Of a stretch of DNA of 64,000 bases, positions 1 to 64,000 are shown piece by piece (the stretch's first letter is position 1; every line of letters starts with the position of its first letter). The position numbers and the translations under genes are program-made. The stretch is from an uncultured delta proteobacterium (GTDB lineage: Bacteria > Myxococcota_A > UBA9160 > SMWR01), in assembly GCA_963832165.1 (NCBI GenBank), contig CAWHTE010000003.1, forward strand, positions 576,001 through 640,000. Direction: 5' to 3'. Below the pieces are notes generated by a model. It searched no databases, had not been told where the DNA came from, and saw nothing but the letters and a program-made list of their open reading frames with translations.

Positions 1-76
1 CCGGGCTGGTTGCGCTGAGCCTTCCCGCATCGGTTCGATCCCAGCGCGGTACGCGCGTGGGGTAGACTGGCGCGCC

Positions 77-610
77 GTGAACCCCGATCCCCCGGCTGCG
101 CGCGACCCGTGGATCCGATTCACGCTGACCTTCGCCGCACTGGCCGTGTTGTCGGAGCTCGTCTACTACGGCGTCGCGCTCGAGAGTGCGCTGTTCCGCG
201 ACTACCTCGAGGCGCTCGCGCGCATCAGCGGCTGGATCGTCTCGCTGCTCGCGGACGGAGTGCAGGTGAATGGTACGTCGATCACGAGCCGCGTGTTTGC
301 GGTGGAGATCGCGCGCGGTTGCGACGCCTATCGGCTCTGCGCGCTGCTCACCTCGGCGATCATTGCGTTTCCGGCGCCGGTCGGGAGCAAGATCTGGGGC
401 ATCGCGCTGGGCCTCTTGTGGCTGAATCTCTTGAACTTCGTGCGGATCGTCGGGCTGTTCTTCATCGGGGGCTACGCACAGCCCCATTTTCAGCGGTCGC
501 ACGAGATCTATTTTCCGATCTTCCTGATCGTCATGACCGTGAGCGCCTGGATCCTCTGGGTGCGGCGCACGACCCATGAGCGCTTCGGCGACTACGCGAC
601 CCCCGCCTAA
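77..610 (+). CDS. Exosortase/archaeosortase family protein (exosortase H-like)
   Basis: Multi-TM protein with Cys (EIARGCDA), Arg (LNFVRI) and His (RSHEIY) in the spacing of the exosortase triad. Confidence 0.8.
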   Translation: MNPDPPAARDPWIRFTLTFAALAVLSELVYYGVALESALFRDYLEALARISGWIVSLLADGVQVNGTSITSRVFAVEIARGCDAYRLCALLTSAIIAFPAPVGSKIWGIALGLLWLNLLNFVRIVGLFFIGGYAQPHFQRSHEIYFPIFLIVMTVSAWILWVRRTTHERFGDYATPA

Positions 611-1187
611 GCCGCTTCATTGGTTCATCGCGCAGTCGATCGCGCTGATCCTGCTGCTTGGATTCTGGTCGACGCCGCGCGCGGCCTATCCCGCGCTGTT
701 CCACACGCACGCCAACGCTTTGTTCGGATCGCTCGAGGCGCCGCACGTGCGCTTCGGCCCGGGTGGGGACACCGACACCGCGATCATCGTGGCCGCTCGC
801 ACGGACGCCGCGCAACGGGTGGAGTCGTCCTTCAGCGTCGGTCAGATCGGCTACTGGCCGAGCGCGGTGCTCGTCGCGATGCTGCTCGCGACGCCGCTTC
901 CCGCGCTGCGGCGCGCCGCCGCAGCGGTGATCGGCGCGGCGCTCGTCGATCTGTTCACTCTCGCGAGGGTCGGCGTCGAGATCGCGTACCTCGACCATCT
1001 GCTCGCGCACGGTGCGAACACGGGGCACGGCGCCACGGCGGTGCTCCTGCGCGTCGGATCGGAAGCGCTCACGGCGACGATCCCGAGCGCCGCCTTCGTG
1101 CTCGTGTGCTGGGTCGCACTCGCGAGCCCGTGGCGCACGATCGATCTCCGGCCGATGCGCGCGTGGTTGGGGGCTCGTTCGCGTTGA
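576..1187 (+). CDS. Membrane protein, probably exosortase-associated
   Basis: Several hydrophobic helices; overlaps the end of the exosortase gene. Confidence 0.55.
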   Translation: MSASATTRPPPKPLHWFIAQSIALILLLGFWSTPRAAYPALFHTHANALFGSLEAPHVRFGPGGDTDTAIIVAARTDAAQRVESSFSVGQIGYWPSAVLVAMLLATPLPALRRAAAAVIGAALVDLFTLARVGVEIAYLDHLLAHGANTGHGATAVLLRVGSEALTATIPSAAFVLVCWVALASPWRTIDLRPMRAWLGARSR

Positions 1188-1229
1188 GACGGTGCGCTCG
1201 GTCGGATTGCTATCGTGTTCGGCGACGCC

Positions 1230-1859
1230 ATGGACGGCATCCACGATCTCGGCGGCATGAGCGGCTTCGGCGCCGTGGAGGTCGAGCCCGATGAGCCGGT
1301 GTTCCACGAGTCGTGGGAGCGGACGGCATTCGCTCTGAACGGGCTGGGTCTCACGGTGGTGAAGGCCTTCAACGTCGACGAGTACCGCCACTCGGTCGAG
1401 CGCATGGACCCGGCACACTACCTGGCGGCCACCTACTACGAGCGGATGCTCACGGGCGTTGCGACCCTGCTCGTGGAGAAGGGTTTCGTCACGCGCGATG
1501 AGCTGGAGGCGCGCGCAGGGGGAGGATTCCCGCTGTCGCGGCCGGTCGCCGACCAGCCGGTCGCCCCGCTGCGTCCCCAACCCGAGGCGCGCTTCGGAAT
1601 CGGCGATCGGGTCGTGGTCCGGGACATGCACCCGGCCGGACACACGCGCGTGCCGCGCTACGTCCGCGGCAAGCGAGGGGTGGTCGTGCACGTCGCTCCG
1701 AAGTTCTCGTTCCCGGATGCGGCGGCGCATGGGCTCGCGCGTCGCGCGGAGCACACGTACCACGTCGAGTTCGATGCGCGTGAGCTGTGGGGCGATTCCG
1801 CGGGCAGCCGTGAAACGGTGGTCATCGACCTGTGGGACGGTTACCTGGAGCCGGCATGA
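1230..1859 (+). CDS. nthB: Nitrile hydratase beta subunit
   Basis: N-terminal MDGIHDLGGM, YYERM, HTRVPRYVRGKRG, C-terminal DLWDGYLEPA. Confidence 0.95.
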   Translation: MDGIHDLGGMSGFGAVEVEPDEPVFHESWERTAFALNGLGLTVVKAFNVDEYRHSVERMDPAHYLAATYYERMLTGVATLLVEKGFVTRDELEARAGGGFPLSRPVADQPVAPLRPQPEARFGIGDRVVVRDMHPAGHTRVPRYVRGKRGVVVHVAPKFSFPDAAAHGLARRAEHTYHVEFDARELWGDSAGSRETVVIDLWDGYLEPA

Positions 1860-2461
1860 GCGGTTCCCGCCGTCGCGAGCCGTCGACAGCCCCCGCGGAC
1901 CGGGCGCGAGCGCTCGCGGAAGCGCTGGCGGAGAAGGGGCTCGTGCCGGACGGCTTCCTCGACGCGGTGCCCGCGCGGGCCGCCGAGCTGTTCAGTTCGC
2001 GAAACGGTGCGCGCGTGGTGGCGCGCGCGTGGGTAGACGCGGACTATCGCAAGCGTCTGCTCGAGGACGGCACCCGTGCATGCGCGGAGCTCGGTTATGC
2101 GGGCCCGCAGGGGGAGTACATCGTCGCGCTCGCGAACACTCCCGAGCTGCACAACGTGATCGTGTGCACGCAGTGTTCGTGCACCGCCTGGCCCGTACTC
2201 GGGCTGCCGCCCGATTGGTACAAGAGCCCCGAGTACCGCGCGCGCGCCGTGAAGGAGCCGCGGCGGCTGCTGCGCGAGATGGGTCTCGACCTACCCGAAT
2301 CCGTGTCGATTCGCGTCTGGGATACGAGCGCGGAGACCCGCTACATGGTGCTGCCGCTGCGGCCGAGCGGTACCGAAGGCTGGCCCGAAGATCGGCTTGC
2401 GGAGCTCGTCTCGCGCGAGGCGATGATCGGCGTGGCCGTGGTGGCGGATCCGACCCGCTAG
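1856..2461 (+). CDS. nthA: Nitrile hydratase alpha subunit
   Basis: NGARVVARAWVD; metal site VCTQCSCTAWPVLGLPPDWYKS; VWDTSAETRYMVLPLRP; ATGA overlap with nthB. Confidence 0.95.
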   Translation: MSGSRRREPSTAPADRARALAEALAEKGLVPDGFLDAVPARAAELFSSRNGARVVARAWVDADYRKRLLEDGTRACAELGYAGPQGEYIVALANTPELHNVIVCTQCSCTAWPVLGLPPDWYKSPEYRARAVKEPRRLLREMGLDLPESVSIRVWDTSAETRYMVLPLRPSGTEGWPEDRLAELVSREAMIGVAVVADPTR

Positions 2462-3264
2462 AACGCGGCCGACTCTTCCTCGGCTTCCTCGTGGCGGCTC
2501 AGCACGCGCGTCGTGCGTCGGCCCGCGCTGCGCTCGTCTCCCGAAGGAGTGAGCGTGAGCACCGGTGCGACCTTGCGCGCAGGATGCGAGGGCCCGGCCG
2601 CGATCTCGAGCAGACGCTCGCGGCGACCGCGCCAGCTCGTGAGCCAGCGCACCAGGGAGCGGGCGCCGGGTGCCACCGAGAGCGCGGCGGCGCGGACGCG
2701 GCGCAGCTGGCGATCCTGGCAGCGTTCGGCGAGCCCCTCGAGCAGGAGCGACGCCTCGACCTGCTGGTCGGCGCGGCCCAGGTGGAGCGCGAGCTCGAGC
2801 ACGGTCTCGAAGTGCCAGGGGTCGATCGCGCGCGCGCGCCGGAGCAGGTGGATCGCCTGCGGTCGCAGCCAATGCGAACGGAACTGACGGCTTCCTTCGA
2901 GCAGCACTTCGATCGCCGCATCGGGCTCCGATTGGCGCACCAGCAGGCGCGCGAGCCCCTGCCAGGCCTGAATCTCCTGCGGCAGTGCGTGGGCGGCCTC
3001 GCGGAACACCGCAATGGCGCGGTCCTCGCGGCCCTCGCGCAGTGCGGCGTGAGCGATCGCGCGGTAGCTGTTCCACGCGTCGAAATCCTGCCGCGTCGCC
3101 GCGAGCAGCGGCGCGATTCGCTCGTGGATCTCGACGCTGTTGGGCTCGACCGCGAGCAGCTGGCGGTACAGCGCGATGGCGCGCGGCCATTGGCGCCGAG
3201 AACGCGCGCGGGACGCCTGCTCGAGGATCAATTCACGATCGAACCGCGTCCCGGCGAGGCCCAT
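2458..3264 (-). CDS. Tetratricopeptide-repeat protein
   Basis: Repeated TPR-like helix pairs (AIALYRQLLAVEPNS, AWQGLARLL, ARAIDPWH). Confidence 0.7.
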   Translation of the reverse strand: MGLAGTRFDRELILEQASRARSRRQWPRAIALYRQLLAVEPNSVEIHERIAPLLAATRQDFDAWNSYRAIAHAALREGREDRAIAVFREAAHALPQEIQAWQGLARLLVRQSEPDAAIEVLLEGSRQFRSHWLRPQAIHLLRRARAIDPWHFETVLELALHLGRADQQVEASLLLEGLAERCQDRQLRRVRAAALSVAPGARSLVRWLTSWRGRRERLLEIAAGPSHPARKVAPVLTLTPSGDERSAGRRTTRVLSRHEEAEEESAAF

Positions 3265-3352
3265 TCCGACTCCCTGATGCGGCTCAGGAGACTGATCGAC
3301 CGCAGAGCCGACCGCGGACCGTGATCGCGATCACGCGGCGCGCCGAGGGGCG

Positions 3353-6300
3353 CTAGCGCTTCCGCCAGAAGCTGTCGAAGTTTCCGCAGTCGAGCCGCGT
3401 GAACGCATCGCGGGTGATCTTGGTGCCTGGCGGAACCGGTACGGATTTCTCGCCCTCGAAGCGCTGATCGACGACGCCGTCGCCGTCCGTGTCCTCGTCC
3501 TGGTAGCGCAGCGTGCCGCCGTCGTAGGTCTGTACCACGTCGGGCCGATGATCGCGGTTGGTGTCCGCCTCGACGCGCACGAGCTTGCCGTCGGAGAGGA
3601 TCTGGCGGGTATCCGCGTACTGGCTGCCGGTCGTGTCGAGCAGCACCTCGCTCACGATGCCGGCTTTCACGATCGCGCGCGTCGACAGCCGTTTCTTGTC
3701 GTCGCTGAGCAGACACTGCGCCACGACCGCTCCGTCGGCGGCGAGGAACAGCTTCTTGTCCGGGTTGTGACCGTTCTCCCCGGACGCCACTTCCTGGATC
3801 CGGACGCTTCCGTCTCCATTCAGGTGATTGAGCACGTCCGGGTGGCCCTCGCCCTTGGAGTCGAGACCCTGCCGCACCATCTGTTCGTTCTCGAAGTAGC
3901 TCCAGACGTCCATGCGGCAGTCGTCACCGGTGTCGCGGTTTTCGGTGCGGACCTTCTCGCTCGCGTCGAACCACTGCGCAAGATCTGCACAGCCGCGGCC
4001 CTTCGTGTCCTGCTCGACCCGCGCGAGCTTTCCCGCCTCGAACCATGCCGTGAGATCGGGCTTGCCGTCACCGGTGCGGTCCTCCCGCTTCTCGATCACC
4101 ACGCCCTTGGCGTCGGTCGTGATCCAGGTGTCGATGGCGCCGTTGCCATCGCTGTCCGCTTCCTGCACCTGGGTGCCCTTGTCGCCGGCCGTGCTCTTGC
4201 GGTCCATGCGACCGTCGAAGTCGGAGTCCTCTTCCTGCCGATCCAGCGCGCCGTTGCGATAGGACGCGATCACGTCGGCGCGCCCGTCGCTGTTGCGGTC
4301 TTTCTCGGTGCGCGCGAGGACACCGTCTTCGTAGAGGTTCAGCGTATCGAGCGTGCCGTCCTGATCGGTGTCCTGTTGGACCCGCGTCGGGCGCTCCTTC
4401 GCATCGAAGGTCGTGATCACGTCGTCTTTGCCGTCGAAGTTCCGGTCCTCGCGCTGCTCGGATTTGGCGCCCGCCGTGTAGGTGACGAACACGTCGGGCT
4501 TCCCGTCGCCATTCTGGTCCGCGTGTGTGCGCGCGCGCGTTCCGCCCGAGTACTCGGTGGTGAGCTCTAGGCGACCGTCGAGGTCCTGATCCGAGTTCTC
4601 GCGCACGAGCACGTCGTTCTCGTAGATCTTCACGAGGTCGGGCTTGCCGTCGGCGTTCGTGTCGAGCTCCTCGCGCAGCGGCTTCTGGTGCGCGTCGAAG
4701 TAGACGAAGACGTCCGGTTTGCCGTCCCCGTTCGTGTCGCGCTCCTGGCGCTCCTGGACACCGGCCGTGAAGGCGACCGTCGAGTCGTACTTGCCATCGG
4801 CGTTGGTGTCGCGCTGCTGCGTGACGGGAACGCCGCCCTCGAACTCGGTGACGACGTCGACGCGGCCGTCGCGATTGGAGTCCTGCTCTTCGCGAGTCTT
4901 CTCGCCCGCCTCGTAGCTCGTCGCGAGGTCGAAGGTTCCATCGCCGTCGGTGTCGGCCTCGTCGCTCTCGACGCGTCCGGCTGAATCCAGTCGGCCGCGC
5001 AGGTCGACCTTCCGATCGCGGTTGGTGTCCTCCTCGAAGCGCTCGGCGCGGCCGTCCTTGAAGAACACGGTGCGCTCGGCCACGCCGTCGTTGTCGGCGT
5101 CCTCTTCGGTCTTCTCGGGCTTGCCGTCGGCATCGCTCGTGCGCCAGAAGTCCGGCTTGCCGTCGCCCGAGGCATCACGCCGAATCGAGCGTTCGTTCCC
5201 CGACTTGGGATCGAGCTCGATCCAGGTGTCGATCGCGCCGTCGGCGTTCTCGTCCTGTTCCTGGCGCGCGAGGCGATCGCCGGCCTCGTAGAAGTTCCAG
5301 AGATCCGTGCGCCCGTCGCCGTTCTCGTCCAGCTCGACGCGCGCGAGCTTTCCGCCCGCGAAGTACTCGAATCGCCCGGGCTTGGACGAGCCCTTGGTGG
5401 CGATCGTGCGGCGTGCGAGCTCTCCCTTCTCGTGCTCGGCGCGGATCTCGAACTGGCCGTCGTGATCCTCGTCGAACTCTTCGAGCGCGACCTTCTCGTC
5501 CGCATCGAAGGTGTAACGGGCGTCGACCTTGCCATCGCCGTCGCGATCTTCCTGCTGGGTCGCCTTGCGGCCGTCGCGGAACGCGAGCGTGGTCTCCTTG
5601 CGCCCGTCGCGATCGGTGTCCGCTTCGCGTTTCAGCAGCGTGTCGCCGTCGAACGTCGTGATCACCTCGGGCACGTCGTCGCCGCTCTGATCCTCCTCCT
5701 CGCGCACGCGCTTGCCGCGCTCGTAGAAGCGGTGCAGCTCCGCGTGCCGGTCCTGGTTGGCATCGATCGCTTCGCTGGCCTTGCGGCCGTCGTCGTCGAG
5801 CAGCACGGCGAGCTCGATCACACCGTTGGCATCGGCGTCGATCTCCTGGCGCCGCTCCACGCCGTTCTCGAACAGCGCGACGCTGTCGAACTTGCCGTCG
5901 TGCGTCGTGTCGGCCTCGCGGCGCACGATCGTCTCGCCGTCGGCCGCGAAGCGCGTGATCACATCGGGCTTGCCGTTGTTGTCGGTGTCCTCCTCGACCC
6001 GCGCGCGGCGGTCGTTCTCGAAGAAGATCGCGACGTCGAACTTGCCGTCGTGATTCCGGTCCTGCTCTTCCGACGTCTTGCCGCCTTCGGGTCGGAAGTG
6101 TGCACGCGTGTCGACGCGCTGGTCGCGATTTGCGTCGATCTCCACGCTCGCGACCTTGCCAGCGGTGTAGCTGGTCCAGCGATCGAGCTCGCCGTCGAAG
6201 TCCGTGTCCTCTTCGAGCTTCGCGGGCTGGTCGCCCTCGTAGCTCAACGTGACGTCGGCCTTTCCGTCCGCATTCTTGTCGTCGAGCTGGACGCTCGGCT

Positions 6301-6727
6301 TCCCCTTGCGGCTCGTGATCCAGCGGTCCTTCTTCCCGTCGCCGTTGGTGTCCTGCTCCTGGCGCGCAGGGGTCTTTCCGTCGGACTCGAAGTAGATCCA
6401 CGCGTCCGCGCGCCCGTCGTGATCGGTGTCGCGCTCGGCGCGCTCTGCAACTCCCTCGGCAAAGAAGACGATCTCGTCGTAGCGGCAGTCCGCGTTGGTG
6501 TCCTTGCGGCTCTCGGAGATCTGCTCGTTCGCGTCGTAGATCAGCTCGACGGGCGAGCAGCGGCGCTGCGCCTCGGCCGCATCGGGCCCGAGCAGCGCGA
6601 GCGCGCAACCCGCAGCGGCGAGCCAGGTTGCCCTAGCCGCCGACGGGGTTGCTGAACGTCCCTTTGATCCGCTGGCCGGCAAGGCAGCGCACCTCTTCGG
6701 GCATCGGCGGGAACGGCGCGGCCGCAC
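3353..6727 (-). CDS. Giant secreted Dx[DN]xDG (Ca-binding-like) beta-hairpin repeat protein; start uncertain
   Basis: Roughly 40+ ~23-aa repeats like E-x-D-T-N-x-D-G-K-x-D-x-x-x-x-[FY]; signal-peptide-like WLAAAGCALALLGPDAAEA near 6625; nearest in-frame GTG is at 6727, overlapping the tonB end. Confidence 0.8.
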   Translation of the reverse strand: MRPRRSRRCPKRCAALPASGSKGRSATPSAARATWLAAAGCALALLGPDAAEAQRRCSPVELIYDANEQISESRKDTNADCRYDEIVFFAEGVAERAERDTDHDGRADAWIYFESDGKTPARQEQDTNGDGKKDRWITSRKGKPSVQLDDKNADGKADVTLSYEGDQPAKLEEDTDFDGELDRWTSYTAGKVASVEIDANRDQRVDTRAHFRPEGGKTSEEQDRNHDGKFDVAIFFENDRRARVEEDTDNNGKPDVITRFAADGETIVRREADTTHDGKFDSVALFENGVERRQEIDADANGVIELAVLLDDDGRKASEAIDANQDRHAELHRFYERGKRVREEEDQSGDDVPEVITTFDGDTLLKREADTDRDGRKETTLAFRDGRKATQQEDRDGDGKVDARYTFDADEKVALEEFDEDHDGQFEIRAEHEKGELARRTIATKGSSKPGRFEYFAGGKLARVELDENGDGRTDLWNFYEAGDRLARQEQDENADGAIDTWIELDPKSGNERSIRRDASGDGKPDFWRTSDADGKPEKTEEDADNDGVAERTVFFKDGRAERFEEDTNRDRKVDLRGRLDSAGRVESDEADTDGDGTFDLATSYEAGEKTREEQDSNRDGRVDVVTEFEGGVPVTQQRDTNADGKYDSTVAFTAGVQERQERDTNGDGKPDVFVYFDAHQKPLREELDTNADGKPDLVKIYENDVLVRENSDQDLDGRLELTTEYSGGTRARTHADQNGDGKPDVFVTYTAGAKSEQREDRNFDGKDDVITTFDAKERPTRVQQDTDQDGTLDTLNLYEDGVLARTEKDRNSDGRADVIASYRNGALDRQEEDSDFDGRMDRKSTAGDKGTQVQEADSDGNGAIDTWITTDAKGVVIEKREDRTGDGKPDLTAWFEAGKLARVEQDTKGRGCADLAQWFDASEKVRTENRDTGDDCRMDVWSYFENEQMVRQGLDSKGEGHPDVLNHLNGDGSVRIQEVASGENGHNPDKKLFLAADGAVVAQCLLSDDKKRLSTRAIVKAGIVSEVLLDTTGSQYADTRQILSDGKLVRVEADTNRDHRPDVVQTYDGGTLRYQDEDTDGDGVVDQRFEGEKSVPVPPGTKITRDAFTRLDCGNFDSFWRKR

Positions 6728-7778
6728 GCAGCGCGTCGACTGCGCTCGCGCCGAGCGCGTTGTCTTCGGCCGACACGATCGAGACGCTCGACGCGGAGCC
6801 GGCGACGTCGAGATGGAAGCGCAGCGTGACCTTGCGGCCGGCGTCGACGCCGGGCGGCAGCACCCAGCGCTCGTAGGTGCGCTTGCGAACTTCATCGAGA
6901 TACGACTGCACCGCGGGAAGCCCCAGGCAGGCCGGGTTCGCCGCAGAGCTGCCCGCCGCGCCGGGCGTATTTCCCGCGAGCAGCCCTTCGCCGATCGCCG
7001 TGTCGACGGAGACGACGAGCGCGCCGTCCGGTGAACCGATCACATCGCGATCCGCGAGCACGCCTTCGCGAACCGAGCTGCCGTTGCCGCTGCCGATCTG
7101 GATCGGCCCCGTGCCCATCGTGGTCCCTGCGGCCGCCGCCTCGACGCGCCGGGGCCCGACCGAGGGACCGGCCAGACCCTCGACTCGGGTCGGGCCGCGC
7201 ACGACGGGGCCCGAAGCCCGGCCGAGGTCGACCGCGGCCACCTGCGCGCGCACAGCCGAGTTCATCACGGACACGCGCTCGACCACGACGGAGCGCGCCT
7301 GGATCTCCGTGGGCGCGGCCGCGGTGCTCAGCGCATCCATCTGAAGCGCGTCCGCGGCGACCACGGGCTTGGCTTCCGCGATGATGCGCGGGTTCACGAT
7401 CTGCGGCGCGACCGCCTGGACGGCGGGCGCGAACGGTAGGTTGCGCCGCTGCGCGAGCGCCTTGGGTGCGTCCGCAGGCTCTTCCGGGGGCGGAGGAGGC
7501 GGCGGCAGCTCTTCCTTGAGCAGCTGGACCGGGATCACGTGCTCTTCGATCACGGGCGCGAGGCTCGCGAGGATCAGGAGACCCGTGAAGGCCACCGCGT
7601 GCAGCAGCGCCGATCCGGTCAGGAAGGTGCGCGTGCGCGCGTTGTCCTCGGGCTCGGCGTAACCCGGATAGGCGAAGGCGCCGGCGAGCACCGGCCCGAC
7701 AGCGATGCTGTCGAGCGGTTGATGTCGGCGTCGAGGGCGGGTTCGGCGCCCGCTGATCAGGGGGAGGTGCGGGTTCAT
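6633..7778 (-). CDS. TonB/TolA family energy transducer (TonB C-terminal domain)
   Basis: TM helix with S-x3-H (GSALLH), poly-Pro linker, C-terminal VTLRFHLDVAG...SAVDALRAAAPFPPMP. Confidence 0.8.
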   Translation of the reverse strand: MNPHLPLISGRRTRPRRRHQPLDSIAVGPVLAGAFAYPGYAEPEDNARTRTFLTGSALLHAVAFTGLLILASLAPVIEEHVIPVQLLKEELPPPPPPPEEPADAPKALAQRRNLPFAPAVQAVAPQIVNPRIIAEAKPVVAADALQMDALSTAAAPTEIQARSVVVERVSVMNSAVRAQVAAVDLGRASGPVVRGPTRVEGLAGPSVGPRRVEAAAAGTTMGTGPIQIGSGNGSSVREGVLADRDVIGSPDGALVVSVDTAIGEGLLAGNTPGAAGSSAANPACLGLPAVQSYLDEVRKRTYERWVLPPGVDAGRKVTLRFHLDVAGSASSVSIVSAEDNALGASAVDALRAAAPFPPMPEEVRCLAGQRIKGTFSNPVGG

Positions 7779-8147
7779 CGTCTGGGGAGTCACTCGCGCG
7801 TCAGGAGCCGAGATCACGTTTCGCTCGCCCGAGAGGCGAGCTTGAACCTCGGCTTGAGCTCATCGGTCAGTGGATCGCTGCGTGACCTCTGTAGGTGCCA
7901 TCCTTGGGCGCAGAGGTCACGCGAAGAATTCGCCCGCGGCTCAGGTGGACCGCGCGGCGCGACGAAGAACCCGGTCGAGCCCGTGCCGAATTCCAATCTA
8001 CGAAAGGGGCCTCGGGGTGTCAAACCGGCAACGAGGCGATAGTCTCGCGGCAAACATCCCAGTAACTCACTGACAAGAATAGGGAAATCCGTCGTGGCGC
8101 CAAAGCCGCCGGTACTTCCCCTTCTCGCGCCTAGGAGAAACGTCGCC

Positions 8148-8837
8148 TTGCACTTCGAAGACATCCTCGGAATGTTCCAACAGGGGTGGCTGACCACCTA
8201 TCCGCTCCTCGCGGGGTCGGTGATCGCGCTCGGAGTCTTCTTCGAGCGCCTCTGGCGTTTCCGCGGCCTCCACGACGCGACGCGTGCACTCACGAAGTCG
8301 ACGATCGACGCGCTCGTGAAGCGCGATGTCGACCGAGCTCGCAAGCTGTGTGAGGACTCGAACCAGCCGATCGCGGCCGTCTTCCTCGAGGCGATGCGCT
8401 GGCGCAACGTGCCGCTCGAAGATCTCGAGCGCGTGCTCACCACCTCGCGACACGAGGCCGCCTACGACCTCAAGCGCGGCTTGTGGCTGATCGGCACGAT
8501 CGGCTCGCTCGCACCCTACGTGGGCCTGTTCGGAACCGTGGTCGGCATCATCCGCGCGTTCGCCGACATGGCAGAGCACGGCGCAGGCGGCTTCGAGGTG
8601 GTCGCTGCGGGCATCTCCGAGGCGCTGATCGCGACGGCGATGGGCCTCGCGGTCGCGATCGTGGCGCTGCTGTTCTTCAACTACCTGCAGACGCGGGTCG
8701 GCCTGATCGCAGGCACGTACGCGCGCTCGTGCGAGCGGTTCGTGCAGGCGCTCCTGTACCTCGAGTCTTCGGCGTCGCGCGAGAGCGGCGGCGCGTCGGG
8801 CGTGGAGATGGCTCATGGCTTCGTTCCGGCCCGATGA
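8148..8837 (+). CDS. exbB: MotA/TolQ/ExbB proton channel protein
   Basis: TIGSLAPYVGLFGTVVGIIRAF...GISEALIATAMGLAVAI; TTG start after AGGAG. Confidence 0.9.
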   Translation: MHFEDILGMFQQGWLTTYPLLAGSVIALGVFFERLWRFRGLHDATRALTKSTIDALVKRDVDRARKLCEDSNQPIAAVFLEAMRWRNVPLEDLERVLTTSRHEAAYDLKRGLWLIGTIGSLAPYVGLFGTVVGIIRAFADMAEHGAGGFEVVAAGISEALIATAMGLAVAIVALLFFNYLQTRVGLIAGTYARSCERFVQALLYLESSASRESGGASGVEMAHGFVPAR

Positions 8838-9249
8838 CGACGAGAATCCGGACGACGGAGTCGTCGCGGAGATCAACATCACGCCGCTCACCGACGTGTT
8901 CCTGGTGCTGCTGGTGATCTTCATGGTCACGACCTCGGTCGTGGCCAACCAGGGCAAGAACATCGACCTGCCGGGCGCGGCGGTCAGCGACAACACGCCT
9001 CAGGGCGTGACGGTCGAGGTGTCGCCCGACGGCCAGATCGCGGTGAACGACGTGGCGGTGACCGACGCCGATCTCTATCGCGTGCTGTCGGCCGCGCTCG
9101 AGACGTCGCGCGAGAAGGTGGTGATCCTGCGCGGCGACAAGACCGTGTTGCTCGGCCAGGCGGTGAACATCCTCGATGTCGCGCAGCAGGCGGGAGCCCA
9201 GGGAATCGCACTCGCGACCAAGCCCCCGCCCGCCCCGCCCGCCAGCTAG
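8815..9249 (+). CDS. exbD: ExbD/TolR family protein
   Basis: EINITPLTDVFLVLLVIFMVT; VILRGDK. Confidence 0.92.
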   Translation: MASFRPDDDENPDDGVVAEINITPLTDVFLVLLVIFMVTTSVVANQGKNIDLPGAAVSDNTPQGVTVEVSPDGQIAVNDVAVTDADLYRVLSAALETSREKVVILRGDKTVLLGQAVNILDVAQQAGAQGIALATKPPPAPPAS

Positions 9250-9273
9250 CGACGGCGATCAGGCCCGGCCTGG

Positions 9274-10662
9274 CTAGGTCACCTCGGGAACGCCTCGCGC
9301 GGCGACCTCCTCCATCACGGGGCGCAGCCACGCGAGGTCATCGCGCGCGCTGCGCGCTGCGTCGAGGTCGATGCCGTAGATGCGTGCTGCGTTGCGGCCG
9401 AGGATCTTCGCCTTCACCTCGGGCGTGAGCTCGGGATAGCCGAAGCGGTCGCGCAGGTCGGCCGGGATCTCGAACGCGCGAAACGCGTCGATCGCGGGCT
9501 GTGGCGAGCCGTACCAGATCGCGTCGGTGCCCCAGAGCACGTGGTCTTCGCCGACCGCGAGCAGGAGCTTTCCGAGCACGTGCGCGGCCTCCTCGGGGCG
9601 GCGGATCAGGCAGAACCACGTGGAGCCGAGCTCGGCATAGACGTTCGCCCCGGGCCGGATGCCGGCGTCGCGCAGGCTCGCGACGAGGCGATTCGTGCCG
9701 ACCGGTGCCGCGTCGGAGTAGGGGCCCTCTTCGGGGGCTTCGCTCGCGGGAATCTCGTAGCCCGAGTGGTAGATCAGGAAATCGAGGTCCGGGAACGCCG
9801 CGGCCGCGGGTCCGACGTCGCGCGGAGATCCGGTCGCGACGAGATTGCTGATGCCCTTGTGCGCGCAGACGCGCCGCACACCAGACGCGCGCACCCGTTC
9901 GAGGAACGGCACTCCGGTCGCTTCATCGTCGAGCCACCAGCCCGATGACGTTCGCTCGCCCGTCCCGAGCGTGTAGACCTTCCAACCGGCCGGCTGGTAG
10001 CGCTCACGTGCAGCGTCCATCGCCTCGAGCCCTCCCGGCAGCTCGGGCTGGACGACGCAGTGGTTGCGCAGGCGGCCGTTGCCGCCGAGCCGCTCGAACA
10101 GCGCGCGCACGCCCGCGAGCTCGCGATCGTGGAGCATGCGGTCGGGTCCCGTGCCCGGCGCCGACGTGAGCACGGCCACGGCGGTCTCGGTCTCGCCGAA
10201 TACGCAGCGCAGATAGGCGGTCATGTCGTAGGCGGTGATGTCGTCGAGCCCGCGCCACCAGTGCGGCGCGACGTCGCTGTACAGCGCGCGCAGGCTGCGG
10301 TTCCAGCGCGCGCACTCGGGCCGGTCGGAGACGAAGTGGGTCTGTACGTCGATCACGACCTCGTCGCCGCCGAGGCAGGCGTCGGCCGCTTCGGCGTCGA
10401 GCTCCGCCTCGGGAGGAACGCGATACCAGCCTCGGCCCGCGGCCGCGTTGAGCGCGCGCAAGCCCGCGGCGGTGCCGCGCCGACTCGCCCAGTAGGGGCC
10501 CAGCGCCAGCGCCGTGCGCGCGGAGTTCGCGGCACCGCGCTCTCGCGCGAGCGAGCGCATGCGCTGCTCTCGCGCCGAGAGCGGCGGAGCGGTGTATTCG
10601 TCGCTCGAAAGTCGCCGCAGGAACGGGGGAAGCTGTTCGGGGACCGCGCGTCGCCGGCTCAC
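9274..10662 (-). CDS. Amidohydrolase family protein (amidohydro_2-like)
   Basis: IDVQTHFV, CAHKG, LIYHSG, VLWGTDAIWYG, KILGRNAARIYG; GTG start just downstream of aroA. Confidence 0.85.
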   Translation of the reverse strand: MSRRRAVPEQLPPFLRRLSSDEYTAPPLSAREQRMRSLARERGAANSARTALALGPYWASRRGTAAGLRALNAAAGRGWYRVPPEAELDAEAADACLGGDEVVIDVQTHFVSDRPECARWNRSLRALYSDVAPHWWRGLDDITAYDMTAYLRCVFGETETAVAVLTSAPGTGPDRMLHDRELAGVRALFERLGGNGRLRNHCVVQPELPGGLEAMDAARERYQPAGWKVYTLGTGERTSSGWWLDDEATGVPFLERVRASGVRRVCAHKGISNLVATGSPRDVGPAAAAFPDLDFLIYHSGYEIPASEAPEEGPYSDAAPVGTNRLVASLRDAGIRPGANVYAELGSTWFCLIRRPEEAAHVLGKLLLAVGEDHVLWGTDAIWYGSPQPAIDAFRAFEIPADLRDRFGYPELTPEVKAKILGRNAARIYGIDLDAARSARDDLAWLRPVMEEVAARGVPEVT

Positions 10663-10675
10663 CGACGCAGCATAA

Positions 10676-11956
10676 TCAAAGGCGCGCGAGCATTCCGAAG
10701 TAATCAGGCCAGGTCTTCGACACGCAGCCCGGATCGCGGATCGCGATGCCGGGTTGTCGCAGCCCGGCCAGCGCGAACGCCATCGCCATCCGGTGATCGT
10801 CATAGGTGTCGATCTCGGCCGCGCGCAGCGGCGCGGGCTCGATCGCAAGCGAATCGGCGGTCGCGACCGCGTGGGCGCCGAGCTTGCGCAGCTCAGTCTC
10901 CAGCGCCGCGAGCCGATCGGTCTCCTTGATCCGCAGGTTGGCGACGTTGCGGATCCGCGTCGGACCCTCCGCGAACGCCGCGACCACGGCGAGTGCGAGC
11001 ACGGCGTCCGGTAGCGCATTCATGTCGGCGTCGATGCCGACGAGCCGGGCCGCGGGCCCGTGCACCTCGGCCCAATCTTCTCCGCGCACGGCGCGGCACC
11101 CCATGCGCTCGAGCAGGTCGAGGATGCCGACGTCGGGCTGGCGCGTCTTGGGGTCGAGTCCCTCCACGCGGACGCGTCCGCCCGCGATGGCGGCAGCGCA
11201 CAATGGGTATGCCGCCGATGACGCATCCGCCTCGATCGCATAACGGCGGCCGGAGTAGGGGGTGCCCGCGCGCACGCGCAGTGCGTCACTCCCATCCCAA
11301 TCAGCGCTCGCGCCGAACGCACGCATCACGTCGAGCGTGAGGTCGACGTAGGGGCGCGACACGAGCTCGCCGCCCGCGAAGCGCAGCGTGACGTCGCGCT
11401 GGGCGTAAGGCGCGGCGAGCAACACTGCCGAGACGTATTGGCTCGATCGCCGCGCGTCGATCGTCGCCTCGCCACCGCGCAGCCCACCGCCCGCGATCCG
11501 AACGGGGGGACAGCCGCGCGCGCCGAGGATCCGGCACTCGGCACCGAGCTGTTCGAGCGCGCGCGTGAGGTCGTCGATCGGGCGCTCGCGCATGCGCGCG
11601 TTGCCGTCGATCGTGACCGGCCCGTCCGCGAGGCATGCCGCAGCGGTGAGAAAGCGCGCGGTGGTCCCCGAATTTCCCGCGAAGAGCGGCGCCTCCGGTG
11701 CGCGCAGGTGCGCGGCGACACCCGGGACCCGCCAGGGCTCGCCGCTCGCGTCGATCGAACAGCCGAGTGCGGCGAGCGAGGCGACCATCACGTCGGTGTC
11801 GTCGCTCGCGAGCGCGCCCGAGAGCTCGCTGGCCCCGTCCGCGAGCGCGGCCACGAGCAGCGCGCGGTTGGTGACGCTCTTCGATCCCGGAACGCGCACG
11901 CGCGCATCGAGCGGACCGCGCGGCTCGATGCGCAGCGGGTCGGGCAGGTCGAGCAT
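10676..11956 (-). CDS. aroA: 3-phosphoshikimate 1-carboxyvinyltransferase (EPSP synthase)
   Basis: PGSKSVTNR, GNSGTTARF, SSQYVS, RIKETDR, DDHRMAM, KTWPDY. Confidence 0.97.
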   Translation of the reverse strand: MLDLPDPLRIEPRGPLDARVRVPGSKSVTNRALLVAALADGASELSGALASDDTDVMVASLAALGCSIDASGEPWRVPGVAAHLRAPEAPLFAGNSGTTARFLTAAACLADGPVTIDGNARMRERPIDDLTRALEQLGAECRILGARGCPPVRIAGGGLRGGEATIDARRSSQYVSAVLLAAPYAQRDVTLRFAGGELVSRPYVDLTLDVMRAFGASADWDGSDALRVRAGTPYSGRRYAIEADASSAAYPLCAAAIAGGRVRVEGLDPKTRQPDVGILDLLERMGCRAVRGEDWAEVHGPAARLVGIDADMNALPDAVLALAVVAAFAEGPTRIRNVANLRIKETDRLAALETELRKLGAHAVATADSLAIEPAPLRAAEIDTYDDHRMAMAFALAGLRQPGIAIRDPGCVSKTWPDYFGMLARL

Positions 11957-12021
11957 GCGGCGAGCAGGCTACCCCACTACCATCACTTCCCGCCCAGATC
12001 ACGGGAGCCCGAGACGCACCC

Positions 12022-13164
12022 ATGTTGAAACGACGCCTGTTCACCCCCGGGCCGGTACCGGTTCCCGAGCGAGTGCAACTCGCGATGGCCCAGCCGATCA
12101 TCAATCACCGCGCGCCGGACTTCCTGCCCGTGTTCGCGCAGTGCAAGCGCGGCTTGCAGCGCCTGTTCCAGACCGAGAGCCCGGTGCTCATGTTCGCGGC
12201 CTCCGGCACCGGCGCGATGGATGCGGCGGTCTCGAACCTGCTCTCTCCGGGCGACCACGCGCTCGTGGTGCGCGGCGGAAAATTCGGCGAGCGCTGGCAG
12301 GAGATCTGCGAAGCCTACGGCGTGCGCACGACGTGCATCGACGTCACGTGGGGCCAGGCGGTCGATCCGGCCGCGGTGGCGGCCGCGCTCGACGCGAACC
12401 CCGACATCAAGGCGGTCTACCTGCAGGCGTCCGAGACGAGCACGGCGGTGCGACACCCCGTGCGCGAGATCGCGCAGATCGTGCGCCGCTCCGACGATCG
12501 CCTGCTCGTCGTGGACGCGATCACCGCGATCGGCGTATACGAGCTGGCGATGGACGCGTGGGGGCTCGACGTGGTGATCTCGGGCTCCCAGAAGGCGTTC
12601 ATGATGCCGCCCGGGCTCGCGTTCCTGGCGGTCTCCGACCGCGCGCAGCGCTTCATGTCCACGGCCAAAGCGCCCCACTACTACTTCTCGCTCGACAAGG
12701 AGCTCGAGGCGCTGCCGACCGACCAGACTTCGTGGACGCCCGCCGTGGGCCTCTTGATGGGCCTGGCGGAGGCGCTCAAGATCATCCTGGACGAGGAGGG
12801 CCTGGAGGCGACCTGGGCTCGGACGGAGAAGCTCGCGTCCGCGACGCGCGAGGCGATGCGCGCGATCGGCCTCGAGCTGCTCGCGCCGGACGCGCCGAGC
12901 CCCGCGTGCACGGCCGTGTTCGTGCCCGATGGCGTCGACGGCGCGGCGCTGCGCAAGTACCTGCGCGACAAGCTCGGCTACACGCTCGCGGACGGGCAGG
13001 GCAAGCTCAAGGGCAAGATCTTCCGGATCGCTCATCTCGGATACTTCGACCGCTTCGACACGATCGCGTGCATCGCGGCGGTCGAGATCGCGCTCGCTGC
13101 GCAGGGCTACGTCCACAAGCTGGGCGAGGGCGCGCGCACCGCGACCGAGCTGCTCCGCGACTAG
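12022..13164 (+). CDS. Class V PLP aminotransferase (serine-pyruvate/alanine-glyoxylate type; probable SerC role next to serA)
   Basis: TPGPVPVP, SGTGAM, VDAI, SGSQKAFMMPPG (PLP lysine), FRIAHLG. Confidence 0.9.
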   Translation: MLKRRLFTPGPVPVPERVQLAMAQPIINHRAPDFLPVFAQCKRGLQRLFQTESPVLMFAASGTGAMDAAVSNLLSPGDHALVVRGGKFGERWQEICEAYGVRTTCIDVTWGQAVDPAAVAAALDANPDIKAVYLQASETSTAVRHPVREIAQIVRRSDDRLLVVDAITAIGVYELAMDAWGLDVVISGSQKAFMMPPGLAFLAVSDRAQRFMSTAKAPHYYFSLDKELEALPTDQTSWTPAVGLLMGLAEALKIILDEEGLEATWARTEKLASATREAMRAIGLELLAPDAPSPACTAVFVPDGVDGAALRKYLRDKLGYTLADGQGKLKGKIFRIAHLGYFDRFDTIACIAAVEIALAAQGYVHKLGEGARTATELLRD

Positions 13165-13182
13165 CGCGCGGGAGGATTACTC

Positions 13183-14777
13183 TTGCCCAAGGTCCTCGTG
13201 ACGGATGGTCTCGCGCCGCAAGGCTTCGAGATCCTCGGGCGCGCGCCCGGGATCGAGGTGGTCGACGCGCCCGGGATGAAGCCCGCGCAGCTGCTCGACG
13301 CGATCGCCGACGCCGATGCGCTGATCATCCGCAGCGCGACTCAGGTCACTGCCGAGGTGATCGCCGCGGCGAAGCAGCTCGCGGTGATCGGGCGCGCAGG
13401 TATCGGCGTCGACAACGTCGACGTGGGCGCCGCGACGACGCGCGGCATCGTGGTGATGAACACGCCCGGCGGCAACACGATCACGACCGCCGAGCACGCG
13501 ATCGCGCTGCTCGTCGCGCTCGCGCGCCACATCCCCCAGGCCACCGCTTCGATGAAGGCCGGCAAGTGGGACAAGAAGAGCTTCATGGGCATGGAGCTCT
13601 ACAACCGCACGCTCGGCCTGATCGGGCTCGGCAACATCGGCCGGATCGTGGCGCAGCGCGCGCGCGGTCTCGGGATGAAGGTGGTCGCGTACGATCCGTT
13701 CCTGTCCGCCGAGGCGGCGGCCAAGCTCGAAGTGGAGCTGCTCGACTTCGACGCGCTGCTCGCGCGCTCGGACGCGCTCTCCGTGCACGTGCCGCGTACT
13801 CCCGACACCGCGGGCCTGCTCGGGAAGGCCGCGTTCGCGAAGGTGAGGCCCGGCGTGCTGCTCGTGAACGCCGCGCGCGGCGGCATCGTGGACGAAGACG
13901 CGCTGCTCGAGGCGCTCGAGTCCGGCGCGGTCGGCGGCGCTGCGCTCGACGTCTTCGAGGAGGAGCCCCCCGCGCCCGACCATCCGCTGGTGGCGCACCC
14001 GCACGTGATCTGCACCCCGCACCTGGGCGCGTCGACCGAGCAGGCGCAGGTGAACGTGTCGATCGCGGTGGCCGAGCAGGTGCGCGACTACCTGGTCGGC
14101 GGCCTGATCAACAACGCGGTCAACGTGCCCTCGATCTCGAAGGAGCTCGCGGCGCGGATCCGCCCCTACCTCGTGCTCGGTGAGAAGCTCGGGCGCTTCC
14201 AGGGCCAGCTGTGCAAGGGCTCGATCGACCAGATCGAGATCGAGTATTGCGGCGCGGCCGCGGAGCTCGAGCGTCGCGCCGATCACGGTCGCGGTGCTCA
14301 AGGGCCTGCTCGAACCGGTGACCGACTCGGTCAACATGGTGAACGCGCCCGGAATCGCGCAGCAGCACGGGATCAAAGTGATCGAGTCGAAGGCGAGCCG
14401 AACCGAGGACTTCGCGAGCGCGATCACCACGCGCGTGTCGGGGTCGGGCTGCGCCAATCGCCTGATCATGGGCGCGGTGTTCGAGGGTCGGCAGCCGCGG
14501 ATCGTGCGCATCGACGACTTCATGCTCGAGGCGATTCCCGAGGGCCCGACGCTGCTGATCCTGAATCGCGACGAGCCGGGCGTGGTCGGCGCCGTCGGCA
14601 CGTTGCTCGGGGCAGGCCGGCATCAACATCTCGCGCATGCAGCTCGCGCTGCACCCGAGGAACGCCGAGGCCGCGATGCTCGTGAACGTGAGCAAGGCGC
14701 CGTCGCAGCAGGTGGTCGAGGCGCTGCGCGCGATGCCGCAGGCGATCTCCGTTCAGGTGCTGGAGCTCGGATCATGA
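13183..14777 (+). CDS. serA: D-3-phosphoglycerate dehydrogenase with ASB/ACT tail; two +1 frameshifts (~14268, ~14610)
   Basis: RAGIGVDNVD, GLGNIG, NAARGGIVDE, TPHLGAST; continues in other frames as VAPITVAVLKG...DEPGVVG and then GINISRMQL...VLELGS*. Confidence 0.92.
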
Positions 14778-16069
14778 CGACGTTGATCGCAGTCGGGGCG
14801 CAGTGGGGTGACGAGGGCAAGGGCAAGCTCGTCGATTGGCTCGCGCCGCGCGCCGATCTCGTCGTGCGCTTCCACGGTGGCAACAACGCGGGACACACGC
14901 TCGTCGTCGAAGGCGACAAGACCGTGCTGCACGTGGTGCCCGCCGGAATCATGAACCCGGGCACGGTGAACCTGATCGGCCCCGGCGTGGTCGTCGATCC
15001 CGACATCCTGCTCGGCGAGCTCGACGAGCTGTATGCGCGCGGCGTGATCAAAGAACCCTCGCGCGTGCGCGTCTCCGGGCGCGCCCACGTGATCTTCGAG
15101 TGGCACCGCGCGCTCGACAAGGCGCGCGAGCAGGCAGCACGCGGGCGCGCGATCGGCACGACGGGCCGCGGGATCGGTCCCTCGTACGAGGACAAGGTCT
15201 CGCGGCGCGGGATCCGCGTGGCAGACCTGCTCGATCCGGCCGTGCTCACGGAGTCGATCGCGCGCGTCGCCGAGCAGAAGAACTTCGAGCTCACCGAGTA
15301 CTACAAGGGCGAGGCCGTCGACGTGCGCGCGGTGACCGAGCGCGCGATCGAGTGGGGCAAGCGCCTCGCGCCCTACGTCGATCGCACCGAGCGCACGCTC
15401 GAGCGCGCGCTGCGGGCGGGCAAGAACGTGCTCTTCGAAGGTGCGCAGGGACACTTCCTCGACGTCGACCACGGCACGTATCCCTACGTGACGTCGTCGA
15501 ACTGCGTCGCGGGCGCCGCGTGCGCGGGCGCGGGGATCGGGCCCACGCGGATCGATCGCGTGCTCGGCATCACGAAGGCCTACACCACGCGCGTGGGCAG
15601 TGGTCCGTTCCCGACCGAGCTCTCGGGCGAGACCGGGGAGCTGCTGCGGCAGCGCGGCGCGGAGTTCGGCGCCACGACGGGACGCCCGCGCCGCTGCGGT
15701 TGGCTCGACGCCGTGATGCTGCGCGATGCGGCCACGGTGAGCGGCTACACCGCGCTCGCCGTGAACAAGCTCGACGTGCTCTCCGACACCGGAGAGATTC
15801 GCATCGCCACGGCCTATCGCATCGACGGCGTCGAGACGGAAGACTTTCCGATGACGCTCGCGGAAATCGAGCGCGCCGAGCCGATCTACGAGACCCACGA
15901 GGGCTGGGAAGGCGATCTGACCGGCTGTCGGCGCTTCGCAGACCTCCCCGCGGCCGCGCGCCGCTATGTCGAGCGCATCGAGGCGCTCGTGGGCGTGCCC
16001 GTCGAGCTGATCTCGGTGGGGCCGGGCCGCGACGAGACGATCGTGCGCACGGATCCGTTCGGAGGCTGA
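14774..16069 (+). CDS. purA: Adenylosuccinate synthetase
   Basis: GAQWGDEGKGK, GGNNAGHT, GTTGRGIGP, GTYPYVTSS, GATTGRPRRCGW. Confidence 0.97.
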   Translation: MTTLIAVGAQWGDEGKGKLVDWLAPRADLVVRFHGGNNAGHTLVVEGDKTVLHVVPAGIMNPGTVNLIGPGVVVDPDILLGELDELYARGVIKEPSRVRVSGRAHVIFEWHRALDKAREQAARGRAIGTTGRGIGPSYEDKVSRRGIRVADLLDPAVLTESIARVAEQKNFELTEYYKGEAVDVRAVTERAIEWGKRLAPYVDRTERTLERALRAGKNVLFEGAQGHFLDVDHGTYPYVTSSNCVAGAACAGAGIGPTRIDRVLGITKAYTTRVGSGPFPTELSGETGELLRQRGAEFGATTGRPRRCGWLDAVMLRDAATVSGYTALAVNKLDVLSDTGEIRIATAYRIDGVETEDFPMTLAEIERAEPIYETHEGWEGDLTGCRRFADLPAAARRYVERIEALVGVPVELISVGPGRDETIVRTDPFGG

Positions 16070-16099
16070 TTCGACGCGCGCGCGGGCGCGGAGGGGTCG

Positions 16100-17344
16100 A
16101 TGAGAATCGCGCTCGTACATCCGCGCCTCGATCACCGCGGCGGTGCCGAGAACGTGGTGTGCTGGATGGCGCGCGGCCTGCTCGAGCGCGGCCACGACGT
16201 GGTCGTGGCGACGCAGCGATTCTCGCTCGAGCGCTGGGACGAGCAGGACTGGCACGGGATTTCGCGCGTCGTTCTGCGCGCGGGAACCTTCGACCGCTAC
16301 AAGCACCGCGCCGCGCGCAAGCGCAGCCCGGGTCATCGCCTGCGCCGCGCACTGGGCGAGCGCGAGTGGATCGTTGCGCACAACTTCCCGTCGCAGGTCT
16401 GGGCGACCGTGGCCGCGCGGCGGATGTCGGGTACGCGCGTGGTCTGGTATTGCGAGGAGCCGCATACCCGCCTTCACCGCCGCGAGACGGCGCCGCGCTT
16501 CGCGGCGGCTCTCGAGGACCCCGACCGCCACCCGTGGCTGCGCGAGGTCTCGCAGGAGTTCGAGAAGCGGCCCGAGCGCGGCGCCCGCTTCGCGGTCGAT
16601 CGGAAGCTCGAGCTCGATGCCGCGGCATGCGTCGATCTCGTGCTCGGAAACAGCGCGTTCACTGCGCAGAGCGCCGCGCGCGTCTACGGCGTGGACGCGC
16701 TTCCGTGCATCCTGGGCCTACCCGAGCCGGCACCCGCCGCCGGTCCGCGCGGGGATCCGTACGTCGCCTGGATCACCTCCGCGAGTCCGCACAAGAACGC
16801 CTTCGGGTTCCTGGAGGCGCTCCACCTCGCGGTGCACGAGCTCGGCGCGCGCGACCTGCGCGTGCGCGCGGTGGGCCTGCGCGGAGAGGCCTTCACGCGC
16901 CGGATCGCCGAGCTTTCGCTCGGCGACGTCGTGCGCGGCGAGGGTTGGATGTCCGACGCCGACCTGAACGCGCTGATCGCGGGCTGCCGGCTGCTCGCCT
17001 ATCCGCCGATCGAGGAGCCGTTCGGCCTCGTGCCGCTGCACGCGATGGCGCACGCGCGCCCCGTGCTCGCAGCGAACGGGGGCGGTCCCGCCGAGACGGT
17101 GGTCCACGAGGTCACGGGGCTGCTCGCGGATCCGCTCGATCCGCGCGACATGGCGGCGCGCCTCGTCGAGCTCTGGAATTCGCCCGCGCGCTGCGACGCG
17201 CTCGGCGCGGCGGGTCGCGAGCGCTACGCCGCGGAATTCACGTTTCGCCACTTCCTCGATCGCTTCGAGAATCACCTGTTCGGGAAGGGCCCGCGCCAGG
17301 CGCTACCTTCCGCAAACTCTTCGCGAGGCGTCGCACGCGCGTGA
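16100..17344 (+). CDS. Glycosyltransferase family 4
   Basis: GGAE near the N-terminus; EEPFGLVPLHAMA...GGPAETV. Confidence 0.9.
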   Translation: MRIALVHPRLDHRGGAENVVCWMARGLLERGHDVVVATQRFSLERWDEQDWHGISRVVLRAGTFDRYKHRAARKRSPGHRLRRALGEREWIVAHNFPSQVWATVAARRMSGTRVVWYCEEPHTRLHRRETAPRFAAALEDPDRHPWLREVSQEFEKRPERGARFAVDRKLELDAAACVDLVLGNSAFTAQSAARVYGVDALPCILGLPEPAPAAGPRGDPYVAWITSASPHKNAFGFLEALHLAVHELGARDLRVRAVGLRGEAFTRRIAELSLGDVVRGEGWMSDADLNALIAGCRLLAYPPIEEPFGLVPLHAMAHARPVLAANGGGPAETVVHEVTGLLADPLDPRDMAARLVELWNSPARCDALGAAGRERYAAEFTFRHFLDRFENHLFGKGPRQALPSANSSRGVARA

Positions 17345-18030
17345 CGGTCGAACCCACGAGGAATCCGTCCCCCGCTCGGATCCGGAAGCGCCGGCTCTCC
17401 TGGAGCACGACGCGACGGCTGCGCCGGAAGACGTCGAAAGGCAAGAAGCTCTCCGCGCGGGACGCGTACGTGTTCGACGAGCTCGAGCCCGGCGACGTGG
17501 CGATCGATTGCGGGGCCAATGTCGGAGAGATCGCGGAGCTCATGGCGTGTCGCGGCGCCGAGGTGCACGCGTTCGAGCCCGACCCGGGCGCGTTCGCGGT
17601 GCTCGAGAAGCGGTTCTCGGGCGTCGCCAACGTCACCTGTCACAACGTCGCCGTGTCGAACCGCGCGGGTCGGATGCGCCTCTACTTCCGCAAGGAGCGC
17701 GAGGACGATCCGCTCGTGTACTCGGTCGGCTCCACGCTCGACTCCGCCAAGACCGACGTCGATCGCGATGCGTTCACCGAGGTCGAGGTGGTGCGCCTGG
17801 CCGACTTCGTCGCGGGGTTCCCGCGCGTGCGGCTGCTCAAGATCGATATCGAGGGTGCGGAGGCGGACGTCCTGTCGGACCTGCTCGAGAAGGACCTGCT
17901 CGAGCGGGTCGACCTCGTGCTGGTCGAGACCCACGAGGAGTGGATTCCGGATCTGTGGCCGCGGCTGCAGGTGATCCGCGAGCAGATCGCGGCGCGGCGG
18001 CTGCGCCACGTCTATCTCAACTGGACTTGA
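17341..18030 (+). CDS. FkbM family methyltransferase
   Basis: IDCGANVG, AFEPDP, LKIDIEGAE; GTGA overlap with the upstream gene. Confidence 0.88.
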   Translation: MTVEPTRNPSPARIRKRRLSWSTTRRLRRKTSKGKKLSARDAYVFDELEPGDVAIDCGANVGEIAELMACRGAEVHAFEPDPGAFAVLEKRFSGVANVTCHNVAVSNRAGRMRLYFRKEREDDPLVYSVGSTLDSAKTDVDRDAFTEVEVVRLADFVAGFPRVRLLKIDIEGAEADVLSDLLEKDLLERVDLVLVETHEEWIPDLWPRLQVIREQIAARRLRHVYLNWT

Positions 18031-18042
18031 TCGTTCGATCGC

Positions 18043-21000
18043 ATGTGCGGCATCGCCGGGATCCTTCAGTTCGAGCGCCACCACGGTCCGGAGGAGATGG
18101 CCCGCTTCGCGCAGGCGATGGCGTCGACAATCGCGCACCGGGGCCCCGACGACGCGGGCGTGTGGGTCTCCGACGACGGACTCTGTGCGCTCTCCCATCG
18201 CCGGCTCTCGATCATCGAGCCCTCGCCGGTCGGGCATCAGCCCATGCACGCAGCGGACGGGCGCGCGGTGATCAGCTTCAACGGCGAGATCTACAACTAT
18301 CTCGAGCTGCGCCCCGAGCTCGAAGCGCGCGGACGGCGTCTGCGCACGCGCACCGATACCGAGGTGCTGATCGAGGCCGTGCGCGAGTGGGGCGGCCTCG
18401 CGTTCCCGCGCCTGGACGGAATGTACGCGTTCGCACTCTACGATCTCGATCGGCGCGCGCTGTGGTTGGCGCGCGATGCGTTCGGCGAGAAGCCGCTCTA
18501 CTACCTGAATGACGGCAAGCGGCTCGCGTTCGCCTCCGAGCTGCACGCGCTGCAGCAGCTGCCGTTCTTCGACGCCTCGATCGCGGAGGAGGGGCTCGCC
18601 GAGTATCTCTGCTTCACGTACGTGGGGGCGCCGCGCACGCTCTACCGCAACGTCGCCAAGCTGCCGCCCGGCAGCTATCTGCGCGTCGAGGCGGACGGGC
18701 GCTCCGCGGTCCAACGCTATTTCGAGTTCGCGCCCGGCAGGGAACCGGGCCAGGAGGAGCGCAGCCTCGACGATCTATCGGACGAGCTCGAGGAGATCCT
18801 CGTCCGACTGATCCGGCGGCGACTGATCTCGGACGTTCCACTGGGAGCCTTCCTCTCCGGAGGAGTCGACTCCTCCACGGTGTGTGCGCTCGTGCGCAAG
18901 AAGCTCGGCGTACCGCTGGAGACCTTCTCGATCGGCTTCGTCGGTTCGGCGGAGTCCGAGCACGAGCAGGCGCAGCGCTATGCCGAGTATCTCGGAACCC
19001 GGCATCACATGCGGGAGATCGCGCCCGACGCGACCGACTTCCTGCTCCACGCCGGCGATCACCTCGACGAGCCCAACGGCGACAGCTCGTGTCTGCCGAC
19101 GTTCCTGTTGTCGGCGTTCGCGCGCGAGCGCGTGACGGTGGCGGTCTCGGGGGACGGCGGCGACGAGATGTTCGGCGGCTACGGGCGTTATTTCCACGCG
19201 CTTCGCAGGAAAACGCGGGTCCAGCGCCGCGGGCGCGGGGGGCGCGCCGCCGAGGTCGGCCGCTTCTACTACGACGGGATGCAGTTCTTCGGCGACGAGC
19301 ACCTGCGCGAGCTGTTCGGGCGCGTGCCGGGCGAGCTCGGCGCGCACCTGGATCGGCTGCGCACCTACGTGGAGCGCGACCACGGACGGCCCGACCTCCT
19401 GATGCGGCTGCGCAAGACCGACGTCGACCACTACCTGCCCGGTGCGGTGCTGGCCAAGGTGGACCGCATGAGCATGCAGCACGGGCTCGAGGTGCGAACG
19501 CCGTTCCTCTCGATCGAGCTCGCGCGCTTCGCCGAGAAGCTCCCGACCTCCGCTCTCTACCGCGACAACGAGGGGAAGGTGCTGCTCAAGCACCTGGCCG
19601 CGCGTTACCTGCCGCGCGAATGGCTCGATCTTCCGAAGCGGGGCTTCGGACTGCCCGTCTCGCAGGCGTGGGGCCAGCGCGAGCTGCTCGATGTGGTCGG
19701 ATCCCTGCTGGAGGATGGCGACAGCGTGCTCGCGGGCGCGCTCGGGCGCGATCGCGTTGCGCGCTTCCTCGCGCGCCAGCGCGATCCGAAGCAGACGCAG
19801 ATCTATCAGCTCTGGGCGATTGGAATCCTCGAGAGCTACCTGCGCAGGCGGCCGGCGACGCTGCCGCGCGGCGATCGCGCGCCCGATCTCATCGACCTCG
19901 AGGTGAGCTCCATCCACCCGCTGCTCGCGCGGCTCGCCGACGAGGCGAGCGCGCGCGGGAGCGAGCTCGTGGTGTTCTGCGGCGAGAGCGTTCCGGAGGG
20001 ATGGCGCAAGATGCCGGCGAAGATCGCGCTGGTGCTGCGCAGCGAGCTGGCGTCGGTCGAGGGAGCGCGCGTGATCCGCGCCGACTGGACCGTGCCGGAC
20101 GGAGCCGGCCTTGGAGCACTCGAGGGCGAGATCGCGGTGGGCGCGCAGGCGGTCTTCGTCGTGCCAGGCGCGGAGAGTCTGCTCACCCCGAACTACTGCG
20201 AGCGCCTCGCGCAGCTCGGATTTGCGAGTGTGGCGGTGAGCGCGCCCGACGACATCGAGTCGGCGGTGATCGATCTGTCGCGGTACAGCGCGTTTGCGCG
20301 TGACTGCGCGGCGGCCTGGTTGCCGCCGGGCCGCCGGATCGGCTCGTTCGGTCATCCGATCCGCGAGAGTGCAGGGCACCGGTTCCGGTCGCGACTCGCG
20401 CGTTCGAGCGGCGAGACCTCGGATCGCTTCGCCGTGACCGAGGGCCGCCGGCCGCTGCTCTTCGGCGATGCGTCGGCCGAGGAGATTCGCGACCTGGGTG
20501 CGGGACGAAATGGCGTGGATGGGCGGCGCGTGTACTTCTCCGCCTCCGACAACTCGGATCCGCGCTACAACCGGCGGCGCTATCGGCTCGTCGATCTGCA
20601 CCAGCGCGGTGTCGCACCCTGGTGGGCCCCCGCGCCGCCCGAAGCGCAGCACCGCGAAGCGGTCGTGCGCTGGATCGACGAAGCGAACCGGCGTGCGCCG
20701 CCGGCGCGCGCGCCGCGCGAGGGCGACACGGTGGCCCTCGTGGTGCAGACGCTCTTCGCGGGGGGCGCCGAGCGCCAGTGGGTCTCTCTCGGCCGCGAGC
20801 TCGTGTCGCGCGGATTCCGCGTGGTGCTGTTCGCGTTCGATCTCGAGCGCGAGAACGCGCACTACCTGCGGCTGGCCCAGCAAGCGGCCGTCGAGGTGCG
20901 CGAGATGTCGCGGCCGGCGTCGCTTCCCGATGCGTCGCCCGCCGGCCCGGCGTTCGATCCGCGCGTGTTGTCGCTCGCCGCAACCGCGCCGGGGTTCTTG

Positions 21001-21924
21001 CGCCGCGATCTCTGGCGCCTCACGCGCGATCTGAACGCGATCGGCGCGAGCTATGTCGCCTGTGCACTCGACGTGCCGAACGTGTGCGGCGGTCTCGCGG
21101 GGCTGCTCGGGGGTGCGCGGCGCGTGCTGCTCTCATTCCGCAACGTGAACCCCACCCATTTCCCCACGCTCGACCGGCCCTGGCTGCGCGACTACTATCG
21201 CGCGCTCGCGGGATCGCAGCAGATCGTCTGGAGCGGCAACTCGCACGCGGGCAACAGCGATTACGCGGAGTGGCTCGGGATCGACCCGCAGCGGATTCGC
21301 ACGATCCACAACGGATTCGCCCCCGAGCTGTTCGCGGGAATCGGCGAGACCCAGGCCGCCGACCTGCGCGCGGCGCTCGAGATCGCGCCCGGCGCGCGGA
21401 TCGTGTGCGGCCTGTTCCGCTGGTCCGACGAGAAGGATCCGGACGCGTTCCTCGAGGTGAGCCGACGACTCGTCGGCGCGCGCGACGACGTGGTCGTGGT
21501 GCAGGCGGGCGGTGGGCCCGGCCTCGAAGCCGCGCGCCGCCGAGTGACGGGGCTCGGACTCGAGCGCCGCATCCGTCTGCTCGGCACGCGGCGCGATGTG
21601 GGCGCCCTGATGCGCGCGTCACAGCTCCTGCTGTCGACCTCCCGCTTCGAGGGACTTCCCAACGTGATGCTCGAGGCGCAGCACTTCGGGCTGCCCGTGG
21701 TCGCAACGGCCGTGGGCGGCAGCGCCGAAGCGATCGAAGACGGCGCGACGGGTGTGCTCGTTCCGCCGGGCGACGTCGATGCCATCACACGGGCCTGCCT
21801 CGAGCTGCTCGACGACCCGGAGCGGCGGCGCGCGCTCGGCAGCGCGGGAGAGAAGCGGATCGAGCAGCGCTTCTCGGTCGACGCATTCATCGACGCGACG
21901 CTCGACGCGCTCTCCGAGCCGTGA
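18043..21924 (+). CDS. asnB: Asparagine synthase (glutamine-hydrolysing)-type amidotransferase fused to a C-terminal GT4 domain
   Basis: MCGIAG, HRGPD, FNGEIYN, LSGGVDSS, SGDGGDE, EVRTPFL; then GGAERQ...FEGLPNVMLEA (GT4) in one 1293-aa frame. Confidence 0.9.
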   Translation: MCGIAGILQFERHHGPEEMARFAQAMASTIAHRGPDDAGVWVSDDGLCALSHRRLSIIEPSPVGHQPMHAADGRAVISFNGEIYNYLELRPELEARGRRLRTRTDTEVLIEAVREWGGLAFPRLDGMYAFALYDLDRRALWLARDAFGEKPLYYLNDGKRLAFASELHALQQLPFFDASIAEEGLAEYLCFTYVGAPRTLYRNVAKLPPGSYLRVEADGRSAVQRYFEFAPGREPGQEERSLDDLSDELEEILVRLIRRRLISDVPLGAFLSGGVDSSTVCALVRKKLGVPLETFSIGFVGSAESEHEQAQRYAEYLGTRHHMREIAPDATDFLLHAGDHLDEPNGDSSCLPTFLLSAFARERVTVAVSGDGGDEMFGGYGRYFHALRRKTRVQRRGRGGRAAEVGRFYYDGMQFFGDEHLRELFGRVPGELGAHLDRLRTYVERDHGRPDLLMRLRKTDVDHYLPGAVLAKVDRMSMQHGLEVRTPFLSIELARFAEKLPTSALYRDNEGKVLLKHLAARYLPREWLDLPKRGFGLPVSQAWGQRELLDVVGSLLEDGDSVLAGALGRDRVARFLARQRDPKQTQIYQLWAIGILESYLRRRPATLPRGDRAPDLIDLEVSSIHPLLARLADEASARGSELVVFCGESVPEGWRKMPAKIALVLRSELASVEGARVIRADWTVPDGAGLGALEGEIAVGAQAVFVVPGAESLLTPNYCERLAQLGFASVAVSAPDDIESAVIDLSRYSAFARDCAAAWLPPGRRIGSFGHPIRESAGHRFRSRLARSSGETSDRFAVTEGRRPLLFGDASAEEIRDLGAGRNGVDGRRVYFSASDNSDPRYNRRRYRLVDLHQRGVAPWWAPAPPEAQHREAVVRWIDEANRRAPPARAPREGDTVALVVQTLFAGGAERQWVSLGRELVSRGFRVVLFAFDLERENAHYLRLAQQAAVEVREMSRPASLPDASPAGPAFDPRVLSLAATAPGFLRRDLWRLTRDLNAIGASYVACALDVPNVCGGLAGLLGGARRVLLSFRNVNPTHFPTLDRPWLRDYYRALAGSQQIVWSGNSHAGNSDYAEWLGIDPQRIRTIHNGFAPELFAGIGETQAADLRAALEIAPGARIVCGLFRWSDEKDPDAFLEVSRRLVGARDDVVVVQAGGGPGLEAARRRVTGLGLERRIRLLGTRRDVGALMRASQLLLSTSRFEGLPNVMLEAQHFGLPVVATAVGGSAEAIEDGATGVLVPPGDVDAITRACLELLDDPERRRALGSAGEKRIEQRFSVDAFIDATLDALSEP

Positions 21925-23042
21925 CCGGCTCGTTGCGCGTCTTCTTCTCGCTCGACGCGAGTGAGCGCGAGCACCGCGGGGGACCGTCGGTGCGCGCGCG
22001 CCAGACCGCCACGGCGCTCGAGGCGCTCGGACACCAGCTGGGTTTCGGCGAGCAGCCCGAGCCGGGCCGATGGGACGTGGTTCACGTGTTCAATTCGTGG
22101 CCTGCGCAGCCTTCTCTCGAGCGGATCGAAGCGGCACGCGCTGCGGGAGCCGCGGTCGTGTTGTCGCCGATCTACATGGACCACCGCGAGACGGCGTGGG
22201 CGCGCCGTGTGTTGCGCCATGGAATGGCCGGCGCGCGGCGCGGCATCCACTCGATCGGCGCGCTCGGACGTCTGCGGCGCACGCCCCGCGATCGGCGCAT
22301 CGGCACGAACGCCGCGCTGCGCGAGTACCGCGAGCTGATGCCGCAGATGATTTCGCGCTGCGATCACGTGATCGTGTTGAGTCAGGCGGAGCTCGCGGGA
22401 CTTGGCGAGCTCGGCTGTGAGCCGCGATCGTGGAGCCCGGTGTTCAATGCGATCGACGCCCGCCCGTTCGCGGATGCCGATCCCGCGCTGTTCCGCCGCC
22501 AACACCAGCTGCCGGCCTATGCGCTGTGCGTCGGCCGGATCGAGTTCCGCAAAAACCAGGCTCTGCTGATCAAGGGGCTGTCGGGCTCGGATCTCTCCGT
22601 GGTGCTCGTGGGCGGTGCGCTGAGCCGCCGCTATGACCGCCTGGTCCGCGATCTGTCGGGCCCGAGCGTGCGGCGCATCGATCACCTCGATGCCGGCGGC
22701 GCGCTGCTGGCTTCGGCCTTCGCGGGCGCGACGGTGTTCGTGCTGCCGAGCTGGACCGAGGGGGCACCGATCTCCGCGCTCGAAGCGGCGGCGGCGGGCT
22801 GTCCGCTCGTGCTCGGCGACCGCGCAGGTGTGCGCGAGTACTTCGGTCCTCTCGCGCAGTATTGCGAGCCGTCGGATCCCGCGTCGATCCGCGCGGCGGT
22901 CGAGTCGGCGATCGCGGAGGACTCGGAATCGCTGCGCGCGCGCCGGCGCGCGCTGGCCTCGGAGCGGTTCACGCTCGCGGCAGCTGCGCGCGACACCGCA
23001 GCGGCCTACTCCGTCGCGCTCTCCGCGCGCGCGGCTCGCTGA
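21921..23042 (+). CDS. Glycosyltransferase family 4
   Basis: VGRIEFRKNQ, LPSWTEGAPISALEAAAAG; GTGA overlap. Confidence 0.88.
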   Translation: MTGSLRVFFSLDASEREHRGGPSVRARQTATALEALGHQLGFGEQPEPGRWDVVHVFNSWPAQPSLERIEAARAAGAAVVLSPIYMDHRETAWARRVLRHGMAGARRGIHSIGALGRLRRTPRDRRIGTNAALREYRELMPQMISRCDHVIVLSQAELAGLGELGCEPRSWSPVFNAIDARPFADADPALFRRQHQLPAYALCVGRIEFRKNQALLIKGLSGSDLSVVLVGGALSRRYDRLVRDLSGPSVRRIDHLDAGGALLASAFAGATVFVLPSWTEGAPISALEAAAAGCPLVLGDRAGVREYFGPLAQYCEPSDPASIRAAVESAIAEDSESLRARRRALASERFTLAAAARDTAAAYSVALSARAAR

Positions 23043-23055
23043 ACGCTCCGCCCGA

Positions 23056-23811
23056 TCACGGAACGACGCAGACGCCGAAGTTGCGGATCTCCGCAGAGCG
23101 CTCGATCCCGTGCTTGCGCAGGAAGTGGCGCCAGGCATTCGAGTGCAACACGTCGTGCGAGGCCAGGATGCCCCCCGACCGCAGGTGAGACAGCGCGAGC
23201 TCGTACTCGGCCATCATGTGCGCGTACTCGTGATGGCTGTCGTGCAGGAAGAGGTCGATCGGCGCGAGGCTCTCGAGCAGCCCAGGCAGGACCGCCAAGC
23301 TGTCGCCGAGATGGAGTCGCACGCGGCTCCGCCATTCGGCGGGGATCAATACGCCGATGCTGTCTGGATCATCGACGCGATCGATCGAGTGGAGCTCGCC
23401 CGCGCGGTTCTCGTTCATGGCGTGCAGGATGTAGAGTGCCGACGCGCCGGCCGCGGTACCCGTCTCCACCGCGATCTTCGGCTGGCTCGCGCGCACTACC
23501 GCGTACAGCGAGACACTGTCTGCGGTGCTCATCGGGCTCGGGACGTGGGTGAGCTCGCGTTCGACGCGGTCGCGTTCGCCTGCGAGTGCAAGCTGATCGG
23601 CCTCGTGCACGAAGCTCGCGATCTTCGTCTCGCCGAGGTCGAACAGCCGCGCGAGGCGCCCAACCCGAGCGGCGACGAGGTCGCTCGCGCTCATGCGTTC
23701 CTTCACGCGCTGCGCCTCGGCATCGCTCCACGTGACGGGCATGCCGAGCCGGTCCTTCAGCGCGTTGAGCAGGTGCGCGAGGCGACTCGGCCGCCGAGAG
23801 GAGGAGCTCAC
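23056..23811 (-). CDS. Class I SAM-dependent methyltransferase (Methyltransf_24-like)
   Basis: VETGTAAGAS, LHSID, IDLFLHDSHH, LRSGGILASHD. Confidence 0.85.
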   Translation of the reverse strand: MSSSSRRPSRLAHLLNALKDRLGMPVTWSDAEAQRVKERMSASDLVAARVGRLARLFDLGETKIASFVHEADQLALAGERDRVERELTHVPSPMSTADSVSLYAVVRASQPKIAVETGTAAGASALYILHAMNENRAGELHSIDRVDDPDSIGVLIPAEWRSRVRLHLGDSLAVLPGLLESLAPIDLFLHDSHHEYAHMMAEYELALSHLRSGGILASHDVLHSNAWRHFLRKHGIERSAEIRNFGVCVVP

Positions 23812-24497
23812 CGGCTGGCGCCCCACAGCGATGCAAGGCCGCGCCGGATCCGGCGCTTGAGCGATCGCGAGCGACGGTCGTTGATCCCGCGGTAGACGAT
23901 CCCGCCTTCGCGGCGCGCGATCCCCGCGAGCACGGCGCGGCGATCCATGGTGAACGGCGCGGTGCTCGTCTTCCGGACCGCGACGCAGCGCAGTCCGTTG
24001 ATCAGCTTCGATGCGATCATCTCGTATTCGTTGAGCCGCGCGAGCTCTGCGAAGAACTCGTGCGAGTAGTAGTAGTTGCAGTGGCCCTTCCAGGCGCCGT
24101 CGCGGTCGAGCGCTTCGACGTCGGGCACGAGTGAGATCGCGATGCCGCCCGTGCACAGGCAGTTGTGGATGTTCAGGAAGCAGGTGTACTGGGCCGACAG
24201 CGGCTCGACGTGTTCGGTGGTGCCGGAGTTCGTGATGATGTCGAACGCGTCGAGCCAGGTCGCGTTCCGGATCCGCCGCGACAGGTCGACGCGCACCGCA
24301 CCGTGCTCGCCGTTCAGGTCGAACGAGGTGTGCGCGACGCCGCGGTTCTCGAAGTACTGCTTGCCGGTGGACTCGGGGATCGCCTCGTCTTCGATCACCT
24401 GATCGCCGAGCTCGAGCATGTGCCGCCCGCGTAGTTCGCCGAGCGTGGAGGAGACGCACTCTTCGATGAAATCGAGGTAGCCCCGTTCGAGACCCAC
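23808..24497 (-). CDS. SAM-dependent methyltransferase
   Basis: MLELGDQ, SFDLNG, FDIITNSGTTEHV. Confidence 0.75.
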   Translation of the reverse strand: MGLERGYLDFIEECVSSTLGELRGRHMLELGDQVIEDEAIPESTGKQYFENRGVAHTSFDLNGEHGAVRVDLSRRIRNATWLDAFDIITNSGTTEHVEPLSAQYTCFLNIHNCLCTGGIAISLVPDVEALDRDGAWKGHCNYYYSHEFFAELARLNEYEMIASKLINGLRCVAVRKTSTAPFTMDRRAVLAGIARREGGIVYRGINDRRSRSLKRRIRRGLASLWGASR

Positions 24498-24559
24498 TGC
24501 ATCCCCCGCCGAGTCCCGCGCATGTTACTGGATCGCGTTACTCCGTGAGGACTGCCGTG

Positions 24560-25159
24560 TCACGTGGCGATCGGGTGGTACGTGCAGACGAGCACGCCCG
24601 TCTTCGCCTGCTTCACCGACACGAGCTCGAGAGGACGTGCGCGTCGGTCCGTGGGGAAGATCGTCTTCCCTCCGCCGAGGAGGATCGGCTCGATCATGAG
24701 GCAGTATTCGTCGACGAGATCGTTCTCGACGAGCTGACGCACCAGCGAGGCGCTGCCCCAGATCTGCAGGCCGCGGTCGACGTCGCTCTTTCGCAGCGAG
24801 CGGATCGCCGCGATGGCGTCTCCAGCCAGGAGCGTCGTGTTGTTCCACCTCGCCGACGCCTGCTCGGCAGACAGCGTGCGCGACGCGACGTATTTCCGGA
24901 TCGCGTTCATCCGGTCGGCGAACGGATCTCCGGCCTGCTCCGGCCAGGCGCCCGCCATGACTTCCCAGGTACGCCGTCCGAACAGCAACGCGTCCGAGCG
25001 GCTCATGACCTCGTCGATCACGGTTCCCATCGCATCGGGGTCGAAGAGCGGCATCGACCAGCCCCCGTGCGAGAAGCCGCCGTCGAGATCCTCGTCCTTG
25101 CCGCCGGGAGCCTGAACCACGCCGTCGAGGCTCATGAAATCGGTCACGATGATCCGCAT
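24560..25159 (-). CDS. Dihydrofolate reductase / RibD C-terminal family protein
   Basis: MSLDGVVQAPG, LLFGRRTW, IWGSASL, LVDEY, PILLGGG. Confidence 0.88.
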   Translation of the reverse strand: MRIIVTDFMSLDGVVQAPGGKDEDLDGGFSHGGWSMPLFDPDAMGTVIDEVMSRSDALLFGRRTWEVMAGAWPEQAGDPFADRMNAIRKYVASRTLSAEQASARWNNTTLLAGDAIAAIRSLRKSDVDRGLQIWGSASLVRQLVENDLVDEYCLMIEPILLGGGKTIFPTDRRARPLELVSVKQAKTGVLVCTYHPIAT

Positions 25160-25242
25160 GTCTTTCTCCTCCTGCCCTGGAGACGGACGGCCCGGCGCGA
25201 TTTCGACATCCTAGGGGGTGCGCTCCAACCGCCGCACGGGTG

Positions 25243-25296
25243 TTGACCGCGGCCCGCGCTCTCGGGTAGGGTGAGAACCTAATACTTGTTCCACCC
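25243..25296 (+). promoter_or_regulatory. Putative sigma70 promoter (TTGACC-N18-TAGGGT) overlapped by an imperfect inverted repeat (possible TetR operator)
   Basis: TTGACC 25243-48, TAGGGT 25267-72; GGGTGAGAAC...GTTCCACCC 25269-25296. Confidence 0.4.
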
Positions 25297-25322
25297 CATC
25301 CCGGGAGACAAGGAACCCAGCG

Positions 25323-26564
25323 GTGTCGGCCGACAGCGAGCGCAAGGCAGAGATCCTCGACGCGGCCGCGACCGTGCTCGCTTCGTCCGGGCTCCGGACC
25401 TCGCTGCAACAGATCGCCGACGCGTGCGGGATCCTCGCGGGAAGTCTCTACCACCACTTCGAGTCGAAGGAAGACCTCTTCATCGCGCTCGTCGAGCGTT
25501 ATCAGTCGGAGCTCGACAACGTTGCCGAGAAGGCGCAGGAGCAGGGTACGAACCCGCGTGCGCCCGACGAGCAGATCGTGGCGCTGGGAGCCGCGATCGC
25601 CGAATGCGCGGTGCGGCACCGGGCCGCACTGTTGCTCTCGCTCTACGAGCCGCCCGAGGGTGCGAGCGCAGAGATGGTGCGCCTGACGAGCCGGACGCCC
25701 GATGCGATCAACGCGGCCATGCTCGCGATCCTCGAGGCGGCGAGGTCGAGTGGCTACCTCCGGCGTGAGGTGGATCTCCCGGTTCTCGCCGATCGGATCT
25801 GTCAGAGCATGTTGCACACCGGAGTTGGCGTTTCCCATCGGCTGCGCGGCGGCGAGCGGATCCCCGCGATCAAGTGTGGGATGCTGCTGCACGGCCTCGC
25901 GCTGCGGCTTCCCGATGATGCTCGCCTGGATCGCTCCAAGGCCCGGCAAGCGGCCGACGAGGCGATCCAGTCCTGGGAGGAAGCCGACGCGGGGAGCGAC
26001 CCGAGAGCGGCGCGGATCCTGGCCGTCGCGCGCTCGGAGTTCGCGCGCCGCGGCACCGAGCTCGCGACGATCAGGGACGTCGCTGCGGCCGCGGAGATGA
26101 GCACGGGCACCGTCTATCGCCTGATCGAGTCGAAAGAGAAACTCATGTCTTCGATTCTGTGGTCGTACACACAGAAGACCACGGAAGGCTGGGATCGCAT
26201 CGCGAGCTCCTCGTCGGCGCCCGTGGAGAAGCTCGACGCGCTCCTGTGGTTCAACATCAACGTGGTGCACCGCTTCGCCGACGAGCACCGGATCCAGTCG
26301 CTGGGACTCCAGCTCGTGCCGCCGAAGAGCCCCAATCTCACCTGGACGTTTCCGGCTCAGCTGCGCCTGCTCAAGGGATTGGTGTCGCAAGGCATTCGGG
26401 CGCGACAGCTCCAGATCGAGAAGGGCCCCTCTCTGGACATGGTCTCCCGCTGCGTGTTCGCACTCATCCTCACGCCGGAGAACATCGTGCGCGATGCAGG
26501 CATTCACGACGCGCTCCACTTCAATCGCGACACGCTCTTGCGCGGTGCTGCGAGGCGTTCGTGA
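25323..26564 (+). CDS. TetR/AcrR regulator with two tandem TetR domains
   Basis: HTH 1 TSLQQIADACGILAGSLYHHFESKE; HTH 2 ATIRDVAAAAEMSTGTVYRLIESKE. Confidence 0.88.
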   Translation: MSADSERKAEILDAAATVLASSGLRTSLQQIADACGILAGSLYHHFESKEDLFIALVERYQSELDNVAEKAQEQGTNPRAPDEQIVALGAAIAECAVRHRAALLLSLYEPPEGASAEMVRLTSRTPDAINAAMLAILEAARSSGYLRREVDLPVLADRICQSMLHTGVGVSHRLRGGERIPAIKCGMLLHGLALRLPDDARLDRSKARQAADEAIQSWEEADAGSDPRAARILAVARSEFARRGTELATIRDVAAAAEMSTGTVYRLIESKEKLMSSILWSYTQKTTEGWDRIASSSSAPVEKLDALLWFNINVVHRFADEHRIQSLGLQLVPPKSPNLTWTFPAQLRLLKGLVSQGIRARQLQIEKGPSLDMVSRCVFALILTPENIVRDAGIHDALHFNRDTLLRGAARRS

Positions 26565-28238
26565 CCACGGACCCCGTGCGAGCAGCGGACGGATTGGGAC
26601 GGCTTGGCCTCTTGGCCTCGGCGCTCTCTGGCCGCGCGCTGCAGGTGGCAGCGAGCGAGCCCGGCGAGCTCGCGTGGACCGACGGAAGACGGATCTTCGT
26701 CGATGCCGACGACGAGCGCGCGGGATCAGCTCGAGGCGCTCGCGGTGCAGGCGTCGCTGCTCGCCGCCGGAAGTCTCGCGCCCGACGTCGTGCGCAGGTT
26801 CACGCGGCGCCCGCGGCTCGCGAAGCGATACCTCGCGATCGAAGGGCACCGCGCACTCGCTGCGAACGAGCGCCTGTTGCCGCTGCGGGTCCGATCGCTG
26901 ATCGACTCCGCGGTCGCGGCGCGCGGCGATTCGCCCGTGGCGTCGCTGGCGGCGGCGCTCTCCGCGCAGAAGATCGCCGACGCGCCCGACAGCTTCGGAG
27001 CCATCCGCGCGCGGGAGCTGCTCGCGTCGAGCAGCCGCATCGGCGCCTCGATGAAGACACGAGAGCACGTCCCGCGCCACGGGCGAGATCGGGTGCTGAT
27101 CGAGCTCGAACAGGATGACAGCGACGAGATCGACGCCCCCATCGACTTCTCGAGCCCCGTCGGCGGCGGGGGCGCGCTAGGCCGGTGGCTCCAGCGCATG
27201 CTGGAGGTGGTGCGCCAGCGTAGCGGGGGACCTCCGGGCGCCGATCCGGCGACGCACGAGACGCGCACGGGACGGCGAGGCGGCAGTCGTGCTGCGGTCT
27301 CGACGGCGGTCGCGGGCACCCTCGAGGAGGGCGCGACTCGCGTCCGCGGAACGAAGTACCCCGAGTGGGACGCAGCGCGACGGCGCTACCGCCCGGACTG
27401 GTGCACCGTGCACGAAATCGAGCCGCGAGCCGGCAACGGCGCGCCGCACCGGATGACGGACGCGTACGGCCTGCGTCGATCGCTCGCGCGCCTGGGCACG
27501 GGCCTCGATTCGTGTCACCGGCAGATGCAGGGCGACGACCTCGACATCGATGCGGCGGTCGAGGCCCGCGTCGAGCTGATGGCCGGGACCGTACCCGACG
27601 AGGCGTTCTACGTGGACAGCCTTCGCCGCCGGCGTGATCTCGCGGTGCTGTTGCTGCTCGACGTCTCGGGCTCCGCTGCCGAGCCCGGTGCAGCGGCCCA
27701 CACCGTGCACGAGCACCAGCGCGCGGCGGCCGCCGCGCTCACAGTGGCTCTGCACGATCTCGGTGATCGCGTGGCGCTCTACGCCTATCACTCGCAGGGG
27801 CGGTCCGCCGTACACCTCGTGCCCGTGAAGCGCTTCGACGATCGTCTCGACATCCTCGTGATGCGTCGCCTTCACGGTCTCGTGCCCGGGGCCTACTCGA
27901 GGCTGGGTGCGGCGATCCGCCATGGTGCGTCCGTGTTGGAGCAGCGGGGCGGGGCATCGCGCCGGCTGCTCGTCGTGCTATCCGACGGGCTCGCGTACGA
28001 CCACGGCTACGAGCGCGCGTATGGAGCCGCCGACGCGCGGCGCGCGCTCGCGGAGGCCCGACGCCGGGGCACCGCCTGCCTCTGTCTCAGCATCGGCGCC
28101 AGCACCGATTCCGAGGAGCTTCGGCGTGTATTCGGCAGCGCTGCGCACGCCGCGATCCCGAAGCCCGAGCAGCTCCGGCGCGTGATCGGACCGCTATTCC
28201 GCTCGGCGCTGCGCTCTGCGGAGGTCAGGCGACAATGA
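26561..28238 (+). CDS. NorD/CbbO-like VWA domain protein; +1 frameshift at ~26715
   Basis: YPEWD, GDDLDIDAAV, LLLDVSGS (MIDAS), YSRLGAAIRH, LLVVLSDG. Confidence 0.85.
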
Positions 28239-29050
28239 AGATCGTCGACAAGCGAGGCCTCGCGCCGCGGCCGTACTACGTCCCGGTCGGAAACGAGGAG
28301 GAGATCTTCAAGGCGGCCTTCCGCCAGGGAATGTCGCTCGTGCTCAAGGGGCCCACGGGCTGCGGGAAGACGCGCTTCGTCGAGGCGATGGCCTACGACC
28401 TCGAGCGGCCCCTGATCACGGTTGCGTGCCACGACGACCTCACGACCGCCGATCTCGTGGGCCGCTTCCTGCTGCGCGGCGGTGATACGGAGTGGGTCGA
28501 TGGCCCGCTCACGCGCGCCGTGCGCGAGGGCGCCATCTGCTACCTCGACGAGGTCGTCGAGGCGCGCCAGGACACGACCGTCGTGATCCATCCACTCGCG
28601 GATCACCGGCGTCAGCTCCCGATCGACCGGCTCGGACTGACGCTCGACGCCGCGCCGGGGTTCTGCCTGGTCGTGTCCTACAACCCCGGGTACCAGAGCG
28701 TGCTCAAGGATCTCAAGGACTCGACGCGACAGCGAATGGTGTCGATCGAGTTCGGCTTTCCGCCCGCGGACGTCGAAGAGAAGATCGTCGCGCACGAGGC
28801 GGGTGTCGACTCCAACAGAGCCGCCGAGCTCGTGCGCCTCGGTCAGGCGATCCGGCGCCTCGAGACGGCCGGGCTGCGCGAGGTCGCCTCGACCCGCGTG
28901 CTGATCGCCGCGGGGCGGCTGATCGCCGAAGGGTTGAGTCCGCGCGAGGCGGCGCGCGCCGCCGTCGCGGGACCGCTCACCGACGATCCGGCCGTGACGA
29001 GCGGCCTCCTGGAGATGATCAACGTGTACCTGGCCGACGCGTCGGCCTGA
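28235..29050 (+). CDS. CbbQ/NirQ/NorQ family AAA+ ATPase
   Basis: LKGPTGCGKTRFVE, CYLDEVVEARQDT, SYNPGYQ, STRQR. Confidence 0.92.
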   Translation: MKIVDKRGLAPRPYYVPVGNEEEIFKAAFRQGMSLVLKGPTGCGKTRFVEAMAYDLERPLITVACHDDLTTADLVGRFLLRGGDTEWVDGPLTRAVREGAICYLDEVVEARQDTTVVIHPLADHRRQLPIDRLGLTLDAAPGFCLVVSYNPGYQSVLKDLKDSTRQRMVSIEFGFPPADVEEKIVAHEAGVDSNRAAELVRLGQAIRRLETAGLREVASTRVLIAAGRLIAEGLSPREAARAAVAGPLTDDPAVTSGLLEMINVYLADASA

Positions 29051-29059
29051 CGAGGCGAT

Positions 29060-30172
29060 ATGTCCTACGAGAGCACCGCACAGCCGATCAAGCTCGGCTA
29101 CCTCTTCGACTTCAAGCTGCCGGCCTTCTTCCCGAAGGAGATGCGGGACGACCTGACCCAGGTGTTCCAGCTCGTCTTCGACGAAGGCCTCAAGCAGAGG
29201 ATCATCGACCGCCCCGTGGAGATCGTGTTCCGCGAGGTCGAGGGCCTTCCGAAGGGCACCGTCAAATCGGTGATCGACGCCTACGGTGAGCTCGTCGACG
29301 AAGGTTGTCTCGCGATCTTCGGCCCGAGCATCAGCGACAACTGCATCCCGACACGCGAGGCGATCGAGCAGCGCTTCCATGTGCCCGCGGTCAGCGTCAG
29401 CGGATCCGACGACTGGCTGGGCGAGTGGACCTTCTCGTTTCCACAGGGCTCGTTCACCGACGAACCGATTTTCTGGGCGGACCTGCTCAAGAAGGGCGGA
29501 CACAGCGAGGTCGGCGTCCTCGTCGAGCAGTCGCTGGTCGGTGAGAGCTACGTGAAGAGCTTCCGCAAAGCCTGTCGGGATGCGCGCATTCGCATCGTGG
29601 CGGAAGAGCAGATCGCGCAGACCGCGCAGGACGTCCTCGAGGCGGTTCGGAGAGTGCACGAAGCGAAGCCGAACGCGCTCGTGCACTGCGGCTTCGGCTT
29701 CGGAATCCTGCACGTCAACTCCGTGCTCGAAACGCTCGGCTGGGATCCGCCTCGGTTCACGAGCACCGCGTTCCAGAACGCGTGGATCAACCCCGTGTTG
29801 TGGAGAGCGTTCCTGGGATGGACGGGAATCGACCAGTACGACGAGGGCAACCCCGTCGGCCAGCGCTTCCTCGACCAGTACGCAGCGACCTACGGACGGC
29901 GTCCCCAGTACTGCGTGCCCGTGGTGAATCGCGACATCGCCACCGCGCTGCTGCGCGCCTTCGCCGACGCGCATCCCCTGAGCCCTCGCGGCGTCAAGGA
30001 GGCGCTCGAGCGCGTGAAGATGATCCCCGCCGCCTCGGGCGCGCCGGGGACCCGGGTTTCGTTCGGAAAGTGGACGCGCCGCGCGTGGATGGGACCGGGC
30101 TATCTCGTGGCGCGGAAGCTGGATCCGGACGGGATCAACTCGCACCTCGTCGATCGCTTTGGAGAGGACTGA
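29060..30172 (+). CDS. Type I (branched-chain-like) substrate-binding-protein fold, no signal peptide
   Basis: IKLG...GCLAIFGPSISDN; no N-terminal hydrophobic leader. Confidence 0.7.
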   Translation: MSYESTAQPIKLGYLFDFKLPAFFPKEMRDDLTQVFQLVFDEGLKQRIIDRPVEIVFREVEGLPKGTVKSVIDAYGELVDEGCLAIFGPSISDNCIPTREAIEQRFHVPAVSVSGSDDWLGEWTFSFPQGSFTDEPIFWADLLKKGGHSEVGVLVEQSLVGESYVKSFRKACRDARIRIVAEEQIAQTAQDVLEAVRRVHEAKPNALVHCGFGFGILHVNSVLETLGWDPPRFTSTAFQNAWINPVLWRAFLGWTGIDQYDEGNPVGQRFLDQYAATYGRRPQYCVPVVNRDIATALLRAFADAHPLSPRGVKEALERVKMIPAASGAPGTRVSFGKWTRRAWMGPGYLVARKLDPDGINSHLVDRFGED

Positions 30173-30175
30173 CCC

Positions 30176-31313
30176 ATGAGCACAGAACAGGTATTGCCGT
30201 CGCCCGCGCGTCCGGTTGCGACTTCGAGGCGGGCGCTCTTCACCGTTGCTCTGGATCGCCGTCGTGCTCGCCGTGCTGGCTGCGATCGCCTACCACGCGC
30301 GCACGGGTGCGGTCTCTCCGCGCATCGCAAACCCGGAGATGACGGGTGTGCCTGCGCGTCCCGTGGAGTTCCTGTGCGGGAAGAGCGACGCCGACTGGCT
30401 CTACCGTCAGCAGGTCGGGTGTCTCATCATGATGCTCACGCTCACCGCTGCGTGCGTGCGCACGTGGATACGGAGTCCGGGTCACCCCTACGTCCTGATG
30501 GTGCTGGCCTCGACGGCCATCGTCTGGCAGGACCCGATCATGAACTGGGCGCCGTACGCGGTGTACAACCCGCAGCTCTGGCACTTCCCCGAAGACTGGC
30601 CGCTCGTGAGGATGTCGCCCACGGTCGAGCCCTTCGTCGTGATCGGATACTCGACCTTCTATTTCATCGCGCCGTTCTTCGTGAGCACGTGGATCCTGCG
30701 CGGAGTCCAGAAGCGCAGAGCCACCGACTCGTTCGTCTGGCGCCGCCCGCTGATCAGCCTCGCGGCGCTGATCTTCGTCACGGGGTTCATGATCGACGCG
30801 GCCCTGGAGATCTTCTGCGTTCACAGCGGGCTGTACATCTACTCGCAGGTGATTCCGTGGGGCTCGCTCTTCGTGGGAACGACCTTCCAGTTCCCGCTGA
30901 TCTGGGAATCTTCACTCGTCACCGTCGTGATGATTCCCGCAGGCGTCCTCTGCTATCGGGACGACACGGGGCGCACGCAGGCCGAGAAGCTGGCCCAGAG
31001 GCTGCGTTGGTTCCCCACACGGCCCGTGCTCGCCACGTTCCTGGTCATGGCCGGGATCCTGAACCTCTCTTATTTCGTGTATGGCGCCGGCTTCGGCGCA
31101 ATCCGCGCGTCGAAGCTCGCGACCTCCGTCGCGTGCCCGTATCCGTTCCCGGAAGCGAAGGTCTACGACCCGCAGGGCTTCTATGAGAGGGCGGGGCATC
31201 CCGGCCCGTATTTCGAGGGCCACTGGAACGGCTGGATGACCGCTCAGCCGGGCGGGCGCCCGACCGTGAACCCCGTGAAGCCAGATGGTCATTGCGGGCC
31301 CGATCGTGCCTGA
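30176..31313 (+). CDS. Spirocyclase AveC family membrane protein; +1 frameshift at ~30235
   Basis: WQDPIMNWAPYAVYNP, EP, DAALE, GLYIYSQ, FQFPL motifs; multiple TM helices. Confidence 0.7.
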
Positions 31314-32230
31314 GTCGCGCAGCGTCGTCATCACGGGTGCATCGCGCGGGCTCGGCTTCGCGTCCGCAGTGCATCTGTACCGCCTGGGATGGCGCGTCGT
31401 CGCAGCGATGCGCTCACCCGACGCGGGACTCGAGCGCCTGCGCGCGGCGACCGGCGCTGCCGCCGATGACGCGCGCTTGATCGGTGTCCGACTCGACCTG
31501 AACGATCCGACGTCGATCGCCGAGGCCGCGCGGAACATCGAGAAAGTCGTGGGTGCGCCCGACGTCCTCGTGCACAACGCCGGCATCGCCGCTGCCGGCT
31601 GTGTCGAGGACATGCCGATCAGCGTATGGAACGAGATCTTCTCGACGAATCTCTTCGGGCCGGTGGCGCTGACCCAGGCGCTGCTTGCCATCGATGCGGG
31701 CCGCGGGGCGCGGTCGGATCGTCGCGATCTCGAGTCAGGGCGGCGTCCACGGAATGCCGTCGATCGCCGCCTACTCCGCGGCGAAGGGGGCCCTGGAGCG
31801 GTGGGCCGAGGCGCTCGCGAACGAGATCGCGCCGTTCGGGCTCGGCGTCACCATCCTCGTCACGGGAACCTTCGACACCGACATCATCACGGAGAAGACT
31901 CCCGACTACCGCGACTTCGACGGGCCCTACGGCTCGCAGTACGTCGAGATCGATCGCCGCGGGCGCGCTGCGATGCGCTACGCGAGCCCGCCCGAGCGGT
32001 TCGCGCAGGGACTCGCCAAGGCTCTCGAGGAGCGGGCCCCGTTCGCCCGGCACGGGGTGGGCATCGACGCCCGCATGCTGCTGATCATCAACCGCCTTCT
32101 GCCGGCCCGGCTCGTCCACTGGATCATCCGTGTGGCGATGGGACTTCCGCGTCACGGTGCGCTGCGGGGCAAATCGCTCCAGCGCGTCGCGAACGACTTC
32201 GCGCAGAAAGAGAACGAACAGCATGGCTGA
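31306..32230 (+). CDS. Short-chain dehydrogenase/reductase; +1 frameshift at ~31686
   Basis: ITGASRGLG, HNAG; YSAAK (YxxxK) in the second frame. Confidence 0.88.
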
Positions 32231-33710
32231 CAAACCGAAGGTCCATTTCGAGTCGAGGATGCTGATCGACGGCAAGCTCGTCGACGGCGAGGCCGGCACG
32301 TTCGACGAACATCAACCCGGCCACCGAGGAGGTGCTCGGCGAGGTCGCGGACGCATCGAAGGCCGACATGCATCGCGCGATCGACGCCGCGCGCCGCGCC
32401 TTCGACAGGACGGACTGGTCGACCAACCGCGCGCTGCGCAAGCGCTGCCTCGAGCAGCTCCAGCAGGCGTTGGAAGCGGAGCAGGAAGAGCTCCGCGAAG
32501 AGCTCATCCTCGAGGTCGGTTGCCCGCGCATGGTGACGCACGGTCCGCAGCTGGACGCTCCGCTGCGCGGCGGGCTCACGTATCCCGCCAAGCTGATCGA
32601 CGAGTACCCCTGGGAGACGAACCTCGGCGACGCCGTCGTCGAGCTCACGAATCAGCTCACCACGCGGAAGATCTGGCGCGAGCCGGTGGGAGTGGTCGGC
32701 GCGATCGTGCCCTGGAACTTCCCGTTCGAGGTCACGATCAACAAGCTCGGTCAAGCGCTCGCGACGGGAAACACGGTGGTGTTGAAGCCCGCGCCGGACA
32801 CGCCGTTCAACGCGACACGCCTCGGGCGCCTGATCGCCGAGCACACCGACATCCCGCCCGGGGTGGTCAACGTCGTCACCGCTTCGGACCATCTCGTCGG
32901 AGAGGAGCTCACGCTCTCGCCCAAGGTCGACCTGATCTCGTTCACGGGCTCGACCGCCGTCGGCAAGAGGATCATGGAGAAGGGCGCGGCGACGATGAAG
33001 CGCCTGTTCCTCGAGCTCGGCGGGAAGTCGGCCACGATCGTGCTCGAGGACGCGAACCTCGCTGGCGCATGTCTGATCGGCATCGCGCCGTGCATGCACG
33101 CGGGGCAGGGGTGTGCGATTCCGACGCGGATGTTGCTGCCGCGATCGCGCTACGACGAGGGCGTGGCGATTCTCAAAGACATGTACGAGGGCGATCGTCC
33201 CCGGCGACCCGCAGGAACCCGGCACGCTATGCGGCCCCGTGATCTCGGCCAAGCAGCGCGCGCGCGTGCTCGGCTACATCCAGAAGGGCATCGACGAGGG
33301 CGCCAAGCTGCTCGTGGGCGGCACCGGCGCGCCCGCCGGTCGCGACAAGGGGTTCTGGGTGCGGCCCACGCTGTTCGTCGACGTCGACAACGCGATGACG
33401 ATCGCGCAGGAGGAGATCTTCGGCCCGGTCCTCGTCGTGATTCCGTTCGACGACGAGGAGGACGCGATCCGGATCGCCAACGACAGCGTGTATGGGCTGG
33501 CCGGCAACGTCATGTCGGGTTCGCTGGAGCATTCGCTGGCCGTCGCGCGCCGACTGCGCGCGGGCTTCGTCGGAATCAACGGCGGCGCGCCCTACGGCGC
33601 CGACGTGCCGTTCGGCGGCTACAAGGCCAGCGGCATCGGGCGCCAGAACGGCGATCGCCGGGTTCGACCAGTACACGGAAATCAAGTCGATCGCCTACCC
33701 CGTCGCCTGA
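32223..33710 (+). CDS. Aldehyde dehydrogenase; three +1 frameshifts (~32306, ~33192, ~33653)
   Basis: PWNFP, LKPA, FTGSTAVG, LELGGKS, GQGC, EEIFGPV, FGGYKASGIGR. Confidence 0.9.
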
Positions 33711-33722
33711 GGGAGACAGAGA

Positions 33723-34940
33723 TTGCAGCTATTCGACGACCTCGAGGACTTCGGAAGCTTCGACGACGCCGTCGCGGGTGACGTTCGGGACCCGTACACC
33801 GAGCTGGCGCGCGTGCGGCGTCAGGGAGCCGTGCAGCGCCTCGACATGTCGGGGTTGCCGCACGACGAGGCCAAGCCGGTCTTCATCGTCTATCGCTACG
33901 ACGAGATCGCGCAGGTGCTGCGCGACAACGAGACGTTCTCGTCCGGCATCGTGATCGCCGTGTTCGGCGATGCGTTCGGCAAGCACGTCATGCTCGGGAT
34001 GGATGAGCCCGAGCACCGCCGGTACCGCTCGCTGGCTGCCTCGGCGTTCACGCAGCGGGCGCTGGCGCGCCGACAGGACGAGCTCGTCGCGCAGGTGGCC
34101 AATGGGCTGATCGACCGCTTCGCGGAGCGCGGGCGTGCCGAGCTCGTGCGCGAGTTCACCTTCCCGTACCCGACCCAGATCATCGCGGGCCTGTTGGGCC
34201 TGCCGCGCGAGGACTATGCCCAGTTCCAGCGCTGGTCGATCTCGCTGCTCAGCATCACCGTCAACCGGGAGCGCGCGGTTGCCGCCTCAGCGGCGCTTCG
34301 CGACTACTTCGTGCCGATTCTCGCGGCGCGGCGGCAGGAGCCGCGCGACGACCTGATCAGCAGCCTGGCGCGAGCCGAGATCGACGGCGAGCACCTGTCG
34401 GACGAGGAGATCTTCTCGTTCCTGCGCTTGCTGCTGCCCGCCGGTGTCGAGACCACCTACCGCTCGTTCGGGAATCTGCTGTTCGGGTTGCTCTCCAACC
34501 CAGACCAGCTCGACGCGGTCCGTTCCAATCGCTCGCTGATCCCGCAGGCCATCGAGGAGGCGGTTCGCTGGGAGGCGCCGCTGCTCGTGATCACGCGCGT
34601 GGCCACGCGAGACACCGAGCTCGCGGGCATGCGGATCCCGGCCGGCTCCGCGGTCATGCCGATGCTCGGCGCGGCCAACCGCGACGAAGAGCGCTACCCC
34701 GATCCGGACCGCTTCGACATCTTCCGCGAGCCCAAGCCGATCATTTCGTGGGGCCACGGGGTCCACCTCTGCATGGGCATGCATCTGGCGCGGCTCGAGA
34801 TGCGCGTTGCGCTCGAGCTGATGCTCGACCGGCTCCCCGATCTGCGCCTCGATCCCGAGGGCAAGGATCCGCACATCCGCGGTCAGGTGTTCCGCTCACC
34901 GACGTCGTTGCCGGTCTTGTTCGACGCGAAATCGGGCTGA
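33723..34940 (+). CDS. Cytochrome P450
   Basis: AGVETT (I helix), EAVR (ExxR), WGHGVHLCMG (heme Cys). Confidence 0.95.
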   Translation: MQLFDDLEDFGSFDDAVAGDVRDPYTELARVRRQGAVQRLDMSGLPHDEAKPVFIVYRYDEIAQVLRDNETFSSGIVIAVFGDAFGKHVMLGMDEPEHRRYRSLAASAFTQRALARRQDELVAQVANGLIDRFAERGRAELVREFTFPYPTQIIAGLLGLPREDYAQFQRWSISLLSITVNRERAVAASAALRDYFVPILAARRQEPRDDLISSLARAEIDGEHLSDEEIFSFLRLLLPAGVETTYRSFGNLLFGLLSNPDQLDAVRSNRSLIPQAIEEAVRWEAPLLVITRVATRDTELAGMRIPAGSAVMPMLGAANRDEERYPDPDRFDIFREPKPIISWGHGVHLCMGMHLARLEMRVALELMLDRLPDLRLDPEGKDPHIRGQVFRSPTSLPVLFDAKSG

Positions 34941-35010
34941 GCGAACGGCGGCGCGCTGCCCGCAGAATTGTTTATGGCGTTGTCGCCCGCGATCCGATAG
35001 ATAGCCAGCT

Positions 35011-35313
35011 ATGGCGCGAATCCTCCTGGGCCTGCTGCTCGCACTGTCGCTCGGCGAGGTGATCGCGTCGCCCGTGTTGGCCGCGTTCGAGGTGTGCACG
35101 GCGACGTGCCCGGACGACCGACCCGATGGGACCTGCGAGCCGACCTGTGCCGATTGCGCCTGTTGTAGCCACGGAGTGCGGCCGCTCAGCACGGCTTCCG
35201 TGCCGGAGACACCCCTGGCACGGTTCGTTCGCGAGCTCCCTCCGCAACCGACACCGATCGCGCCTCTCTCGGTTCCGTGCGACATCTTCCACGTGCCCCT
35301 GTCCCTCGCGTGA
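35011..35313 (+). CDS. Small exported Cys-rich protein upstream of metal efflux operon (CzcI-like position)
   Basis: Signal peptide, CTATCPDD...CEPTCADCACCSH, C-terminal IFHVP. Confidence 0.6.
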   Translation: MARILLGLLLALSLGEVIASPVLAAFEVCTATCPDDRPDGTCEPTCADCACCSHGVRPLSTASVPETPLARFVRELPPQPTPIAPLSVPCDIFHVPLSLA

Positions 35314-35402
35314 TGCGGATCTGACGATCCATCGGAGCGATCGGCGCGCCGCGTCGTAGCGGCGCTGCGGTCTCTCCGCCTGCTTCACGCCGAGGGAAGT
35401 TC

Positions 35403-36611
35403 ATGGACCGATTGGCGACGGCCACCTTGTTGGCCGCCTGTTTTCTATTCGCCGCCCCACTCGCGAACGCCTTGACGCTCGATCAGGCTCTCCTTCGCGC
35501 ACGAGAACAGGGGCCCGCGGTGCTCGCCGCACGAGCGCGCATCGCCGAGGCTCGCGGCCGACTCACGGGCGCTTCCATGCTGCTGCGCGAGAACCCCACC
35601 GCCTCGGGCGCGGCGGGCCAGCGTCACGGCGATGACGATCACTCGTTCGCGGGCGAGGTCGGCATCGCACAGAACTTCGAGATCGCTGGGCAGCGCGGCG
35701 CGCGCGTGGATGGTGCGGAGGCCGGTGTCGCGCGGGCGACCGCAGCATCGGAGGACTCGGAACGGCGGCTGCTCCGCGCGGTCGCCGTCGCATTCTACGA
35801 CCTGCTCTACGCGCAGCAGAGCCGTGAGCTGGCGGGCCGTTCAGAGGACGTTGCGGGGGAAGTGGCCCGGATCGCCGACCGGCGTTACCGCGCTGAGGAC
35901 GTTCCGTTGCTCGACGCGAACCTGAGCCGCGCCGCGCACGCGCGTGCGCGCGCCGAGCGGATGGGCGCCGAGGCGCGGGTTGCCGCGGCGCAAGGCGAGC
36001 TGCGCACCCTGCTCGGGATGGCACCCGAGGAGTCTCTCGCTGCGGAAGGCGAACTGCATCCGGCTCCCTTCGACCGCGCGACCCTCACAGCTCGCTCGCT
36101 GGAGCGCGCCGACCTGCGCGCGATCGCGTCGCAGCTCGAACAGGCCGAGGCCGAGCGACGTCTTGCGCGACGCGAGTCGCTGCCCGACATCGGGCTCGGC
36201 GCGCGGTACGAGCGCGACGAAGGCGACGACATCGCTCTCGGCGAGGTTTCGGTTCCGATTCCACTCTTCGACCGGGCCCAGGGACGGCGCGCCGAGGCGG
36301 CTGCTCGGGTTCGACGCCTGCGTCTCGAGCTGGATGCCGCCCGGCGCGCGGCCCACGTCGAGCTGGAGTCGGCCCTCGCAGTGCACGCGCAGCGCATGGC
36401 CGCCGTCTCGGAGCTCGAGAGTGCGGTGCCTCTTCTCGACGAGAACGAATCGCTCGCGCGCCGCAGCTACGAAGCCGGAGAGCTGGGACTCGCCGAGCTG
36501 TTGCTGGTGCGCCGAGAGACGCTCGAAACCCGGCGTGAGCATCTGGACCGGGTACGCGAGGCCGCGGTCGCCGCGGTGGATGCGCGCGCGGCCGCTGGAG
36601 CGCTCGAATGA
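35403..36611 (+). CDS. czcC: TolC/CzcC outer membrane efflux protein
   Basis: Signal peptide; OEP repeats (VPIPLFDR, YEAGELGLAELL). Confidence 0.85.
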   Translation: MDRLATATLLAACFLFAAPLANALTLDQALLRAREQGPAVLAARARIAEARGRLTGASMLLRENPTASGAAGQRHGDDDHSFAGEVGIAQNFEIAGQRGARVDGAEAGVARATAASEDSERRLLRAVAVAFYDLLYAQQSRELAGRSEDVAGEVARIADRRYRAEDVPLLDANLSRAAHARARAERMGAEARVAAAQGELRTLLGMAPEESLAAEGELHPAPFDRATLTARSLERADLRAIASQLEQAEAERRLARRESLPDIGLGARYERDEGDDIALGEVSVPIPLFDRAQGRRAEAAARVRRLRLELDAARRAAHVELESALAVHAQRMAAVSELESAVPLLDENESLARRSYEAGELGLAELLLVRRETLETRREHLDRVREAAVAAVDARAAAGALE

Positions 36612-37816
36612 GACTTCACATCGCGTTGGCACTGATACCGGCCGCCTGGCTGTTTGCGTGCGATCGCTCCAGCGACCACGCGAACGAGGAGAACCAATCG
36701 CACGACGAGCAGGAGATCGAGAACGAGCCCGACGGCCACACCGACGAGTCGGCGGTGAGGATCGTGAGGATCGATCCCGGGATGCTGCGCGACCTCCGCA
36801 TCACGACGGCACCTGCCGAGGCCCGGGTCGGCGGGGAGGGCCTCACGATGCTCGGCGAAGTGACGGTGAACGAGGACGCCTACACCGAGGTCGGGACCTC
36901 GATTGCGGCGCGGGTGATCGAGTTGATCGCTTCGCCGGGTCAGCGCGTCTCCCGCGGTGATCCGCTGGCCGTACTCGAGAGCCCGGAGCTCGGCCGCGCC
37001 CGCGCGGAGTACGCCGGTGCGCGGGCACGCGCACAGCTCGCGGGCCGTGCACTCGAACGCAAGCGCGAGCTCGCCGGCGAGCGGATCGTCGCGGGTCGCG
37101 AGGTGCACGAAGCCCAGGCCGAGGCCGATGCCGCGGACGCAGACCTGCGCGCGGCCCGCGGCTCGCTCACGGCGCTCGGAATCGCGGATGACGAGCACGC
37201 TCGTAGCGGCCGCGTCGACCCGCGCTTCACGTTGCGAGCGCCGATCGCGGGGACCGTGCTCGAGCGCAGCATCGTGCAGGGTCAGACCACGGAGCCCGGG
37301 CGCGCGCTGTTCCGGATCGCGGACCTCGCGCGGCTCTGGCTCGAGGTGCACGCGTTCGAGCGGGATGCGATCCGCATTCAACCGGGCGCCACAGCGCGCC
37401 TGACCTTCGCTGCGCTCCCGGGGAAGAGCGTCACCGGGACTGCGACGCTCGTGGGCAGCCAGGTCGACACGAGCTCGCGCACGATCCCGATCCGCATCGA
37501 GGTCGACAACACCGACGCGATGCTGCGCCCCGGCATGTCGGCGAGCGCCTGGGTCCAGCTCGGTGACGACGCGCAGAAGATCGTCGCCGTCCCCGCGGCC
37601 GCGCTCCAGCGCAGTCGGGACGGCTGGTCGGTCTTCGTGCCGCGAGACAAGGCGGAGTTCGAGGTGCGCGAGGTCGGCCGTGGCCGCGATCTCGGCGGCG
37701 AGGTGGAGGTGGTCTCGGGCCTCGCACCGGGCGAGCTCGTGGTCGTGGACGGCGCGTTCCTGCTGAAGGCAGAGCAGGAGAAGGCGCGGGGGCAGGGCGG
37801 TCATCATGACCACTAG
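36608..37816 (+). CDS. czcB: RND periplasmic adaptor (CzcB/CusB type)
   Basis: Lipoprotein-like leader, His/acidic N-terminus, LRAPIAGTV, LRPGMS, C-terminal GHHDH. Confidence 0.88.
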   Translation: MRLHIALALIPAAWLFACDRSSDHANEENQSHDEQEIENEPDGHTDESAVRIVRIDPGMLRDLRITTAPAEARVGGEGLTMLGEVTVNEDAYTEVGTSIAARVIELIASPGQRVSRGDPLAVLESPELGRARAEYAGARARAQLAGRALERKRELAGERIVAGREVHEAQAEADAADADLRAARGSLTALGIADDEHARSGRVDPRFTLRAPIAGTVLERSIVQGQTTEPGRALFRIADLARLWLEVHAFERDAIRIQPGATARLTFAALPGKSVTGTATLVGSQVDTSSRTIPIRIEVDNTDAMLRPGMSASAWVQLGDDAQKIVAVPAAALQRSRDGWSVFVPRDKAEFEVREVGRGRDLGGEVEVVSGLAPGELVVVDGAFLLKAEQEKARGQGGHHDH

Positions 37817-40800
37817 CCAGCGGGCGGGCGGCGTGATCGCGCGCGTGATCGCGCTCTCGTTCGAGAAGCCGCTGCTCGTGGTCGTCCTGACGCTGGCCGC
37901 GGCGGGACTCGGCGTCGTGTCGTTCTCGGGTCTGCGCCGCGACGTATTTCCCGACCTCTCGGCGCCGGTCTTCAACGTGATCGTGCAGAACGCCGCGATG
38001 GGCGCGGAAGAGCTCGAGACGGCGATCGCGATCCCGCTCGAGGTGGCGCTCGCGGGCCTGCCCGAGGTGCGCCGCATCCGGTCGACGAGCCAGCTCGGCG
38101 TCGCCCAGGTGACGATCGAGTTCGAGCCGGACGCCGACTACTACCGGTCGCGCCAGTTCGTCGCCGAACGCATCGCGGAGGCGAGTGCACAGCTTCCACC
38201 CGGCACGGACCCGCCGCTGCTCTCGAGCCTGACCGGGCGGCTCAACGAGATCTTCGAATTCACGCTCGAAGCAGAGCTAGGCGCAGCGGACCTCATGACG
38301 CTGCGCGACCTCGCCGAGTTCGAGGTGCAGAGGCGCCTGCTCGCCGTGCCCGGTGTGGCGGCCGTGGAGCGACTGGGCGGATACCTGCGACAGTTCCAGG
38401 TGCAGCTCGACCCCGACCGCATGTCGGCGCGCGGCGCGACGCTCGACGAGGTGCTGCACGCGGTCGAGGGCGCGAACCAGAATTCCGCGGGCGGCTTCGT
38501 GGTGCAGGGGCCGACCGAATGGACGGTCCGCGCGGTGGGACGTGCGACCAGCGTCGAGGACCTGCGGAGCACCGTGGTCGCGATGCGCGCGGGAACGCCG
38601 ATCCTGCTCGGCGACGTCGCGGACGTGCGCGAGGCGCCCGCGGTGCGCCGTGGGATCGCTCATCGGCTGCGCGGAGAGGTCGTCAGCTGCCGGATCGTGA
38701 AGCAGTTCGGCGCGGATACGATGGCGGTGGCGGCTGGGATTCGGGATGCGATCGAGGACATCCGCTCGGGACTGCCCCAGGGTGTCGAGCTGCGCGTCGT
38801 CTACGACCAGTCGGAGCTCGTCGGTGCAGCGCTGGGCGGAGTAGGGCGCGCCGTAGTCGTGGGTGGCGTGCTCGTCGTCGGAGTGCTGTTCGCATTCCTG
38901 GGCGATCTGCGCGCGGCACTGCTCGTGACGTTCACGATCCCGCTCTCGATCGCGCTCGCCGGAATCCTGCTCGAGCGCGCCGGAGTCGGGCTCAACACGA
39001 TGACGCTCGGCGGCCTCGCGATCGCGGTCGGGCTGCTCGTGGACGCCTCGATCATCGTGGTCGAGAACACCGTGCACCGGATCACGGCGCAGCGAGACGA
39101 GACGCGCCGAGGCGTAGCCCTCGCCTCGGCGATCGAAGTCGGCCGCCCCATCGCCTTCGCGACGGCGATCGTGGTCGCGGTATTCGTGCCGCTCTTCGGC
39201 CTCTCGGGCATCGAGGGCCGCATGTATCGCCCGCTCGCCTCGGCCGTGATCGCGACGGTTCTGGCCTCGCTCGTGCTCGCGGTGACGCTAGTGCCCGTGC
39301 TCGCGGCGTTCGTGCTGCGGCCACGCCGGCCCGACCAGCCCGAAGACGTTCCGTGGGTGCATCGGCTCAAGGAACGCTATGCGCCAGCGCTCGACGCGTG
39401 CCTGCGCCATGGAGCGCGCACGCGAATCGGTGCGCTCGCGCTCGTGATTCCGGCGCTCGCGCTCGCGCTGTGGATCGGCAGCGATTTCATGCCGGCGCTC
39501 GACGAGGGCGCCTTTCTGCTCCAGACCAATCTGCCGCCCGAGGCTTCGCTCGCAGAAGTGGACCGGCTCAATCATCGCGTCGAGGACGTGCTGCGCGAGT
39601 TTCCCGAGGTGGAGGACGTGGTGCGGCGTACCGGGCGTGCCGAGCGCACCGAAGACCCGATGCCGCACACGCTCTCCGACGTGCTCGTGGTCCTGCGTCG
39701 CGACCGCGACCGATCGCTCGAGGAGCTCGAAGAGGCCATGCGCGAAAGCGTCGAGCGCGTGCCCGGGGTCTCGACCTTGTTCACGACGCCGCTCGGGATG
39801 CGGATCGACGAGGGCCTCGGCGGCACTCCCGCGGATCTGTCGGTGCGCATCTTCGGTCCCGATCTCGATGAACTCGGGCAGCTGGCCGACCGGGCGCGCG
39901 AGGCGATGTCGGAGATCGACGGGATCGCCGACCTGCGCGCCGAGAGCATCGCCGGACTTCCGCAGCTGCGCATCGCCGTGGACCGCGCGGCGGCTGCCCG
40001 GGTCGGGCTCACACCCGGAGACGTGATCCGCGCCGTGCGCGTCGGGCTCGTCGGCGAGGAGCAGTCCGAGATCTGGGTCGGGCAGCGCCGCTTCGATCTC
40101 GTGGTGAAGCTGCAGGACCACCGGCGCGCGGACGCGAACGCGATCCGATCGCTGTTCGTCGACGGGCACGATGGAACGCGGATGTCGCTGGGCCAGCTCG
40201 CCGCGATCGAGGAGGTGAGCGCACCGGGCGCGATCCGGCGCGAGGCGGGAAGCCGCCGGATCGCGGTCGAAGCAAGTGTGGTCGGGCGCGATCTCGCGAG
40301 CACGGCCGAAGAAGTGGAGCGGCGACTCGCCAGCGAGCTCACGCTGCCGCAGGGCTACTTCGTCGACGTGGGCGGGCGCGTGGAGAGTCAACAGCGTGCC
40401 GCGCGAGCGCTCCGGGTCGCGCTCGCCGTTGCAGCGCTCGCGGTCTTCGTGCTGCTCTACCTCGCGCTCGGCTCGCTGCCGGAAGTGCTCGCGATCCTCG
40501 TGAGCCTGCCGGTCGCGCTCGTCGGTGCAGTGATCGCGCTCGCGCTCTCGGGCGGCACCTGGAATGTGTCGTCGCTCGTCGGACTGTGCGGGCTGCTCGG
40601 GATCGCGGTCCAGAACGGCCTGGTGCTCGTCGCGCAAACGCGCTCGCTCCATGCCGAGGGAAAGTCGTTCGATGAGGCGCTTCGCGAAGCGTGCATCGGC
40701 CGCGTCCGGCCCAAGCTCATGACCGCCACGACGGCCGTCCTCGGCTTGCTACCGATGGTGGTGCTGCGCCTGGAGGGTACCGAGATCGAACGGCCCCTCG

Positions 40801-40922
40801 CGATCGTGATGATCGGCGGACTCGTGACATCCACCCTGTTCACGCTGCTCGCGCTTCCCGCGTTCTATTCCTTTGCGCATCGCTTCGCGCAGGATCGCCT
40901 AGCGCTTGCGGATGATGCTTAG
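37806..40922 (+). CDS. czcA: Heavy-metal RND transporter (CzcA/CusA family)
   Basis: DVFPDL, LGGLAIAVGLLVDASIIVVEN, FMPALDEG, RVRPKLMTA. Confidence 0.92.
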   Translation: MTTSQRAGGVIARVIALSFEKPLLVVVLTLAAAGLGVVSFSGLRRDVFPDLSAPVFNVIVQNAAMGAEELETAIAIPLEVALAGLPEVRRIRSTSQLGVAQVTIEFEPDADYYRSRQFVAERIAEASAQLPPGTDPPLLSSLTGRLNEIFEFTLEAELGAADLMTLRDLAEFEVQRRLLAVPGVAAVERLGGYLRQFQVQLDPDRMSARGATLDEVLHAVEGANQNSAGGFVVQGPTEWTVRAVGRATSVEDLRSTVVAMRAGTPILLGDVADVREAPAVRRGIAHRLRGEVVSCRIVKQFGADTMAVAAGIRDAIEDIRSGLPQGVELRVVYDQSELVGAALGGVGRAVVVGGVLVVGVLFAFLGDLRAALLVTFTIPLSIALAGILLERAGVGLNTMTLGGLAIAVGLLVDASIIVVENTVHRITAQRDETRRGVALASAIEVGRPIAFATAIVVAVFVPLFGLSGIEGRMYRPLASAVIATVLASLVLAVTLVPVLAAFVLRPRRPDQPEDVPWVHRLKERYAPALDACLRHGARTRIGALALVIPALALALWIGSDFMPALDEGAFLLQTNLPPEASLAEVDRLNHRVEDVLREFPEVEDVVRRTGRAERTEDPMPHTLSDVLVVLRRDRDRSLEELEEAMRESVERVPGVSTLFTTPLGMRIDEGLGGTPADLSVRIFGPDLDELGQLADRAREAMSEIDGIADLRAESIAGLPQLRIAVDRAAAARVGLTPGDVIRAVRVGLVGEEQSEIWVGQRRFDLVVKLQDHRRADANAIRSLFVDGHDGTRMSLGQLAAIEEVSAPGAIRREAGSRRIAVEASVVGRDLASTAEEVERRLASELTLPQGYFVDVGGRVESQQRAARALRVALAVAALAVFVLLYLALGSLPEVLAILVSLPVALVGAVIALALSGGTWNVSSLVGLCGLLGIAVQNGLVLVAQTRSLHAEGKSFDEALREACIGRVRPKLMTATTAVLGLLPMVVLRLEGTEIERPLAIVMIGGLVTSTLFTLLALPAFYSFAHRFAQDRLALADDA

Positions 40923-41025
40923 GCTCTTCGCACTCGACACGTCAAAGATTCCACAGCCGTGATAGGTCGTGATAGGCTGTCCGGCCGGCAGCGGAAGCAT
41001 GAAGAGCAGCAGCGGAGCAAATGCC

Positions 41026-43896
41026 ATGGCCGTCGAGAGGTTGCGGAGGACTCTGCGCGCGCAACGCGCGCTGTTGGCGGTCGGGCTCTCCGTCCTCACG
41101 GCTTCGAGCGGCATTCCCGCTCGGGCACAGACCGCCTCGGATCTCGATTGCTCGAAGGTGCTCAAGGCGATCCCCGACCAGTTTCCCGCCTGGAGCGACG
41201 GGAGCAGTGGTTGGGAGGACCCCTCCCACTATTCGACCATCCAGCTTGCGGACATCGACGGCGACGGACAGGCCGAGCTGCTGGCCCGTGGGCCCGCTGG
41301 CATTCTGGTCAATCACTTCGACGTGGCCACCGGCGTGTGGATTGCCCGGAAGCCCGGCCCGCCCCTCAGCGATGAGAACGGGTTCGACCAGCCACAGTAC
41401 TACTCGACGATCCAGACCGGCGACATCGACGGGGGTCATGCTCGGCAAGCCGAACTGATCGTGAGAGACAGCCTCGGACTCGAGACGTGGGCCTATGAGG
41501 AGGGCACGGACACGTGGAAGCAGCTCGGCACCTCCGGTGGCCCCTTCCCGCCCACCGACAACGGGACCAGCCCGCCGACCAACTGGGCGCTCGCTCCGTA
41601 CTACACGACCATCCAGATCGCGGACATCGACGGCACTCCGGGAGCCGAGCTGATCGGGCGTTCGACCGAAGGCATCCAGACGTATCGCTGGAATGGGGCG
41701 ACGAATACGTGGGACCGGCTGGGCAGCGGAGCTGGCCCGTTCGCCGACGGCGACGCGACGACACCTTGGTACGCCGCTCCCTACTACACGACCATCCAGC
41801 TCGCGAACGTCGACGGCGCCGGGGGAGCGGAGCTGATCGGGCGCGGATCCCACGGCATCCAGGTGTTCGAGTGGAACGCCTCCTCGAACTCGTGGGATCT
41901 TCTCGGAAGCAGCGTCGGTCCCTTCGGCGACGACGACGACGGCGGATGGTTTCGTCCCGAGAACTATTCGACCATCCAGCTTGGGAACCTCGACGGCGGC
42001 GAGCGGGCCGAGCTCTTGGGACGCAGCGACGATGGGATTCTGGCCTACCGCTGGGACGTGCAGAATCACACGTGGACTCAGCTCGGAAGCCAGAGCCGTC
42101 CCTTCGGCGACCGCACCTGGGCCTCCCCCGAGTACTACTCGACCATCCAGGTGGCCGACGTGGATGGGGACAGCGTAGACGAGCTGATCGGGCGCGGATC
42201 CGGCGGACTCGTTGTCTTGCGGAGGGGGCCCGGCGACTTCTCTGACTGGACCCAGGTCGCGACTCTGCCGTCGATGAGCGACGACGAGGGTTGGGCGCTG
42301 CCGCAGTCCTACCTGACCATCCAGAGCGCCGATGTCGATGGTCGGGACGGAGTCGAGATCCTGGGCAAGGCGAACGACGGGATCGAGACCTGGAGATACG
42401 GCGGTTCCGCGTTCGCAGCGACCCTGGTCCGCGCCTTTGCGGCGTTCACGGGCGGCCAGTTCGCGGCCTATCAGGAGATCAGCGAACGACTCTCGAAGCC
42501 GGGAGGACTGGTCCCGGAGAACAACAACGACGTCCGTTCCCATTACACCAACGCGGCCAACACGTCCGAGAGTTGGGACACAGCCGCGGCTGCTGCCCTG
42601 GCCCTGGTGGGCACGCCGCCTTCGAGCGGTATCTCGCAGAGCGACTGGGACGCAGTCGCCGCGCAGCTCGGCAGCGAGCTCGTGAACGTGCACTTCACCT
42701 ACGTCTGGTTCGACAACCTCGACGACCTCCAGACCAGGATCGTGGAGGACAATGACGGCACGGTGGATCTGGTCCAGGGCTATCTGGCCATCCCTTCCGA
42801 CGTCCATACCCCCGCGATTCTGAGCATCCTCAATCTCGTGTTCAATTTCGTATCGGCCCTCGCCAAGACGGTGCCCGGCGCACCGGAGCTCAACTTTGCG
42901 GGTTCGGTCGCGGGCCTGGTGTCCACCAGCTACTCGGCGGCGCTGGCCGCTTCGGGGAGCCCCCCCAACATCCAGGCGGAGCTCGTGGAGCTGCAGCAGC
43001 AGATCATCGACCGGCGCGTGCAAGCGCAGGAGAGCACAGCTTGTCTCGAGATCGCCTTCCTCCAGAACAGCGGCCTGCTGACGGCCCTCGGACAGGCGAT
43101 CGAGTCCGGAGCGCTCGCTTGGGACAAGACGGACAACCCGGCCATGGCGGCTCGCGCTCGCGTGGGATACGAGGTCTCGATCTGGCAGGCCCTGACGCCA
43201 CTGCACTGGATCGTCGACTGCAACTCTGAAACGGTTCGCTGCAACTGTGGCGGCGACCCGCCGAGCCCCTATCCGGACGAGCCGGACGGCGCTCCCCTCA
43301 TCTACACGAGCCCGCCGACCCTAGGCTTCAAGACAGTGGCGTGGATCCACGAGGCGCCGCTAGGCGCCTGCGAGATCATCCCCGCCAAGGACACGTTCGA
43401 CCACCTGTTCCACGCTCCCGATGATGCGAACCCCGGAAATCTGGAGGTGTCGCTAGAAGACGTCCACTGCGGCTTCAACGGCTGGCACATCCCGGGATCG
43501 ATCGGCAACGCGTGCGTGGGCGACCCTCTCGGCGCCACCGCGCACCAGCTGAAGAAGAAGAATCTCGCCGCGCGCGCGCAGATCCAGGCCTTGATCGGCC
43601 GGGTGAAGTCCGACGTAAAGGACAAGGCGACGCAGGCGAATCTGATCGAGTCGCTGCATCAGGCAAGCGCTCTTCTGCAGGAGACGCGCGAGGTGAGCGG
43701 GACCTCTCTTACCCAGCTCGCCGAGCTGTCGCTGCAGGGGTTCATCCTGCAAGTGAAGGCGCACTCGGGCGAGGCGATCCGGGTCGACCGAGCGCAAAAG
43801 CACATCGCGCTCGCTCACGACATCCGAGAGCTACTCACCGTACCACCCGCGAGCGTCGTGCTGGGCTCGGACCTCGCACACCAGAAGAACCCGTAA
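41026..43896 (+). CDS. Secreted FG-GAP/VCBS-like repeat protein with helical, Cys-rich and FIMAH-like C-terminal regions
   Basis: Signal peptide; seven repeats of YYxTIQxADIDGxxxAELIGR; C-terminal LQGFILQVKAHSGEAI. Confidence 0.75.
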   Translation: MAVERLRRTLRAQRALLAVGLSVLTASSGIPARAQTASDLDCSKVLKAIPDQFPAWSDGSSGWEDPSHYSTIQLADIDGDGQAELLARGPAGILVNHFDVATGVWIARKPGPPLSDENGFDQPQYYSTIQTGDIDGGHARQAELIVRDSLGLETWAYEEGTDTWKQLGTSGGPFPPTDNGTSPPTNWALAPYYTTIQIADIDGTPGAELIGRSTEGIQTYRWNGATNTWDRLGSGAGPFADGDATTPWYAAPYYTTIQLANVDGAGGAELIGRGSHGIQVFEWNASSNSWDLLGSSVGPFGDDDDGGWFRPENYSTIQLGNLDGGERAELLGRSDDGILAYRWDVQNHTWTQLGSQSRPFGDRTWASPEYYSTIQVADVDGDSVDELIGRGSGGLVVLRRGPGDFSDWTQVATLPSMSDDEGWALPQSYLTIQSADVDGRDGVEILGKANDGIETWRYGGSAFAATLVRAFAAFTGGQFAAYQEISERLSKPGGLVPENNNDVRSHYTNAANTSESWDTAAAAALALVGTPPSSGISQSDWDAVAAQLGSELVNVHFTYVWFDNLDDLQTRIVEDNDGTVDLVQGYLAIPSDVHTPAILSILNLVFNFVSALAKTVPGAPELNFAGSVAGLVSTSYSAALAASGSPPNIQAELVELQQQIIDRRVQAQESTACLEIAFLQNSGLLTALGQAIESGALAWDKTDNPAMAARARVGYEVSIWQALTPLHWIVDCNSETVRCNCGGDPPSPYPDEPDGAPLIYTSPPTLGFKTVAWIHEAPLGACEIIPAKDTFDHLFHAPDDANPGNLEVSLEDVHCGFNGWHIPGSIGNACVGDPLGATAHQLKKKNLAARAQIQALIGRVKSDVKDKATQANLIESLHQASALLQETREVSGTSLTQLAELSLQGFILQVKAHSGEAIRVDRAQKHIALAHDIRELLTVPPASVVLGSDLAHQKNP

Positions 43897-43918
43897 ACTC
43901 AGCTGTGAACGCGGTCGA

Positions 43919-44557
43919 TCAGAAGTGGAACCCGGCGCCGACGCCGACGTGGTGCGTAGAGAGCTCCGGTTCGATATCGGCGCCTTGAACCTCGAACTCT
44001 GGTTCGACGTAGGTGTACCGGTACTGGGCAAAGAGCGAGACCAGCGGGGTCACCTGGAAGTTCAGACCGGCGTGGGCGTCGAGGCCGACCTCGACGGTTT
44101 CATCGTCGCCGGCTGTGTCGAAGTCGACGATCGAGACGAAGATGCCGGGCCCGATGCCCATGAATGGCTGGACGCGGCCATTCGGGAACTCCTCGCTCGT
44201 GACGAGGGGCGCGCGCAGCATGAGCAGCGGCGAGATCGGGATGACGTCGATCTCGGGACCGCCGACCGTGTCGTCATCGGGCGCGAAGTACGACACGTCC
44301 CCTGCGACGCCCAGCCACGGCAGGGGATCGAACCAGTATCCGCCCCGAATGCCGCCGTTCGGGGAATCCTCGTACTCGGTGGAGAACTCGAAGGACGGAG
44401 CGTTGCCCGGGGGGTCGACCTCGACATCGTTGTCTTCCGTGAACGAGCCTCCAACGCGCAAGTCGACGAATCCCTCGCCGCGCGCGGCGTTCGACGCCGT
44501 GAGAACGACTAACACGAGCGTCGCGACCAGGCACGCGATCGGTGCGGTTCGATCCAT
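43919..44557 (-). CDS. Outer membrane beta-barrel protein (OmpA/OmpW-like)
   Basis: Signal peptide, alternating beta strands, terminal Phe (GAGFHF). Confidence 0.8.
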   Translation of the reverse strand: MDRTAPIACLVATLVLVVLTASNAARGEGFVDLRVGGSFTEDNDVEVDPPGNAPSFEFSTEYEDSPNGGIRGGYWFDPLPWLGVAGDVSYFAPDDDTVGGPEIDVIPISPLLMLRAPLVTSEEFPNGRVQPFMGIGPGIFVSIVDFDTAGDDETVEVGLDAHAGLNFQVTPLVSLFAQYRYTYVEPEFEVQGADIEPELSTHHVGVGAGFHF

Positions 44558-44940
44558 GCGATCACCCCTCTGAATAGGAGACGACAGCGTAATGGGATCG
44601 CCGCTCGGGTCAATCGTACTCGCGATCTCATTTTGTGATCGCGCGCACGGGGTTTGACCTACAGAACCTTCGCCGTAGAGACGGTGAACTAATATCGCGT
44701 TGTGCTTCGACGCCGAACGGCGCCCGGTGCTCTACCAACTGAGCGCACAGCGTGGCCGATCGCGGCCGGTTTGCTCGCAGATTGCTCACACCGTAAGACA
44801 GGCACGCAGTACCGAGCAGGCTCGCATTCCCCGCGACGCGATGCTGTTGCGCCCCCGCGGGACCCCGAGGCCCCTTCCCCCAAGAATGCTTGTCTCCGCG
44901 CCCGGAGAGGACTAGAGCTGGAGGTAACGGAGGAAACGAC

Positions 44941-46207
44941 ATGGCGCGCAACGCTCGGCCCTTTCTCGTCGGTGTGGGCTTCGTGCTCTCGACAGCCATC
45001 GCGGCGGTCGCGGCGCATCTCCACCTGATCCAGTACACGGGCACCGGCACCGACCACCTCGGCGCGGCGTGTGCGTTCGGCGACGTCACTGGGGACGGCG
45101 TCCCCGACATCGTGGTCGGCACGGACGGCGGCGACTACGTCGACGTCTACGACAGCGCGAACCCGGCCTCCCAGATCTACCACTTCACGGGCGGGCCGGG
45201 TGACGCGTTCGGGAGCGCCCTCGCGACGGGCGACCTCAACGGGGACAGCATCGACGACGTGGTCGTCGGGGCCTACAGCTGGGACGGCCCGGCCGGTGGT
45301 GACCAAGCTACGTGCAGGCGTACGGCGGTGCAAACGGCGCGTTCCTCTTCCGGCTCCAGGGCGTGAAGCTCACCGACACCTTCGGCGCATCGGTCGCGGT
45401 TCGCACCTCGACGGTGACGGGAAGGGCGAGCTGCTCGTCGGCGCGCCGTTCGCCGACAAGCGCGGCACCAACAACAATAACGGCTACGTGAAGCTCTTCG
45501 ACGGCGCAACCCTTACCGAGCTGTTTCGCTGGGATGGGCCCGAGGCGTATGACGAGATGGGGCGCAGCGTCGCCTTCGGTGACGTAAACGGAGACAGTCA
45601 GGCGGACATCATCCTCGGCGCGAGCAGTGGGAACCGCACCGACTATGGCGGCTACGTCTGGGTCATGAACGGGCTCGCCTTCGGACAGCGCCTCTTCAGC
45701 TTCACGGACGGAAAGGCACACGTGAAGCCGGAGCAGAACTTCGGCTTCGCCGTGGCGTCCGGCGACGTGAACGGCGACGGCAACTCCGACGTGATCGTCG
45801 GCGCCTATCGTGGCCAGAGCGGTCTGCTGCGCACGGATCCCGCCACCGGCTACATCCGTGTCTTCAGCGGTGCGACTGGCGCGCGGCTCTATCAGGTGAA
45901 CAGCGATTTCAACGGCGAGCAGTTCGGGCGCGCCGTGGCCGCAGCGGACCTCACCGGTGACGGCAGAGCGGACATCGTCGGCGGGGCCCGCTGGGGTGCG
46001 ACCGGCGGACACGTCCTCGTAATCGACGGCCCCACGGGCACCGTCATCGACCGGCAGGACGCGAACGTCGACTTCGAGTGGCTCGGTGCCTCGGTCGCGG
46101 CGACCGACGGCGGCGCGAACGGCACGCCCCGCTTCGCGGCGGGTGCCTACCAAGGCGACTCGCGCTCGCCGAACCCGGGCGGCTACGTGCGTGTCTGGGA
46201 TTTCTGA
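44941..46207 (+). CDS. FG-GAP (integrin-alpha-like) beta-propeller protein; two -1 frameshifts (~45307, ~45401)
   Basis: Repeats FGxA...GDVNGDGxxDVIVGA; GGAGG RBS; the intermediate frame reads YVQAYGGANGAFLFRLQG...FGASVA. Confidence 0.8.
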
Positions 46208-46356
46208 GGCCCGCTGCCGGGGAATGCAGGACACGCCGTAACGACGGCACACGGAAGTCCGAGCTGCCGACGGGTTCGTGTTCTCCGCGATAACGCGGCG
46301 GACCCCGACACCGGCGATCCCTACGCGCTGCCGGACTCTCGAGTCGGATTTAGTAC

Positions 46357-46406
46357 AGTCCCGCGTCGGGCCGTTAGCTCAGTTGGTAGAGCACCGGACT
46401 TTTAAT
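46357..46406 (+). repeat. attL: 5' half of tRNA-Lys (to just past the anticodon loop) plus 11-nt leader
   Basis: Matches 57039-57088 at 49/50 nt (42 nt perfect); diverges after CTTTTAAT. Confidence 0.95.
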
Positions 46407-46499
46407 GGGTTTTCAGGTTCGCGGATTTCGCTGCTAGTTAACTAGCTTGCGGACTTAGGCCGTTTCTTCGGAGGGGCCGGGAGCACCTCGGAGGAGCGA

Positions 46500-46521
46500 A
46501 GTCCCACCGTAGTCCCCTCAT
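46500..46521 (+). repeat. Putative integrase arm-type site (left)
   Basis: AGTCCCACCGTAGTCCCCTCAT, 20/22 identical to 56965-56986. Confidence 0.7.
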
Positions 46522-47006
46522 TTCAATTCCCGTAGGCGTGCATCGTTTGCGCGCGCATCGGCGATGCCTCGCTTGATCGAGCGTGCGTGCTGAGTGGTGC
46601 TCACGCCCGTGTGGATCGGCGGGCCGTTGAACCGCGGACGACGCTTGAATTCGGCCCGCTCTGCGGCGAGGCGATTCTTGACGCCCTTGGCGCTGTTCGG
46701 CTCGGCCGTGAGTGCGCTGACCGTCTTTGCGATCGCGCGGTGGCGTGCCGCATCGGTGATGCCTGGGATCATGCTCAGGACCGCGAAGAGGTCGTGCTCG
46801 AGGTACGAGCCCCGACGCCGCGGCCGACCGCCAGATACCTCTACCTGGGCCTTCAAGGCGGGGTCGGCCTCGCGATCGAGGTGCTCGCGGATCACCTGGC
46901 GGACCAGGCCGCGGATGCTCTCGTTCATCGGGAGCTGGAACACCGCGAGCTGATCCAGCTCGGGGTCGGGCGCACACGGGCGCTGGAGCTCGTTCACCTC
47001 TGCCAT
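46518..47006 (-). CDS. Hypothetical protein, the only leftward gene of the element
   Basis: 162-aa ORF divergent from the main operon. Confidence 0.5.
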   Translation of the reverse strand: MAEVNELQRPCAPDPELDQLAVFQLPMNESIRGLVRQVIREHLDREADPALKAQVEVSGGRPRRRGSYLEHDLFAVLSMIPGITDAARHRAIAKTVSALTAEPNSAKGVKNRLAAERAEFKRRPRFNGPPIHTGVSTTQHARSIKRGIADARANDARLRELK

Positions 47007-47103
47007 CGTCGGAACGGTAGCGGAGAGCCCCCGAGGAGCCTGAGAGAACCGAGAGACTTTCTGTCATCTAGGGGGACGACGATTCCTGGCCGATCGTGCA
47101 GCA

Positions 47104-47463
47104 ATGGCACTCGATCCGGCTGTCACGACTCCCCGATGGAAACCGCTCAAGGTGCTCGCGCGCGAGACCGGAATCCATCCGCGCCAGCTTCGCCGTGCTG
47201 TTCAACGCGGAGAGCTGGATCACGCACGACCTGGCGCTCGAGTCGTGCTCTCCACCAACTCCGCCGTCGATGCGTGGCTACGCCGGCATCGAGTGCCGAT
47301 CTCGCCGTCAGCGGAAGCGCGGGCCGAGCGCATCGCGGAATCGCTCGCGGCCAGCGAGCCACCAGCGAGCCGTAGAAAAAGCAACGGCCAGGGTTGCCGC
47401 CCCAGCCGTCACGAAAGGAAGAGATCAGGTGAGAACAGAACCCTATCGCCGCCGTCCAGATAA
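47104..47463 (+). CDS. Excisionase/AlpA-like HTH DNA-binding protein
   Basis: LKVLARETGIHPRQLRRAVQRGEL...PGAR...AVDAWL. Confidence 0.6.
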   Translation: MALDPAVTTPRWKPLKVLARETGIHPRQLRRAVQRGELDHARPGARVVLSTNSAVDAWLRRHRVPISPSAEARAERIAESLAASEPPASRRKSNGQGCRPSRHERKRSGENRTLSPPSR

Positions 47464-47617
47464 GCAAGTCGGCCTCGTTTTGTTGAAGCCCATCCTCGAG
47501 CAAGTACTTCTCGAGCTCGGCTGTCGCTTCGAAGGCCCTGTGCGAGATGGTGTCGAGAAACATCTGTCGCACGCGCTCGACGTGACGCTCGACATAATCG
47601 AGGACGCGGCAGCGTGA
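47429..47617 (+). CDS. Small hypothetical protein
   Basis: GTG after AAAGGA; GTGA coupling to the Prim-Pol gene. Confidence 0.5.
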   Translation: MRTEPYRRRPDKQVGLVLLKPILEQVLLELGCRFEGPVRDGVEKHLSHALDVTLDIIEDAAA

Positions 47618-48456
47618 GCGCGCACCTGGACGTTGCTCTCGAGTATGCGTCCCGCGGCTGGCGGGTGTTCCCCATCGTCCCATGCACGAAGCGGCCCGCT
47701 ACGCGGAATGGTGTAGACGATGCCACGACGGACCCGTCGATCATCACCGGATGGTGGCGCCAAGCGTCGCAAGCTGGCGTGGCGATCGCCGCGGGAGCCG
47801 CGAGCAATCTCGTGGTGCTCGACATCGACCCCCGCGCTGGCGGTGACGAGTCGTTGATCGAGCTCGAGGAGAGGCTCGGACCTCTTCCCGAGACTCCGAT
47901 CTCGCTCACGGGTGGCGGCGGCACGCACTACCTGTTCGCGCATCCCGGTGGCCTCGTGCGGAATCGCACCGCGCTCGGTGGCTTCTCGGGAATCGACCTC
48001 AAAGCAGACGACGGCTACATCGTCGCGCCGCCCAGCATCCATCCAAACGGTCGCACCTATGCGTGGAACGTGATGTCACACCCGGCCGACGTGCCGCTCG
48101 CCGCGTGCCCTGCGTCGATTGTGAAGCTGGCCACCGAGAGTCGGGAGCCGCGTCGCGCGAGCTATGCGGGCTCGGCCTGGGACGGGAAGATCCCGGCGCG
48201 GGTTCGCCAGCTCCTGCGCACGGATGCCAGCGTGCGGTTCCGCTTCCGCCGATCAACGCATCGGCTACGGGATACGTCACCGTCTGGGGTCGATTTCGCT
48301 CTCGCCGCGGCGCTCGCGTATCGCAGTATGCGCGGTGCCGAGATCGAGGCGGCGATCCGCGCCAGTCGTGCCCAGGCGAACCTCCCCGAACGCCCCCCGT
48401 CCTACTACCTCGCCACCGTCGGTAAGGCGCTCGGAGCGGCGGCGCATGCAGCATGA
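47614..48456 (+). CDS. Bifunctional DNA primase/polymerase (Prim-Pol)
   Basis: GWRVFP, ATTD, LVVLDID, TGGGGTHYLF, GIDLKADDGYIVAPPSIHPNG. Confidence 0.92.
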   Translation: MSAHLDVALEYASRGWRVFPIVPCTKRPATRNGVDDATTDPSIITGWWRQASQAGVAIAAGAASNLVVLDIDPRAGGDESLIELEERLGPLPETPISLTGGGGTHYLFAHPGGLVRNRTALGGFSGIDLKADDGYIVAPPSIHPNGRTYAWNVMSHPADVPLAACPASIVKLATESREPRRASYAGSAWDGKIPARVRQLLRTDASVRFRFRRSTHRLRDTSPSGVDFALAAALAYRSMRGAEIEAAIRASRAQANLPERPPSYYLATVGKALGAAAHAA

Positions 48457-49537
48457 CCTCGCAGACGACGACAACGTCGTCGAGCTCGAGCGCCCGCGGT
48501 TCATCGCCGCGTGCGACGTGAAGGTGAAGGCTGTGCAGTGGCTTTGGAACCAGTACCTACCGCTCGGGAAGATCAGCATCCTCGAGGGCGATCCAGGGCT
48601 CGCGAAGACGACCATTGCGCTCGACATTGCGGCGCGCGTCACCGCGGGTAAACCGATGCCCGACGGTTCTGCGTGTGAGCGCGGGTCCGTCGTGTTTATC
48701 GGATATGAGGACGACCATGCCGACACGATCGTCCCCCGGTTTCGCGCGGCTGGCGGCGATGACAAGCGGTTCTTCCTGCTGCTGAGCGTCTACGGCCCAG
48801 AAGGACCGCGCCCGATCACGATCCCCGATGATGTCGAGCACCTCCGCGATGTCGTGCAGCAGGTGAAGGCGAAGCTGCTCATCATCGACCCGTTGATGGC
48901 CGCGCTCGCGGGCGACGTAAAAACCAACGTGGATCATCACGTCCGCCGTGCGCTCGCACCGATCAAAGAGCTGGCCGAGGAGAACAACACCGCGGTCCTG
49001 TTCATCCGTCACTGGAACAAGAACGCCCAGATCGACAACCTCAAGTATCGCGGCGGCGGCTCGATTGCATTTACCGGCGCGTCGCGTGCCGGCTTTGCAG
49101 TAGCGGAAGATCCCGAGGACCCGACCGCGCGGCTGCTGATTCCGGTGAAGAACAACCTGGCGCCGGCGATCGCAACCCGACCGCTGCGCTACCGGGTCGT
49201 CACAGACGAAGAGCACCAGACCGCTGCGATCGAGTGGCTCGGCGCAGTCGATGCCCAGCAGATCGCCGAGTCGATGCGGATGAAGGGCCCAGCCGATACG
49301 ACCGCGATCGGCGAAGCGGTCGCGCATCTGCACGAGCTGCTCGCGAACGGCCCCGTGCTCGCGACCGAGGCCGAACGGTATCTGAAGGGTGCGGGCTGCT
49401 CGGCATCCACGATCAAGCGCGCCACGAAGAAAGCCAAGGTGCGGAAGCGCCCGCGGAAGGATGAGCACGGTGTGCCGCACTGGTGGTGGGAGCTACCGGC
49501 CGGAACGAAGACATCCACGCAAGGGGCTCAATCATGA
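48446..49537 (+). CDS. RepA/AAA_25-type helicase
   Basis: WLW...PLGK, Walker A GDPGLAKT, Walker B LLIIDP, HWNK, GSIAF, KNN. Confidence 0.88.
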   Translation: MQHDLADDDNVVELERPRFIAACDVKVKAVQWLWNQYLPLGKISILEGDPGLAKTTIALDIAARVTAGKPMPDGSACERGSVVFIGYEDDHADTIVPRFRAAGGDDKRFFLLLSVYGPEGPRPITIPDDVEHLRDVVQQVKAKLLIIDPLMAALAGDVKTNVDHHVRRALAPIKELAEENNTAVLFIRHWNKNAQIDNLKYRGGGSIAFTGASRAGFAVAEDPEDPTARLLIPVKNNLAPAIATRPLRYRVVTDEEHQTAAIEWLGAVDAQQIAESMRMKGPADTTAIGEAVAHLHELLANGPVLATEAERYLKGAGCSASTIKRATKKAKVRKRPRKDEHGVPHWWWELPAGTKTSTQGAQS

Positions 49538-49616
49538 ACCACCACTTTGTTGCTCTTCTTGGTCTTCTTGAACTGGTTCAAGGGGAGCAAGAGGTTCAAG
49601 AATACCAGTGGTTCAA
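49535..49616. repeat. Iteron-like 9-bp periodic inverted array; putative replication origin
   Basis: (C)TTG units on the left and CAAG units on the right around the central palindrome CTTGAAC-TG-GTTCAAG; outer IR TGAACCAC/GTGGTTCA. Confidence 0.6.
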
Positions 49617-49809
49617 CATGACAGGCGTTGGCGTGTTCGCCGCCGCGTCCGTGTCCACTCGCTCGAGCCGATCTCGAGCGTCGATTCGCGCACCGGGCCG
49701 TGATCTAACCGGAATGCCCGATTCCCCCCGCATCGGTTCTGGAGTCCGAGGTTCACCCGAGGTTTCTCAATGGTTTGCGCCGACGATGGTGGGGATCTGA
49801 GGTGATTCG

Positions 49810-50331
49810 ATGAGAAAGGACCAGCCGCACAAGCTCGAAACACGCGCTCGCCTCAGCGTGCTCGGCAAGGCCGACCGTGCGCGCCGCGCCGACATCGCGC
49901 GGATCGCGCCGTGGGAGCTCACCGAGGCGATCCGCCGCGGGACCGTGCCAGAGCATCGGCGGGCGTACCTGTCTGCCGCGGCCGAGCTGGGGCTCGCGCT
50001 CGTCAATGACCTGGGCGGTCTGGATCAACTCTCCGCGGCGAGGCTCGCGCTCGTCAAGGGTGTGGAGCGATGCGAGCTCCCGATCGCGATGCTCGTGGTC
50101 CGGCTCGCGCAGAGCGACACGATCGACGGGGATCTCGTCTCGAAGCTCACCAGTCTGCTCAACGCGCAGCGCGCAAACCTGCTCGCCCTTGGCTTGGATC
50201 GCGTCGAACACGACGCCATGACGCTGACGCAGTACGTCGCCGCGCAGGATCGCGCCAGCCGCGCGAACGGCAGCACGGCCGACTCGCAGCCCGCGGACGC
50301 GGAGATCAACGCACAGGAGCGCAGCGAATGA
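49810..50331 (+). CDS. Putative terminase small subunit-like protein
   Basis: Helical, DLGG...LS; ends ...RANLLALGLDR; first gene of the packaging operon. Confidence 0.45.
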   Translation: MRKDQPHKLETRARLSVLGKADRARRADIARIAPWELTEAIRRGTVPEHRRAYLSAAAELGLALVNDLGGLDQLSAARLALVKGVERCELPIAMLVVRLAQSDTIDGDLVSKLTSLLNAQRANLLALGLDRVEHDAMTLTQYVAAQDRASRANGSTADSQPADAEINAQERSE

Positions 50332-50744
50332 ACTTCCGAATGGCCGTGGAGACGCGAAACGTGTTGCTCAATGTCCTGCGCGACCGGATCGACGCCGGTG
50401 AGGACTGCGGCGTGCTCAAGTTCTACTCGGGGCCGCAGCCTGACACGGCCGATCGAGAGCTATCGGCCTCGAACAAGTTGCTTGCCCTGCTCAAGTTCGC
50501 GCACCGATCTGCGGCCGACGCGGCCGATGGCACGATCTCATTCCTCGTTTCCCAGGCACCCGCGTGGGCAAAGGGCAAGTCCAGCTTCGCCCGCATCGAG
50601 GATTCAGCGGGCCACGTCGTATTCGACTGCGATGTGGGCGATTTCGGCTCGGGCGCGACGATCGAGGTGGTTGACGGCGTGGAGACGGTCGCAGGCGCTC
50701 CCGTTCGATTGCATTCGTTCGTGGTCCGCATTCCGGTGAGATGA
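50328..50744 (+). CDS. Probable virion structural (minor tail/decoration-type) protein
   Basis: RN...LKFYSGPQPDTAD...FARIEDSAG..VFDCDVG..GSGA pattern, recalled from small beta-rich phage proteins; ATGA coupling. Confidence 0.5.
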   Translation: MNFRMAVETRNVLLNVLRDRIDAGEDCGVLKFYSGPQPDTADRELSASNKLLALLKFAHRSAADAADGTISFLVSQAPAWAKGKSSFARIEDSAGHVVFDCDVGDFGSGATIEVVDGVETVAGAPVRLHSFVVRIPVR

Positions 50745-50887
50745 AGCACACAAAGGAGATCGACATGAGTTTCACCTACCACGCCGCAGCGGGGGCAACC
50801 ATTCGCCCGCCCGTCCGAATCATCACCGTGGTCGCCACCTTCGCGTTCACCGCGAGTGCTGGGGCTCAGCACGGGGGAGCGCGATGA
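50741..50887 (+). CDS. 48-aa small protein not in the ORF track
   Basis: MKHTKEIDMSFTYHAAAGATIRPPVRIITVVATFAFTASAGAQHGGAR*; ATGA overlaps at both ends. Confidence 0.5.
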   Translation: MKHTKEIDMSFTYHAAAGATIRPPVRIITVVATFAFTASAGAQHGGAR

Positions 50888-51219
50888 AGGTCATCGTGCA
50901 ACGCCGCGATTTCACCGCGAGCGCCGAAGCCATCGACGGCGAGCACGGCTGCTTTCTGATTCGCGTCGAGCCTCAAGGCGGGCTTCCTGGCGAGATCATT
51001 TTCGACCCGGTGCTCACGGCGCTCCGCCCGTCATTCGGGAGCAGCGGCCTGTTGATCACGGGCCGCGGCTCCCGTGGTGACCTCGGATCAATCCTGGTCG
51101 ATGAGGAGCACGCCGGTTTTTTGATGAGAGCAATCTTCGACTTCACCGTGAGCCTCGCGGAAGAGGAGTTCAAAGCCGCGGAGGCCGAAGTTGAGGAGCG
51201 ACTTGCGGCGGCGCGATAA
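50884..51219 (+). CDS. Hypothetical protein
   Basis: 111-aa ORF coupled within the operon. Confidence 0.55.
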   Translation: MKVIVQRRDFTASAEAIDGEHGCFLIRVEPQGGLPGEIIFDPVLTALRPSFGSSGLLITGRGSRGDLGSILVDEEHAGFLMRAIFDFTVSLAEEEFKAAEAEVEERLAAAR

Positions 51220-51307
51220 CGCAAGTCGGCCGAGCGCAGTGCTCGGTGGCTGGCGCGACCCAATCTCCGCGCTGGCCCGCCGCCTCCACCTAACGAAAGG
51301 AGCTCCC

Positions 51308-51511
51308 GTGGACTTAGCATCACTAAGCAGGTTGATGGATCGGTATTTGAGCGAGGCGTCCGGCGTGCCCGCCGAGAACAGGGAGAATCATCTCCGTGGG
51401 CTCGCCGCGGCCCGCGCGCTGAGCAACGCGCTCGCAAAGGCCGTCCCGGCGTTTGCCGCTCCCGGCCCGCGCGAACGGCTCGCTCGGCTGCTCGAGGAGG
51501 AGCGACGATGA
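51308..51511 (+). CDS. Small hypothetical protein A
   Basis: GTG after AAAGGAG; ATGA coupling to protein B. Confidence 0.55.
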   Translation: MDLASLSRLMDRYLSEASGVPAENRENHLRGLAAARALSNALAKAVPAFAAPGPRERLARLLEEERR

Positions 51512-51693
51512 CGGACGCCGAGATCCGCGAGCTCGTCGCAATGGCCGTTGAGCTTGTACTGCTCGACCGGAAGCGCGCGACAGATCGCGACCCCGTCAGC
51601 TTGTGGGAGATTTTCGAAAACCATCCGCGCGCGCTCGCTATGGCAGAGAAGCGACTCGAGTGCGCGCTCGCGAACACAAAGGAGTCTCGGTGA
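51508..51693 (+). CDS. Small hypothetical protein B (copy 1)
   Basis: MTDAEIRELVAMAVELV...; GAGGAG RBS. Confidence 0.55.
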   Translation: MTDAEIRELVAMAVELVLLDRKRATDRDPVSLWEIFENHPRALAMAEKRLECALANTKESR

Positions 51694-51920
51694 TGGAACG
51701 TCAACGAATCGCGCGCCTCGAGCGCGCCGACGTAAGCAGGTTGATGGATCGGTATTTGAGCGAGGCGTCCGGCGTGCCCGCCGAGAACAGGGAGAATCAT
51801 CTCCGTGGGCTCGCCGCGGCCCGCGCGCTGAGCAACGCGCTCGCAAAGGCCGTCCCGGCGTTTGCCGCTCCCGGCCCGCGCGAACGGCTCGCTCGGCTGC
51901 TCGAGGAGGAGCGACGATGA
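51693..51920 (+). CDS. Chimeric ORF: protease N-terminus fused to protein A, created by the duplication
   Basis: MERQRIARLERAD joined in frame to VSRLMDRYLSEASG... Confidence 0.45.
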   Translation: MERQRIARLERADVSRLMDRYLSEASGVPAENRENHLRGLAAARALSNALAKAVPAFAAPGPRERLARLLEEERR

Positions 51921-52102
51921 CGGACGCCGAGATCCGCGAGCTCGTCGCAATGGCCGTTGAGCTTGTACTGCTCGACCGGAAGCGCGCGACAGATCGCGAC
52001 CCCGTCAGCTTGTGGGAGATTTTCGAAAACCATCCGCGCGCGCTCGCTATGGCAGAGAAGCGACTCGAGTGCGCGCTCGCGAACACAAAGGAGTCTCGGT
52101 GA
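51917..52102 (+). CDS. Small hypothetical protein B (copy 2)
   Basis: Identical to 51508-51693. Confidence 0.5.
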   Translation: MTDAEIRELVAMAVELVLLDRKRATDRDPVSLWEIFENHPRALAMAEKRLECALANTKESR

Positions 52103-52974
52103 TGGAACGTCAACGAATCGCGCGCCTCGAGCGCGCCGACGCGGGGACGCTGGATCCCGCAACGGGTGTGTTCCCTTTAATCTTGGCAACTTCGGGTGAG
52201 GCGTCAGACGGGGACCTGTTGAGCATCGAGGGCGCGCAGTTTCGCGAAAAGGTGCCGCTGCAGATCAGCCATATTAACGATCCGCTGAGCACGGCGGGCT
52301 CGATCTCTGGCTTTCGACGTGATCTCCGCTCGACGCCGAAACGGCTGCTCGCCTGGGGGCAGATCGAGCTCGACGGCGAGGGCGAGCAGGCAGAGATTCG
52401 CCGCGATCTGGCGCACATGATCGGGGCGGGGCACGTGACCGGGATCAGCGTGCGCTGGGAGCCGATCTCGTGGCAGCGCCGCGCCGATCTTCCGCGCGAA
52501 CACCCCGCGCATGTGCCAGCGAGCGAGCGGAACCCGCGGCGGCGCATGGGCGTGTATCACGAACGCTGGAACGTGCTCGAGGGCAGCATCGTGGCGGTGG
52601 GCGCAGACAAAGCGGCCGTGGTCGGTCGCGCCGAGGAAACCGAGGGGCCGGTGTCGCAGTTCTGGCGCTCGATGGCCGTTGCGCCGCCCGATCTCTCCGA
52701 CCTCGATCAGGTGGCGCAACTTGGGCCGCCTGATCTCTCCGAGCTCGAGACATCCGCGGCCGATCTCGATGCTCCGTCGGCGCCCGATCAGATGCGGCAA
52801 TTTGTCGAACGGCTCAGGGACTCGAGGGCCTCCATGCAGGAGGATTTCCGCCTCTTCTTGCGCTGGCACTCGGGGGAAGTTTTATTCGGCGAAGATCGCG
52901 AGCGCGCACTGCGCCTCCGCGACGAAATCGAGGCGATCAAACGCGCACGAGCGCGAGCAGCGCGGGGACTGTGA
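52102..52974 (+). CDS. HK97-like prohead (capsid maturation) protease with acidic/helical C-terminal extension
   Basis: PLQISH (His), GISVRW (Ser), LEGSIVAVGAD; AAGGAG RBS. Confidence 0.7.
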   Translation: MERQRIARLERADAGTLDPATGVFPLILATSGEASDGDLLSIEGAQFREKVPLQISHINDPLSTAGSISGFRRDLRSTPKRLLAWGQIELDGEGEQAEIRRDLAHMIGAGHVTGISVRWEPISWQRRADLPREHPAHVPASERNPRRRMGVYHERWNVLEGSIVAVGADKAAVVGRAEETEGPVSQFWRSMAVAPPDLSDLDQVAQLGPPDLSELETSAADLDAPSAPDQMRQFVERLRDSRASMQEDFRLFLRWHSGEVLFGEDRERALRLRDEIEAIKRARARAARGL

Positions 52975-54446
52975 GGCTCGACGAGGCGCTCGACGACCCC
53001 AAGCTATTCGCATCCGCGTTTACGGGCTCGTCCTGGGCTGCATGGCGCACCATCTTGCGCGCTACGTATGCACTGCCACCGCGACCCGGCGACCTCGAGC
53101 GGTTTCAGGCACTCACGCAGCGCAAGGCGTGGCCGACCTCGCCGTTTCGGGAGTGTTGGATCGTTGCGGGCCGACGCGGCGGGAAGTCTCGCATTAGTGC
53201 GTTGATCGCCTGCTACACCGCGGCGTTCTACGATCACGATAAGCACCTGGCTCCCGGCGAGCGCGCCGTCGTCGCGATCGTTGCCGCCGATCGCGCGCAG
53301 GCGGGGGTCGTCTTCCGCTATGTGCGCGCACTGTTCGAGGGATCGGCGCTGTTGCGCCAGCTCGTGCAAAACGAGACCCGCGAGCGCATCGAGCTCACGA
53401 ACGGCTGCGATATCGAAGTGGCGACGTGCTCCTATCGCACCACTCGCGGGCGCACTTTTTCCGCCGTCATTGCCGACGAATGTGCATTTTGGCGCGACGA
53501 GACGACCGCAAACCCTGACGCCGCTGTAATCGCCGCATTGCGCCCTGGGTTGGTGACTCTGCCCAATTCATTGTTGATTGGTGTTAGTTCTCCGCACGCG
53601 CGCCGCGGTCTGTTGTGGGACATGCACAAAGCGCACTTCGGGATGGACGGCAGCGACGTGCTCGTGGTTCAGGCCGCTACGAGATCGCTTAATCCCGACG
53701 TGCCACAGAGCATTATCGACCGCGCGATGGAGATGGACCCGTCCGCAGCGTCCGCGGAGTTCTACGGACTTTTCCGCTCGGATATCGAGGCGTTCTTGAC
53801 GCGCGAAACGGTCGAGGCCGTTACCGTGCCCGATCGTCACGAACTCCCGCCCATCGAGGGCGTCCGCTATGTCGCGTTCGTCGATCCGAGTGGAGGATCG
53901 AGCGACTCGATGTGTATGGCCGTCTGCCACGAAGAGAGGCGCGACGGCGCGCGCTTCGCCGTGCTCGACTGCGTGCGCGAGGTGCGGCCTCCGTTCTCGC
54001 CGTCGCAGGTGGTCGCCGACTTCGCCACCGAGATGCGTCGCTACCGGATCAGCGAATGCACTGGCGACCGCTGGGGCGCGGAATTCGTGGCCGAAGCCTT
54101 CCGTAAGGTCGGGATCAACTACAAGCCCGCCGAGAGGCCGAAGTCCGAGCTGTACCGCGAGCTGCTTGGGCCGATCAACAGCGGCACGGTCGAGCTGCTC
54201 GATCACCCGAAGCTCCACGCGCAGCTCGTCGGGCTCGAGCGCCGCGTGGCTCGAGGCGGACGGGAAAGCATCGACCACGGACCCGGCGCGCACGACGACC
54301 TCTCGAACGTCGCGGCCGGAGTCGTCCACCTCGCGCTCGGGCGCCGCCGTGGGCTAACCGCTGAAATGCTCTACGGCGCGGACACCTCGATCAACGACGA
54401 CGACGAACCGGCGCGCGAAATGCCGCGCGGGATCTGGAGGGGTTAA
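52971..54446 (+). CDS. terL: Phage terminase large subunit
   Basis: Walker A AGRRGGKS, Walker B VIADE, SSP coupling motif, nuclease FVDPSGG..D and HDD. Confidence 0.88.
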   Translation: MRLDEALDDPKLFASAFTGSSWAAWRTILRATYALPPRPGDLERFQALTQRKAWPTSPFRECWIVAGRRGGKSRISALIACYTAAFYDHDKHLAPGERAVVAIVAADRAQAGVVFRYVRALFEGSALLRQLVQNETRERIELTNGCDIEVATCSYRTTRGRTFSAVIADECAFWRDETTANPDAAVIAALRPGLVTLPNSLLIGVSSPHARRGLLWDMHKAHFGMDGSDVLVVQAATRSLNPDVPQSIIDRAMEMDPSAASAEFYGLFRSDIEAFLTRETVEAVTVPDRHELPPIEGVRYVAFVDPSGGSSDSMCMAVCHEERRDGARFAVLDCVREVRPPFSPSQVVADFATEMRRYRISECTGDRWGAEFVAEAFRKVGINYKPAERPKSELYRELLGPINSGTVELLDHPKLHAQLVGLERRVARGGRESIDHGPGAHDDLSNVAAGVVHLALGRRRGLTAEMLYGADTSINDDDEPAREMPRGIWRG

Positions 54447-55090
54447 TGCTGTCGCTGCGCAAAATCACCCACCACGAAGCCGGTCACGCGCTCGTGATGC
54501 ACTACAAACCCGCGGCCGGTAGAACGATCCGAGTCACGATCGACGCGAAACGGTTGGCAAGGTACAACGCGGGTCGCAAAGTCGAAGATGCGGCTCTGGG
54601 GCTTCACGAACGCCGGCTGCCGATCTATCGGCCGATCCGCGGGAGCTGCGTCAACGCCGAGGCGCTCGAAGCGGAACTAGCGTATGGGCTGGGCGGCATC
54701 GCGGCCGAGCTCCGACTTCGCAACCGCGGGCCGCTGTACTTCCGCGACCTCGAGACCTGGCCGGTGCGCTTTCTGAACGGAGTGATGGGGGATCTCGACG
54801 GGGCGCGCGGGTTGACCGGAGAGGTGCTCGAGATCAGAGAGGGGAGTGCCCGATCCGCAATGCACGCGCGCGTTGCGGGTGGTGCCGAGCGCGAGGTGGC
54901 TGCGAGAGAGATCGTTCTGGCACGGTGGGCTATGTCCACCGAGATGATCGACGCCGCGCTGACCGAGGCTTTCGAGATCGTCTCTACCCACTGGGCAGCG
55001 TGCCACGCCCTCGCGCGGGCGCTGCTGAAACGTCTGACGCTCGACGGCGACGAGGTGCGCGAGATCATCGAGGCAAACGCCCCCGGCTGA
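54446..55090 (+). CDS. Stand-alone peptidase M41 (FtsH protease domain)-like zinc metalloprotease
   Basis: HHEAGHAL, LGGIAAE, GDL..A, ALARALLKRLTLDGDEV. Confidence 0.75.
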   Translation: MLSLRKITHHEAGHALVMHYKPAAGRTIRVTIDAKRLARYNAGRKVEDAALGLHERRLPIYRPIRGSCVNAEALEAELAYGLGGIAAELRLRNRGPLYFRDLETWPVRFLNGVMGDLDGARGLTGEVLEIREGSARSAMHARVAGGAEREVAAREIVLARWAMSTEMIDAALTEAFEIVSTHWAACHALARALLKRLTLDGDEVREIIEANAPG

Positions 55091-55192
55091 TACGATCCAG
55101 CGAGGAAAAGCCTTGGAATCCCGCAGCTATTGATTACGGCTTGGTGAAATCAAAGAAAGGGGCGATACTTGACGCCGCGAGGTGGACCGCGA

Positions 55193-55360
55193 ATGGGTGC
55201 AGGCCGCAAGCCGAAAGCGAAAGCGGAGAAGCAGTCCGAGTCTGTGACTGCGACGCTGACGCCGGCCGAGATGCGGCAGCTCAAGGCCAAGGCAGGCCGG
55301 GAGCCGCTCGGTTCGTGGGTGCGGCGGCTGATCCTTCGATCACTGCGGCGCCTGAAATAA
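55193..55360 (+). CDS. Small ribbon-helix-helix-like DNA-binding protein
   Basis: GRKPK...SVTATLTPAEMRQLKAKAG..PLGSWVRRLIL. Confidence 0.55.
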   Translation: MGAGRKPKAKAEKQSESVTATLTPAEMRQLKAKAGREPLGSWVRRLILRSLRRLK

Positions 55361-55383
55361 CACCTCCCTACATGGAGGACCGA

Positions 55384-55797
55384 ATGGGATCGTCTCTTCA
55401 CCTACTACCGGCACCCGCTGCGGATGCCAGCAAACACGATCTGGGCGAGTGGCTCGAGCTTATCGGCATCGGGACCGTGCTCCTGGCGCGCATGCACATC
55501 GAGGCGGCGTGCGAGGAGCGCAACGAACACGCGCGAGACGTGGCGGCTTGGCTGGTAGACGATCTCGGCACGATCGTGGCCGCGCTCGGCAAGTTCATCG
55601 CAGGCGGGAAGCTCGAGCTGGGCGAGGAGGAGTACGGGCCGGACGCGTTCAATCGCATCACCGACGCGGCGCGCGCGCTGGGTAGGCCACTGACAGACGG
55701 CACCTCCCACTACTTCGACTTCGCGGTCGAGGCCGTCTCCGAGCGGCTGGTCCGCGAGATCAGGAATGTCGAGCAGGCCGCGGAGGCGCGCGCGTGA
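55384..55797 (+). CDS. Hypothetical protein
   Basis: ATG after GGAGG; GTGA coupling to the integrase gene. Confidence 0.55.
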   Translation: MGSSLHLLPAPAADASKHDLGEWLELIGIGTVLLARMHIEAACEERNEHARDVAAWLVDDLGTIVAALGKFIAGGKLELGEEEYGPDAFNRITDAARALGRPLTDGTSHYFDFAVEAVSERLVREIRNVEQAAEARA

Positions 55798-57038
55798 AAC
55801 GAAAACCGAAGGGACTCCGGTATCGAAACCTCTACGCGCGAGGCGGCTCGATTGTCTACGAGCGCATCCTCAAGGGGCGACGGATCAAGCGCAGCCTCGG
55901 CGTGGATGACTGGGCGGAGGCGGCGGCGGTTCGCGACGCGCTCGAGGCGAAGATCGGCGTGGCAACCCTGCCGATCTCGCAGATGCCCACGTTCTCCGAG
56001 ATGGCGACGAAGTACACCGAGGAAGACACGGGGCACCTCGCCGCGACGACGCGCACGGATCGGCGACTGCACCTGGTGGTGGACGGCACCGTGATGCGGC
56101 ATCTCGCCGCATGGCGTCTGGACGCCATCACCTCGGCCACGCTCCGCGAGTGGTGGAATGCCGAGATCCAGAGCACGGAGCGAACGAACGCAACGGGAGC
56201 CCGCTACCTCGCGAGCATCGCGGGCGTATTCAACTACGCCGTGGAACTGGGCTACATCACGGAGAGCCCGGTAGACGCGCTCCGTCGCAGCCTCTCACGG
56301 CGCGAGCGGTCAAAGCAGGGCAGGGCGAGTACCGGATCGAAGGCAAACCCGATCGAGGATCGGGATGCGCTGGCACGATTGGTGACGGAAGCGCGTGCCC
56401 AGGGGCCGGTCGAGTACGTCATCACGTTGGCGATGCTCGACGCTGGCCTGCGCCGTGGTGAAGCGGTCGCACTGAAGTGGCGATCGGTCGCGTGGGGCGT
56501 GTCTGCCGATGATCCGCGTCGGCATCTCTTTGTCTCGGCCACGCGGTCTAGAGATGAAGAAGAAGACGCACCGAAATCGGGTCGGACCCGCCGCGTGCAG
56601 CTCTCGCGGCGCCTGCGTGCCGCACTGGAGGAACTGTTCGAGAAGCGCCGGCCGAAGACGCTCGACGATCGGCTCTGCGGCGACATGAATGGCGAGCAGT
56701 TTCTCAAGGGCCCGTGGCAGCAGATCATCGCCCGCGCCGATCTCCCCGGCCGCGTTCCGAAGGATCTGCGCGACTCGTTCGGCTCGTGGCTCGTGAGTTG
56801 CGCGGTTCCACTGCTCTACGTCTCGCGCCAGCTCGGGCACTCGTCGATCGCCGTTACCGAGAAGCACTACGCAAAGTGGATACCGGGGGGCGGCGACCTC
56901 TACGTTCACCCGCCGATGCTCGATCCCGGCGACGTACCCGCGGATCTGCTGACGCGGCTACCCGAGTCCCACCAGAGTCCCCTCATCGGCGACCCCTTCG
57001 AGCTTCCCGAGTCGCTCAAGTCACCGGATTTGCACTAG
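55794..57038 (+). CDS. int: Tyrosine recombinase / phage integrase
   Basis: N-terminal arm-binding-like region, AGLRRGE (R), PKS (K), KDLR, LGHS, HY (Y); ends 11 nt before the tRNA. Confidence 0.93.
   Translation: MKRKPKGLRYRNLYARGGSIVYERILKGRRIKRSLGVDDWAEAAAVRDALEAKIGVATLPISQMPTFSEMATKYTEEDTGHLAATTRTDRRLHLVVDGTVMRHLAAWRLDAITSATLREWWNAEIQSTERTNATGARYLASIAGVFNYAVELGYITESPVDALRRSLSRRERSKQGRASTGSKANPIEDRDALARLVTEARAQGPVEYVITLAMLDAGLRRGEAVALKWRSVAWGVSADDPRRHLFVSATRSRDEEEDAPKSGRTRRVQLSRRLRAALEELFEKRRPKTLDDRLCGDMNGEQFLKGPWQQIIARADLPGRVPKDLRDSFGSWLVSCAVPLLYVSRQLGHSSIAVTEKHYAKWIPGGGDLYVHPPMLDPGDVPADLLTRLPESHQSPLIGDPFELPESLKSPDLH
56965..56986 (+). repeat. Putative integrase arm-type site (right, inside the int 3' end)
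   Basis: AGTCCCACCAGAGTCCCCTCAT; direct repeat of 46500-46521. Confidence 0.7.
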
Positions 57039-57049
57039 AGTCCCGAGTC

Positions 57050-57125
57050 GGGCCGTTAGCTCAGTTGGTAGAGCACCGGACTTTTAATCCGAGGGTCCAG
57101 GGTTCGAGTCCCTGACGGCCCACCA
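57050..57125 (+). tRNA. tRNA-Lys (anticodon TTT); its 5' half forms attR
   Basis: 76 nt; acceptor stem GGGCCGT/ACGGCCC, D loop AGTTGGTA, anticodon loop CTTTTAA, GGTTCGAGTCC, encoded CCA. Confidence 0.97.
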
Positions 57126-57488
57126 GTAATCATCGCTCCAGCTAGGTGCGATTCTGCGGTAGTACCAAGCATCATCGAGAACGACGTTCATGTCGGTGAA
57201 CAGCCGTCTCCTGCGGACAAAACCCGCACGAGTCAGCGGGTGACCTCGAGCTTCCGGCCGCCCCGTCACTGAGGTAGAACGCGCCCCGCGTCGACGTCTC
57301 GATCAGGTCCGAACGGCTGCGAGGAAGCAGCGATCTCAGCGAATTAGGCGACCTTCTGCCGTCCGGCGAATCCGGTGGGCCGAGTTCACTGTCACTTGCG
57401 CCGGCCCGCCGGCCCGACGATTGTGTTTGACACGCGCCTTGTCCGCTCCGTAAAAACGGGCGTGTCTCGTCTTAGATCGGAGAACCAA

Positions 57489-58031
57489 ATGGGCAAGATA
57501 ACGGCTGCTGTCGTCGTCTTGGTGCTCGGCGCAATTGCATTCGTCGGCGCAGGACCAGCGAAACAAACGCTGAACGTGATCGAAGATCCAGCAGGCGGCG
57601 TGAACGAGGCGTATCTGAGCTTCGATACCACCGGTACGGTTCGCCACAATCCTCTTACGGGAGCGTATACCGTCAAGCTCGGAGACTCGTTCCCGTTCAG
57701 CAATCCGCTGAGCGGCGATGGTACGGACTCGAGCAGTCGAGACAGTGGCATTTGCTTCGTGACGAGAGTGAACGCCCCCGTTCTTCCGGGCGCCACGGTG
57801 CCAGCAGGCGTGACCGCCGAGACCGTGTACGACTGCACGTGGACGAATCATCTGGCCGATGGATCGATCATGGTCTCAGGGCCATTTCGTGATTTCTCCG
57901 AGACGGAGCTGGCAATCACGGGTGGGACCCGGAAGTACAGCAAGGCACGCGGCTCTTTGAAGGTGAGGCCGGTCGACGTCGAGGCCGATTTCGTCGACTT
58001 CACTTATCACTACGACTTCTTGATCGACTAG
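57489..58031 (+). CDS. Secreted dirigent/allene-oxide-cyclase-like beta-barrel protein
   Basis: Signal peptide; GDSFPFSNPL, GSIMVSG, LAITGGTRKYSKARG. Confidence 0.65.
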   Translation: MGKITAAVVVLVLGAIAFVGAGPAKQTLNVIEDPAGGVNEAYLSFDTTGTVRHNPLTGAYTVKLGDSFPFSNPLSGDGTDSSSRDSGICFVTRVNAPVLPGATVPAGVTAETVYDCTWTNHLADGSIMVSGPFRDFSETELAITGGTRKYSKARGSLKVRPVDVEADFVDFTYHYDFLID

Positions 58032-58045
58032 CGCGATCGCCTGCG

Positions 58046-58450
58046 TCACTTCAGGATGGCGATGGCTTCCATCTCCACGAGCAACCCATCCACGGCGAGC
58101 GAGGTGACGCCGACCATGGTCGAGGCGGGAAAGGCGCCTCCCTCGGGAAAGAGCTCCGCGCGCGCCTCGCGCATCGCCGAATAATCAGATTGCTTGTAGT
58201 CGACGATGTACGTGTTCGTCTTGACGATGTCGGCTGGTGTCGCGTTCACTGCAGAGAGCGCCGCCTTCAGATTCCTGGCCGCCTGTCGAATCTGCGTTTT
58301 GAGATCGCCGGCGCCGATCAGATTCCCGGACTGATCGATCGCGACCTGCCCCGATACGAATACGATCTTCGACGCGCCTTCGACGACGAGCACCTGTGTG
58401 AAGCCGGGCGGCTCGAGCAGCGTGGGCGGATTGACGTAGTCCTTCTTCAT
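58046..58450 (-). CDS. RidA/YjgF family protein
   Basis: VFVSGQ, PASTMVGVTSL, LVEMEAIA. Confidence 0.9.
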   Translation of the reverse strand: MKKDYVNPPTLLEPPGFTQVLVVEGASKIVFVSGQVAIDQSGNLIGAGDLKTQIRQAARNLKAALSAVNATPADIVKTNTYIVDYKQSDYSAMREARAELFPEGGAFPASTMVGVTSLAVDGLLVEMEAIAILK

Positions 58451-58521
58451 CGTTTCCTCCGTTCATCCTTACGAACGCTCCCCGAACGTTAGGCGGAACG
58501 TCTCGCGCGAGGCTCCATCCC

Positions 58522-59208
58522 CTAGCCCTCGCCGCGCTCCGCGCGCGCGGCGGCGAGCGCCGCAAACTTGCCGCTGTCGACCGCGATGAACAGCCCCGAG
58601 GCCTCGACGATCACGTCGTCGCCGCAGAGGAGCTCGCCTGCGGTTCGGATCCGCCGGCCTTCGGTTGAAACGAGCCGCGCCTCGAGGCGCAGGGGCGTCT
58701 CCACCGGCGTGTGACGCCGGTATCGTGTCACGAGCTCTACGGTCATCCCGGTCGAGCCGCTGAAGATCGTCGCCATGCCGAGCGCCTCGTCGAGAAGCGC
58801 CGCCACGAATCCGCCGTGCACGATGCCGGGCGCTCCCTCGAACGCCGCGCCGAAGCTCACCTCTCCTGTCACGCGCCGAGCTGCCATGTCGCGGCGCAGC
58901 ACGGCGGGCGGGGCGAGCGGGTTCGCCTGCCCGGTGATCGGGCTGCGGTCGAGGAAGTCCTCCATCCCCGGGAGGAACGATGTGCCATCGACCGCGCCAC
59001 CCTTCGCGCGCGCGGTGCGGTCGAGCCGCTCTTGCCCCTCGCGAATTCGCGCGGCGACGGCGCGGATCTCGTCCGGAGTCGCGCCGCTCCTGCCGAGGGA
59101 GTGGTGCAGTTGCCGCAGCACATCCGCCAGCTCGCGTTTCGCGAGGTCGGTCGCCGTCGGCTCGGATAGCCAGGTGCCGGCAAGCGGCGTCGCATCCGGA
59201 TCGGGCAA
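58522..59208 (-). CDS. PaaI family (hotdog) thioesterase
   Basis: FEGAPGIVHGGFVAALLDE; TTG start after GAGGAG. Confidence 0.85.
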   Translation of the reverse strand: MPDPDATPLAGTWLSEPTATDLAKRELADVLRQLHHSLGRSGATPDEIRAVAARIREGQERLDRTARAKGGAVDGTSFLPGMEDFLDRSPITGQANPLAPPAVLRRDMAARRVTGEVSFGAAFEGAPGIVHGGFVAALLDEALGMATIFSGSTGMTVELVTRYRRHTPVETPLRLEARLVSTEGRRIRTAGELLCGDDVIVEASGLFIAVDSGKFAALAAARAERGEG

Positions 59209-59302
59209 GACGTCTCCTCGTCCCGACCGCCGGGTCGAGCGAGAGCAGTGTACCGCGCGCGATGGCGAGCCCGGCGAGCTAAGCGCAGAATCTCGAGACC
59301 GC

Positions 59303-60262
59303 ATGATCCACTACGCGGATCCGCCGATCCTGTTGCGCGATGTCCTCGACGACGTGCATGCCGCTGAGGTGCTGCTCGCGCGCGCCGCTCCCTACACACC
59401 GCTCGGTGGCTGGTACCGGCCCGATGCCGACCCTGATGCCGCCACCAACCCGCTCTGGTTCCAGAACGACTGGGTGCACGCCGATCTGCGCGTGCCCGGC
59501 TCCGAGCTCTTCCTGCACCACCCGCGCGTGATCCAGGCCGCACGCGATTTCTACTGCGCCGACGTCGTGCTGCCGCATAGCGTTTACGCAAACGTGATGG
59601 TCGCACTCGACCGCGCCGGCCCTGCGCACACCGACAACCCGCGCTTTCAGGGCCGCGATCGCTCCAACACGCCCATGTGGCTGCTGCGGACGATGCTCTG
59701 GTCCGGTCTGTTCGACCGCTTCTCGATCGTGCAGGCGACCTCGATCTGGTGGATGAACGACGTGGTGGGCGGTGAGTTCCGCTATTGGCCCAAGGGTCCC
59801 GCCGCACCGCCCGATCGCCACGTCGGCGACATGGCCAACACGGCGCTGGTGGGCGACAACCACGGCATGTTCCACCAGGTGGGCCCGATCGGGCCCTTTG
59901 GGAAGGGTCTGCTGGTGAGCCCCCGCGCCGAGCTCGCTCCCGCCGCGGACGGCAGCGGCGAGTGGGAGGTCCGCGACCGCGGCGCACTGCGCTTCCGCGC
60001 TCCGCTCGGCGACTATCGCGTCAGCGTGCTGTGGAAGGCCGACGTCTATCCGAACGAGGCCGAACGCGCTCGGCAGTGTGCACAGCCACTTTCCCTCGCG
60101 GACGTGGCGCACGTATTCGACGCCGATCTCGCCGCGCGTCGCGAGCCGCTGCGCTTCGACCTCGCGCGTCTCGGCGATGCTGGATTCGCGAAGGCCGTGG
60201 CCGAGCTCTATCCCGAGGCCGCACCGCTCGACGCGTTGCCCTCGTTCTTCGATCCCGCCTGA
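59303..60262 (+). CDS. Hypothetical protein, possible Fe(II)/2OG oxygenase fold
   Basis: HTD...GGEF...MFHQV...R spacing consistent with an HxD...H triad. Confidence 0.55.
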   Translation: MIHYADPPILLRDVLDDVHAAEVLLARAAPYTPLGGWYRPDADPDAATNPLWFQNDWVHADLRVPGSELFLHHPRVIQAARDFYCADVVLPHSVYANVMVALDRAGPAHTDNPRFQGRDRSNTPMWLLRTMLWSGLFDRFSIVQATSIWWMNDVVGGEFRYWPKGPAAPPDRHVGDMANTALVGDNHGMFHQVGPIGPFGKGLLVSPRAELAPAADGSGEWEVRDRGALRFRAPLGDYRVSVLWKADVYPNEAERARQCAQPLSLADVAHVFDADLAARREPLRFDLARLGDAGFAKAVAELYPEAAPLDALPSFFDPA

Positions 60263-60280
60263 CCACGTGTTCGAGCGTCG

Positions 60281-60898
60281 TCACTCTTTTAGGTATGCAG
60301 TGAAGATGCGCACGGCGTGCGCGGTCACTTCCTTCTGTCTCTTCCTTGCCTGTGGACTCCCCACTCCGAGCAGGACTTTTTCGTGGATCTGCCCCTGGAC
60401 CATGGCGAGGAAGATCTCCGCATCGAGCTGCGGCTCGGGGGTACCCATGGCTGCCATCTGCCGGGTCACCATCGCCAGGGCAGCGTCGGTGAATTCTCTG
60501 GCAAACGCCTGCCCGAGGCCCTTCTCACCGGCGGCGTACGCGATGCGTTGCAGGGTCACGGATTCGGGCAGCAAGCAGCCGCGCAGGTAGTTCTCGGCCA
60601 GGCGCTGCAGGCGCTGCTCCCGCCCGAGGTCGTCGCGGATGCCCGCGAGCAGCAACGGTTCGACCATCGCCCCGAGGTGATCCATGGCTGCACTCAACAG
60701 GCCCGCCTTGTCGCGAAAGATCCGATAGAGCGTTTCCTTGGAGGCGCTGGCCGAAACCGCCACGGCGTTCATGCTGAACTTCTCGTACCCATCTCGCAGC
60801 AGGACGCGCAGGGTGTGCAGCAGAAGGTGTTCGCGCAGGCCCTCCTTGAGGGGACGGCCGCGCCGCGCCCGGGTCGCCTTGGCACCTTGACTCGTCAT
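60281..60898 (-). CDS. TetR/AcrR regulator
   Basis: GRP..., FSMNAVAVSASASKETLYRIFRDK. Confidence 0.88.
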   Translation of the reverse strand: MTSQGAKATRARRGRPLKEGLREHLLLHTLRVLLRDGYEKFSMNAVAVSASASKETLYRIFRDKAGLLSAAMDHLGAMVEPLLLAGIRDDLGREQRLQRLAENYLRGCLLPESVTLQRIAYAAGEKGLGQAFAREFTDAALAMVTRQMAAMGTPEPQLDAEIFLAMVQGQIHEKVLLGVGSPQARKRQKEVTAHAVRIFTAYLKE

Positions 60899-60910
60899 GG
60901 GAAGATTATA

Positions 60911-60929
60911 TACCGTACCATACGGTACG
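60911..60929. promoter_or_regulatory. Probable TetR operator between divergent genes
   Basis: Overlapping perfect IRs TACCGTA-CCA-TACGGTA and CGTACC-ATAC-GGTACG. Confidence 0.7.
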
Positions 60930-60964
60930 ATTAAGAGAGACTCTCGGACCCGGAGGCTCTTCCC

Positions 60965-61708
60965 ATGAACGACACGAGCGCGCTGCAATCCGCTTGGGAC
61001 TTCCTGCTTCTGCACGCCGGGGCGGAATTCATGAGCTCACCGGCGTTCATCCTCACCGCCGTCGTGTTGGGCGTATACGTTCCGGGCATCGTCTTTTCCA
61101 TCGTGGATGTCTTTGTTTCCCGGCGCCTGAGCCTCGCGGAGAGCTGGGCCGTCTATTGGCGGGCGATGAAGTGGTATTCCCTGGCCTACGTCGTCGGCAT
61201 GCCGATCATGCTGATCGTTCCGCTCCCGGTTTCGATCGCGGTACCCGCGGCCGCGCCGTCACCGTCCGAGTTCGTGACCGATCTGCTGCTGTACTTCTTC
61301 GTAGGCGACTTCGCGTCGTATGTGTGGCATCGCTTCGAGCATGCTCACGGCCTCTACGCAAAGAAAGTGCACTACTACCATCACACCGACAGGCCGCCCC
61401 TCAGCATCTGGACGGCGATGGTCGTCCACCCCGTCGAGGGCATCACGGTCTTCTCCTTCTTCCACATCTACGGGATCTTGTTCTCCATCCATCCATTCAC
61501 CTTCGCCGTCGCTGCGTTCACGATGACGGCGGTCACGATGATCACCCATTGCGGATACCGTCTGCCGGTCTACGACTGGTTCTTTGCCACCGCCAAGGGT
61601 CACTACCTGCATCATTCGCAACGAGAGCCGGTGAACGTGTCGGTGGTGCTGACCGTATGCGATCGACTGTTCGGCACCTATCGCAAGCCCACCATGGGTG
61701 CCTTGTGA
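60965..61708 (+). CDS. Sterol desaturase / fatty acid hydroxylase family protein
   Basis: His boxes HRFEH, HYYHH, HCG, HYLHH. Confidence 0.9.
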   Translation: MNDTSALQSAWDFLLLHAGAEFMSSPAFILTAVVLGVYVPGIVFSIVDVFVSRRLSLAESWAVYWRAMKWYSLAYVVGMPIMLIVPLPVSIAVPAAAPSPSEFVTDLLLYFFVGDFASYVWHRFEHAHGLYAKKVHYYHHTDRPPLSIWTAMVVHPVEGITVFSFFHIYGILFSIHPFTFAVAAFTMTAVTMITHCGYRLPVYDWFFATAKGHYLHHSQREPVNVSVVLTVCDRLFGTYRKPTMGAL

Positions 61709-61865
61709 CGGCGTCGAGCGGCCGGGTCGCGGCGTGAGTCCGATCGCGCCGGTGCGAGGAGATCGCGAGGAAACTCGGGGGCTGAGCCCCGCTCGGGTGC
61801 GATCCGTGATGGGAGCCTGGAGCGCTACACCACTGCGTGTCGAGCCAAGGGCAGGGGGAATGCGG

Positions 61866-61979
61866 CTAGGTGCAGCCGCGCAAGATGTACAACGTGAGCA
61901 GGATCGGGATCGGAATCCCGATCACCCAGAGCAGAATCCAGCCCACGGCTCCACTCTCACGGCGTTGTTCCTTCTTCAT
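61866..61979 (-). CDS. 37-aa small membrane protein not in the ORF track
   Basis: MKKEQRRESGAVGWILLWVIGIPIPILLTLYILRGCT*; GAGG RBS; upstream sigma54 site. Confidence 0.75.
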   Translation of the reverse strand: MKKEQRRESGAVGWILLWVIGIPIPILLTLYILRGCT

Positions 61980-62020
61980 GGGGTACCTCGCTGACTGGGT
62001 CAAGCCTGCAACTCGCAAGA

Positions 62021-62037
62021 TGCAAGTCGAGTGCCAA
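62021..62037 (-). promoter_or_regulatory. Sigma54 (-24/-12) promoter
   Basis: Minus strand TTGGCAC-TCGAC-TTGCA matches the TGGCAC-N5-TTGC consensus exactly. Confidence 0.75.
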
Positions 62038-62045
62038 GCACCCGT

Positions 62046-62777
62046 TCAGCCTCGGCGCCGTTGGCGCCGTCGGAGCCCCGCGAGCAGCAGCAGGCCGCTG
62101 CCGAGCATCGTGAGCGCACTGGGCTCAGGCATAACGCAGAGACCGTTCTCGACGCCGGGGTACCCGGCGGGGCAGTTGCTCGCGGTGGGGCCCGCCTCGT
62201 AGGGATACGACCCGATGAAGTTGCCGCCCATCGCGTAGTCGCAACCAAAGAAGTAGGCCGTGTACGAATTGCTGTAGCCGAATGCCGAGCCCGGACACAC
62301 CGCGAGGCCGCAGCCCACCCGATGCGTGTCGGCCCACACGAGCTGCGTGTAGTGGCCCACCGTATTGAGCGTAGATCTGTCGAAGGGGCCGTAGGTGTAG
62401 TCCGCGACCTCGTCGCCCCACAAACCCAGCGCGAAGTTCACGAGGTTGGGAGGGGAGCCGGTCGTCAGGTAGACCGCGAGATTCTCGCCGACGTAGGTAT
62501 TGCCTCCGACGAGCGCTCCGTACTCGCTGGTCCGGTTGGAGTTGTGGTCCCAGATGCACCGATCGACCCAGTTCTGGACCACCAGGGCGAGATCGTCGTC
62601 CCAGTCGAGCTTCACCATGTCGGTCGCAGTGGGCTCGTTGGCGACGAGGCCGGACGCCACGTCGGAGCGGATCTCGTTGTGTCCGTCGAGCGTCGCCTGT
62701 TCCTGCTGGAGCGTGAGATCGGCCGCCGCGGACGCGGCGACGAGTGTGCAGAGGACGGAGCAGAGCAGCGTCTTCAT
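62046..62777 (-). CDS. CAP (SCP/PR-1/CRISP) domain protein with PEP-CTERM tail
   Basis: Signal peptide, HNEIRS, GENL, GHYTQLVW, VGCG, CDY..GGN; C-terminal MPEPSALTMLGSGLLLLAGLRRRQRRRG. Confidence 0.88.
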   Translation of the reverse strand: MKTLLCSVLCTLVAASAAADLTLQQEQATLDGHNEIRSDVASGLVANEPTATDMVKLDWDDDLALVVQNWVDRCIWDHNSNRTSEYGALVGGNTYVGENLAVYLTTGSPPNLVNFALGLWGDEVADYTYGPFDRSTLNTVGHYTQLVWADTHRVGCGLAVCPGSAFGYSNSYTAYFFGCDYAMGGNFIGSYPYEAGPTASNCPAGYPGVENGLCVMPEPSALTMLGSGLLLLAGLRRRQRRRG

Positions 62778-62809
62778 CGGCGTGTCGCCGTTTCTAGGGG
62801 GACGTTGGC

Positions 62810-63361
62810 TCAGCGAAAGGTGTAACTCAGCTCGAGCATGTGCATGTCCACGCCCGTGCCGTTGGGGTAGATCTTGGCGTCGGACATGTGGGCCAGCCGA
62901 TAGCCGACGCCGAAGCCCCGGTAGACGGGAACGCGCAAGCCGAACGTCACCGCAACTTGGAAAGCCCCGCCGAAATTCTGCTCGCCGTACTTGTACCGGG
63001 TCAGGAGCGCGGCCCCTACGCCGAAATCCAGAGCGAGGATGCTGTCCTTGGGGCCGAAGGCGAGCAGGGGCACGATCGTCCCGACGAAGCCCGATTCCGA
63101 CGCGCCGGTGAGGACACCGGTCGTTCCCATCAGCCTCGTGCTGAACCCCCACCCGGATTCCCAATAGGTACTCCAGGGGAGCGACGCCGTGGCGAAGAGA
63201 TCGTATTGCTCGAAGTGTTCGTCCTCGTCTCCCCCGAACACGTTGAACCCGTCGACACCACCGCGGACACCCGCGTTCAACAGTTGAAAGTCGTCGGCGA
63301 GGGTCGATGCCGGGGCTGCGAGGAGCAGCACGAGGCAGAGTATCGGCCAGTGAAGTCGCAT
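62810..63361 (-). CDS. Lipid A 3-O-deacylase (PagL/acyloxyacyl hydrolase-like) beta-barrel
   Basis: NFGGAFQ, GYRLAHMSDA..YPNGTGVD, terminal YTFR. Confidence 0.75.
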   Translation of the reverse strand: MRLHWPILCLVLLLAAPASTLADDFQLLNAGVRGGVDGFNVFGGDEDEHFEQYDLFATASLPWSTYWESGWGFSTRLMGTTGVLTGASESGFVGTIVPLLAFGPKDSILALDFGVGAALLTRYKYGEQNFGGAFQVAVTFGLRVPVYRGFGVGYRLAHMSDAKIYPNGTGVDMHMLELSYTFR

Positions 63362-63392
63362 CCGGTCGGCGGTCCAGAGTCCGGTTGGGAGA

Positions 63393-64000
63393 TCAGCCCT
63401 GCGTGAGCGGCACGAGCCGGAGCTCGACGCGTCGGTTCTGCTGGCGGCCATCCTGCGTGTCGTTGCTCGCGACCGGGAAGCGCTCGCCGAAGCCCTCGGT
63501 GATCAGGCGCTGCGGCACGACCTGCCGCGACTTGAAATAGGCGGACACGCTCTCCGCGCGCTGCTCCGAGAGCACCTGGTTGTGCGAGTCGGATCCCGTC
63601 GCGTCGGTATGCCCCGTGATCTCGATCAGCGTCTTCTCGTACTCGTTCACCACGAGCACGACCGAGTCCAGCACGTCGTAGAAGTCGCCGCGGATCTCGG
63701 CGCGGTCGGTCGCAAAGGTGAGATTTCCGGGCATGTTGAGATAGATGTCGTTGCCCACGCGCTTCACCGAGACGCCGGTGCCCTGGAGCCGCTCGCGCAG
63801 CTTCTTCTCCTGGTAGTCCATGTAGCCGCCCACGGCGCCGCCCGCGAGTACGCCCACGCCCGCGCCGATCGCGGCGCCGCGCCCGCGGTTCTCCTCGTCG
63901 GCGATCGCGCCGATCGCCGCGCCCGAGGCGGCGCCGATCAGCCCGCCGATCGCGGTCTTGCTGATCTGGCGCTCTCCCGTGTACGGGTCGGTGGTGCAAC
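63393..64000 (-). CDS. OmpA family lipoprotein (YiaD-like), truncated at its 5' end by the window edge
   Basis: CTTDPYTG, glycine zipper, ITGHTDATGS..N..LSEQRA, NRRVEL. Confidence 0.9.
   Translation of the reverse strand, partial: CTTDPYTGERQISKTAIGGLIGAASGAAIGAIADEENRGRGAAIGAGVGVLAGGAVGGYMDYQEKKLRERLQGTGVSVKRVGNDIYLNMPGNLTFATDRAEIRGDFYDVLDSVVLVVNEYEKTLIEITGHTDATGSDSHNQVLSEQRAESVSAYFKSRQVVPQRLITEGFGERFPVASNDTQDGRQQNRRVELRLVPLTQG

Follow-up and report, generated by a model that had tools for sequence, protein, structure and literature searches.

A compact tRNA-Lys island with its own terminase and no capsid or portal gene: a probable helper-dependent phage satellite

In the available part of the text describing the SatelliteFinder models (de Sousa et al. 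2023, PMC10085698), PICIs are defined as satellites without TerL. cf-PICIs, according to the same part of that source, build their own capsids and take only the tails from the helper (see also the available text of Alqurainy et al., 10.1101/2022.09.08.507074), and their capsid and TerL genes arose from phages three times independently. SaPIs are described, in the portions available, as redirecting capsid size by means of scaffold or capsid mimics, namely CpmB (PMC5644958) and Ccm of SaPIbov5 (PMC8569155). As regards the marine satellites known as VEIMEs and PICMIs, the accessible sections report that HNH endonucleases and serine proteases occur in some VEIMEs and that, when concatemers are packaged, a genome of 10 kb can fill a helper head of full size (PMC9618062), and call PICMIs reduced in gene content (PMC10803314). 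In the satellite literature searched, we found no description of capsid-less islands with a complete terminase of their own.

Here, we analysed an element in a stretch of 64,000 nucleotides (the window) from an uncultured delta proteobacterium. The original prediction, made from the sequence, had described an element of about 10.7 kb bounded by att repeats, with an integrase, an Xis/AlpA-like HTH protein, a Prim-Pol, a helicase, an ori-like array and a translationally coupled operon encoding, among others, a TerS-like protein, a virion-like protein, an HK97-type protease and a full TerL. Repeat comparison yielded direct repeats of 53 nt (51/53 identical, 96%), which could also be read directly in the sequence and whose spacing gives the element a length of 10,682 bp, in agreement with this description (Table 1). 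attR corresponds to the 5' half of a tRNA-Lys(ttt) gene, reaching as far as the anticodon loop, and the two mismatches between attL and attR both fall in the 14-nt portion that precedes the tRNA sequence. The stop codon of the integrase gene lies inside attR, and the genes flanking the element are ordinary chromosomal genes. The element is compact and both of its ends are intact. A circle junction (attP) was not seen in the low-cover contig pieces that were examined as reads.

Table 1 Features of the element, with positions in the window and the evidence for each.
Feature	Position	Strand	Evidence
attL	46354..46406		53-nt direct repeat with displaced copy of the tRNA-Lys 5' half at 46368-46406
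162-aa ORF, possibly regulator	46518..47006	-	GC3 pattern; sole clear minus-strand gene
Xis/AlpA-like HTH protein (weak call)	47104-47463	+	HTH_17 4.9e-4, below cut-off; phrog_1840 excisionase 3.1e-6
Prim-Pol (AEP) primase-polymerase	47614-48456	+	PF09250 2.5e-44; phrog_1156 1.2e-30
AAA_25 (RepA/DnaB-like) helicase	about 48446-49537	+	PF13481 1.1e-32; phrog_10729 5.3e-20
Non-coding gap, candidate replication origin	49538..49809		GGTTCAAG-like repeats and palindrome
TerS-like small protein	49810-50331	+	hhalign to family profile; AF2 model fold match
138-aa virion protein	50328-50744	+	phrog_3758 'virion structural protein' 8.6e-19; PDB 9RKV chain A
Three small coupled ORFs (48, 111, 106 aa)	50741..51511	+	ORF calls, overlaps
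Perfect 409-bp tandem duplication (2.0 copies, 100%), as assembled	51324-52141		Repeat search
Prohead (capsid-maturation) serine protease	52102-52974	+	AF2 fold; His57/Ser116; phrog_4523 5.3e-4
Large terminase TerL, ATPase and nuclease parts	52971-54446	+	phrog_9 2.8e-22; phrog_2 3.5e-21
M41-like (FtsH-like) stand-alone metallopeptidase	54446-55090	+	PF01434 3.1e-6; HEAGH motif in sequence
ORF, stop overlapping integrase start	54925..55797	+	Coding signal only in last ~140 aa
Tyrosine integrase	55794-57038	+	PF00589 2.4e-10; phrog_1 2.2e-43
attR (57036-57088) and intact tRNA-Lys(ttt) gene (57050-57125)	57036..57125	+	tRNA call, repeats, direct reading

The integrase, the Prim-Pol and the helicase were all recovered by Pfam and PHROG matches, and the replication module is complete. 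The Xis/AlpA-like assignment stood only in part: the protein matched an excisionase family of the PHROGs, but its HTH_17 match stayed below the cut-off, and the GC3 plot favours an overlapping minus-strand ORF (47068-47277) at this position. Similarly, the repeats and palindrome of the proposed ori-like array are present in the gap after the helicase gene (273 nt), but the array is modest, consisting of three GGTTCAAG-like units and one palindrome; the coding signal is absent from this gap in the frame plot, and we regard it as a candidate replication origin. The 162-aa minus-strand ORF had no match in Pfam, PHROG or PADLOC.

The GC3 frame plot was consistent with an operon on the plus strand, and the translational coupling was evident from overlaps between stop and start codons of 4, 4, 4, 29, 4, 1 and 4 nt along successive ORFs. 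The virion-like protein of the prediction was recovered by its PHROG match as well as by a match (E 2.5e-6) to the 141-aa chain A of 9RKV, a tail-fibre model of Agrobacterium phage 7-7-1. The protein is thus a relative of one of the small chains in a tail-fibre complex of a phage; judging from size and chain number, chain A is probably the 'garland' protein gp014. The three small ORFs downstream and the ORF preceding the integrase gene had no match in Pfam, PHROG or PADLOC. For the M41-like protein, the PF01434 match (27.6 bits) was under the cut-off of 29.9, and there were weak PDB sequence matches (0.009) to C-termini of FtsH-like proteins. The tandem duplication, which was not part of the original prediction, copies a segment that runs from the end of the 106-aa ORF through the gap into the first codons of the protease gene, and yields a chimeric ORF of 105 aa at 51603-51920; its perfection warns that the assembly may not be flawless.

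The PHROG matches of TerL cover residues 49-444, and its Pfam terminase matches are below the curated cut-offs. In an alignment of 27 sequences, G67-K72 (Walker A), D169-E170, D305, D366 and D442-D443 are invariant; we take their catalytic roles to be those established for TerL proteins. The protein is therefore the full TerL that had been predicted, with an N-terminal ATPase and a C-terminal nuclease. Its 29 closest homologues (P0002-P0030), compared by sequence, show 56-60% identity, and in 50,697 phage records the best TerL counterpart reaches 20-27% identity; a tblastn comparison with terL of Synechococcus phage S-CBS4 gave 7e-15. The TerS-like protein is a divergent member of a family of about 140 aa encoded directly upstream of TerL in related islands (prob 96.2% and E 2e-9 in an hhalign comparison with the profile of this family), its own gene lying 2.6 kb upstream of TerL. 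Its AF2 model (pLDDT 82.3) found the HK97 small terminase as best fold match (Foldseek prob 0.97), and comparison with HK97 TerS gave Z 8.4 and rmsd 2.5 with 84/101 residues aligned, a Z that helical models reach by chance. An ESM lead pointed to Terminase_4 (score 0.91), a family (PF05119) that was matched by 0/31 members of the TerS-like family at E <= 1. On the profile and fold matches, we regard the protein as TerS-like with moderate confidence, as had been proposed.

The predicted protease has a protease part (about 195 aa) and, behind it, a helical tail of about 95 aa. Its AF2 model (pLDDT 82.7) matched T4 gp21 (5JBL) with Z 10.8 and rmsd 2.9 over 137 aligned residues, which bears out a prohead protease, and herpesvirus assemblins scored well under this (Z about 6); the modelled fold is that of the assemblin-like capsid-maturation proteases. 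Pfam gave no match for the protein at E <= 0.01, including PF04586, and the PHROG match is weak. Across 21 homologues, His57 and Ser116 do not vary and, from their motif context, probably form the catalytic pair. The relatives of the protease in phages are placed between portal and capsid genes within complete head modules, at loci without this TerL family, and are longer (322-489 aa, compared to 290 aa here, with the tail only slightly shorter here). Since, in addition, this genome holds a complete sister element that encodes an HNH endonuclease in place of the protease, the latter is an accessory that came from the head module of a phage rather than a core component.

As the original prediction had stated, genes for capsid, portal, tape measure and lysis are lacking: none of the 16 ORFs matched such families, or those of head-tail adaptors or connectors, in Pfam and PHROGs at E <= 0.01, and in a tblastn search of the window (9 queries for portal, 8 for capsid, 4 for protease and 2 for MuF), the protease was the sole match. 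The six ORFs without assignment reach about 215 aa at most, in line with the assertion that they are too short for a capsid or portal protein. Throughout the genome (89% complete; controls detected), we found neither PF05065 or phrog_10 capsids nor phrog_2662 portals, so that a shell would have to come from outside.

In order to place the element among its relatives, we searched for loci encoding related TerLs. The family is very large, with at least 584 loci (of 599 stretches matched in species-representative genomes, 584 encode a relative), 80 of which were kept for context counts. The kept loci are mostly tRNA islands of 8-18 kb with an integrase, primase/helicase, a small TerS-like protein, adjacent to TerL in 65/80, and TerL itself; a portal gene was found in 1, a capsid gene in 4 (L016, L028, L046 and L049, where it is a lone capsid gene) and a protease gene in 4. 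Exact repeats of at least 43 nt flank 27/80 loci and delimit 7.8-17.7 kb. Some larger related islands contain ORFs of 570-1250 aa, without family match or outside the scan, which could encode divergent portals. The islands span several phyla, Pseudomonadota, Acidobacteriota, Gemmatimonadota and Nitrospirota among them, at about 50% identity. The genome studied here holds three copies, one of which is a complete island of 14.9 kb at tRNA-Gly with the HNH endonuclease gene between the TerS-like gene and TerL, and several other genomes hold two. The conserved core consists of integrase, primase/helicase, small TerS-like protein and TerL, and the suggestion that TerL, TerS and protease together define the class did not hold, the protease being an addition that the sister copy lacks.

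Some of these findings could also be expected of a decayed prophage from which the genes for portal, capsid, tail and lysis were deleted and which has no transfer function of its own. In IMG/VR, TerLs 39-48% identical to that of the element are followed by a portal gene in 34/79 loci, which indicates that the motor is phage-derived and not unique to islands, and in a genome of the same genus (G006), a portal-like stretch comes after the gene for a distant TerL (36%). In an IQ-TREE phylogeny, the TerLs of the window and the sister copy fall inside a 31-row clade (SH-aLRT 98) nested in a 49-row clade (SH-aLRT 95) of mostly portal-less islands, but island and phage TerLs are intermixed and the portal label must change at least 6 times on the tree, so individual islands could be young remnants. 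The head-module origin of the protease relatives and the tandem duplication, a recent rearrangement, point in the same direction. Against this, the order of protease and then TerL does not equal a phage order with a gap, the reading frames are tightly coupled between intact att sites, the catalytic residues of TerL and protease are retained, and a replication module of the satellite or plasmid kind lies directly beside the packaging genes. Moreover, the genome holds a complete sister copy that is laid out in the same way, and the 80 kept loci, from several phyla, show this stripped arrangement again, with a portal in 1/80. We therefore consider decay, which the original prediction had also judged improbable, quite unlikely.

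It is likewise unlikely, in our estimation, that the element is mainly an interference or defence island, whose terminase and protease would sabotage phage packaging and head maturation and thereby protect the host population, with no efficient packaging or transfer of the element. The lone protease and the lone peptidase are plausible weapons, the presence of three copies in one genome could result from selection for protection, and known satellites are described, in the available text, as hampering helper packaging and carrying defence genes (PMC9618062). However, PADLOC models matched none of the 14 element proteins, a TerL with nuclease and ATPase plus its own TerS (and HNH in the sister) exceeds what interference needs, and the spread over several phyla calls for an efficient means of transfer. 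A self-sufficient minimal virus, in which the small proteins build a shell of a novel kind without a helper, would make use of the six unassigned ORFs and of the one small protein that is a genuine virion component, but we regard it as highly improbable: TerL motors of tailed phages act on the portal vertex, none of the ORFs has the length needed to encode a portal or an HK97-fold capsid protein, and the virion protein matches an accessory chain of a tail fibre and not a shell protein.

With packaging genes of its own and neither shell nor portal genes, the element most likely travels in the particles of another phage, and we infer that it is probably an integrated helper-dependent satellite belonging to a large family of capsid-less islands with a complete terminase. 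Upon infection by or induction of a helper phage, the integrase and the Xis-like protein would excise the 10.7-kb circle, which Prim-Pol and the AAA_25 helicase would replicate from the repeat-bearing gap. The small HK97-type TerS-like protein would then mark the element's own DNA, and TerL would cut the marked DNA and dock on portal-bearing procapsids of the helper, such that satellite DNA is packaged in place of helper DNA. The prohead protease with its short helical tail may enter the helper procapsids and mature or remodel them, and the small tail-fibre-associated virion protein could change the adsorption of the particles. More tentatively, the islands may represent a major undescribed satellite family in several phyla that brings a terminase holoenzyme of TerS and TerL, sometimes with HNH, to foreign procapsids and repeatedly acquires individual genes for morphogenesis (those of a protease, capsid protein, tape measure or baseplate hub), with which it would reshape helper particles, the captured protease possibly acting here as a remodelling or sabotage factor in helper procapsids.

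Several features of the element recall known systems. Its fold match for TerS and the HNH endonuclease of the sister island resemble the HK97-type packaging module (HNH, TerS, TerL), whose TerS structures are 6Z6E and 8POP; Kala et al. 2014 reportedly dealt with the role of HNH proteins in packaging. The sequences, in contrast, are distant from the HK97 family, both for TerS (PF05119, 0/31) and for TerL with respect to its closest phage counterpart. P4-like Sid, Psu, Delta and alpha primase-helicase had no Pfam or PHROG match in the 16 ORFs, although such small proteins are easily missed. With SaPIs, as described in the parts of the sources cited above, the element would share the use of a single head-assembly gene, taken from or mimicking a helper gene, to remodel capsids, here the lone protease with its helical tail and in four relatives the lone capsid gene; unlike CpmB and Ccm, the gene encodes a predicted catalytic prohead protease and not a scaffold or capsid homologue. 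VEIMEs and PICMIs are likewise small integrative elements with integrase, primase/helicase and TerS (PMC9618062, PMC10803314); in the available sections, the large terminase is counted among the presumed helper genes of VEIMEs (PMC9618062), in contrast to the element's own TerL, and a TerL belonging to the satellite is not mentioned in either text.

The comparison is closest for PICIs and cf-PICIs, as defined in the available part of PMC10085698. With PICIs, the element shares the size of about 10 kb, the order of integrase, small regulator, primase-replicase and packaging genes, a TerS-like protein of its own that would redirect packaging, and the occurrence of several copies or kinds per genome. 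The PICI combination of integrase, AlpA/MerR/Stl-type regulator and primase-replicase is present, with a weak match for the regulator, but TerS is not the sole packaging or morphogenesis gene, given TerL, the protease and the virion protein, and the integrase gene comes last in the operon, reading towards the tRNA. With cf-PICIs, it has in common both TerS and TerL and packaging genes of phage origin, and the mixing of island and phage TerLs on our tree parallels their repeated origins; the major capsid protein and the head-tail adaptors and connectors that mark cf-PICIs, as well as a portal, without which a capsid-forming element could not do, are all absent from the element. PICIs being defined without TerL and cf-PICIs requiring capsid and head-tail genes, these definitions support the claim that the gene set fits neither published family, and the element is best read as a further variant beside PICI, cf-PICI, P4, PLE and PICMI.

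The element is flanked by a 53-nt direct repeat, the two copies of which are identical at 51 of 53 positions and spaced by 10,682 nt, and its flanking genes are ordinary chromosomal genes. The right copy starts 14 nt upstream of a tRNA-Lys(ttt) gene and ends at the anticodon loop, and the left copy is the displaced 5' half of the same tRNA. The att segment is thus the 5' half of tRNA-Lys and, since the element sits upstream of the intact tRNA gene, it provides the 5' half of the tRNA plus the upstream region. As Williams is said to have described in 2002, tRNA-integrating elements usually replace the 3' part of the tRNA; a sister island on another contig (C5) of the source genome is of this usual kind and uses the 3' part of a tRNA-Gly, in contrast to the element.

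Gene calls rest on a GC frame plot resolved by codon position and on scanning 16 ORFs against Pfam and PHROGs. Adjoining genes overlap by 1-29 nt, and the two scans gave no match to capsid, portal, tape-measure or lysis families in the element. Together with our reading of the repeats, these scans bear out the original prediction with regard to the repeats, the gene array and the absence of structural genes; the gene set stands, but a perfect tandem duplication of 409 bp (2.0 copies, 100% identical) had been overlooked. It takes in the end of a 106-aa ORF, a gap and the protease gene as far as codon 13, giving rise to a chimeric ORF of 105 aa, and is either a very recent event or an assembly artefact. 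Minus this duplication, the element would measure 10,273 bp. The 69-aa minus-strand ORF, which is favoured by GC by codon position, overlaps the start of the Xis-like ORF, and one of these two calls may be wrong.

Features of the element and its ends, in the order of the window
Feature	Coordinates	Strand	Position and remarks
Left repeat	46354-46406
ORF, function not assigned	46518-47006	-	single minus-strand ORF
69-aa ORF	47068-47277	-
Xis-like HTH		+	first in plus-strand array; weak call
Prim-Pol		+	after Xis-like HTH; 2.5e-44
AAA_25 helicase		+	after Prim-Pol; 1.1e-32
273-nt non-coding gap			after helicase gene; GGTTCAAG-like repeats
TerS-like protein, 173 aa		+	after 273-nt gap
Virion protein, 138 aa		+	after TerS-like gene; phrog_3758, 8.6e-19
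Three small ORFs		+	between virion protein and protease genes
409-bp tandem duplication	51324-52141
Chimeric 105-aa ORF	51603-51920
Protease, 290 aa		+	after three small ORFs
TerL		+	after protease; phrog_9 2.8e-22; phrog_2 3.5e-21, residues 49-444
FtsH-like peptidase		+	after TerL; HEAGH motif; below Pfam cut-off
Short ORF without assignment		+	between FtsH-like peptidase and integrase
Tyrosine integrase		+	last gene; stop codon inside attR
Right repeat	57036-57088
tRNA-Lys(ttt)	57050-57125

One soil sequencing run contained a 0.10 share of the element's words, and there was no RNA run among the listed runs with such words. The reads of three runs yielded perfect element contig pieces of 151-267 nt, in one run only, along with tRNA-like pieces from other organisms; none of these pieces spanned a circle junction or an empty site or covered the duplication.

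The element is not unique to the window and belongs to an abundant, apparently undescribed family. A word-based search identified 3,431 TerL relatives among 8,000 scored candidates, the best 120 of them at 50-60% identity. In species-representative genomes (one per species), a relative was encoded in 584 of 599 matched stretches, and the best 80 loci of these 584 (47-55% identity) were kept. Their hosts are Alpha- and Gammaproteobacteria, Acidobacteriota, Gemmatimonadota, Nitrospirota, Binatia, Rokubacteria and others. The loci were recovered by alignment-based searches; locus searches with TerL alone as query gave no match in genome or viral contigs. Apart from TerL, tblastn of 14 element proteins against the 80 loci detected Prim-Pol in 2, AAA_25 in 5, the TerS-like protein in 1 and the integrase in 8. 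Since the neighbours were too diverged for tblastn, the ORFs of the loci were clustered instead, which revealed two conserved neighbours only: a protein of ~140 aa directly upstream of TerL (65 of 80 loci) and an integrase ~5.8 kb upstream of it (53 of 80). In 27 of the 80 loci, TerL lies between exact repeats of at least 43 nt, many at tRNA genes, that bound spans of 7.8-17.7 kb.

hhalign aligned the 173-aa TerS-like protein to this ~140-aa family with a probability of 96% (E 2e-9), and we regard the protein as a divergent member of the family. HK97 small terminase was the top Foldseek match of its model (pLDDT 82.3; prob 0.97) and again the top match of a second-look aligner (Z 8.4, 84 of 101 residues). 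This predicted fold moderately supports the identification as TerS, the protein being helical. A language-model search pointed weakly to Terminase_4, and 0 of 31 members of the ~140-aa family matched any Pfam family, terminase families included. In TerL, all 27 aligned family members share the Walker A motif (G67-K72), the pair D169-E170 and, in the nuclease part, the acidic residues D305, D366 and D442-D443 without variation. The protease has only 21 detectable homologues, which have in common an N-terminal domain of ~195 aa with invariant His57 and Ser116, and a helical C-terminal part that varies. Its AlphaFold model (pLDDT 82.7) matched the T4 capsid-assembly protease gp21 (Z 10.8, rmsd 2.9, 137 residues) and herpesvirus assemblins (Z ~6). 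We also considered the tail of the protease as a shortened scaffold setting a small capsid size, but left this as speculation because the difference in length to the phage homologues (290 aa versus 322-489 aa) is small. The 138-aa virion protein matched a 141-aa chain of PDB 9RKV (E 2.5e-6), an entry described as a tail-fibre model of Agrobacterium phage 7-7-1; judging from its size and chain number, this chain is probably the 'garland' protein. PDB sequence searches with profiles of TerL, the protease and the TerS-like family returned nothing useful.

The neighbours of TerL in the 80 loci were scanned in three ways: by Pfam for 105 ORFs of 8 loci, by PHROGs for 214 cluster representatives (230-800 aa) of the other 72 loci, and by tblastn with 23 head-gene queries. 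The search for similar elements elsewhere that had been proposed thus returned a portal in 1 of 80 loci (L048) and a capsid gene in 4 of 80 (L016, L028, L046, L049), all scans combined. A prohead protease was found by tblastn in 4 of 80 loci (L012, L027, L057, L061), to which PHROGs added L085 and, with a weak match, L069. Seven loci have tape-measure-like genes (L030, L043, L050, L046, L057, L082, L025) and eight a baseplate-hub-like gene (L031, L058, L065, L066, L067, L070, L073, L074). For the remaining loci, the three scans, that with PHROGs being limited to 230-800 aa, detected nothing structural. With regard to the 'new class' of the original prediction, what stands is a broad family of TerS-TerL islands with variable add-ons, and not the TerL-plus-protease design as such.

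Tail-type genes downstream of TerL were seen in larger islands of 15-17 kb, mostly from Alphaproteobacteria (Hyphomicrobiales, Acetobacterales), in which no capsid or portal was detected except for the capsid gene in L046. A cluster of 570-780-aa proteins without PHROG match (L077 13606-15942 and relatives in L015, L051 and L054) is encoded 2-4 kb downstream of TerL, a size and position that would suit divergent portals. Some larger islands may accordingly hold divergent portals among their ORFs of >800 aa and match-free ORFs of 570-780 aa. Locus L028 (1-7873), a contig of 7.9 kb from a Methyloprofundus MAG, begins and ends with the same 51 nt and may therefore be circular. It contains an integrase, a 261-aa ORF, a TerS-like gene, TerL and a capsid gene of the HK97 type (PF05065, 4.1e-79), and nothing else, and may represent a 'terminase plus capsid, no portal' island in its excised or replicating state; an integrated relative of 9.3 kb is L016 from Thiomicrospira sp. 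ALE5. In L012 (11771-12757), TerL is directly followed by a 328-aa protein that fuses a metallopeptidase N-terminus (IrrE/DUF6782-like) to a Peptidase_S78 prohead protease (8.2e-25), echoing the prohead protease and stand-alone metallopeptidase around TerL in the window. In L002 (2915-4057), from a genome of the same genus (G006:C479), a portal-like stretch (29% to a query portal) comes after a distant TerL of 36% identity; this may be a true phage of the source genus and a lead to helper types.

The source genome itself (5.5 Mb, 11 contigs, 89% complete) carries two further copies with TerLs 52% identical. The C5 copy (G000:C5:264859-279713; L006 2860-17758) is complete: 45-nt repeats, located at the 3' end of a tRNA-Gly, enclose 14,854 bp. 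It encodes an integrase, an AEP-primase/AAA_25 fusion, a TerS-like homologue (45%) and, between the TerS-like gene and TerL, an HNH endonuclease (phrog_1271, 2.8e-8), without protease, capsid or portal. DUF2513, a PEP-CTERM protein and DUF3102 are present as well. The copy on contig C4 (G000:C4:~732000-738888; L007) is truncated at the edge of its contig, with a TerL that runs in two frames. Searches of the whole genome, 89% complete, were negative for capsids (PF05065, phrog_10) and for the phrog_2662 portal, with positive controls in each search.

Relatives of the protease were found in 72 metagenome and 29 IMG/VR loci, which are canonical head modules (TerL, portal with MuF domain, ~190-aa protein, protease, phrog_10 capsid protein, head-tail adaptor), and the TerL family of the element is in none of these loci; from these gene contexts, we infer that the protease was captured from a phage. 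Just 4 of 50,697 deposited phage genomes matched the element TerL (20-27% identity). IMG/VR held 81 relatives (39-51% identity), with a portal downstream in 34 of 79 loci and full head modules in the sampled ones. FastTree on 151 TerLs placed the window TerL beside a portal-bearing phage clade (SH-like 98). We reject this placement as long-branch attraction: in an IQ-TREE analysis of 126 rows, which additionally took in the C5 copy and, from metagenomes, the 29 closest homologues, the window and C5 TerLs fall in a 31-row clade (SH-aLRT 98) inside a 49-row clade (95). Left out of this set were 45 of the 71 rows in a large clade of alphaproteobacteria, 7 rows that were identical or nearly so, 2 more from identical sets, and L002 with its long branch. 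Rows of known context in the 49-row clade are mostly portal-less islands from Acidobacteriota, Binatia, Nitrospirota and Gemmatimonadota. On this tree, at least 6 changes of the portal label are required, and therefore exchange between islands and phages, or the origin of islands, took place several times.

These observations confirm the gene content and are best explained, with a probability we put somewhat above even, by a helper-dependent satellite. The predicted gene set is what such a satellite needs and no more, i.e. integration/excision, replication and a complete terminase. A decayed prophage, a phage remnant without transfer of its own, would account for the phage relatives of both TerL and the protease, and is a live explanation for individual copies; the argument of the original prediction against it, from intact ends and coupled ORFs, holds, and retention of the catalytic residues and conservation of the layout across phyla likewise speak against decay. 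The parts of the element would also suit an island that serves interference or defence and is not transferred, but PADLOC matched none of the 14 element proteins, and the wide spread would be left without explanation. That the element forms particles on its own is very unlikely, because it has neither a portal nor a shell-sized ORF.

As a helper-dependent satellite, the element would excise and replicate after helper infection. The TerS-like protein would mark its DNA, and TerL would cut this DNA and dock on the portal-bearing procapsids of the helper. Since a genome of 10.3-10.7 kb underfills a normal head, either several genome lengths per head or capsid remodelling would be required; the former is described in passages on PICMIs (PMC10803314) and VEIMEs (PMC12822802). 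The protease with its helical tail is the obvious candidate to enter helper procapsids, where it could act in maturation, remodelling or sabotage. The tail-fibre-associated virion protein could alter adsorption, and the FtsH-like peptidase and the minus-strand ORF may, as a guess, control induction.

If true, an abundant family with a whole motor and no shell would represent a third satellite strategy, would extend satellites to soil and sediment phyla in which none is known to have been studied, and would account for many of the 'orphan terminase' islands currently classified as defective phages by prophage finders. Its add-ons (genes for protease, capsid and tape measure) are natural experiments on the minimum parts for virion takeover. 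As related loci include cultured carriers, e.g. Thiomicrospira sp. ALE5, Sinorhizobium fredii USDA 205, Bradyrhizobium japonicum and Roseomonas sp., the satellite idea is directly testable.

To our knowledge, published satellite families either borrow the packaging motor of the helper (PICI, P4, PLE, PICMI) or build their own heads (cf-PICI). In full-text searches of the literature, supplements aside, we found no described satellite with TerL but without capsid. A study on VEIMEs lists the large terminase among presumed helper genes and HNH and serine proteases as carried by some VEIMEs (PMC9618062), and EPIPs are described in another with genes for TerS, head-tail adaptor and stopper, scaffold, capsid and tape measure (PMC12822802). 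Measured against the family features in the relevant passages of de Sousa et al. (PMC10085698), the element departs from cf-PICIs in capsid and connector features and from PICIs in 'TerS only', but has the replication and integration features of the PICIs.
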